Shown here piece by piece: positions 1 to 64,000 of a stretch of 64,000 nucleotides of DNA. The translations under genes and the position numbers were made by a program. Source of the DNA: Piromyces finnis finn. Lineage: Eukaryota > Fungi > Neocallimastigomycota. Each line of letters begins with the position of its first letter. Position 1 is the stretch's first letter. Under the pieces are notes generated by a model that saw only the letters and a program-made list of their open reading frames with translations, made no database searches and was not told the DNA's origin. Location: contig MCFH01000019.1 of NCBI GenBank assembly GCA_002104945.1, positions 1-64,000 on the forward strand, written 5' to 3'.

Positions 1-272
1 AAAAATACTACCAATAATAATAACAATAATAACAATAATAACAACAATAATAATTAACCATTAAAAAATAAAAACTAAATAAAAAAAGTAATAAAAATAA
101 AAATAAACGTAAAATAATAAAGTTAAAGCGAGCAATACAAAAAAGTAAAAGTATTACTGTTTTATAAATGACTATAGCAACACATCAATAAAAAAAAAAA
201 GAGAAAAGAAATCATCATCATAAATATTAATGGTAGGAATAGTATAATTTTAAAGAAAAAAACAACACCAAA

Positions 273-316
<44 letters not shown>

Positions 317-1136
317 GATCAAAGTAATAAAAGAAATAGGATTTTTTGGTTTAATAAATAATGAAATGAAAGGGAAGGTTGCCTTTTTTTTTTTTTTTAT
401 TTTTAATTTTATACATTTCTCCATATTAAAAAAACCAAATAGATCATTAATAGTTTTTAAATGTAGAATGATTAATATTTTGTTGAACCTATTGTCTATT
501 AAAAGTAAATATTTGTTGTTATTATCACCATTATTAATTATTATTATGGTCTATTATTATGTCTTGTTATTTACTATTGAGATATAAAAATGCTTTTTCT
601 TTGTTTTTAATTTTATTAGCCTCTTTTAAAAGTCAAAGATAGCTTTTGGCTTGTAATGATTTTGAAATGAATATTATATAATATATATTAATAAATGTGA
701 CTTTATTTGTGGCTTTAATACAAAGATTAGAGGGTGCTTGATATGAATATCAAAAAAAAAAAAAAAAAATAGTGATGGTGGAGTGGTAGTAATAGCAATT
801 AATTTTATTTATATATATATATGTATAAACGTTTATATAAGAATGCACGTAAAGAATATGATGATGTCTGATTATTTCCTTTTTATAATAGAAAGAAAGA
901 AAGAAAAAAGAACTCATTAACTTTTATGAACATCTTGGCTAAAATAAAATAAAAAAAAAAGATATTCCACCAAAAAAAAAACAAATTTTTATTGGTTTTA
1001 ATAATTCAAGCATTTTTTTTAAAAAAAAAATACTTTTACATTAAAAAGTTTTAAATAGAATTGAATATTGCCTATTGTATATATATATATAAATTATCCT
1101 TTTATTAAAGTAGATAACAATAATACTAATATAATA

Positions 1137-1596
1137 ATGAACAGAGTTAAAACATTTGTAAATAAAAATAAACCAGATGGTAAAAACTTTTTTTTTTTTT
1201 TTTAAAAAAATTTAATAGAGCTATATATATATATTTTTTATAATAATATTTATCTTTTTGTTTATCTCTCCGTTTACTTATACATAAATGTTTATATCTA
1301 TATATGCATATTTATAAACTAAATAAAACTAAATAATAGTTAATTTAAGTAATTTTTCAAATACTCTTCAAAATTTTAAGACAAAAATCACAAATATAAC
1401 ATTTAATAATGAGGCAAGTGAAAACAATGGTCCAAGACTTGTTCGTTCAAGAAGTATAAGAAGTATAAGTAGTACTTCCAGTAAATCATCTAATAAATCA
1501 AATAAATCCAGTTTTGTTAAAAATATCAGTAATTCTATATTTTCAAGTAATAAAGAAAACTATTGTTCCAATAACTTTAATATAAATGACAAAAAA
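1137..1596 (+). CDS. Candidate two-exon coding segment (1137-1179, 1340-1596), Ser/Asn-rich, unknown product; 3' continuation unresolved
   Basis: ATG at 1137 gives MNRVKTFVNKNKPD, followed by a phase-1 donor G|GTAAAA at 1180. The acceptor AATAG at 1339 restores the frame (VNLSNFSNTLQNFKTK...NNGPRLVRSRSIRSISSTSSKSS...NDKK) up to a phase-0 donor GTAATT at 1597. Not in the ORF track. No family recognised. Confidence 0.45.
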
Positions 1597-2148
1597 GTAA
1601 TTATATACCAATGTTTTTTTTTTTTTAAAGATACTATTTTATTATTTCATGAATATTTAATGGAAATTGAAAATTTATTAAAGAAAATATTTCTTGTTTA
1701 CTGGAAAGAAAAATAACATGAATTAAAAAAAAAAAAATAAACCATGGGAATACAATAATAATAAAAAAGCTTAATTATATATATTTTTTAAAATATCTAA
1801 TTATAGAATTAAACTTTTTTCTTTTCCAGTTTTATTATCCATACCCACACTATTTTTTTGTTTTAATAATTGTCTTATATTAAATAAATATATGTCATAT
1901 TGAAATACTATATTTTATAAAGTATCAATATTACACATATATATTTAATAGTTAATTTATTATTATTAAAACTTTTAAAAATTTAAAATAATAATTATTA
2001 TCCATTAAATAATAATAATAATAATAATAATAATAATTTACCAAATACTAATCTTTACCAATTTATCTATCTATCTATCTATCTATCTACTTCTCTCTAT
2101 AAATATTTAATATTAATATTTATTATAACTTTTAATTTAATTTAATAC

Positions 2149-2181
<33 letters not shown>

Positions 2182-3327
2182 ATGCAAACATTAAATAATT
2201 TAAATGCAAAGGATGTTTCAAGAGTTTCCTCCTTTGCTGCTAACCATCCTTCAATAGCAAAAAAAGGTTTTCAAGTTGCAGCATATGCCTCTGGTGATAA
2301 AGAATTGGCCAAAAAGATTGGTCAAACCAGTACTAAAGATATAGCTAATACAGCTTCCAAGATTAATAAAGGAGCAAATTTTGTTGTTGAAAATCAAGAT
2401 ACTATCAATGAATTCAATAGATATACCAATGGCAATAACAATTCTAATCCATTGAATAAATTTATAAATTCATCCGCTATTTCAAATTCTAGTGCAAATT
2501 CAACTACCCATAGTTCCCTTCCATCTTCTTTCACTAGTCAAAATTCTTCAAATTCTTCTAGAATATCGGCTCCACCTCCTTTACCAGGCCGTGTAAATAA
2601 TGATGTTCGTGTCACTAGAAATAATTCAACTTCCGTACCTCCATCTCGTAGTATTAATACAGAAAAATTAGCAAGAAGTAACACTATCGGTAGTCCATCT
2701 CCAATAAATAATACTCTTCCCAATACCACTAAATTTAATAAACCACCACCACCACCAGTTCCAAGACATAAACCAGATTTGGATAAAATGACAGAAGTTA
2801 TCACTTCATCTGCTGCCGCCTCCAATGCTACATCAAAAAATGTAGCTGCACCACCACCATTACCTAATCGACCAGCACCTTCTAAATTAAAACGTTCTGG
2901 TTCCGACTCAAAATTGTTAAATGAAGCCGGAAATGAAGCAAAGAATAAAACTAACACTATTTCTCGTGGAAATACCGATACACAACATTCCCCATTCAAC
3001 ACCAATAATACCATTAAAACACAATTTAATAATAATGATTGTGCCAATGAAATATCACGTATTTTTAAAATAACGATGCCAATGGATAATGTTAATCGTT
3101 ATGCTAATGTTTTTATACAAATTGCCGAAAATAATCTTGTAACCGATGCGACCGTGAAAGCCATATGGATGCAATCTGGTATTCCAAAAAGTACATTGGC
3201 AAAAATTTGGACCTATGTTAATAGAAAATTAGATGGATTACTAGAAAAGAGTGAATTTATTGTTGGTATGTACCTAATTGATCAATATCTAAATGGTTAT
3301 GATATTGAATACTATTTTAATATTTAA
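2182..3327 (+). CDS. Proline-rich protein with C-terminal EH domain (Irs4/Tax4-like)
   Basis: 381-aa intronless ORF with PPPLP/PPPVP motifs. The C-terminus VKAIWMQSGIPKSTLAKIWTYVNRKLDGLLEKSEFIVGMYLIDQYLNG matches the EH-domain pattern. A disordered N-terminus plus one terminal EH domain is the architecture of yeast Irs4/Tax4. Confidence 0.75.
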   Translation: MQTLNNLNAKDVSRVSSFAANHPSIAKKGFQVAAYASGDKELAKKIGQTSTKDIANTASKINKGANFVVENQDTINEFNRYTNGNNNSNPLNKFINSSAISNSSANSTTHSSLPSSFTSQNSSNSSRISAPPPLPGRVNNDVRVTRNNSTSVPPSRSINTEKLARSNTIGSPSPINNTLPNTTKFNKPPPPPVPRHKPDLDKMTEVITSSAAASNATSKNVAAPPPLPNRPAPSKLKRSGSDSKLLNEAGNEAKNKTNTISRGNTDTQHSPFNTNNTIKTQFNNNDCANEISRIFKITMPMDNVNRYANVFIQIAENNLVTDATVKAIWMQSGIPKSTLAKIWTYVNRKLDGLLEKSEFIVGMYLIDQYLNGYDIEYYFNI

Positions 3328-3882
3328 GAAGCATGAAAGACGAAAGGAAAAAAAAAAAAATCAAAGAAAATAAATAAAATAAAAATTATAACAAAAAAAA
3401 AAAAAAAAAAAAAAAAAGAAATATAATGTAAAAATATATATATTGTAATTATTATTATAATTGACTATCATTTACAAAGAAAATAATAGATCTAGGTATG
3501 CATTTACCCTTTTTCATTTCTTTTATAAAAAAAAAAAAAAAAAAGGATAGATTTTATACCTAACTAAACATATAATAAAGATTTAAAAAAAAAAAAAGAA
3601 TTTTTAATTTAATTTAATTTAAAATATATATATATATATATATTAAATAGTGACTTTAATTGTCAATCATAATAAAAAAAAAAAAAAAAAAAAGAAGGAA
3701 AAGAAAAAGAAAAGAATATATACAAGTGTATGTCACTAATATTTGGTTAAACCTCCATAATCATTACAATGTTGGTTTAACTTTTTAAATTCTGTTTCAA
3801 TTTATGTGTTTGCACTTTACATTTTTTTCTTTGATCCTTTATAATCATTTAAATTTAATAATATTTATTGGTTTATTTTATT

Positions 3883-3928
<46 letters not shown>

Positions 3929-4347
3929 AAAATAGGACTTGATCCTAATGGTAAAATTCAAAAAAAAATATTCTTATAAGAAAATGTGTTGATAAATAAT
4001 AGAATAAACATTGATTGTAAACATCTATAGAAATGAAAATAAATAGTATAAGTAAAATCTATATATAACAATATTATTAATATTAATAATAATTTATCAT
4101 TATTATCATCATCATAAAAAAATAAAAATAAAAAATAGTCATTTATTAATGATTTACTTATTATTAATCTGTGATCTGTTATTTTTTGATTGTAAATATA
4201 TATATATACATATTATATATTTTACTATTGTAAAAAAAAGAATAAGATAAAATAAATAGAAATTTTAAATGAAATATATATAATCCTATTAATAATATTT
4301 AAATAAAAAAAAAAAAAAAAAAGGAGGAATCTATCCTTTTTTTTTTT

Positions 4348-4992
4348 TTAATTCTTTTTTATAGAAGATGATCGAAGAACAAACATTGATTTTCTTCTAT
4401 ACTTTTCATCAATCTTTTTATGTGTTTGTGATTTTATACTTTGCTTTGAAGGACTTTGGGTAATAAATAAATTACTTTCTTGGTATTTTTCATCAAAAAT
4501 TTTTGTTGAATCCTATATCCATTATTAATTTTATTGCCATTGTCATTATTGGTGTTGTTGTTTAACGATTAATATTTAAAAAAATAATATATAGTAATAA
4601 GTATAATAATTATATTATATATATATAAATATAAAGAATGAGAATAAATTTTTTTTTTTTTTTTTTTTTTTTTTATACTTGAAATTATTTTTAAAATAAT
4701 ATTAATAGATAGATAGATATTACTGTTAAATTAAATTTAATAACTTACATTACTACTGTGAGAGGATAAAAATGGATTACTTGATTTATCAAAAAATTTA
4801 TAAGAAAGTGGTGAACCTAAAGAATATCGAGAAAATGCTTTAGACCTTGACTTTGGCGATGGTGTCTTTATCGATGATGATGAAGAAGTGGTTTTATTTA
4901 TTATTGGTATAAGAGACTTTCTTCTTTGTATTCTTTCCTTTTGTTGATCGGATGATTCTTTTCATTATGAAATATGTAAAAGAAATTAAAAA

Positions 4993-5042
<50 letters not shown>

Positions 5043-8000
5043 GCAATTATTAATATTAGAAAAAAAAAATTTTTTTTTATCAAAACTAATAATAGTATAA
5101 ATATATATATATATATATAAAATTATCAATTTATTATAATTACCTTTAATAGGTGTAATTATTTTATTATGAAGTTTAGTTTTGGTTGGTTCACTTCTTG
5201 TTAATAGGGTTGTTGGTGAATTTACTGGTGTTGTTCTTGATCTTTTATGATTTGGTGTCACAATCTCAATACTTCTTGTTCGTTTTACAGTTAAAGAAGG
5301 TGATTTATTGGAAGTTGGTGAATAGTGTGGTGATGATTTTAAAATTGATTTCTTAGGTGTTGGAGTACGGAATAATACTTTTGAAGGTAAAGAAAATAAT
5401 GATTTTCTTTTTTTTGCTGAGGATGAATTATTTTTTTCTATGTCTTTAAAAGGTAAAATTTTTGATTTAGGGGTTCTTTGTAATGGTGATGAATTTACGT
5501 CATTATTTCTTTTACTTGTCGATGAAGAATACGTCGAATTACCTTTTGAATTTTTCTTTAGAGAAGAATGTGATTCTGTCATCGAATTTCCCGATTTTTT
5601 AGGTGTAATGGTATTATTGATGATATTTATGTCATCATCAGGTATAATATGGACTTGTTGACTTGATTTGCTTGGAATATGGCTAGAAGCATTTATAATT
5701 AAATCTTCATCATTTTCAGAACTGGTACCCGTATTATCATGGATATCTTGAATTTTAATATCGGTGGATGAAGAGGCGTCATTAGGTTTATCTATTTCAA
5801 TAACACCATCTTCAATAGTTATAATATTGCGACCATTATTGTTATTATTTTTACTTTTGGAATAACTGTCATCATTAAAGTTGATTTTTGTAGTATACTT
5901 TTTAAGGTATTCAGCCGTATTAGAAGGTTCATCATACATAACCTTATCATCTACTAATTGCATTGCATCATCATCATTTTCCATAATCATAGGTTCTTCT
6001 TCTTTATTATGATTATGTGGTTTATCATTCATAGGATGTTCATTATCATAGGTTACTTCCATTTTATCATCATGAATTTTTATATTATTACTTTTAAGAG
6101 AATGAATAGAAATGCTCTTTCTTCGGGATGGCGTATCTGCCAATGTAATATCTTCAATTTTATCTGTTTCACAAAAAGAGACATCACTCAACATATAATC
6201 ATCTTCATCTTCATCTTGATCAGTGTATAAATAGGCAGTAGATGACTCTGGAACATTATTAATACTAGCTCTTCCAGCAATATCAATAAAAATTGATAAT
6301 GCACCTTGTAATACCTCTTCGATATGTTCCTGTTCTTCCAAAGTGACATTTGATTCGAGACTACTAATAAAAGCTTGAATACTGAATAAATGTCCAAGGT
6401 GTTGAGAAGCAATATTTTGTTGGGTACTAAGTTCATTTTCCATATTAACTTGTAATGAAGTAAGTTTAGTTGCCAATTGAGAATTCATTGAAGATAAACC
6501 TAATAATTTAATTTCTTGATCAAGATGTCTTCTTTGATCAAGATTCAAAGTTTTTGCTAATTTACCTTCTTGTAGGTCAATAATATGTGCATTATATCTA
6601 TCAAGAATACGTTTTTTAATTTGCAATTTTTGTTTTAATGTCTCATTTAATAATTCTAATTCTTCTATTCCTTGATTTAATGGTTTTGTATATTGAGTCA
6701 ATGGATTAATAGGTTGTTTTGATAATTCCGAATAGTGATGGATAGAATTAATTAAATTTTGTAAAAAGTTTATTTGTGTTGAATTTTTCTCTATTTCCGT
6801 TGTAATTAAAGAACAATCTAATTCTTTATTTTGTATTCCTACATAACATTTTCTTATTCTTCCTAAAAGATCTTCAAATATTCTTCTTTGGTGAAGTATT
6901 GTTTCTTCATCCTGAATAAGCATTGTTGATTTTCTCCTAAATGTTCTTAATTTTGCCTTTAATTCATCAACTTCTGAACGTAATTCCTATACAATGAAAA
7001 ATATTTTAAAGTTTATATATTTTTAGTATAAATAATAAATAATAATCATAGTATAAAAATTTTTTTTATTTCATAAAATAATAATAATAATAATAATCAA
7101 ATACCATAAATTAAAAAAAGAAAAAAAATTTAAAAATAAAATATAGGTATATATAACTATAAAAAAATAAATAAACAAATACTTGAATTATTTTTGGGTA
7201 TTGTGCAATATGAGATTCTACATGAATAAGATTTTGTTCAATTTTTGTTTTAATATTTTTAGCACGATTAGCATATTTTAATGTATTATGAGTTTCTTCA
7301 TAATGTAAAGAAGATGGGCTGACATTTGTAATCATGACTACTTTACAATTTCCTCCCAAAGAAAATTTCAATAATCTTGTCAATTTTGAATCACGGTAAG
7401 GAATATGGAAAGAATTTGTACATAATGCATTGATACAATTTCCTAATGCTAATAATGATCTTTTTAAATGTATTTTAGTCAAAAATTAAAATAAATACAT
7501 TATTAAGATTTATTTAATCAATAAATATATATATTTTAACATATCAAGTTAAAATCAATTTTTATATAAAATTTTTTTCTATAATTTTATTTTTAATATA
7601 CCTATTAATATTAGCACCTTCCACTAATCTTTCACCTTGATTTTTAGAAACAGATGCTCTTTCACTCCCAGCTAAATCAATTATACTTAAGACAGCAGAT
7701 GTATAATCTGTAGTAATGTTAGCTTCTCTTTCCTTTTGTTTGATTTGAAGTTGAAGAACAGCATGAGATCTTGAACTAACTTTATTAGCTTCTGTAGCAG
7801 CTTTTGTTCTATTATTATTTCCTTTTATTAATAATTTTATAACATCATCAACATTATTTGGATGATGTTCACTTAATCCTGAAACAATAACACCATTTGA
7901 ATCCTCTCTTAGATTTAACGGGGTTAAAGTTTTTGTATCAGGTGCAAGTAAATCTCTTATTGTTTCATTATACACTTCTAAATACGATAATGATGATTCA

Positions 8001-8889
8001 ATGATTTTATTATCTTTATACTCTTCAATCTTTTTAAATAATTCATTCATTGTTCTTGGTATGATTCCTATTTTGTTATTAATATTTTTACCATTGTTAC
8101 TATGGAGGAAAGTTTTTATTAAAAAAAAGTAAAGCTTTTTTTTTTTTTTTTATTAATAATTACCTGGATCTTCGGCTGTTCCAGTAATAGTATATGTTTT
8201 ACCTTTTTAATAGAAACAAAATATTTAGTAATATTATTTTTTTTTAAAAAAAAAAAAAGAACAATAATAATAGTTGTATAAAGAAAATTAAATATTACTA
8301 CTAATAATTATTTTTATTATTTAATTAATTACCGCATCCTGTTGCTCCATAGGCAAATACTGTTGCATTATATCTATTTTTTATGTATCATAATTATACA
8401 TATTACTAATCATTAAAATCTTTATAGATATTGTAAAATGAAATAAAAATGCAATATTTCACACTTTTTTTTTTAAAAAAAAAAGAAAAAGAAAAAACAA
8501 CTTTATATATACCCATTTAAAACATCGTCAATTAAGAATTTAGTAGTATTCTCAAAAACTTCTTGTTGAGTACAATTTTCGTCAAATACATGGTCAAATG
8601 CATATCTAATATCTTTATTTCTTCTATTATTATGACTTGGGATTCTAAATAATTCTTTATTATTTGAATTTAAAGGATCAAATACCAGAATATTTCGATC
8701 AATGACATTTATAATTTTTTTCCCAAAAGAATTATTATTGTAGGTTGAATCAATTTCAGGAAAATTACTTTCGTTTTCTGGTTCAAGAAATTGTTTTTCT
8801 TTACTATTTAACGGTCTTACTCTAACAGTAACTAAAATATTGGATTTTTCCTGTTTTTGTAAGTTTCCTGAAGTTGATTCCACAATCAT
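4348..8889 (-). CDS. KIP3: Kinesin-8 family motor (Kip3/KIF18/KIF19-like), 8 exons, about 1138 aa
   Basis: Exons assembled by hand: 8889-8513, 8373-8333, 8202-8164, 8067-7602, 7459-7183, 6986-5144, 4957-4749, 4512-4348 (sum 3417 nt, in frame). Motifs: P-loop [11 protein letters not shown], switch [35 protein letters not shown] and the kinesin-8-type [16 protein letters not shown] coiled coil and a Ser/Thr/Lys-rich tail follow. Confidence 0.93.
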
Positions 8890-11800
8890 TTTATATATAT
8901 AAACTTTTTTTTTTTTTTGAAAAAAGAATAATCTTTTACTTTAAATTGATTACAAAAATTTTGAATATATTGAAGTTAAACAACCATTAATTTATACTAA
9001 ATTGATATTTACTTAATTTTAATAATTTAGATTTGTTTAAAATATAAAACTATTTCATTGTATTATTTTCAAGTGAAATTCCTGAAATTCAGTAAAATGT
9101 ATAAATGTTATTGTACTATTGTTATTACTAAATGTCAACACTGTATCCCTTTACAATTTAAATTATATATATATAAATAAAAAGTTAATAATACGAAAAA
9201 AAAAAAAGAAGAAGGAAAGAAATAATATTTGCTTTAATAATCTTCAATTAAAATAAATAATTTATTTTAAGAAATAAGTTTTTTTTTAATTGTTACTTTT
9301 ATAAACTTTTTAAAATTTACTAAGGAATTAATATATTTAATGGGAGATATAAGAATTTTAAATTTAGTCGTTGTTTTTTTTTCTAATATTTATTTTTTGT
9401 CTTTTTAATTTTTTAACTTATATATATACTTTATAACTTTTCTTTACCTTTAACAATAATATTAAGAATAACATTTACTAAATTCTTTTAATTCTTCAAT
9501 AGGTCAAAAGTCAAAAAAGTTACTTTATATAAAAATGTTGATAATAAATTAATTATATATTAATATTAAAAAATTTATAGATGGCCCATTATGGGCCAAA
9601 ATTTTAATTTTTATTTGTATATTTGTCGTAAATACATAATTTATTTTATTACATTATTAATACATTATTGTAATCACATTATGTACTATTTTATTATATA
9701 ATACTTTAAAATTAATAGTACAAACTCACTATTTACTATTCAAAAAATAAATAAATAGATAGATAAATAAATAGTTAAATAAATGAATGAATAGATTGAT
9801 AAATAAATAAATAAAAATAGAACAATAATATAAAAAATAGAAGAAGAATAAAATTTATGTACGCCTATAAAGTTATAAATAGATCAAGATCTATAAAACT
9901 CTACAATGTAGTTTATTTGATCATTTAGTTATATATATCTCCTTAATATTATTGTTATTAATATTATTAGTAATTCCACCATCCATAATAAAAATTTTTC
10001 CATGAAATAATATAATATTAATTATTTAATTATTCCATTAAGATGATAAATTAATTATTTAATTAGTGTGGATATTAAAAAGTTGTCCTATAAAAAAAAA
10101 GGAAAAGGAAAAGGATTATTCCTATGTAAAGTGAATGTATTTATACTGTTATTAATGATGGTTTTATTTCTCACTCTATCAAAAATATAGATTAATATCT
10201 TTACTTTTAATAATTAATTTTTTAAAGTATCTTTTTTTTTTAATATATAGATTTATTTTTATTTTTTTTACTATAGTCTATAGATAATGAATTTTTTTAT
10301 ATATATTCTATTTTCAATGAATTATTCTTCTATTCTATCTTGGTAGATAAATCATTTTTTTATAAATACCATTTTTTTTACATTTTTATAAATTATTACT
10401 AATAAATAGCATTTCTACTTTTTATAGTTTAATAGTAATAATAAATCTTTTTATAGAATGTTTCTAATACTACTGGTATTAACATCTCATTTCTTCCTAC
10501 CTACCTACTATTTTCTTTTCTTTTTATAGTATAGTTTAATTATTATGAAAACGGTTCATTAAACTTTTTTTTTTTTTGATCTTTTCATCTAAATATTCAT
10601 TAACCCTTTCACCAAAAAATTTTGCTATTGGTGAATCAATTCACATGAATTCTGGTAGAATGGTTGTACAAATATCTCATTTCATTTTCATTTTTATATG
10701 CATACAATGATGCATACAATGATGCATAACATGATCATAGATGAGAAAAAGCAATTTAATTTGGTTAAAACATTTTAATATACAAAAAAGAAGAGAATAG
10801 GTTATGACGATGATTATTTTTTAAAATGACTTTATCCATTATATTCATTATTATACCCTAGATCAAATATCAAATGATTAAAAAATCATGTTATTTTCAT
10901 TTTAATAAAACATCATTCATCTTCCATTAAATTCCTCAAAAAATTATTTATGAGTATTAAACCATAGAGATTAAATAATTAGTCATGATTAATAATAGTA
11001 CATTTTTTCCCACCTTCCTTCACTTCTTCTTCTAATGTAAAATGGATTCGAAATAATATCAAAATGTACATTTTGATAATACATTAATGTATTACAAAAA
11101 TAAAACTTTTTTTTTAATAAAAATTCTAAGCCAAGTTTCTTTTAATATTACCAAAAAAGAGAAAAAAAAAGATATTATTATAATTAAACTTTATATGTTA
11201 AAAAGCTTAGCATTTTAAAGTTTAAATTACAATTTCAATAAAAGGTTACAAAGCAATTTTAAACATTTTTTTAGGGAAGATTTCAGCCATAATTATAATT
11301 ATTTTCTCTATTTATTTTCTCTATTTTCATGCCATCTTTAAAAAATGAATATTTACATATCATTATTCAGTATTTGAAAAATGTAAATATTATTTATTTA
11401 TAGGTCTTAAATGCGTATATGTTTGTTTATTATTACTATTGTTATTACTACTGCTATTATTATTGTTAATAAAAAAGAATTATTCAAACATTTTAATTTA
11501 TTATTGCATATTGCCTTACTGTAAACCCGGAATGAAACTCAATAATTATTTTAATTATTTCCATACAATTTTTTTTTAAAAAAAAAAGAATACCATTTCT
11601 TTTAATTAATGATTTCTTACTTACAACCACTACTATTATTTCTTTTTAGTATTTTTTAAATACTATAAAAACCTTTACCTTTTACCTTTACCTTCCTTCC
11701 TTCCTTAATAGTTATAGATTTTTTATTTAAAATCTTTATTAAAAATATTCATTTTTATATTAAATAAAGTTTATTAATAAGGTATGACAAAAGTATGAAA

Positions 11801-13290
11801 TTAATTAATAACTTTAAATTATTTAATTTAATTTTAAGTATTATCATTTGGTACCCAAAGTATATAAAGATTTAAAAAATACGTGTAATACAATATATTC
11901 ACATTATATTCCTATATATTAATATAATATATTAATATGAATTTTAAATAAATTAAAATTTTAATATTAAAAGATTTATACATTTTTTATGAAATCATCC
12001 TATTTTTGTATAAATAAACAAAAACAATTCAAATCCAATAGTATTGTAATTAATATAATCAATATAATATAATATATCCAATAATGACTATTCAAATATA
12101 TTAGCGTATATTAATGGAATTTTGAAAAAGTGAATTTGGAAAACTTCAAAATTTAAAAGATAATAATATGATGATGTATATTAAATCCTATTGAATAGTC
12201 ATAATATATTAGAGTATATTTCACAATATATTCAATATATTATCATCATCTATAATTTAATATAAAGAACACTTGAATTCCTTTTTTTTTTTCTTTATCA
12301 GTTTCTTTTCTTTTTTTTTTTTTCTTGTTAGTTTTTATTATTTATTTAATTAGTATAGAAAAGAAAAGATATCCTAACGATAAAAAGACCTTTTTTTTTT
12401 TTTCTTTCTTTCTTTCCCTATAATATATTTATGAATATTGAAGTTAATACCAGCATTGGTTAAACTTTTAAATAAATAATTTCATATAATCTTGATAAAA
12501 TGTTATACTGATTATATATATTTATTTAAAAGGATACAAAGAAAAAATTAACAAAAAAAAAAAAAAAAGTAATCAATAGAGCATTATATATTTAATAATC
12601 ATAGATATTATTAAATATATTATATATAAATATAAATAAAACCTTACAAAGTCATTTGTAAATACAACAAGTCAAAACAGTATTAATAGGTTTTATGATA
12701 AAAAGTCAAACTTTTTAAATAGCTTTTTATTTGTAACAATTATGTTTTTTAAAAAAGTCATTTGAAAGAATCACTTTATGTATATAATAATATACTAAAC
12801 TAAAAAAAAATATTTAATGTTTTGTATATACAAGTAAAAGATAAATATCAATAATAATTTAAAATAACTTTTTTTTAAAAAAAAGTATTTATTAAAAAAT
12901 AAATAAAATATATTAAAGGTAAAATATAGTAAAATTCAATACTCTTTTTTTTTTAAAAAAAAAAGTGAATATTATTAAAATAATAAAAAATATTACTATT
13001 AATTATATAATAAAATCTGAATTATAAAGGATAATATCTTTGTATTTATTATATAATAATATCAAATAAAATAAAATATAAGCAACCAAAATTTATTTTA
13101 AATATAACGTAAAACAAACATTTCAGTATATTCAACAATTAATATTATAGAAAATATAATTTAAAACGGGACTGTAATAAATTTGTGAAAAAAAAAAGAA
13201 AGAAAAAATTCTTTTTTTACTATTCTATTTAACTTTTTTTTTAAAAAAAAAAATAATTGAATTATTTTAATAATATAATAATTATTCACA

Positions 13291-15853
13291 ATGAAGTGTC
13301 TTCCAAGATTTAAAAAGGAAAAGAAAGGTAACGTATATTACTGTTTAAATGTTCCACTTTACAATAACTATACTTTACAGACCATATCTATTTTTATTTT
13401 AAAAGAAAAAGTAAAAAAAAAAATATAGCATTGTTTTAAAATTAAAAAATATATAAATATTTATTTTATATACGATTTCATTTATACCCGAAATAGGTGA
13501 GAAAAAGAGATTAAAGGAAAAATCAAAGAAAACTTTAAAAAACAAAAGTGATAATGATTCAAAAGATACTAAAGAAAATATAAAACCTTCAGAACAAATA
13601 GAAATTGTACCATTAGATAATAATAATAATAATAATGAATCAAAAATAAAGGATATCAATGAAAATACAAAACAAAATGAAACAGTAATAGAATCAAAAA
13701 ATGAGGAAAAAAGTTCTGTGACCGGTGAAGATCTTGCCAATGCAAGAATTGAAAGAAAGAAAGAATTGTATAAAACCTTATGGGAAAAAGAATATGAATA
13801 TTCTGATGTATTAGTAAGAATGTTACAATCTTTTAGAAAACCATTAATTGATGATGCTAATTCAGAAAATCCAAGCATTACATTAGATCAAATCAACACT
13901 TTATTTGATGGTTTTGATAGTATTTTAAATTTAAGTTGGTCCTTGTGTGGTGAATTAAAATATATTTCTAATATGTATAAACAACTTAAACCAGTCAATA
14001 TTGGTAGGTCTAAATTATTATAGGATACGGAATAATTTATTTTGAAATGCCAAGAATAAAAATAGATATTAATTTATATTAATTTTATATATATGTATAT
14101 ACCTATTCATTTAAATTTATATCCTTTTTTTTTTTCCCATAAATTATATACAAATGATATTTATCCTTTTTTATCTACAATTTTTTTTTTTTTTTGTTAA
14201 AAAGGGGATGTATTTTTAAAACATGCCAAGGAATTTGAAACTTACTTCAAATATTCTTCACGTTTTTCAACTGCAAATGAACTTCTTCGTGAATTAAATG
14301 ACAATACTAAATTTAGAAGATATCAATATGCCCTATTAGAATCAACTACCTTATTAAAGGATGATGATTATCGTGAAGTTTTAAGACTTCCAATTTATCA
14401 TATTTCACAATACAATACCATATTAAAAGAATTATTAGATAATACAGCAAAATATGATCCATCCTATGAAATGTTGGAAGATAGTTATGAATATATTAAT
14501 GAACTCTTTTTAGTGTTGAAAGAAGCACTTAAAAAAGAGTCCAAGATTGATGAAATTCTCGAAATTAGAAAGAATATTGTTGATTGTCCTCGTTCCATTG
14601 TCAAACCAGAGCGATACTTATATCGTGATTTTAATGATTTATTAGAATTACCAACCCATAAACCTATTAGAATTATTGTATTTTCCGATGTTTTATTAAT
14701 AGCCAAATGGGATAGAAAAATCAAAAAATATGTATTTAATCGTGTAGTCAATTATAAAGCTTTAAAAGTGATTGATAATGTTTCCAAGGCCGATACCTCA
14801 ATATTTTCACTTCTTTTATTGAATCCATTTAGTAAAAAGAATTTTGATATTCCAGCCCCACCAAACAATCGTAGATTTAGATCGGTTGATAAACCAGTAC
14901 CCTACAGAGGTCTTCAAAACGATCATAATGATGGTGTTGGTGTTTCACGTGTCTTTTCACGTCTTTTCAGTTGGTCCTTTAATCAAAATATCACTCGTAT
15001 TGATATCAAGGCTCCCGACAATGAAACTCAAGAACAAGTTGTCAATTTGATTAATAAAAGAATATCTGAACTTCATCCACCACCATTTGAACTTTTATGG
15101 CCAGATCCAAAGGATATATTTGATACAGATATTGTCAAAGGTATTCGTAATCCAGTGCCAGCAGATCCAAAAGAAATTCTTTTAAATTCCTACATTTGTA
15201 ATGGTATTTATCATTCCTTCCCAAAACGTTTAAGAATTAAGCGTAGTTTAACACTTCTTTATTCCCTTCAAAATCATGGTTCTAGTCTAAGTACCTTTTA
15301 TGAACGTAGTAATGCTGGTTATGGTACAGCACAATTATTAGTTATTAAGGATGATAATGATACTATCTTTGGATGTTTCACCGCAGAACCATTTAAGATT
15401 AATAATGGTTTCTACGGTACTGGGGAATCCTTCCTTTTCAAGTATCAACAACCAAAGCAAGTGTTGGGTCATCATAAAAGTTTTGGTATTAATGTTCGTT
15501 CCAGTCTTCGTAATAATCTTCGTCATAAAGAATCCACTGCTGGTACCGCCACAGAAGCCCCACATGGTACGCTTAAAATTTATCCATGGGCAAAGACCAA
15601 CTATCTTTTCATTAATAGTACGCATGAATATGTTGCCGTAGGTAGTGGTAAAGGTAAATATGGTATTTGGTGTGATAATAACTTCCAACGTGGTTCATCC
15701 TTCCCTACCGAAACCTATCATAATGAGACCTTGTCTGGAGCCGAACATTTCAATATTGTTAACGTTGAACTTTGGGCCTTCACCTCACAAATTGAACGTG
15801 AATTTAGAAGAAAAAGACAAACTCGTTTCCCAACAAAATTCCAAAAACTTTAA
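13291..15853 (+). CDS. RhoGEF (DH)-PH-TLDc multidomain protein, 3 exons, about 730 aa
   Basis: Exons 13291-13327, 13497-14003, 14205-15853 (2193 nt, in frame, all GT-AG). DH-like segments: RKKELYKTLWEKEYEYSDVLVRMLQSFRKPL, IGDVFLKHAKEFETYFKY, LPIYHISQYNTILKELLDNT. PH-like segment: PERYLYRD...IIVFSDVLLIAK. TLDc segment: LLYSLQNHGSSLSTFY, FGCF, YGTGESFLF, GSGKGKYGIWCD, TETYHNETL, VELWAF. Confidence 0.85.
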
Positions 15854-17664
15854 TTTTTTTTTTTACCACCTCTTTCTTTCTTTCCTCCACCTCCTATGTT
15901 TCATTCTTTGTAAAGTTTTTTATTTAAAAAAAAAAGAAAATAGTCTTTTTCTCTACCCGCCTACCGCCTTTATTCCATTTTTCCAAAATATTATTATATT
16001 TGAATAAAGAAAAGTAGGGGTGGTGGTATATTTACTCTATAATAAAAAGAATTATCTAGTATTAAATAAAAAAAAAAAAAAGCATCATACACTATAAAAA
16101 AAAAAAAAAAAGAAAACAACCCCTCTTTGATTTATCCCATAACTTTTATATCTCTTTCTTTTTTCTAATTTTTTTTTTCACTATCATTCTTTAAAAAAAA
16201 AAAAAGGTCTTTTTTTTTTATATATATATGGTACATTAAATTATTTTGTATTTTATTTTATATCTTTACAAAATAATTTAAAGATAAAATTTTTTTTAAA
16301 AAAAAAAAAAAACATTCTCTTAGGATAAAAAAAAAAAAAAAAAAGAAATAATAAAATAAAAATAAATAAAAAAAAATAAAAAAATCATTATTTAAAAAAA
16401 AAAAAGATCAAAAAGTTTATCAACTCTTAATCTTTCTTTTTTTCATCATTGTAATTATAAAGTATTTATCGTTTTTTAAACTTTAATTATCCAAGATTCA
16501 AACAGCCACTTTTTTTTTTATCCTTTCGACTACCTAAACTCTATCATTTTCCACTTTTTTTTTTTTTTAAAAAAATAAACACTATAATTTAAATTATTAT
16601 TAGTGGTAATAGTAGTATAAAATGATTTCCGTATTTTTTTTTTTTTTTTTTTTTTTTTGTAAATACATGTATACTTTCTTTTTCCATTAAAAAAAACCCT
16701 CATTTTTAAAGGTTAGAATTTTAAAATCCTGTACCAACTTTTATAATGTAGATACACTACAAACACCACCTAAAACCAATTTAATATATTTTAATTAAAT
16801 AGAAATTTTTAATTTTTTTAATATTAAAATAGAATTCTACTAAATATGGCAATTAAATTTCATATAAAACAAAAAAATTTTTTTTATATTAAATACTTTA
16901 AAAATGTAAAAATCTTTATTTTTTTTTTTAAAAAAGTAATTAAAAAAAACTTTTAAAAGTCATTAATTTGTATTGTATTATTTAGAATAAAAAAAAATAG
17001 TTTTTTTTTTTGAATTCATTATTCGAGTCTTTTTTTTATAAAAAAATTTTAATTTTTTAGGATAAAAAAAAAAAATGGATTAAGATGCTTTATTTTCTAT
17101 TTAATTTATAAATTTTATAAATTAATATTTTAGTTATATTAAGAAAATATATTTTATTTTTTTGCTTGAACGTTTTTTTTTTTTGTATTTAAAAATGGGT
17201 ATTCCAATAAAATATCATTTTTTAGGAATAAACTATTCAATGATTTACATTGCTAGAATAGAATTAGTATTATTTAACCATCCATTCATACATTGCCTTT
17301 ATTGATGATTTTAGTATTCTTTGATTAAATGCTTTTTTTTTTTTATAATCAAATTACTATTAAAAAAAAAAACGCTCCTAACCATCAATCGATCGATGAC
17401 TCTTTTTTCTAATTATAAATTAATATAAATAATAAATGATACATTTTAATTTTTTTTTTTTACTATTCATCAAACGACGGATTAGTTTTCATTTTTTAAA
17501 TAATAAATAATTTTTTTTATAATAATAATTTATGATATATAAATAATTTTATCTTGAAGGACAACTTTTTAAAAAAGAATTGATATTTAAAAGAAAGAAA
17601 GATGGTAATGCTTTACCTAAACACACTCGTACATACCACACCAAAACCATTTTTATTTTAATGG

Positions 17665-17690
17665 GTGTGTGTGTGTGTGTGTGTGTGTGT
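17665..17690. repeat. (GT)13 microsatellite
   Basis: Perfect GT dinucleotide run read directly, in the intergenic region upstream of the zinc-finger gene. Confidence 0.95.
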
Positions 17691-19555
17691 GGGCCTGGCT
17701 GCGTGTAAAATAAATTTCTTTTTTAATATAAACTTTATTTATAAATTAAATTAAATTTTATTTAATATATTATGAATTATCCATTTATGTTAAGATTAAT
17801 TATTTTAATTTGTGGCGTCAAATTCAAAAGTTGCGGCCTATTTGAAAAGTGAACTTTTTTTTTTTTTTTAAATCAACTTTATTATGTAAAAAAAAAAAAA
17901 AAAAAAGAAAAGAAAAAAAAAAAAAGAGAAACTTTTAAACTTTATACTAATGTAATTCTAATAAATAATCATTCTTTATCTTTTTTTTTTTTTTTTTATA
18001 TATATATAAAGCGTTTAAGAAAAAAAAAATTTTTTTTTTTAATTAATATTATTTGATAAAATTGTAATAAAAAAGTTTTATCTATAAAAGTTTAATATTA
18101 GTTTTTAATTAAACCATCAATACATCACAAATACATCACCACACCCACGCTTGCTATTTTATTATTTTATAAAGTTTTTTATTTAATATTTTTTTTTTTT
18201 TTTTTATTTTATTAATTTATTCTTTTTTTTTTTTTTTTTTTTTTTCCTCATTCCTTTCTTTCTTTTCTTTTTTATACAAAAGTTCTTTTTCTTTAAAAAA
18301 AAAAAAAAAAAGCAGAGAAAGAATAAAACTGCCGTTTAACTCTTATTATTTAATATTTTTTATTATTATATATTAAATATATATTTTATATTTATATTTA
18401 TATTACCACTTTTTATATGATATACCTCCTTTAAAAATCAATAAATGTTTTTTCTAGTTTTCTAAAAAAAATTATGTATAGTAGTTGTTCTATCTAAACA
18501 CCAATATTTCAAAGAGGAAAAAGGAATAACTACTTTTCATAAAAGAATTTAATTTTCTTTTTTTTCTTTAAAAAAAAAAAGAGTAATTTTAAAATAAAAA
18601 AAAGTTATTCTACTGTCTATTGAATCAACAATAACGATTTTTGTAAAAAAAAAAACAAACATTATTTCTCTACAACAATTTTAATAAGAATACCAAAATT
18701 AAAGTTCACCTGTATTCTATATATCAGGAAAAACAAAAAAACAAAAAAAAAAAACATTTTTATTATCTACTATAATATAAATTATAAATTATATTACATT
18801 ATATTTAAAAGTTTGAAAAAAAAAAAAAAGTTGAATTAAACGAAAATAAAATTTTATTGTTTTATTTGTTTTTATTATTCCCATATTCTCACATTGAAAT
18901 AAAGAAAGAAAGAAAAAGTAAGAATAGTTTTATAACAATATTAATTAAATGAATAATTTAAAAAAAAAAAAAAAGTTTTATTGAAAAATAAAATATATAT
19001 GTAATTCTTAATAATATTTAAAAAAATTTTTTTTTTTTTCTTATTATAATATATAGTTGGCAAGTTTAAAAAAGTATTAAAAGAAACTCAGAATGAAATA
19101 AAAATAAAGAGAACTCTTTCTATTTCAAAAAAAAAAAAAAGATACTAATACTATATTATAATAGTTTAAACATTAAATAATAAAATATTAAAAAGGAAGG
19201 AGGAGAAAAAAAGTAATAATTCTACAAAGTAAAAAATATCTATATCAATTGAAATAACAAAAAGAAAATATATATTCCTTTTTTCTTTCGCTTTATTTTT
19301 TTTTTTTTTTATCTTTTGTAAGTATTATAAAAAAAATTTTTTTTAAACAATATATATATAATATACAGAATTTTAATAATACTCTGTAAAGAGTACAAAA
19401 TAAAAATTATTATCTATAGTTATTTTATATGTTGGACCAAATTACTTTAAAATATAATACGTCGTTATGCTATAATTCTCTTAAATATACTTACCAATTA
19501 TTTATTTTTCAAAAAAAAAAAAAAGTTATATATCTATATTAATAATAAAAATATT

Positions 19556-20758
19556 ATGGATTTATTCAAGTCTAATAATGAAAGTGCTATTCCTGGAGGT
19601 TTATTACCTTCACCTTCATCCAATTTATTTGAAAGAAGTATGGGAGCATTAGTATCAACGCTAAAAAATAATATTTATACTACTCTACCAGATCAAAGTT
19701 ATAATATTGTTGTACAACCACCACCACAACCACCCACTCAAATTCAATCATTAATAAATAATACGCTTTCTCAGACAACAACACCACCACCAATGATACA
19801 ACCTTCTAATACCCAAAATGTAGTCATGACAAATCCCTATGATACAAATATTATTTCAATACCTTCAAAGGATCAACAGACCTTGATAAAATCGCAAATT
19901 AATCCTAATACTAATGCAACATCTTATTATCAAAATAATATGGTCATATCTTCCATACAAAATCAAAATCAATCCTCTCAATCTATACCACAAAATATAA
20001 ATTCATCTTTTTATCATGATTCCGGTATTCCTCCACCACCCCCTTCTTCATCCCAAAATATTATTCAACAAAGCTTATCCTATACTACCACCATAAATCC
20101 TCAAAATCCAACTTCTAGTACTACACCTTCTTCTACCCTGAACGAACCAAATATACAAAATCAACAATTGAATGCTATTAATACGATTCAACAACAAAGT
20201 TTCAAACCTGCATTAGATTATATCGTTGGTTCTTTTATGGATTCTATCGATTCTATGAATGAAAAATTAGAATCAAAAAATAACTTTTCATTAAATCAAA
20301 ATATTAAAATTTTATCTAATGATACAACCACGGCATCATCTAAGACTACATCAAAAATTGATTATAATTCAAACATGTTACTTCTTTTCCCACCTAATCA
20401 AAGCACTTCAACTCTACCACAAAATAAAACAACTCTTTCCATCCCATTACAATCCACTGCTCAAACATCAGCTTCATCTTCCATAATGACAAATCATGCC
20501 TCAGTCCTTCCAACCATTATTATGGATCCTCCACCTGTTTCAAAGAAAAAACAGAAAAAACAAACCCTTTCTAACAACAATAACAACAATGTTAATGATT
20601 CTAATAATAACGCTGTTAAAAATAATAATAATCATGATAACAATGATAATAAAAATAATAATAATAGTAATGATGATAATGATGTTGTTGTTACTGATAA
20701 TAATGATAGTAATAAGGATATCCATTATATTAATAAGGAGGAGGAGGATACTAACGAG

Positions 20759-20800
<42 letters not shown>

Positions 20801-21328
20801 CAACTTTCACCCCAACTAAAAAATAAAAGGATACCTTTAAATACACAACCAACAATTCAACTCTCTCCTGTATTATCATCAAATGAACATATTTCATCTG
20901 TTCTACCAACAAATAAAACACATCCTTCATCAATATCTAATACCAATCCAATATATCCATCACCTATGATTCAAACCATAAATATTACACCTTCTCCTGT
21001 TATACAGACAAATCAACTTCAATCCTCTCCAATGATTCAAAATAGTATTGTTCAGGCTTCTCCGTCAAATACTCAACCATCTATTATTATTCAACCTCAA
21101 TCTCAACAACCTTTCACTCAAAATCAACCCCCTCAATCCTCCTTTACTCAAAATATAACACAGGCTAATCAACAATTTAATTATGGCGGTATTTCAAATC
21201 CATCACAAATCCTCGGAACTAACACTCAACAACCCATTATTGTAAATAATCAACCACAAATATCAGGTTCAACAAACCAAATCTTACAAAATAATTCATC
21301 CATTCGTTATAGCCAACAACATATACAA

Positions 21329-21359
<31 letters not shown>

Positions 21360-22936
21360 CACAAATTCAACAACAAGCTATACATCAAATACAACCACAG
21401 CAAATCCAACAAATCTCCCACCTACAACAATTACAACAACCCCAAATTCAACGACCACAACCTCAAATTCATACCATACAACCACCACCGCAACAAATTC
21501 ATTCAATACAACAAATATCACAGGTACAACCACATTTACAACAACCCCAACAACAAATACATCAAATTCAACATATACAACCTCAATATCAACATCAACA
21601 ACAACAGCAGCAACAACAAATTCAACTCCAGTATCAACAACAGCAACAACAACAGATTCAACCCCAGTATCAACAACAGCAACAGCAACAACAGCAAATA
21701 CAAACTCAAAATCAAGCCGTATATAATATATATAACCATCAAAATGGCCAAATTCGTTCTAATCCATCCCAAAATCAAATCATTCAATCATCATTCCAAC
21801 AACAACAACAACAACAACAACAACCATCTCATCCTCAAACAACTATTATTAATATTAATTCCGTTCAATATAGTGGAAATCGTAATATTATATCCACAAC
21901 GTCAAATACTTTTACAACTCCTCAAGGTCAAACAACTAATATCCCTATAAATTCAATGTCAAATACTTCAATGTTTGTTCAACCATCGCCACCACCACCA
22001 CCACAGCCTCCACAGCAACAACAATTAAGACAACAAACTCAATATATTTCTCAATGCCCAATGATAAATAATGGTCAACAAATTGTAGCGCAACATCCAA
22101 TACCAAATCAACCATCTTCAATTCTAACACAAAGCCAAAATCAAAATTCTCTGAATCAACCTCCTCAAATCATATCCCAAAATCAAAATTCCCTGAATCA
22201 ACCTCCTCAAATCATATCCCAAAATCAAAATTCCCTGAATCAACCTCCTCAAATCATATCCCAAAATCAAACAATAAATATTAATCCACCTTATATTGCT
22301 CAAATGACATCCCAAACACCACCACCTCAACCTCAACCAAAACCACAATCATTTGTTCAGCAGAATCAAATCGTACAAACTCTTAATTCTAATACCGTCA
22401 TAAATTCATCTTCAACTATTATTCCTCAACCAACCATTCAATCGCAACCTTATTATTCTGTTGTAAATACAAATTATACGCAACAACAACAGCAGCAGCA
22501 GCAGCACCAACAGCAACAACAACAACAAGAATCTAATCTTTCAAAACAACAACAGCAAGAAGTAAAATATTATATTTCACCGGTTCAATCCCAATCAATT
22601 ATTCTTTCCACAACAAGTGATTCCAGAAATAGCATGAATTCAAATAGGAATATTAAAAATACAGCTAATAATAATGAAATGTTATCTCCAAAATCTCTTT
22701 CATCTTCTTCTTCTATTTCAAATCAAAATCCTTCCTCTCAATCTATTCATTTTTCAACTGTATATCCTACATCTTCTTCCTTATTAACAAATTCAAATCA
22801 AGCAAATACGCAGCTATCCGGTCAAATTCCATCGCAACAAGCAACGCTTACGAATTATTATACAAATACTACCTCGATGAATAACAATAATACTGTAATT
22901 TTACCTTCTAAATTAGATACTACACATACCACTTCA

Positions 22937-22997
<61 letters not shown>

Positions 22998-23062
22998 GTA
23001 ATGATAATAGTAATAATAACAATAACAATAACAATAATAATAGTAATAATAATAGTAATAAC

Positions 23063-23137
<75 letters not shown>

Positions 23138-23349
23138 GCCAACACCGTAACAACAACAATGGCCTCATCAACATTTACAAAAATAAATGTTGGAAATTCT
23201 TCTACCAAAGGGAAAATACCTATTAAAGCAAAAACTAATAGAGCAAAATCTATTACAGATAAACGTAAACCTTTTCATTGTGATTTATGTCCTCAAACCT
23301 TTAGTAGAAGTCATGGTAATTTTAATTATTATCTATAATATATATTTTA

Positions 23350-23381
<32 letters not shown>

Positions 23382-24184
23382 GCATCCATTATTACGGGAA
23401 ATAATATTTTTTTTTTTACTATATAAAATTAATTTAGATCTTAAACGTCATAGATACATTCATACAGGTATTAAACCATTTAAATGTGAAAAATGTGGAA
23501 AAAGGTAAAAAAAAAAAAAAACTATAAAAAAACGAAAATCAATCATTGTAATGAACAATAATAATAATTGTTAAATAATTATTATAATAGCTTTTCAAGA
23601 CGTGATGCTCTCAATAGACATGCTCGTGGTGAAATTGTAATTATAATATATAATTAAAAAGTATTTATTACATTTATGAAAAAAAAAAAAAAATACTAAA
23701 TGATTTGATTCTATTTTATTATGTATGATTATTTTTAAATTATTAAAAATAGAATTGTTTAAGGTACTTGAGTAAGACAAAGAATAATTTAAACAAGAGT
23801 TTCATGATAAATACAACCACATTTTTTAATATGGCAAATACCTCAATAAATAATAAACCATCTTATAATCCTAATATCAGTATCAATCCTAATACCATGA
23901 ATACCAATACAAATCATATTAACACCAATATTGGTATCAATCCTAATACCATGAATACCAATACAAATCATATTAACACCAATATTGGTATCAATCCTAA
24001 TACCATGAATACCAATACAAATCATATTAACACCAATATTGGTATCAATCCTAATACCATGAATACCAATACAAATCATATTGACACTAATGTCGATATC
24101 AATCCTAATACCATGAGTACCAATACAAATCATATTAATACTAATATTGGTATCAACCATGAATACCAATACAAATCATATTAA
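19556..24184 (+). CDS. C2H2 zinc-finger transcription factor with very long Q/N/P/S-rich low-complexity region, 4 exons, about 1434 aa
   Basis: Exons 19556-23315, 23438-23504, 23591-23636, 23753-24184 (4305 nt, in frame). Finger 1 is FHCDLCPQTFSRSHDLKRHRYIH, the linker is TGIKPF, and finger 2 is FKCEKCGKSFSRRDALNRHARGEINC. The exon 3-4 junction is the least certain. Confidence 0.85.
22134..22270 (+). repeat. 42-bp coding tandem repeat, about 3 copies (SQNQNSLNQPPQII)
   Basis: Near-identical 42-bp units read directly within exon 1 of the zinc-finger gene. Confidence 0.9.
22940..23136 (+). repeat. Coding (AAT)n microsatellite encoding a poly-Asn tract
   Basis: In-frame AAT array with AGT/AAC/GAT interruptions. 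Confidence 0.95.
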
Positions 24185-24243
24185 CACCAATATTGGTATC
24201 AACCATGAATACCAATACAAATCATATTAACACCAATATCAAT
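23878..24243 (+). repeat. 54-bp minisatellite (INPNTMNTNTNHINTNIG units) spanning the end of the CDS and the 3' UTR
   Basis: The unit tatcaatcctaataccatgaataccaatacaaatcatattaacaccaatattgg is repeated about 6-7 times. The last two units lack 8 bp (tcctaata). Confidence 0.9.
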
Positions 24244-24404
24244 CCAATTATTTTTCCAAAAACAAATTAAATATATATGTATATATATTAAAGTACGATA
24301 AAGACTTTTTTTATTTTAAAAAAAAAAAAAGTCATTCATATATAAAGGAAAAACATTTTTTTTTTTTTTTGTATTTATTTTTATTTTTAATTACTTTATT
24401 ACTA

Positions 24405-24435
<31 letters not shown>

Positions 24436-25775
24436 TAATTTATTTAATAATTTATTTATTTATTTATTTATTATTTATGTTTAATTTGAAAAAGTTTTTA
24501 TATACATTATAAAAACTTTTTTTTTTTCTTTTTAATTATAATATTTTATCATTAAAGAAAAAAATAATAATAATAACTAATATATAAAAAAATAGAAATA
24601 TACTCTATTATCCTTATAAAGAAAAGTTTTTTTAAAAAAAAAAAAAAAGAGAATAAAATAAAGAATTATACAATTTAATTTTTTTTCTTAATGAATTATT
24701 ATTTATATAAATATTTTTTTTTTTTTAATAATAATACTTTAAACCCCCCTCCTCAATGAACCTAAGTATTATTCAGAATATTATCTATTAATACGTTAAA
24801 AATGTAATAACAATATCACAAAAAAAGTATATTTATTCAATATAAATTAATTTATTTAAAATATAAAAAAAAAAAATTAAAATATTTATATTTGTTTTTT
24901 TTTAATAAAAAAAAAAGTTGAATTTAAAGACCGCTAACATTTTTATGCAAGTAAATTTTAACTTTTAAAAAAAAAAACAAATTAAATATTTTTTTAATAT
25001 TAAAAACTTTTTTAATTATTATAAAACTTTATTAAAGTGAAAAAAAGAGAGTTGATTCTCTATTAAAAAGTGTGTACTTTTCTTAATTCAATAGTTAATC
25101 CTTTAATATAAAACACCTTTTTTTATTTAGTTAGCATTGTAGATATATTTAATAATCATTTGTATTGAACATTATCATATATTTTTATATTTTTTTTTGT
25201 TTTAAAATTTTAACTTTTACGAAATATATATTTTATACTTTTTTTTTTTTTCTTTTTTATAATAATAATAATAAAAAAAATCTAATTTTATGGTTTTTGG
25301 TTTTTTTTTTGTTTTTTGTTTTTTTTTTTTGTTTTTATTATACTTTGTTTAAATATCAAAAAATTTAATTTTTCGTATTGATAATTAATTATTTTTAAAC
25401 TTTTTTTTTTTTTTCAAATATTTATTTTGTTTAAAAATTATAATACGTTGTAAATATAGTAAAGTTCATTTATAAAAAAAAAAAAAAAAAAAGATATAAC
25501 AAGAAAGAAGAATACTTTATATTATTATCAATATAATTCATTGTATATATTATTGTTATTATTATTAAAAATAAAAACTTGTATTATACATTTCATACCA
25601 TAAAAAAAAAAAACAAACAATTCATTTTAAAAATAAAACCGTTCATTCAATCCATACAAATTTATAATTAATAATTATTATTATTAATATACGGTTTTCA
25701 AAATAAAATAAAATAAAATAAAAAAAAAAAAAAAAGAAGAAAAAATACACTTACACTTTATATATAAATTTAATA

Positions 25776-27196
25776 ATGTTCCATAATACTTTTCAAGTAA
25801 ACTATTCATTATTTAAATAATTATAATAAGTCATAATATTTTTTAAAATAAAATAGAAATTTTTTAAAATGCATATTTAAATTTAATATTAACTTTTTAT
25901 TATTCCTAATATTCTGTATATTATAATATATAATAATATATAATTGCTTTTTATATATTGTTGGATGATCCATTATCAAAAAAAAAAAAAAAAAACTATT
26001 CTATTCAATTTTATTAAAATAATAACAGTCAGGATTCTTATCTATTCTTTATAGTATTGGGTAATTATTTTTTTTAAAAAAAAAAAAAAGATGTTCTTAT
26101 TAGAGCTTCAATAAAAAAAAAAAAAAAAGACTCTATAAAATAATAATATTTGACTAATTCTTATATATATAAATTTAAATTTAATATACTGATTTTTTAA
26201 TATATATTATACTATTTTATTTTGTATATCCCGTTTTACCTATCTTCATATAAAAAAAATAATAATAATAATAAATTATATTTAGTTCAAAACCACTTCA
26301 AATTTGGGATAAGCAAGTACGTAATGGACATATAAAACGTATTACAGATAACGATATTCAATCTTCAGTATTAGAAATTATTGGTACCAATGTTTCAACA
26401 AATTATATTACATGTCCAGTACAACAAAATAGAACTTTAGGTATTAAACTTCCTTTCTTAGTAATGATTATTAAGAACTTGAAAAAATACTTTACTTTTG
26501 AAGTTCAAGTTTTAGATGATAAGAATATTCGTAGAAGATTCAGAGCTAGTAACTACCAAGTAAGTCACTCCCACACATTTAATTAATTAAAAAAAAAACT
26601 ATAATAATTATATAAATTATATAAATTATAAAAAGAATATTTATATATAATCTATATAAATATATATTAATCATTTATTATTTTTTTTTCTATTATTATT
26701 ATTATTATTCATATTTTTATGGTTTAAAATAATATAATTACATTTATCTCTATTCCTATTTCACTATTATAACATTTTTTTTCTATTTTTTTTTTTTTTT
26801 TATTTATTCTTATTTGTTTCTTTAAATTACTTTTTTTTATTTGAAATTAATTATAATAATATTCATATATATTAAATAATAACAATAATAATATAAACTA
26901 TCATACATTTATTTTTTTTTAAAAAAAAAAATAAATAAATATTTTAAAAGTCAACAACAAGAGTAAAACCATTTATATGTACAATGCCAATGAGATTGGA
27001 TGACGGTTGGAATCAAATTCAATTCAATTTATCTGATTTTACCAGAAGAGCTTACGGTACTAATTATATTGAAACATTAAGAGTACAAATACATGCCAAT
27101 TGTCGTGTACGTCGTGTATACTTCTCTGATAGATTATATTCAGAAGAAGAATTACCACCAGAATTCAAATTATTCTTACCAATTCAAAAACAATAA
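25776..27196 (+). CDS. CFAP20: Cilia- and flagella-associated protein 20 (BUG22/GTL3), 4 exons, 190 aa
   Basis: Exons 25776-25796, 26029-26060, 26286-26559, 26951-27196 (573 nt) give [44 protein letters not shown]...[36 protein letters not shown]...[10 protein letters not shown], the highly conserved CFAP20 sequence. Confidence 0.98.
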
Positions 27197-28611
27197 ACAC
27201 TTTTAATATGCCTATACATACACCTAAACACCTACATTTTTACATACAAAATAGTCATTTAATGAAACTTTTTTTGTTTTATAAAATAATTAATTTTCTA
27301 ACCCTTTAATTCAATTCGTTTTTTTTTTTTTCTCTCTCTTATTATTTATTGTTTCTCTTTATTTTACCAAAAAATAAATATATTTATAAGGATTACAATT
27401 TATTTATTTATATTATAGTTATGTTACTTTTTTATTTATTTAAAAAAAAAAAAAAAAATCAAACTTCATATACAAACACAATACAATACAATATATATAC
27501 AATTTTAACATCATCATTATAAAAAGAAAAAAAAAAAAAAAAAAAAAAGAATAAAACCTTCATCCTTAACAATAATTATTTACATTAAAAAGCAAGGCTT
27601 ATATATAGTATTATTACAATTTATTTTTATTAATTATAATTATTAATCCTTTTATTATTATTTAATTTTTCTTTATTTTTTTCATTTTTAAAAGAAAAAA
27701 AAAAAAAATCAAAGATAAAATAATAAAATAACAATAATTTTCAATCCTAAAAAAACCTCATTTTATAAATAACCTATTTTATTACATATTTATTTATTTT
27801 TCATGAATACATATAAATGTTACAATAAAAAATAAAAAAATTAAAAAAAAAAAAAACAACAACAACAACAACTATACCTCAATTTAAAAAAGAAAAAAAA
27901 AGGATAATAATGAAAAAGAAAAATAAAAAGATAATTTTTGAAATTTCTTTTTTTATTATTATTATTATTACTATTATTATTATTAATATATATATTTATA
28001 TTTATGTTTTTTTTTTTTTTTTTTTTTTTCAATTTTTCAATATTCATAATTTTAATAATAAAAAAAAAAAAGAGAAAAGAAATATATATATATATATAAA
28101 GTGTAATTAAAGTTTTTATAAAGGGTCATAGAGTAGTAGTAGTAGTTATAAAATCCTATCCTACTACTCCTATTATTTTTTTTTTTTTTAATTATTAAAA
28201 GTTTATTGAAAATGTATAATATATTGATTTCTTTTTTTTTTTTTTTTTTTTATAATATATAAGTTGAGAATGAATGTTAAATTGATATTTAAAAAAAAAA
28301 AAAAAAATACTTTATGTATTTGTATATAGTTGTCAGTTGAAATAAATTATGAGTAAAATAAAATAAAATAAAATCATCTTTCAATAAATATATTATAAAT
28401 TATATATAAAATAACCATTGAAAAAAAAAAAAAAAAAAAAAAAAGAAATAGTATTGGAAATGAATAAGTACTTATAAAAGTTAAAAAAGAAATTTGATAA
28501 AAGTATTTAAAAAAGTCAGTAAATGATTAAAAATATATATATATATAAAATATATATGAAAAGTATATAAAATATTTAAAAAGATTTTTTTTAAAAAGGC
28601 TTTTTTTTTTT

Positions 28612-37734
<9,123 letters not shown>

Positions 37735-39075
37735 ATTCTTCTTTTGTTATTTATTATGTGGATAGGTAAAAGAAAAAAAAATAGTTGAATATATTATTTA
37801 AATGGTAATTGAATTGAATTAGAGGGGGGAAAAAAAATGGTTTTTGGTATATTGAAGAATAAATCAAATAATTTTTTATTTTTTATACATTTAATAAATA
37901 TAAAATTTTATTAAATGTATAGGATAACTTTGAAAAAAAAAAAAGTTGAATATATTATTCTTCTAAATGATTATAAAAAAAAAAAAGCTGTTTTTTTTTT
38001 TCTTGCTTTTGGGTCTTCTTGCTTTATCTTGTTTTTTTTTTCTTATAAAAATTTTTATATAAAGAAAATTTAAAAAAAAAAAAAATTGATTTTTCTATTT
38101 ATTTAATTATAATTAAAAAAAAAAAAAAAAAATTATTTAAATAATTTTAATTTAAATATAAAAAAAAAAGTGAAAAAAAAGAAAAAGTAATAATTATTAA
38201 ATGAGAATATAAAGGTATATAAAAAGAAATGATCATAATCAATATAAATATAAAAATGTACAAACTAAATTAATTATTTTAAATAATTTCAAATTTTATA
38301 AAAGAAAAACTCAAAGAAAAAATAAAAGTATGAATTTTATTTTATCATTTCTTCTTCTTCTTCAATATATATATAATTTCAAAAAAAAAAAAAAAAAAGT
38401 TGATAAAAGGGAAAAAAAGAAAATATAAAAATAAATATTAATGTGTATATTAAAAAAAAAAAAAAAAAAGGAAAACTAGATAGTATATACTAAAAATTTT
38501 ACAAGCAATGCATAATTTGTACTTTTAAATACTAGAAATGATGTAGTAGTAATTACTCTACCTACCACAAAGAATTATTTTAATATTCGCTATCTAATTT
38601 TTATTTCTTTAAACAAATTAAAAAACTGTTCCTATTCCACATCAACATGTTACCTTAATGTAATATAACATAATATATATCATAGTTTCCTATAATGAAA
38701 ATGTACTATTTTATTGTTATACCTTTTAATAATCATCCCTAAACTATGTTGCTTCCATAGTTTTGATTTAAATGGGTGTGAAAAGATGAATTAAAAAAAA
38801 AAAAAGAAATTAATTCAACACCCACCCACTTTATGATTCATTCCTTTTTTTATTCTTTCACTACACTTTTCAAAAAAAACAAATTGTTGTTGTTGTTGTT
38901 GTTATTATGATTAAAATACAAATACTTTATTAAAATGAATAGTGGTATTACATAGATATAATTTAAAAATGCTATAAAAAAAAAATTAAAAAAATTAAAG
39001 ATTACATATAAAAAAAAATTAAATAATTAAAATATAAAGATTGTCGTTTTCTTTTTTCATTCATTTTAAATGCTT

Positions 39076-39111
<36 letters not shown>

Positions 39112-40222
39112 AAACTTTTTTCTTTTTATAAAAAAATACATTTTGATTTTCTTTTAATATTTTTTTTTAAAATAAAAATTTAAAAAAAAAAAGGAAATAA
39201 AAAATAGAAAACTAAAAATGTATTCATTTTTCTCTATATATTTTTCTCTTTGAACAAAAAAAAAAAAAAAGGAAAAAAACAAAAGATAGGAAAATATTGA
39301 ACAAAATGAGGGGGAAAAAAAGAAAACAAAATGAAAACTCTCTTTTTTCTTTTTTAAGCCTTTTTGTTCATCTATTTTCATTATTTACTTTTTTTTTTTT
39401 AAAAAAAAAAAAAAAAACTATATTTTGATATATTGTGCTTATATCATATAATTAGATACTATATTGTGTCTCTTTTTTTCTATAATTTCTAATAAATATA
39501 TCTTAATTTTGATTATAAAAATTAATACATTTCAATTATTATTTTTCAACTCTAAATAAAAATTGAAACTTTTTTTTTTTTCATTTCTTATTTTTCAAAG
39601 TTTAATCTTCTATTTTTTTTAAACATAACATTATATTTTAATTTTTTTTTTTTTTTTCTTATTTTAAATTTTTGTTGTATACTTTTGATATTGATTAAAA
39701 ATTTATAATCCGCTAGTATTTATTAAGGAAAAACGTTAAATATGGTTGAGAATAAATCTTGCGTGTGTTAAAAAAAAAAAAAAGTTTTGTCTTTTTTAAT
39801 TCTTTTTGGATTTCTTATTTTGATTGCATATTGAAATTATACTTTTTATATATACGCTTGTTTAATGTCAAATAAATTAATATACTAAATAAATACTTTA
39901 TATGAAATAAAAAGTTATTATTTATTATTATTGACTATTCATTATGGTATATTTATTTAAATTATATTAAATTGACTATTTATAAAAATATATATATATA
40001 TTTTTTCAATCACAAAAATTAATATACATGGAATGTTTTTTTTCTAACCCTATAGGCAAGTCTAGCATAATTAAAATAATAAAAACATTCTTTATATTAA
40101 CTCTTTTTTTTGAGAAATTGTTATAGAATGTGAATTAAAAAATGGATTAATTTGTTTACATAATATAATGTTACATTATAAATATTTAATTATTCATTTA
40201 GATGTGAATTTTTTTTATTCAT

Positions 40223-42308
40223 TTATACATAAATCTTCTTCTTTCTCATAGCGTTTTTCTTTATGGCAATGGTTTTAACAACACCTTCCATGATATCCAT
40301 CATATTATAATATTTACAGAAGTTGTAACCTAAATCTTGTGGGTCATCATTCTTAAAAAAAATAAAATATTAATCATTAATGTCTTATGGGAAAAAAAAT
40401 ACACTATATAGTATTAATATCGTAAAATAATAAACTTACTTCATGGATAGAAATGTATCTTGGACCATCCTTTAACATAAATTTAATTTTACCTAATAAT
40501 TCACCCTTTCCCTTATTATAGGTACCTTGTTGGTAGTTTTCACTCTTATTGTATCTATTGGAATTGTTACTGTAATGACTATTGTTAGACTTGATGTAGG
40601 AACGGCGGTAACGGTTGTTAGCATTGCCATTTTGATCTTGGTATTGGTTAGACTTTTGACTGTTGAAGGATTGTCTACGTCTTGGTTTTGGTCTAGCGTT
40701 ATCATTGGCATCAGAGTGTAAGGAATCGGTATCCTTCTTGTAGTAGGAAGAACGCTTATTAGTACCATTTCTACTGTATTTAGCAGAGTTTCTGTTAGAG
40801 GCTTCAGATCTTGGACCCTTCTTGTAGTAACTGTTACTTCTTCTTGGTTTATATTTATTGACAGAGTTGACATCATCGTTAACTTGAGAGTCGGAATTTA
40901 AGGTTGGAAGAGAGTCTTCTTCACTGTAAGAAGACTTGGATTCTTGACTCTTCTTCATCTTTAAGGAAACTTGAGTGATGTTGAGATCTTCAGCAATGAC
41001 TCCCTTTGATTTCTTTTCTTTGGATTGGGTAGTTAATTCGTCCTTGGTTGGTTCTTTAGCAATCTTTTGGATTGGAACAATTAAATCTTCTGGGTTTGGA
41101 GCTGGTTTTTCTTCAAGAGTAGTAGCTTCTAAACCGTCAACTAAACGCTTGATAGATTCACCTTCAAGAATACATTCATCACCAACACAATATTGTTGAC
41201 AAGTGTTTAAGATGTTTTCAACACCGTTTAATACTAAAGATTCTAAACGAGTACACTTTAAACCAACTTCCTTGATACTTCTAGTAGTGATATTATAACA
41301 GTATGAAAGATCAAGGAATCTGAGTTTAGAGTCTTCATTTTCAGCTAAAGCGTTCAATGAGCTATCAGTGATTTGATCACAGAAAGATATATCTAAAGTG
41401 GTAAGACCCTTTAATTTACTAGCTAATTTAACAATAGAGTGATCAGTAACATTTTGACAATTTTCAAGGATAACGGTTTCAATTTCTGGGCAACGAGAAA
41501 CAACCCAATCTAACATTTGATCAGTAATTGGACTATTACGAAGATTTAAAGTAACTAATGGACGAGTGAAACTTTCATCACCCATATCAACTGGAGAAGT
41601 AGATTCCTTACTATCACCAAGATTTAATTCACGAATATTTTTTAAACTGATTAAAGCAGCTGGAATAATACCAACAGAGACATTTGTGAAAGATAAATCA
41701 ATTTTTTCTAAATCTTTACATTGTTTACAAAGTTGTGGAATGAAAGCATCAGTTAAACCAACACAACCTGGTAAATATAAGTTCTTTAATTGTGGGCAGT
41801 GATTACCAATAGAATGTAAAAGAATGTTGGTAACATTTGGGGAATTTGAGATAGTAAAAGTATCTAAATTAGTAAGTGGCTTTAAAGCATTTTCGATATC
41901 ACCCATCCAAATATCAGCAGTACCTGAAATTTCTAAACTTTTAACTAAAAGTTTATAATTGTTTTCAGAGCTGCTTTCATTAATAGCCTTTAAAAACTTT
42001 TCAAAACAATTTGAAGATGTAATCATAACATTTTGGTATAATGATTCAATAATTGGTTTTGACCAGGTTTTACAAACAGTTAATAACTTGTATTTTTCTT
42101 CACATGAAAGGTATTGGAAAATTAATTTTAAAATTTTTTCAGAGAATAATCCCTTACTTTCACCTTCACTAAAATATAATAATATACATATAAAAAATTA
42201 ATATTTCATCATTCTATTAAAAAAATAAGATTTAAAATTATGCATTTTTCTATATGCATTTTTTTTAAAAAAAATCTATATAGATATTTACCTGTTTTCA
42301 ACTGACAT
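40223..42308 (-). CDS. F-box / leucine-rich-repeat protein (FBXL/Grr1-like substrate receptor) with basic disordered tail, 3 exons
   Basis: Exons 42308-42292, 42168-40440, 40351-40223. F-box-like segment: LFSEKILKLIFQYLSCEEKYKLLTVCKTWSKPIIESLY. Cys-containing LRRs: LKNLYLPGCVGLTD, LEKIDLSFTNVS, IETVILENCQNVTD, LTTLDISFCDQITD, LRFLDLSYCYNIT. An R/S/N/Y-rich region and a small C-terminal domain follow. Confidence 0.85.
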
Positions 42309-45300
42309 GATTGTTATTTATTATATAAATTCTATAAAATATAAATAATAATTTATATTATTAGTTCATACTATTCATTTACTACTACTTTATATTGATT
42401 TCTTTATTTTTTTTTAAAAAAAATGATATTTATTTTTCTATTATGTTTTTTATATATTTTTCTAAAAAAGGAAACTTTTAGCGATTTAAATTATTCACTG
42501 ATTTTTTTTTATTAATTTTAAATTTCTTATCATTATTCTATTATTATAATTATTCTATCCATACAACTTTGGAATTAAAAAGAGTACTATAAAACAAAAA
42601 TAGTTTAAAATTGATAAAAAAAAAACATCCAATTGATATAATCTACTTTTTTTATCCAATGTTGTCTAATTTTTTATTTATTTATTTGGTTTATATTTAT
42701 TTAGCGGTGTATTTTATATTTTTTATTATTGCCTATAGTTTAGCGCAAGTATTTTTTTTTCTTTTGATTAGTTTTTAATATTTCTTATTTTAAAAAAAAA
42801 TATATTTTAAACTATTTTTTTTCTTTTTTTTTCTTTTTTTTACTTCTTTATAATACTATATTACACTATTTTTTTTATCAAGGTACTATTTGTATTTCCA
42901 AAGAATTCATCAAGTTAACAAGTTAATCAATAGTTACTTTTAATAAGAAAAAAAGTTGCTTGTGTGTATGTGTTTATATGCGTATATGTAATAGATATTG
43001 TGCGCCTGCTGAATATTTATTTTATTAATAAATATAAATAAATTGAACAAAAAAAAGTGTTATATAAAGAAAAGAAAAGAAAAAAAAAACTAAAAATGCG
43101 TGTTTTTTTAAAAAAAAAAAAAAAGTGTTAATTTGTCAATGATTTAAAATTGAGTAAAGAAATGAACAAAATATAAATAAATAAATAAAAAAAAAATTTT
43201 AAAACTATTTTTTTTTTTTTTTAAATAATTAATAGAATTAAAAATTATTTAATTTTATGATTCAATAATTAGGAATAAAATATTAATAATAAATAATAAT
43301 AATAATTTAAATTTATTCTTTTTTTTTTTAATATATTTTTTTTTTTTGACTATAATAAGAAATAAAAAATTTAATATAGAATAAGGTTTTTTTTTTGAGT
43401 AAATGTAATGATTTATTTAATCATTAATTGTTTTATTCATTGATATATGAATGAATTGCAGTGGTAAAGTTTAGAAAGAACACTGCTATTATTCCTATAA
43501 TTTACTTGATATTTATTTATTTATTATATATTTATTCATTTATTATTGAAAAGAAATGCACTTTTGTATCAACATTTAAAATAAAAAAAAGAATTATATA
43601 TATTACAATATATTTTAACTATATATTATGGAATATTTTTAATTTTAAAAAAAAATGTACTTTTTACATTATCTCATATATTATAATTCAATATAAAAAA
43701 AATGGATTATTTCCTTTTAGAGAAGCATCACCTACACCAAAACAATCACCAAATAAACTAAATAGAAACATTTCTTCTAAATTAATTCAACAACACTAAC
43801 GTTTAGTTTTAAAAGTCAATGCGTTATTTCATCATCTTTTAAAGGTATAATGGATTCTTTTTTTTTACCTTATTGCTGCTACCCTCACCTTAGCTTTCCT
43901 TATTTCCTGGTTGTTGTCTGATGTTTTGCTACGCTTTCCACCAAAGAATTTTTATATTAAAATTTAAGGATGTTCATGTATTTCCATATATTACAATATA
44001 TGCTTTGAATATAATCAATAATAATTTAATATAATTAAACATTTATTTATTGAATTGATTCTATATATATTAATTAATTAATTAATTATATAAGTAGCCA
44101 ATCAAAATCCTGTACCAATATTCATTTTTTCATTATTTAAAAAGGTAATTTATTCTTTTTTTTTTTTTACTAAATAAGTAAAATAAAAAAGAAAACAATT
44201 TTATTTATAGTTTATTATATGGTATAATATATTGTAATATATTGTGATTTATAATTGATAATTAAAAAAGGGAAATATTAAAAAGAAAAAATATATTAAA
44301 AATAGAATATTCAATAAAAGATTTTATTATGAACAAAAGAGGAGAAAGGAAGGAAAGGAAGGAAATAAGAAAAATTAAGTAAAAATGGAAAGGACAATTG
44401 TTGCTGGTGCTGTTGCTGTTGCTGCCTCCTACAATAATAACAATTAATTTTTTATTTTTTTATTTTTTTAAAAAAAAAATTGATATTTTATGGAAATTGT
44501 GGGTGATTAAGGCAAAATGAATTAAATTTTGATGTAGATGTGGCGTTAACATTTTCACTATATATATCTTTTTTTTTTGTCTTGTAATTGTAGCATTAAA
44601 TAATGTAAGTAACAATAGTGATGTATCTCAATCGTTCAAAGTTTATTGTTAAAGGATGAAATAGCAACAATAACTTTTTTTATATATAATCTGTGTGTTG
44701 TTATTAAAATAATTATTAATCTCTTTTTATTTTATCATAAACTATTTTTTGTAATAAAGTAGAAAGGTCTTTCCATTAATATTGTTTTATATTAGTTTTT
44801 TTAATTGTATTTGCTCTCTACCAATGATAATAATAATACTTAGAATAATAATTAGAATAATAGGAATAGGAATACTAATTAATATGTGAACCAACAACCA
44901 TCATTAAGCAATAATTAAATAATAAATAGAATAAATTGTCATAATAAAAACAATATTTAAAGTAATATTATAAAGGTTAAATTAAACCATTTTAATTATT
45001 GAAATAAATAATTAAACTATTGGGATTTAATCTATTTAATAAGAAAAGTTGTTTTTTTTTTTTACCTAAGAAATGATCATTGCTATTATAACTAACTAAC
45101 CCTATCAGTTGTTGTAATTGATCGTGTATACCATTATTAATATATTATTCATAGTGTATGCTGTAATTGATATCCTACTGACAATGTATGTTGTTGTTAT
45201 TGCACTTATTTTTATAAAATAGCACTCTACATACACGATATTGAACGACTCTTTTTATTAATTTAAAATTTTTTGTGTTTCATTTATTTTCTTTCCAAAA

Positions 45301-46315
45301 AAAGTAATTTTTATAATTATTTAATTTTAATTATATGTATAAAAAAAAAAAATAAATGATAGAACTGTAGAAAGAGGGTATTTAATGAATGAATGAAATC
45401 TACTAATAAAAATAACGACATTAACGGTAGCAACAACAATAAAACTAATAATGATAACAATAATCCTTATAATAAAATTAATGCATTTATAACTTTTAAT
45501 ATTAAACTTTTTTAATTAAATAAAGTTGGCTTTTTTTTTTTTTTTTTTTTTTTTTGGCTTTTAAATTTTTACTAAAAAAATTTCAATTAATCTAACCTTT
45601 TTAATTAACCTTTTTTTTTTTAAAAAAAATTACAAGCCAAAACTTTTTAATTAGAAAAGATGACTGTTGAATAGAATGTCAAATTTAATGTTATTTTTTC
45701 TATCCTTATTATTCTGTTAGATGAATGATATATAACATTATTTTATATATCAAATTACTAAAAAAAAAAGATTTTTATATACGATGAAATCAAAAAACAA
45801 ACAATAATGTGCTAATAATAAAACATACTTTTTTACATATTTATAAAAATAGTTTAAAAGTGAAAACACTAAAAAATATACTTTTTATCTATGTTATTCG
45901 ACTATCTTTTTTTTTTTTTTTTTTTAAAAAAAGTGGATTTTATAAAATAACTTGATATTTTATATTTATTGAATTTTTAATAATTTAATTTAGTTGTGTT
46001 TTGTATAGATATATATAATATAAATATAAAGAGAAAAATAAAAAATAATAGAGATATAAATTAGATTATTTTATTTATTTATCTATTCTATATATTGAAT
46101 AATTTTGGATAATAAATTAGATTTCTTTTTTTTTTTTTTTTTTAAATGCTTTCTATAAGGATTAAAATTGTAGTGTTGAATGAAAATAAAGAGATGCTAA
46201 TAATAAAAAAAAAATAAAAAAAAAAAAGGCATGTATGAAGTTTTTTTTTTATCTTTCGATAATCATAATATAAAATTAATAATAAAGGTAGTAGAAAAAA
46301 AAAAAAAAAAAAGGA

Positions 46316-48349
46316 TTATTGTTTCATTTCATTTCCATCTTTTTTAACAACAGTTAAACTCTTAAACATTTCATCAATAGATTCCATTCTAATTTTACGT
46401 TTGAAACTGTCTTTAATACCAGTTCTTGAACTGGAATTATCAAAAAGTTTTGATGATAAAATTGAAGATTTTAATTTTGATTTATCTCCCTTGGTAATGG
46501 AATTATTACTTCTACTTTGTTTTTGTCTTTGTCTTATTTTTTCTCTCTTTATTCTTTGCTTTTCTTTTTTGGTTAATCTTCCGGTTTTTAAAAGAAGTGG
46601 ATTAATGGTTCTTTCTTGGGAATATAAATTTTTTTCCTTCTTAATTTTTTCTAATTGCCAGTATACATATTCTTCATCACCTTTTTTTTTTTTTTTTTTT
46701 TTTAAATATTAATATATTATTTTTATAAAAAAAAATAAAAAAAAATTAATATTACAAAGAATATAATAAAAAGAAACATATCAATGATGGTGTATTACTT
46801 TACATATTTTTTTATTTTATATATTATCATTATTCATTCAATTTATTTCATTTAGTAAAGAAATAAATATTTACCTTCTAATGGATGGAAATCTAGTTTT
46901 TCTTCCATACCTCTAACAGTGATACCACCATTTCTGAAAACAATATTAACTAATTCTTTGGCAACACTTTGCTTAAACTTTACATAACCAAACTTATTAC
47001 CATAGTCGAAATCAACAAATGAAACTTGGGCATATTGTTCAAAAGCTTGCTATTGATTAAAAATAAATAGATGGATAATGAGATTTATGGATGAATATCA
47101 ATGTTGATATATATATTTTTTTGAAAAATAAATAAATAAATAAAAACATAATAAATAATATTTACTTTAATAAATTCTCTTTGGACATTTTCTTCTACCG
47201 GTCCAAATTGGGCAACCTTGTTAAGTGGATAGGCTTTTGGAAGTTTAGATTTTACAATTTCAACATCTGGTTTTCTATTTTAAAATGATCATAAATATTT
47301 TATTTAGAATAATGTTAATTCTTCGTTCATCATCCCTTTTATTTTATTTTATTTTTTTTTTTAAAAAAAAAGTATATGGCATCTTTTCGATTATACCTGA
47401 TAGTTCTAACATAAATTCTTTGATCTTCATAGGTTATTGGTGTAACAAGAGTATTGATTATTGGATTAACTTCATAAAAATCAACAATGTAGGTACCCTT
47501 TATAATGAACATGAAGTAAAATTTAATAGAATTAATAATTAATATCTCGATGTTTTAACATGATAAATATATTATTAATTTAAGGGCTATTTTTTTATTT
47601 TATTGAATGATGCTTACTTCTTTAGTTCCAAAAGAAATATTTTCAACACCCCCGTACTTTGAAAATATAGTTTGAATTTCAATGGGTGAAATAGAATCTG
47701 TAAAACCAGACTATTTTACATATTATATAAATATATTGATATTGAACATTTGTTATTGAAATTTTATTTTAATTATTATCTATTAAATTCATTTCATGGT
47801 TTCAAATGATTTGACAATCCTTTTTAAATTATAAAAAAATATAAAAACGTAAAAACTTACAACTTCTAAACTACAATTCAATGGTTTCTTTTGTGGAATA
47901 TTAGCTGGAGAAAATGGTGATTTTCTTCTCAAGTATTGATAATCATTGGTAAATTCAACAAAATCATTACCTTGATTGACTAAAATATTCAAAATCGCAT
48001 TCTTATCTTCAGTAATAGCCTTGACTCTTTTAAATGAAAATAAAGTTTCAACAGGAAGCCCTAATAATAATAGAAACATAATGAAAGATTTTTTTTTTTT
48101 TTTTCCATGGGTATTTGAAATTTATATTAAAAAATGTTTTTCGTATTATTATGGAATTTCCTTTAGAATATTTATAATATATAAAATTTAATGGTAATAT
48201 TGTTTATTTTAATTCATTTACATACATCCGTTTAAAGTCCATTCGGTTTTTGGGCAGCTTGAAAGCACTGATTTAATTTCTTGGTCACTTAAATAAAATT
48301 TGAATAATTCTAAAATTCTTAAAGGAACAGATTCGAATTCAACTTCCAT
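46316..48349 (-). CDS. La-family RNA-binding protein (La motif + RRM1 + xRRM; LARP7/Pof8/p65-like or divergent La), 7 exons, 388 aa
   Basis: Exons 48349-48226, 48060-47861, 47710-47618, 47497-47397, 47274-47166, 47049-46875, 46680-46316 (1167 nt, in frame). La-motif-like: NGWLPVETLFSFKRVKAIT...LRRKSP. RRM1: LEVSGF...IFSKYGGVENI...GTYIVDF. Second RRM: AFEQYAQVSFVDFDYGNKFGYVKFK, ending in HPLEGDEEYVYWQ, the xRRM alpha3 signature. A Lys/Arg-rich tail follows. Confidence 0.75.
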
Positions 48350-49422
48350 GTTGGTATATATGGTATATATATTTCTTTTTATTATTATTACTAATATTGT
48401 TATCGTTATTTTTATTGTTATTATTTTATTATTTTTAAAATATGAATTTATAATAAAGGTATAATGAATAAAAAAAATAAAGAATTAGTAAATTGTTGAA
48501 ATTTGGTTTTCAATAATTAAAATCTGTCAGTGATAAATTATCTTATTAATTATAAAAATATATACATTTTAGAGATAAATTATATATGCTGTTGTGTTTT
48601 TATTTTTAAATATCTTTTAATCTTGTGTCTTTACAAGATGTCTGATATCTATATTGGTATTATTACAATTTATCTTGGTTGTTAAAATTACCTAAAATTT
48701 TATTTTTTTAAAAAAATTATGAGAACCAATATTATCCAATCATTATACTATATAATATATTGAAAATACTAAAATCAATATATTTTTTAAAATATTTTTC
48801 ATAACTATTAAATTTTAAAAATAATTAAAAATAATATCCTAATTTTTTATTATTTCATAATTAATTTTTAATTAAAATTAATGTATACAATAAATATTAA
48901 ATGTATTGTAATTAATTTATATTTTTGTGACTTTAAATTTAAAGATTTAATTTATTAGGAAGGATTATTTCTTTTATCTATTTTTTTTTTCTCAACTTAA
49001 TTTTAACAAATTTCAAAAAGGTAATTTTAATTGTAATTCTTAAAAATTAACAAATAAAATAAAGGAGTACACATCATTCAATCAATAAATATTAATAACT
49101 ACATTTAGGATAGTTAATATTAACAAATGTAAAAAATTAGATAAAGAAAATTGTTTCAATATGAAGTTGTTTCAACCACCACCACTCCAAACTAAAAATC
49201 ACAACTATTCATTATTATCATTAATATTAAAAAAATATTCAACGATATTAAATAATTTAAAGGAATAATAAATTTTATGAATAAATAATTAGATATATAC
49301 TTTTATGAATGCCTAAAAATTAAAATGAAATTTTATAAATTTTTCGAAATTTTATTTTAATTCTAAATTCTATTTTATTATTATATATTATAAAGTTAAG
49401 TACCATTAACTTTAAAATTATA

Positions 49423-51093
49423 ATGGTTCAAAAAGTAAGTATTTTCTATGATATTTATTAATAGGATAATTATCTTGATAATTGTCAATGCTGTTTATTA
49501 AAAAAAAATATGTATATATATATGTATAAATTGTTATTTAAATATTAGCGAAGAATATCAGAAAAACTTCAAAAAAATAAAAAGAAAAGAGTATCTCTTA
49601 CTAAATCTATAAAGTAATAAAAATTTAGAATATTTTATCAATTTAACCCTGAATAATAATTTATCTATTTTCAACTTTATATATATATGTATAATTATAA
49701 AAATTATTAGAACTACTCAAGAAGAGAATGAGGTATAATATTTTTAGCATAACATTAAAATACGACTTTTTATAAATGTTGATAATATACACTTTATTTT
49801 TTTTAACTTATTTTTAACTTTTTTTTATAGACATCATTTTCAGAAAAGAAATGTAGAGAATGGTTTAATTTCTATTGCAGTATGTAAATATATATATATA
49901 TTTTATACAATTTTATAATTGTATATACTAAAACCTTATTAAATAAAAAAAAAAAAAAAAAAAGAAAAAGATGATCCCGAAGAAATAGGTCCTGAGGGAA
50001 TAGAAAGATTTTGTTATGACTTAAATATTGGTCTTGAAAGTGTAATTATAGAATGAATATAAAAATTATTTCTTTATACCAAAATTTTATATAGTTTTTA
50101 GTATTAAATTTGATATCTATTTTCAAATTCAATAGAAAGAAATATTAATCATTGCTTATTTTATGGATGCAATGCAAATGGGATATTTCGAATATGATGA
50201 ATGGTTAAAAGGAATGAAGAAAATGCGGTAAGCTTCAGAAGTAGACAACATAAATTTTTGCTGAGAATTATAATTTTTGATTATCATAAAAATTTTTTTT
50301 TATAAATACAATTTTTTTTTTTTTTGATACATATCTATATACTCTTTTTTTTAACTATTAAAAAACTCTCATTTAAATTTATATAAATAAATATATATTT
50401 AAAAAAAAAAGTGTTGACTCTATAGAAAAACTAAAACAAAAATTACCTGAATTTGAAAGTTATTTGTTAGATCCGGTTTTTTTCAACAATCTTTACAAAT
50501 ACGCTTATAATTTTTCTAAAATAGACAATCAAAAATATATTGATTTGGAAGTTGCAATAGGTAATAATAATAATAAAGATAAAAATAATAATTACAACAA
50601 ACGAACGAACGAACAACAAAATAATAATACAAAGTTATTAATCTAACATTTTAAAAAAAAAGGTTTATGGAAAATTTTATTAGATGAAAATATATGTCCA
50701 ATAATGAATTCATTTATAGAATTTTTAAATGCTAATGAAAATGTTAAAGTTATAAATAAGGATCAATGGTCAAATTTTTTAGAGTTTTCAAATAATATTC
50801 CAGCAGATTTAAATACTTATGATGACGCTGGAGCATGTAAGTATATATTTGGTGTAGAAAAACCGTATTTTCCATTTAATTTTCATTTTTATAATAAATA
50901 TAATGAACTAAATAAATTAAATAATATTAATAAATATTTTACTTTATAAACACAGGGCCAGTACTATTTGATGTATGTATAATTATATATATATATTTTA
51001 AATTGAAATAATAATTAATATATATTAATATTATTTAAAATATAGGAATATATTTTATACTTGAAAGAACAACAACAAAGACAACTTATATAA
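49423..51093 (+). CDS. DCN1-like neddylation E3 (PONY domain; DCUN1D4/5-type without UBA), about 10 exons
   Basis: Short exons give MVQKRRISEKLQKNKKKR, FSEKKCREWFNFY, IGPEGIERFCYDL, MGYFEYDEWLKGM, LYKYAYNFSK, VINKDQWSNFLEF and YDDAGAWPVLFDEY, with the DAD-patch residues present. Stop TAA at 51091-51093. Confidence 0.9.
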
Positions 51094-51515
51094 TTTGGGT
51101 ATTATTTACTACTTTTTATGCGGGTATGAAAAAAGATGTCTTATCTTTTTGAAATGTTGGGTTTTTATTATTTTGCCTCTTATCTATGTAATTTATTATT
51201 ACTTTTAAACCATATACTATTTTAATTTGATGTTTTAATTTTTCGAATTAGGAAAAAAAAAAAGTTTTTTTTTTTTTTTTATTTTTTTTTATTTTCTTTG
51301 AAAAAGCATTATTTTTTTTGAATCGTAATAAAATGATATATATATTTATACTATTATTTGTATCATAAATATATGTATAAAACAATATTATTTATTTTTA
51401 ATATAATAATGCCATTAGAACTATGATGATAATTATTATTATATCTAAACATCATTAAACAAAATAGAAATAAGCAAAAAGCTTTTCTTTTTCTTTTATT
51501 TAAAAAATGTAATTT

Positions 51516-51550
<35 letters not shown>

Positions 51551-51692
51551 TTACTACTACTGATTTGTACATAATCCCAATTTTATAATTTTTTATAATA
51601 AAATTTTTTTTATTTAATATAATTAATATATTATAAATTTAATTATGGAGGTGTAAAGCATTAAAAAAAAATTTTTTTTTTATTATTTATTT

Positions 51693-51731
<39 letters not shown>

Positions 51732-51952
51732 TTAAAAAAAAAATTAAGAGTAGAATCAATTTAAATTATGTCATTCATATAGCATTTTAAAATAAAATCA
51801 ATGGAATAACTTAAATTGAATCTATTCAAAATTATTTTTAATAATATCTATTATAATTTCATATAAAGTTATTAATTTAATTATTTATTCTTTTTTTCAT
51901 ATCTATATAAAAACAATTTATAATTTAAATACATAGACCAATAGATAATAAC

Positions 51953-51985
<33 letters not shown>

Positions 51986-52031
51986 TTTAATTGAATTTTG
52001 AATTTTATTATAAATAAATATAGTAATAAAT

Positions 52032-55000
52032 ATGAGTAATTGGTATACTGAAGTATGTTCACATATAAGTGATCGTATAATTCATGATTACAATGAAAAT
52101 GAACTCTACACTCAAAAATCTTCATTATTTTTCCCAAAATCTCAATCAAATATTGTTATAAGATGGAAACTTTTTAATTTTAATAAAGATATTATATTTG
52201 AATTTCAAAGTCTTTCTTCCAAAGAAACAACTTATTCTTTTCCTTCAATAGAAGTTCACCTTCCAGAAGAAATTTTATCCAATGTACAAATATTTGAAGA
52301 TTATGATACAGGAAATATTCATGTTATGTTTTTAACCATTACTGGTTCATTTAATAGAGTTATTTTTGACGGTACCACCTATTTATATCAAAATGATTTA
52401 ACTTCCAAAGAACATTGGAAAGTATATCAAATTGAAAATTTAAAAGATGCTCCAGTATTATTTCATTGTATAGATATTGATACTTTTGTTGTAGCAACAG
52501 AAGATGGAGATTTAATAGTTATTGATTGCCCAAGACCATCAAATAATGAAATTTATGATAGTAAGTAGCCCTTTTTTTTTTCTAACTCAATGAATATTAT
52601 ACTTTTTTTTATATTGTAAAAAAAATATAGCATTTAATATTTATCATTAATTATCATATGTCCTCATGTATATATATAATTTTATATAATTACAATCACA
52701 ATCATATGCAATATATCAATTTTTTTTTTTCTTAATCTTCATCTAGATTCATATTATGAGCATGAAATTTCACAAAAAAATTTAATTACAAAAAATATAA
52801 AGTCATTATTTAAACCATTTTCATTAAATAAAGAAAGTGAAAGTAGTTCTCCTCAACAAATTGTTGATATTTCATCAATATTTTATAAATTAAAAATGAC
52901 ACTTTTTACCGTTTGTAGAGATAAGTATTTAAGAATATTTTCTTTATACGATTATTCATGTATAAAATCAATTTCTCTTGGGGAAATAATAAATAAGAAT
53001 ATTACCGATAAATCATTATTAAATGAAGAACCAGCACGTTACATTTCAATTTTTGATGTTAAACCAGAAATTAGTGGTCAGACTTTCAAAATAGCAGTAT
53101 ACCTACCAGAGTGCGAGGACTATGCTTCCTCTTTCATACTATTTAAGGGTAAATTAAATATAAATGGCGATTTTCAATATTTAAAACAAATAGGTGTAAA
53201 GGAATGCGATTTTAGCGATGTAGAAAATTGTAACATGGTTGATTTCCAAGTTGTTAAAAATGAAAAATCAGATTGGGTATTATGGGTAATATGGAAAAAG
53301 GAAAATAATGAAACGGTAATGCAACACATTACTGTTTTACACAAAAATAGTGAAGAGGAAGATGAAATTGAATATAATTGTTGGAATAAAGTTCTCACAA
53401 AAACAACTGATGAATTTGATTATGGTATAAATAATGGTCTTTCATCAATACAAGAAAAGTATATTGATTATATCTTCTTCCCAAATCGTTTTTCCTTAAC
53501 TATTCTTACCAATACATTAAACAAATATATAAAAATCACTCAAAACCTAAGCAATACTCCGTTAAACCAATGTATATTGAAAAATATCAATATTGAAAGT
53601 TTGAAAAAAATCATTATTGAAACCATCAGAAGTAACGTTATCATTGGAAAACAGTATAGTCATACCGATTTTTATAATGCCTATCAAAACTGTATTCAAA
53701 AGGAATATGAACGCTTTTTAAAGATTTGTTTAGAAGAATATAATATTCAGAATCAACCTCAATCTTTAGCTTACAATCCAATTTCATCCACCATCTTTAT
53801 CGTTAAAAGTACCAATGTATCAACTTTACGTCCTATCAGTACCATTGAAGTCATTCATAATTCCTTCTTGAAAAACATTAAGATGTCAAATCTTTTATTA
53901 TTACCATCAGAATCCTTCCAGGATAAACATTCTGAATTGGCAAATTATGAATTTAGAAACGATCTTCAAAAATACTTTATTACCTTAGATTTTATTATCC
54001 ATGCTTTCACAGTAGATCGTTGGCAAGAAATCCGTACCGAATTAGAGTATGAACTAAGTCAACATCTCTCTTTAGGTGTCACCTCATTTGCTCATGACTT
54101 TTACGAATACAATTTGAAGCCTGAATTAGAAGAATATAACAGTAATATGGTAAAATTATTAAAACGCATTCAACAACCAACAAAACTTATTGAAAGTATT
54201 CTTTCACTTTTTGAAGCTTTAAACATCAACTTCAAAAAGGAGAATTACAACGATGATAATTGTTTCATTGATGTACTTTTAGATATCAATAATATGCCTC
54301 CAACACTTAATCAATACATTGTTGGTATAGTTAGTTCAGGTATCCAACAAGTCATCGATAGCTACTACGAAACCTGTTTCTATTTATTAGTTGTATTAAT
54401 CTGCATCTACAATACTATGCCAAACCATTATTTACCGAATAAAATTGGATTATTAAAAAGATGTCAAACCTGTTTCTACATTTTATCTATTTTTAAATAC
54501 TTTATATCCTGTCCAACCAATAATTACAACATTCAAAATGATGAAAAGGAAATGGAATCTCAAGAAAATAATTCACAACCAAGAAGTACTCATAAACAAC
54601 TTCGTTTTGAACATAAACCATATCGTAAACCAAATTTAAATAAAAGATATACCGATAGTAAATCAGCACTTCCTCTCACTCAAGAACCCCAAGCCTTTAT
54701 GCATTATTTAATTAACCATTATTGTGATGTTGATATTGATTTTTCAACTCAACCTGGTCCATCAGTAATTAATTATACCGTATTTGAATGTATTAAACAA
54801 TTTATTACATGTGACTCTTCTCGCTTATTATTTGAAGAAGAAAGTTCCGTTTCAAGTAAAAAACTTAGAATGCTTCAAACTTATGTAGATCACTTCCCAT
54901 TATCCTTAATCTATTTAATTAATGATTTAGAAATTCATAATGTCTTTATAAATATATTACCTCGTTTAATTACCTATCTTCCAACACTCCCATCAACTCT

Positions 55001-55441
55001 CTATCTTCGTGGAAAAATATTATTACATATGGAAGAAAATGACAAAGCTCATGATTTATTCTTGAAAGCATCTACAGGATTTAGTGAGTTGACAAAAATT
55101 AATACTTATTACTGATTTATAAATATATATTTCTCTCCAGAAAAACATAAAGAAAACTAACCCATTTCATTTTATATCTTTTTGATATTTTATTTTACCT
55201 TTTTATAATTATTAAAAATGAACTATTAATGGTATTAGCAAGCGAAACTATTATTGATGAATCCTTATCAAATATATTGAAATTAAGTCGTTTGGAAATA
55301 TCTAATTTGGAAACCTATTATAAACATATTATTAATATGTTTGAAATAAGAAAATTACATCAACAAGTAATTAACTTTACTAACTATGCCATTGGATTAT
55401 ATTCCGATAAACAAAATTTAACCGAAAAAGTAAATCATTTA

Positions 55442-55535
<94 letters not shown>

Positions 55536-56514
55536 TATACGTAAAAGTATTATTTATAGTAAATAAGTACCCCTCAAAAAAAAAAGAATGCTATTTAATT
55601 AATAAACTTTTTATAATCTATATTAAATAAATAGGATAAAAGTGAAGTAGATTATTTCAAAAAGTTAAAATTCATTCATGATCTTGAATTACATAATTTT
55701 GATGAAGCCTATTCCTCCTTAGTTTCATTTTCTGACCCTGAAATGTAATGCTATTTTTTTTTAAAAGAATAAGATTAACAAAATCAAAAAAAAAAAAAGA
55801 TTTTTTTTTTATATATAAATATATTTTATATGATAATTAATATTTTTATTTTATTTTGTACAATTTTTTATTTTAAAAAACAAAACAACACGAAACAAAC
55901 AACCAAACAAAAAAATACAACACAAAATAGGAGAATATATTTGTTACGTCAATTTGTAACATCTATGATTAAGGCTGAAGAAATATTAAAATTATGTAGT
56001 TATTCCTACACTGGCATGGAAGAAGAATTCGAAAATATTATTTACTTCAAGATTAGAAATTCAAACATTCAATCTTTATTATATTCCAAAGCCTATGATA
56101 ATTCAAATCCATTTGAAGAACAAAAAACTCCAGAACCAGATTATAATAAAATTCTTTTCACTTATTATACCTTCAAGGGTAACTTTAGAGATGGTAAATT
56201 TGATTTTAAGTTGATAGCATGATAAATATAATAATATTTCTATAAGGAATACATTGTGTCATAATTCTAACTTGTAAACTATCTTTATAATTTTGTGTAT
56301 TTAGCTGCCCTTGTAATGTATTATTACTTCAAACAATTAAATTCTATTCTTTTAAATATTCAATCAGATGAAAAATTAAAGTTTATTATTTTAAGAGAAC
56401 AAAGTCAAAGTTTACTAGCTGTAATAAATTCATTAAGTTTAGTTAATGAAAAGAGTCGCTATTTGATGATAAAATGTGAAACTAGTTTAGATGAATTGAA
56501 TACTAATGTAACTC

Positions 56515-56557
<43 letters not shown>

Positions 56558-58527
56558 ATTACCAAAATACGATTTAAATATAGATATTTTAAAAGTTGAA
56601 ATATTAATAAAATTTATCCTATATATTATAACTATCAAATTAAATATAGACCAAGAAAAGAAGAAGAGTTCATTCATGCAATGATGAAGGTAAGTTTTTC
56701 CTATCAAAACTAATATTTATATGAATAATTTAATGATTGTTTTTTTTTTTTTTTTTTTAAATTCATTTTATATTTTCAACTATAATAATTCTAGTTATGG
56801 GAAGTAATCAAGCCATTGATATTATTCAATTATCCGAAATAAAAAAAGAATATTTATTATCATTAGCTAAGCTTGAATATATTAATTGTAATATTGAAGA
56901 TGCTGAAACAGCAGGTAAATAGCTTATAAATCATAAATTGATTATTATTTTAATAATAATAATAATAATAATAATAATCAACTTATTATTATTATTATTT
57001 GTTATTGTTGTTGTTGATGATGGTGATGATGATGATGATTAAATATCTATGTAATATTTTAATATGGCGATATTTAAATATTAATTTTTTTTTTATCTTT
57101 ATTTTTTTTATAACGATTTATAGTATCGAAGTATTTAGAAGAGAAAAAGTATGATAAGGCCGTTAATCTTGCAAGCCATTGGTCCATTGATTCCTCATTA
57201 TTATTCCAATCCTTAGCAAGTGAATGCATTGTTGATATGGAGAAATATGGGTAATTTAAATTTATTTTATTTTAATTCGTTATTTTATGGATTAAATAAT
57301 ATGTATATTTATTTATTTAATACTATATTCATTTTTATATTATATAATAATAATAATAATAATGATTAAATAGAAATGTCTTTAATGCAGAAGCCTTAAA
57401 TGATCAAACAAAGGCATGGAAACAATTAGAAGACTATCTCAAGGTATTTGAAAATTCTGAACACTTTAGTAGTTATAAGAAGATTGTTATGGAAACTTTA
57501 TTCTCCTTAGATCATGAAATTGTGTTACCAAAATGGCTTATGCAACAATATAAAGTAAATGTTGTTTTATTATGTTTTACATTATAACACTATAATACAT
57601 TATATTAATTCTTTTTTTTTTTATTAAAAATTTTTATAATAGAAAAAACACACTGAAGATGCTGTTCGTATATATTTAAAATATAATCGTATTGAAGATG
57701 CTACAAAATTATTAATTCATCAATGTCAAAAGGTAATAATCCTTTATTTACATAAAGGATGATTAACAAACATTAACATATATAATTGCAAAAAAAAAAA
57801 AAAAAAAAAAAAAAACAATCATTTACAAAAATTATTATTCATAAATTTATAATCATTATAACATAACTATTATTAGTATATTGAATCTTGTGCACCACAC
57901 AAAACAAGAATTTGGATTTCATTTGCATTATTAGATCAAGTTAAACTTGCTTTAAAAGAAAAAATAAAAGATCTTCGATTTGAAAAACTAAAGTTTGAAA
58001 AGTATGAATTAGGTTATATCAAATATGATTCCGAATCTAATTCCGATAGTGAAACAGATACAGAATCCGAAAATGAATCCAATTCAAAAAAGTCAACACC
58101 CATTGCTTCAGATGTCAATTCTGATTCTGAAGAAGAAGATTCTGAATTCCAACCAAATGACCATTCTGGTACTGAATCTGGATCTGAAAATGATGATAAT
58201 GATGATGGTGAAGAAGAAGAAGAAGAAGAAGAAGAAAATTCTGAATCTTCAATAGATAACAATGATGAAGATGAAAATGATCATGATAGTGAAAGTGAAT
58301 TTTCAGAAGAAGATACTAAAATCTATAATAATCCTTCGAAGAGTGATGATGAAGATAATATTATGTTGAGTGATATGCCATCAGGTAGTGTTGTTATCAT
58401 ACCTAAATCAAAGGAAGAAAAACGTGAATATAAAACTGTTTATAATTTCTTTATTGGTGAAGTTAAGCATCTTGAAAGTCTTTATTCTTCTTTAAAACAA
58501 AAAATAGATGTTGTATTAAAATTATAA
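52032..58527 (+). CDS. NUP160: Nucleoporin Nup160/Nup120 (Y-complex), multi-exon
   Basis: N-terminal beta-propeller-like segments (NIVIRWKL, IHVMFLTITGSFNRVIF, TLFTVCRDKYLRIFSL) precede an alpha-solenoid with Nup160-type segments (LRGKILLHMEENDKAHDLFLKAS, HNFDEAYSSL, LRQFVTSM, DYNKILFTYYTFKGNFRDAALVMY, QSLLAVINSLSLV, IWISFALLDQV). Stop TAA at 58525-58527. Confidence 0.85.
55442..55534. repeat. (AAT)n microsatellite, intronic in NUP160
   Basis: Read directly. It lies after the donor GTAAAT near 55430. Confidence 0.9.
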
Positions 58528-59390
58528 TCAATATTATAAAAATAATTTATTCTATACTTTTTACTAACAACAACAGTAACAACAATAACAATAACAACAG
58601 TAACAGTAACAACAACAGTAACAACAATAGCAACATCCTCTTTTCATAGTAAATTCTTTTCATATTTGAAAAAAAAAAAATAGAACATTTTTTTATATAT
58701 ATTTTCCTAATTTTTTTTTTTTTTAAAAAATTATTATTATTTTTATTATTATTAAAAACTTTTATTCCTTCATTAGTATACATTTTATCCTTTTTTTTTA
58801 TTATTATTATTTAAATATATAACTATATATTTTTTATACCATATCTTTAATTTTCCTTTTATATTTAATTAAAAATTATATTTTAAATGTTTTTTTTTTT
58901 AACCTTTCTTTTTTATTATTTAAATACATTATCAATTTATAATTTCATATTCATTTTAAAACTTAATAATAAAAAAAGAATATTAAAAAAAAGTTATTTT
59001 TTTTGTGTTGAAAAAAAAAAAAAAAAAATCTTTACAAAATGGTGGAATCAGACATTTCATCGGTTTTTTTTTTTTAAAATTTTAATAATAGAATCAGATA
59101 TGAAACAAATTGTAATATAAAATATTCACATTACTACACTCAATAATAATTAATAATAATAATTATCATTATATCTATATACATTAATATATTATGAAAA
59201 TACCTTTTTTTTTTTTTGTCTTTTTTTTTTTTGTTATCGTTATTGCTATTGATCATTAAAATCCTCTGATTAAAAAAATTTTTTTTGTAATGATTCGCTG
59301 ATACATTTGGACGTATATAAAATATTTTCATAGATGTCTATCCCTTAATAAAAAAAAAAAAATTATGACTAAAAATATATAAAATTAAAA

Positions 59391-59422
<32 letters not shown>

Positions 59423-59489
59423 TGCATATATCTGTATATTTTTTTTATAGTATTTTTTAAAATCAAACCTCATTATCTATGTCATAATA

Positions 59490-60423
59490 ATGGAAAAAGT
59501 AAATGATCGTGATTTAATAAATACAGTATCTTATTTTCTGTTATCATTTCTAAGTAGTTTTTATAGATACTATGATAGGCATTATTGTTGGTATCTTATT
59601 CCTAATAATAAATATTTAAGAAATAAAAGGAATGGAAATAATTATGACTATGCCGAAGATTTAATAAAAATTTATAAAACTTTTCAAAGATTAAGTAGTG
59701 AAAATTTTCAACATACTATAATAAATAGTAGTCGTAATGAATATGGCTTTATAAAATACTTTTTTTATCCAGAAAGTAAAAAAAACAATATATTTCCAAA
59801 TTTCTTTACCGAGGTTTACAAGACAACGAAAATTTATTCCTTGTATCTATTAAAGGTTTTTCTTCCAAATGTAAAAAGATTTCTCAATTATATGATGAAA
59901 TAAAAAGAGAAGGTATTAGTCCTACAATAACAATTCACAGAATAACATTAATAGGTTCATTTTTTCAAGATTCTAATACAAAATGTTTTAATTTAAAAAA
60001 AATAATAAAAGTATATTGTACTGTTTTATCATCTTTGATGAAAAAGGAATGATTGAAATTTCTGATATCTTTAAATTTGTTTCTAATAAGCAGCTTTATA
60101 AAAGAGGGAATTCAGTTATTAAAGGCCAGTACCTTGATTATATTTTAGGAAAAGAAAGTGATCTAGAGTATTATATGAAGGCTTTTTTTGAAAATAATAA
60201 TGAAAAAAGAAAAATCCCAAAATTTAGAAGTATATTTTTTGAATTTGGTTTAAATTTTTATAAAATTTGCAACCATAATTTCGAAGATGGAAAGGGAAAA
60301 CAAGTGTATTCAGATTCATCAGATCACCATAATTTCAAAGATAGAAGGGGAAAACAAGCAGAGTTGTATTCAGATCAATACCATTCCTTTGATGATGCAT
60401 CATGCTCATACAACCCAAACTAA
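59490..60423 (+). pseudogene. Intronless orphan ORF split by two apparent frameshifts at A-runs (pseudogene or homopolymer sequencing error)
   Basis: ORFs 59490-59903 and 60016-60423 are bridged by an open stretch in another frame from about 59780 (KQYISKFLYRGLQDNENLFLVSIKG...LYDEIKREGISPTITIHRITLIGSFF). The frame switches map to A-runs near 59778-59785 and 59995-60002. No family recognised. Confidence 0.45.
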
Positions 60424-60596
60424 AATTGATATTATATATCATTTTTCATTTTTTTTTTTTTTAAATTTAAATCGTATTTATATAAGATATTGAATACACA
60501 ATATTTATATTATTATTAATTATTATTAAATATTATTATTAAATATTATTATTAAATATTATTATTAAATATATTACTATTAAATATTATTATTAA

Positions 60597-60599
<3 letters not shown>

Positions 60600-60648
<49 letters not shown>

Positions 60649-63600
60649 GGCATCAAATATTTTAAACTTTATTATTAATTTAATTAAAATTATAATACAT
60701 GAAATATAAAAATTAAAATAAAAATAAAAAAAATATGTTTAAATAAACACAAATGAATAAAAATTGGGTATAATGTATTCTAGTCATTTTAATTAAAGTA
60801 AGAAAGCCACTATCATACTAAAGTATAATAATTGTATTTGACTTCCAATGGGACACCGAGCCAAAGATTAAAATTTTGTCATGGAACAAAATTATGATCT
60901 CCATTGGTTGCGCTGGCCCTCCTGGCCTGTCTTACTGTTTCTTCAGCATTGACGCTCTTGGATGTTGCTTCAAACCTTTTGAACATTGACCATTGCTGGC
61001 CAATAGCAAAAGGCATGATTTTGGTTAGAAGTTCCGCGGTTACCGTCAAGAATGGTGTTCCTTCATTAGTACCAGATTGAATCTGATGCTTACAAAGTTC
61101 TTTCCATTCCCTTGAATTGTAATTGATATTGTTAAAACTTCTTCCCCCAAGAAGGAATTTAAATATTTTACTGCACACACTAGAATAATCATACACATTA
61201 ATATTCACCGGATTATTAGAACTATTACTATCATTAACTAAATTACTATCTAAATTAGAATTATTATCTTCACTATTGCTATCATTACTAATATTATTAT
61301 TTCTATTATTGTTATTATTACTATTGTTACTATTACTATTGTTACTATTACTATTGTTATTACTACTATTGTTACTATTACTATTAATGTTATTACTATC
61401 TCTACTGATATTATCAATTTCATTATTATTGATAGGACTATTGGAATTACGTTGACTGAAAAAATTTAATAGCTGGACTATGGAATCATAATGTTTAATA
61501 CGGATATCTCTAAATGTTGGACAATCTAATAACCAATGTTTAATACTTTGATCTCCACACTTGCAACATGGACAGTAGTTAGGACAAACTGGATCAACAA
61601 ATTTGGCAGCTTTGGCAACTCTAGCATCCAACTTGTATCCGCTTCTTGCTTTCAATAGCCAGTAGAAGCCATAGGCAAACTCTGGGTACTCATAACATAA
61701 TTTAATAAAATCTTTAGTTTCAATAAATTTATTATCATCATAATATTGCGCTTTGATTGAATTCCCTTTGAGATCTTTCCAATAAAAGTTTTTAACTGCT
61801 TTAACATCTCCATGCTTCTTTAATTTTTTATCAAGTGTCCTACTTGATTTGCACCACGTGTATTTTCTAAATTTAGGAATGTAATTGACAAGGTGTGAGA
61901 TAATACAACTTGAGTTTTTCCATTTGTTAAAACATCTAACCTGAGCTAAAGCACATTTGGCTGACAATGGAGGAATATTCAAATCTTTTGAGATAGAGTA
62001 TAAAGATATAAACGATACAGCTTTATGAACTCCGGCAATCCATCGTATTCCTTTGTTAACATGCTTCTGAGCAATCCTAGACCTAGCTTTGTTGGATCCA
62101 AGTAATGGTGCAAAGTATGAAACTCTGCTAATCACTTGTGAGTTAAGTACTAGTTTTTTGAAGGGAATAGGAATATTAGGATTTCTTAAGAATTTACTGA
62201 CTGAGAAAAGTCCTTTCAAAACCTTGTTATTGAGAGTTTTAATTACTGGTTTAAGGGACAGATTCTTATCAAATGGAACACCAAGATAAGTATAACAATC
62301 AGTAGTTGGAATGGGTTGTCCTGCTAAGTAAAATGTTGGATCTCTCTTGTTCTGATTTTCTATTGATTCAGGACGAATCACCATCGTTGAACATTTCTGG
62401 ATACCAAATTCCATTTCATTATACAATGCCCATTCATTAACTCTTCTAAGCATCTTTTTTAAGCATCCTCTTGTTGGAGCACAAATAACTATATCATCTG
62501 CAAAAAGTCCACCACAGCATCGAGTGTCACCTAGACTGACTCCTAGATCTTCGCACTCTCTAAATATATCATTAATAAAGAGATTAAAGAGAATAGGAGA
62601 AAGAGGGCAACCTTGACGGACTCCTTTCTTCACATCAAAAGATTTCGAGAATTGTCCATTTAATTTGACATTAGCCTTAGATGTTAAATATAAATTTTTG
62701 ATGAATTGTAAACTCTTACCTCGGATTCCTAAACAATCTAATTTATGGAGAATATTACCGATTGGGACTGAATCGTATGCTTTCCTGAGATCTAAAAAGG
62801 CCAAATATGTCTCTTTATTATCTAATTGACGTCTACGGCATATTTCTTGGATTGAAATGAAAAGACTGATACTTTCTTCCTTTTTTCGAAAACCAAATTG
62901 TTCAGGTCTAATGAAATTATTCTTTAAACCATATTCTGAGATTCTAGTGGTGACAATTTTGGAAATCAACTTAATACCATTATTGATAAGTGATATACCT
63001 CGATAGTTATCACAATCTGTCAAATCTCCCTTCTTAGGAATAGAAACAATACTGGATTCATTCCATGAGTTGGGGAAGTCTCCATCCCAAATACGGTTAA
63101 ATAATTTAAGAATAAAATTTAAACCATGAGCGTCATTATCTGAAGTGGTATTACCGGAAGAATTATTATCTGTAGCATTATTAGAATCATTACTTGATGG
63201 AATTAATGCTTTGTAAAATTCAATTGGAATACCATCCGGACCTGATGCTTTATAATTCGGAGTAGAGAGGATAGCTGACTTGACTTCATCAATACTAATA
63301 TCTTGGTTGATATCCCACTCATCAAGCATAGGAAGTGAAAAACGTTTATTCGTTGGTTCTTCATACCAATGCTCCAAATCAAGACTTACACCACTTGGAT
63401 CTGATGCAAGGTTTTCGAAATGATCATGCCACACATCTAGTTGTTCTTCCGTAGCAACAACTAATTCTCCATTTTTGTTTTTAATTGGTTGAGCAATAAA
63501 GAAAGAATCTTTTCCAATTTTTGCAGTTTTCTTGATCCATTTCCAGGCCTTCTTAGGATTATGACTCTTCATATACTCACATCCTGTTTTAATCCAATGA

Positions 63601-64000
63601 AGATATTCTTGTTTCCTAAATTCATTACATCTTTTGTGGATGTAATCAATGAGCTTACGGTAGATTTTAATTCTTTTAATAAATTCATCTATATCATAAA
63701 TTCTTTCTTTTTTAAATCTCTTATACAACTTCATTTTGATTTTTTGGAGATTAAAAATTTGTTGTGAAATATGAAATGAAGACTTTATAACATTATTTGC
63801 TGAGGTAATACTGAGCTCGTCTGCAATTGAAAAAGCAGTTGAAGTAAATTCTTTGGAAAGTTCATCTGTAGAAACATTAGGATCGTTGAATTTTGCTGAA
63901 AGAATTTGGAATTTATTATGACTAAGAATAGATTCCTTTTCCTCAATACATTTTAATCTATTCCATTTCAGAATTTTCTTAGGAACGTTAAAGTCATTAG
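60600..64000 (-). mobile_element. Non-LTR (LINE) retrotransposon, 3' portion with putative poly(A) tail; 5' end beyond the window
   Basis: The RT ORF is followed by about 230 bp of 3' UTR, an AATAAA (60673-60668 on the minus strand) and a 46-nt A run (60645-60600). The element is visibly more GC-rich than the flanking host DNA. Confidence 0.9.
60879..64000 (-). CDS. LINE ORF2-type reverse transcriptase with C-terminal CCHC zinc knuckle (at least 1039 aa; open at window edge)
   Basis: RT motifs in order: KASGPDGIP, NYRGISL, QFGFRK, LAFLDLRKAYDSV, GVRQGCPLSPILFNLFIND, LFADD, YTYLGV. C-terminal CPCCKCGDQSIKHWLLDC. The frame stays open for 88 more codons upstream of the tracked ATG at 63734, up to position 64000. 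Confidence 0.95.
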   Translation of the reverse strand, partial: NDFNVPKKILKWNRLKCIEEKESILSHNKFQILSAKFNDPNVSTDELSKEFTSTAFSIADELSITSANNVIKSSFHISQQIFNLQKIKMKLYKRFKKERIYDIDEFIKRIKIYRKLIDYIHKRCNEFRKQEYLHWIKTGCEYMKSHNPKKAWKWIKKTAKIGKDSFFIAQPIKNKNGELVVATEEQLDVWHDHFENLASDPSGVSLDLEHWYEEPTNKRFSLPMLDEWDINQDISIDEVKSAILSTPNYKASGPDGIPIEFYKALIPSSNDSNNATDNNSSGNTTSDNDAHGLNFILKLFNRIWDGDFPNSWNESSIVSIPKKGDLTDCDNYRGISLINNGIKLISKIVTTRISEYGLKNNFIRPEQFGFRKKEESISLFISIQEICRRRQLDNKETYLAFLDLRKAYDSVPIGNILHKLDCLGIRGKSLQFIKNLYLTSKANVKLNGQFSKSFDVKKGVRQGCPLSPILFNLFINDIFRECEDLGVSLGDTRCCGGLFADDIVICAPTRGCLKKMLRRVNEWALYNEMEFGIQKCSTMVIRPESIENQNKRDPTFYLAGQPIPTTDCYTYLGVPFDKNLSLKPVIKTLNNKVLKGLFSVSKFLRNPNIPIPFKKLVLNSQVISRVSYFAPLLGSNKARSRIAQKHVNKGIRWIAGVHKAVSFISLYSISKDLNIPPLSAKCALAQVRCFNKWKNSSCIISHLVNYIPKFRKYTWCKSSRTLDKKLKKHGDVKAVKNFYWKDLKGNSIKAQYYDDNKFIETKDFIKLCYEYPEFAYGFYWLLKARSGYKLDARVAKAAKFVDPVCPNYCPCCKCGDQSIKHWLLDCPTFRDIRIKHYDSIVQLLNFFSQRNSNSPINNNEIDNISRDSNNINSNSNNSSNNNSNSNNSNSNNSNNNNNRNNNISNDSNSEDNNSNLDSNLVNDSNSSNNPVNINVYDYSSVCSKIFKFLLGGRSFNNINYNSREWKELCKHQIQSGTNEGTPFLTVTAELLTKIMPFAIGQQWSMFKRFEATSKSVNAEETVRQARRASATNGDHNFVP

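Follow-up and report, generated by a model that had tools for sequence, protein, structure and literature searches.

A DH-PH-TLDc fusion gene in the gut fungus Piromyces finnis: an Oxr1-type domain joined to a RhoGEF-like module with substituted hallmark residues

Can a module of the Rho GTPase system and a regulator of the vacuolar proton pump be parts of one protein, and what would such a protein do? Assembly and location of the V-ATPase have lately turned out to be under the general control of TLDc proteins, which differ in the module that sets where and when the TLDc domain acts, i.e. LysM/GRAM, TBC or myristoyl/EF-hand. A DH-PH module is absent from these described partners and would link regulation of the proton pump to the Rho/polarity system. 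This combination was noticed by an initial annotation, made from the DNA letters alone, in a window of 64,000 nucleotides of Piromyces finnis (contig MCFH01000019.1, positions 1 to 64,000, forward strand), to which all coordinates below refer.

Gene structure, transcription and distribution

The gene lies on the + strand and consists of three exons separated by GT-AG introns (13291-13327, 13497-14003 and 14205-15853); exon lengths of 37+507+1649 = 2193 nt account for 730 codons, i.e. 730 amino acids plus the stop, with the start ATG at 13291 and the stop TAA at 15851-15853. Its features are as follows:

13291..13327, + strand: exon 1; the ATG, 12 codons and one base, encoding MKCLPRFKKEKK with a split G; polybasic N-terminus
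13328..13496, + strand: intron 1, GT..AG (..ATAG), 169 nt, about 18% GC
13497..13717, + strand: exon 2, first part; K/E/N/S-rich low-complexity linker
13718..14003, + strand: exon 2, second part; DH domain, N-terminal half with CR1 and CR2, from Pfam RhoGEF, MAFFT and the profile alignment to ECT2 (6l30)
14004..14204, + strand: intron 2, GTAGGT..AAAG, 201 nt, placed within a Gly codon of the DH domain
14205..14575, + strand: exon 3; DH domain, C-terminal half with CR3 and the final long helix, from Pfam, the ECT2/Asef/P-Rex2 alignments and AF2
14618..15070, + strand: PH-like fold, seven strands and a C-terminal helix in the AF2 model, also from Foldseek and HMM alignments
15173..15781, + strand: TLDc domain of the Oxr1/NCOA7 type, from PF07534, PDB sequence matches, AF2, Foldseek and a match within the own genome
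about 15449-15568, + strand: disordered variable insertion of the TLDc domain
15782..15853, + strand: basic C-terminal tail and TAA, TSQIEREFRRKRQTRFPTKFQKL; conserved

Splice sites and summed lengths uphold the three in-frame exons of the initial annotation, with the end of exon 1 amended to 13327, followed by a donor reading G|GTAACG from 13328. The N-terminus encoded by this exon agrees with that of the transcript-backed Neocallimastix orthologue P0009 (MKCIKIFKKEKKG), and the position of intron 1 is matched in the orthologue to the precision set by the 11-nt overlap between blastn blocks. The linker at 13497-13717 can be aligned to the N-terminal part of the orthologue P0004, itself derived from transcripts, and a comparable stretch is retained in orthologues; the deposited protein P0001, 100% identical across exon 3, omits it, and the first junction of that model is doubtful. 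At the exon 2 donor (G|GTAGGT at 14004) an intron is likewise present in an orthologue, and P0001 has the same junction (..PVNIGDVFLKH..).

Domains were searched exon by exon, the public protein P0001 being used where a continuous DH domain was needed. The frame of exon 3 is uninterrupted (open from 14201, its Met-started part being 14471-15853) and, as initially observed, it holds the C-terminal part of the DH domain, the PH region and the entire TLDc domain. Pfam searches on exon 3 alone retrieve both RhoGEF (profile 76-175/180, 44.3 bits, E 3e-11) and TLD (PF07534, profile 5-169/170, 123 bits vs a cut-off of 24.5, E 1.4e-35), and the fusion is therefore independent of exon joining. The Neocallimastix protein P0009 is encoded, identical and at full length, by at least seven independent intronless contigs of transcript size, which come from seven or more JGI samples and measure about 2.5 kb (3.6 kb in one case), its genomic copy containing two introns at the positions found in the P. 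finnis gene; this orthologue is thus transcribed as one mRNA. The DH-PH-TLDc fusion in a single P. finnis gene is real. We rejected the reading in which neighbouring RhoGEF and Oxr1-like genes were wrongly merged during annotation, an artefact that we regard as very improbable; beyond the general risk of such errors, only the dubious first junction of the deposited model speaks for it, whereas a single stop-free frame runs from the DH C-terminal half through the PH region to the TLDc domain, the intronless contigs encode the same full-length orthologue, and the architecture is common to three paralogues. Sequencing runs X1-X4 contained 0.81-0.85 of the words of the window; as the kind of run is a guess, they are left out of the RNA evidence.

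All three of these paralogues are encoded in the P. finnis genome, and orthologues are present in Neocallimastix and Anaeromyces. A profile search among 1.84 billion representative proteins found DH plus TLDc in this family only, in Neocallimastigomycota-type sequences, which sustains the lineage specificity initially proposed. The family is restricted to the anaerobic gut fungi (Neocallimastigomycota). No cluster combining RhoGEF and TLD was found in the ESM Atlas, where weak RhoGEF-PH clusters (score 0.84) are a lead only. Our literature search likewise found no paper describing a TLDc plus RhoGEF architecture, in line with the early statement that no characterised DH-PH-TLDc protein was known. 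P0001 bears the public name 'TLD-domain-containing protein' and is annotated with PF00621 and PF07534. Therefore, the architecture is undescribed, yet already visible in public annotation.

The TLDc domain and the V-ATPase

The C-terminal domain had been assigned to the Oxr1 type and considered complete, and the profile coverage given above, together with fold and PDB matches, bears this out. TLD was also retrieved on P0001 (Pfam, E 1e-35), and the PDB sequence matches were Oxr2, NCOA7 and yeast Oxr1 at E 1e-22 to 1e-24, the P. finnis domain being 27-30% identical to these proteins. In Foldseek searches with its AF2 model (pLDDT 80.6, pTM 0.77), 16 of the 16 significant PDB matches were TLDc domains, with TMt values of 0.83-0.93 to NCOA7, Oxr2 and Oxr1p in V1 and of 0.86-0.93 for the best of them. 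The N-terminal partner is what sets it apart from Oxr1, NCOA7 and Oxr2, which carry LysM/GRAM or none instead of DH-PH.

Binding to the V-ATPase has been reported for all five mammalian TLDc members (PMC8608904), Oxr1p on V1 contacts EG2, A, B and the C foot (PMC8804929), and mEAK-7 binds V1 as well (PMC9263379). The Ncoa7 residues required for this binding are G815, S817, G845, G896, L926 and E938 (PMC8608904); their counterparts in the exon 3 translation, placed by alignment to zebrafish Oxr2, are G358, S360, G389, G479, L509 and E521, so that 6 of 6 are kept, within the motifs HGSS, IFGC, VGSGKGKYG, ETLS and VELW. The Glu of VELW, from which the core had been initially judged intact, is thus present along with the other five, and the six residues are invariant across the family alignment. 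The genome also encodes a V-ATPase E subunit. Coupling to the V-ATPase through the TLDc domain is plausible by homology, from which docking is predicted. The fungal V-ATPase subunits at the TLDc interface are multi-exon genes.

Two additions distinguish the family domain. An insertion into a loop, missing from Oxr1, NCOA7 and Oxr2, comprises about 40 disordered residues in the P. finnis protein and 40-150 residues across the family, being far longer in paralogue B. Besides, Oxr1p ends at the last TLDc strand and part of its C-terminus is enclosed in the V1 interface (PMC11094088), whereas the P. finnis protein adds a basic tail of 23 residues beyond ELWAF, with a short helix in the AF2 model and a mean identity of 85% among clade A members and of 43% when clades A and B are compared. 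Two canonical Oxr1-like copies in the same genome are devoid of this tail and end in ..EIWGFEY and ..EIWGLEF. Either the tail or the loop insertion could alter or block an Oxr1p-like mode of V1 binding. A C-terminal extension and an N-terminal targeting region around the TLDc domain are also found in mEAK-7/Rtc5p, and the C-terminal helix of mEAK-7 grips the rotor subunit D (PMC9263379), the short helix predicted in the P. finnis tail being a further likeness. On the other hand, mEAK-7/Rtc5p give much weaker matches to the P. finnis TLDc (E 3e-5; TMt 0.24-0.39), and the P. finnis protein has neither a myristoylation motif nor an EF-hand-like domain, its tail being far shorter.

It could be argued that the TLDc domain acts independently of the V-ATPase on some other partner, the protein then being a scaffold of the Rho pathway with no part in proton pumping. 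The P. finnis genome contains at least 14 TLD loci, canonical Oxr1-like genes included, which suggests functional diversification; the loop insertion and the tail fall at a site buried in the Oxr1p-V1 interface (PMC11094088); the TLDc domains of Tbc1d24 and Tldc1, once purified, did not pull down the V-ATPase by themselves, so not every TLDc domain binds autonomously (PMC8608904); and the TLDc of TBC1D24 is reported to bind the C2 domain of KIBRA (PMC11465063). Nonetheless, in sequence and fold the P. finnis domain is closest to those of Oxr1, Oxr2 and NCOA7, which are autonomous V-ATPase binders, and it keeps the full set of Ncoa7 binding residues, leaving a V-ATPase-independent role unlikely in our estimation.

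The DH-PH module and its hallmark residues

Of the three domains initially proposed, Pfam recovers RhoGEF and TLD and fails on PH, whose fold is recovered by AF2 and Foldseek. On P0001, PF00621 scores 74.7 bits vs a cut-off of 27.6 (profile 5-175/180, E 1.3e-20), and the tail of exon 2 alone still matches profile positions 5-58 (E 0.005). The Pfam PH model gave no match in the exon searches at E values up to 10, so the PH assignment derives from the AF2 fold. In the model (m4e59c0635bf4; pLDDT 78) the DH helices extend to residue 219 and are followed straight away by a PH region of seven strands and a C-terminal helix (strands 234-364, helix 368-384). About 50 residues that separate strand 6 from the helix ahead of strand 7 form a disordered insertion (loop 304-355, pLDDT below 50). 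The best 50 Foldseek PDB matches of this model were without exception DH/PH tandems, aligned across about 400 columns, among them P-Rex1 (E 4e-14), LARG (TMq 0.64) and, in the top 3, ECT2. Phosphoinositide binding by the PH domain is a matter of speculation.

The RhoA GEF ECT2 (PDB 6L30) is the best match of the DH-PH profile among PDB sequences (E 3.8e-23), 12 orders ahead of the next one (1.6e-11). HMM alignments to ECT2, Asef and collybistin extend into the PH region, that to ECT2 spanning CR1 and the ..CP..L.. DH-PH junction and reaching into the PH strands. The family differs from ECT2 in lacking its N-terminal tandem BRCT domains (none was found by Pfam on P0001, P0005, P0009, P0013, P0016 or P0017, which gave RhoGEF and TLD only), and the P. 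finnis protein differs further in its long disordered PH loop and its added C-terminal TLDc domain.

The sites altered to obtain GEF-dead ECT2 are E428, PVQR and N608 (PMC10072221, PMC9539458, PMC8385449), and all three are substituted in the P. finnis DH domain. The E428 position is a Thr (codon 13775-13777), PVQR (ECT2 565-568) has become PIYH at 14390-14401, with Y/H in place of Q567/R568, and the N608 position, i.e. the conserved Asn of the last DH helix, is a Lys (14519-14521). The ECT2 numbering offset was verified against PVQR 565-568; the hallmark columns agree in three HMM alignments (ECT2, Asef and P-Rex2) and in a MAFFT alignment with 11 DH-only relatives, and the distance from the P of PVQR to the Asn is 43 residues in the P. 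finnis protein and ECT2 alike. The PVQR Gln and the last-helix Asn are lost in all three paralogue clades, clade B retaining the CR1 Glu, whereas the hallmark sites are kept in the closest DH-only relatives, P[IV]QR being present in 10 of the 11 aligned. When RhoGEF matches spanning most of the Pfam profile are compared, the three fused DH domains (54-73 bits) are among the lowest-scoring of the P. finnis genome, most of the others reaching about 100-157 bits.

These substitutions weigh against the initial description of the module as one acting on Rho GTPases, and they bear on the reading of the protein as a functional exchange factor of the Dbl family that, through its TLDc domain, would join the activation of Rho GTPases directly to V-ATPase assembly or oxidative-stress handling. 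Several features suit an active exchange factor: the DH-PH fold is complete in AF2 and Foldseek, the RhoGEF score is well above the Pfam threshold, CR1 retains its second Glu (E of TE) and CR3 its LP..Y core, the DH domain is under constraint (77% identity within clade A, with 80% for the PH core), and the best PDB sequence match is itself an active RhoA GEF. Against them stand T, Y/H and K at the E428, Q567/R568 and N608 positions (PMC10072221, PMC8385449), the loss of the Gln and the Asn in every clade while the DH-only relatives keep P[IV]QR, and Pfam scores that reach roughly half the level of most RhoGEF domains elsewhere in the genome; moreover, nothing ties the fusion protein to oxidative stress, and an oxygen-stress link is speculative. 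We thus regard an active GEF as possible but rather unlikely, and Rho exchange activity of the P. finnis DH domain is doubtful as judged from its residues. Loss of hallmark residues is not proof of lost exchange, as divergent DH domains can stay active. The search of the literature on Dbs E639/N810 found nothing relevant.

The loss of the hallmark residues makes a targeting or scaffold module likelier than an active GEF. The Glu, the PVQR Gln/Arg and the Asn are gone, yet conservation of about 77% persists among orthologues, which argues for a non-catalytic or atypical module with such a function.

A proposed role for the fusion protein

On balance, we favour a protein combining a V1-docking TLDc domain with a non-catalytic or atypical DH-PH targeting/scaffold module. 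The 730-residue product is a cytosolic protein made of a polybasic low-complexity N-terminus, an ECT2-like DH-PH module, a conserved linker, the TLDc domain with its loop insertion and the basic tail. Its TLDc domain would dock on V1 (stalk EG, subunits A and B, and the C foot), in the manner of Oxr1p, NCOA7, mEAK-7 and Rtc5p, and once docked it may tune V-ATPase assembly or location. The DH-PH part, in turn, would be the non-catalytic or atypical module and would attach to a membrane surface or to a GTPase of the Rho family.

A similar design is offered by TBC1D24/Skywalker, in which a degenerate small-GTPase-regulator domain is linked to a TLDc domain. The TBC domain of TBC1D24 is devoid of the canonical catalytic fingers and has a role in membrane and lipid binding. 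As in the P. finnis protein, an N-terminal fold of small-GTPase regulators precedes a C-terminal TLDc domain, and the Skywalker TLDc is a structural match at E 5e-14; the regulator is, however, a TBC domain (Rab system) there and DH-PH (Rho system) in P. finnis, whose TLDc is nearer to Oxr1/NCOA7 (E 1e-24) than to Skywalker (E 6e-10).

The significance of these findings is bounded by the fact that they concern a single lineage-restricted family with a predicted role, built of two well-known domains whose Pfam entries already stand in public databases. The host phylum is characterized by polarised rhizoidal growth and motile zoospores and is genetically hard to study. With the hallmark residues of exchange lost, the family offers a natural setting in which to study how a DH fold can serve without catalysis. 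It is tempting to speculate, though we would give this bolder version only limited credence, on a triplicated pseudo-GEF adaptor of gut fungi in which a silent DH-PH module reads Rho GTPase or membrane identity and delivers an Oxr1-type factor for V-ATPase assembly or disassembly to specific compartments. If true, this would be a direct, previously unknown wire from Rho-type polarity signals to organelle acidification.

Gene model and transcript

The DH-PH-TLDc gene was read from the DNA as three exons with a coding total of 2193 nt (730 codons plus stop), bearing out the 730-aa model of the initial annotation with the sole correction that exon 1 ends at 13327.

Gene model of the DH-PH-TLDc fusion
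13291-13327, plus strand: exon 1, DNA reading
13328-13496, plus strand: intron 1, GT-AG
13497-14003, plus strand: exon 2, DNA reading
14004-14204, plus strand: intron 2, GT-AG
14205-15853, plus strand: exon 3, one open frame, TAA at 15851-15853

The window is very AT-rich, with 10-20% GC in intergenic DNA and 27-40% in exon 3; an AT-rich, low-complexity stretch lies inside intron 1 (13434-13473). Exon 3 alone matches both the C-terminal half of Pfam RhoGEF (profile 76-175/180, E 3e-11) and Pfam TLD (profile 5-169/170, E 1.4e-35), so that the fusion is independent of splicing, as had been claimed from its position within one uninterrupted exon. With the C-terminal DH half and the TLDc carried in a single frame by this exon, the proposal that the architecture is an annotation artefact is hardly credible. 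The deposited P. finnis protein of the gene, P0001 ('TLD-domain-containing protein', 688 aa), shows 100% identity to the window over exon 3. Between 13291 and 13720 its model departs from the one above: the donor of exon 1 at 13328 is ignored, intron sequence is translated, and the K/E/N-rich beginning of exon 2 is left out. This K/E/N-rich part is kept in orthologues, whose transcripts support the exon 1-exon 2 junction of the 730-aa model over that of P0001.

The Neocallimastix orthologue P0009 (738 aa, 74% identical) has two introns in its genome. At least 7 JGI samples also contain intronless contigs for the identical protein; these measure about 2.5 kb, apart from one of 3.6 kb, and several have A-rich runs at their ends. 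Comparison of genome and intronless contigs gave three blastn blocks, placing the introns as in the P. finnis gene: one after a very short initial coding exon, its length in P0009 being defined to within the 11 nt by which the blocks overlap, and one within the DH domain. Many further orthologues lie on contigs scarcely exceeding ORF length. These orthologue contigs provide strong, albeit indirect, sequence evidence that the fusion gene is expressed as one transcript.

Among the neighbours, a multi-exon kinesin motor gene lies upstream on the minus strand (5040-8889; Pfam Kinesin, E 3e-42 and 2e-9 in two exons), its 627-aa 3' exon having no Pfam match, and a 1260-aa open frame downstream on the plus strand (19556-23338) has no Pfam match at E <=0.001.

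A DH-PH fold with altered hallmark residues

The tail of exon 2 supplies the start of the RhoGEF domain (profile 5-58, E 0.005), and P0001 and five relatives match the profile over 5-175/180 (E 1e-19 to 1e-20). Of the domains announced by the initial annotation, RhoGEF and TLD were thus recovered in Pfam; no Pfam PH model matched, and the PH call stands on a PH-like fold in the AlphaFold2 model. In this DH-PH model (14-sequence alignment, pLDDT 78), a helical bundle leads into seven strands and then a C-terminal helix; a loop of 50 residues is disordered. All of its best 50 PDB structure matches are DH/PH tandems over about 400 aligned columns, including P-Rex1 (E 4e-14), ECT2, Asef and LARG (TMq 0.64). 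Searched against PDB sequences, the alignment profile retrieved ECT2 best (E 3.8e-23, twelve orders better than the next), in an alignment extending into the PH strands.

ECT2 is rendered GEF-dead by E428A/N608A (PMC8385449) or by replacing PVQR565-568 with AAAA (PMC10072221, PMC9539458). The numbering of the 6L30 chain was first tied to that of ECT2 at PVQR; in the HMM alignment the P. finnis DH then has Thr for E428, P-I-Y-H for PVQR and Lys for N608. The Pro of PVQR and the Asn position are 43 residues apart in both proteins, and alignments with Asef and P-Rex2 gave the same columns.

Hallmark positions in the three paralogue clades (gene under study in clade A)
CR1 Glu (ECT2 E428): clade A, T, S or R; clade B, E; clade C, V
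PVQR: clade A, PIYH; clade B, PIYQ or PIFQ; clade C, PIER
Asn (ECT2 N608): clade A, K; clade B, K; clade C, R

The nearest DH-only proteins, aligned with MAFFT, mostly keep these hallmarks: ..E[LI]..TE..Y or a one-residue variant in 10/10 aligned at CR1, P[IV]QR in 10 of 11, and the Asn in 9 of 11, with Asp in the other two. In Pfam RhoGEF the three fused clades reach 54-75 bits, about half of what most RhoGEF domains score, both in the P. finnis genome, with its 28 RhoGEF matches at roughly 20 loci, and elsewhere. The initial premise that the DH-PH module acts on Rho GTPases is not supported as stated, and an active GEF coupled to the V-ATPase seems rather unlikely, the residue pattern arguing against standard exchange. 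Judged from these residues, the DH of the fusion family is probably non-catalytic. Identity among clade A orthologues (77% in the DH, 80% in the PH core) nevertheless indicates a module that is constrained, not decaying.

The TLDc domain and its basic tail

The TLDc AlphaFold2 model (pLDDT 80.6, pTM 0.77) matched exclusively TLDc domains in the PDB, with TMt 0.83-0.93 to NCOA7, zebrafish Oxr2 and V1-bound yeast Oxr1p; the fits to Skywalker, mEAK-7 and Rtc5p are poorer. V-ATPase binding by mouse Ncoa7 needs, or is aided by, G815, S817, G845, G896, L926 and E938 (PMC8608904). In the exon-3 translation their counterparts, located through the zebrafish Oxr2 alignment, are G358, S360, G389, G479, L509 and E521; P. 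finnis has all six, and they are invariant in the fusion family. Together with the profile coverage, they confirm that the TLDc core is intact, including its C-terminal Glu. A TLDc role independent of the V-ATPase appears quite improbable to us. The oxygen-stress link proposed initially has no support beyond the historical TLDc family name.

Two features set the fusion family apart from Oxr1: a variable disordered insertion in the TLDc, which spans about 40 residues in the gene under study and far more (about 150, N- and S-rich) in paralogue B, and a conserved basic 23-residue tail past the last strand. The tail, TSQIEREFRRKRQTRFPTKFQKL (15782-15850) in this gene, is common to the three clades, forms a short helix in the model and is not found in the canonical Oxr1-like copies of the genome. 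At the V1 interface the Oxr1p C-terminus is partly buried (PMC11094088), and mEAK-7 holds rotor subunit D with an additional C-terminal helix (PMC9263379). The tail of the fusion family could accordingly interfere with this kind of binding or add to it. It may be an additional V-ATPase contact or a targeting signal.

Distribution and proposed working

A word search retrieved 20 fusion-family proteins, all Neocallimastigomycota-like, from named sources comprising Piromyces finnis, Piromyces sp. E2, Neocallimastix and Anaeromyces. Both Pfam domains are present in 17 of them; the remaining three are 5'-truncated models with TLD alone. When the full-length profile was searched against 1.84 billion representative proteins, both modules occurred in only three full-length clusters, i.e. 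the gene's own, paralogue B (P0016/P0024) and paralogue C (P0026), which agrees with the lineage-specific architecture first proposed. Elsewhere among the best 150 matches (>=111 bits) each protein had one module, at a threshold where two average domains would score about 240 bits and two very weak ones could fall below 111 bits. The P. finnis genome holds all three paralogues, on C101 (the contig of the window), C154 and C178 (1069136-1071521); paralogue C shows 73-84% identity to the transcript-derived P0026.

Paralogous DH-PH-TLDc genes
G000:C154:210965-214234: L019
G000:C178:1067636-1073021: L023-L025

Of at least 14 TLD loci in the genome, only three carry a DH-PH and two are canonical Oxr1-like copies; for most loci lacking a DH-PH, the adjoining open frame gave no Pfam partner domain.

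TLD loci of P. finnis
With coordinates: C158:609526-610014, C68:22273-22758, C90:657565-658131
By contig: C152, C164, C112, C35, C189, C113, C154, C178, C151, C186, C146

Yeast has two TLDc loci, and the TLDc proteins of P. finnis look like a lineage expansion. Both domains are textbook families and proteins with both Pfam domains are public. The literature search found no relevant paper joining TLDc with RhoGEF, in keeping with the initial statement that no characterised protein of this kind was known to its author; the combination is undescribed, restricted to one fungal phylum and triplicated there.

The gene is shown to encode a conserved single polypeptide, transcribed in the Neocallimastix orthologue, in which a DH-PH fold, intact in the model, accompanies an intact Oxr1/NCOA7-type TLDc. 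The P. finnis genome also contains the V-ATPase E subunit. TBC1D24/Skywalker combines a degenerate GTPase-regulator fold with a TLDc, an arrangement that the fusion family would parallel. By analogy with the TLDc family literature, the TLDc would dock on V1 and modulate V-ATPase assembly or location; the residue pattern suggests that the DH-PH would target or scaffold, via a Rho-type GTPase or membrane binding, rather than perform standard exchange. We cautiously favour this pairing of a V1-docking TLDc with a non-standard targeting or scaffold module as the working of the family.
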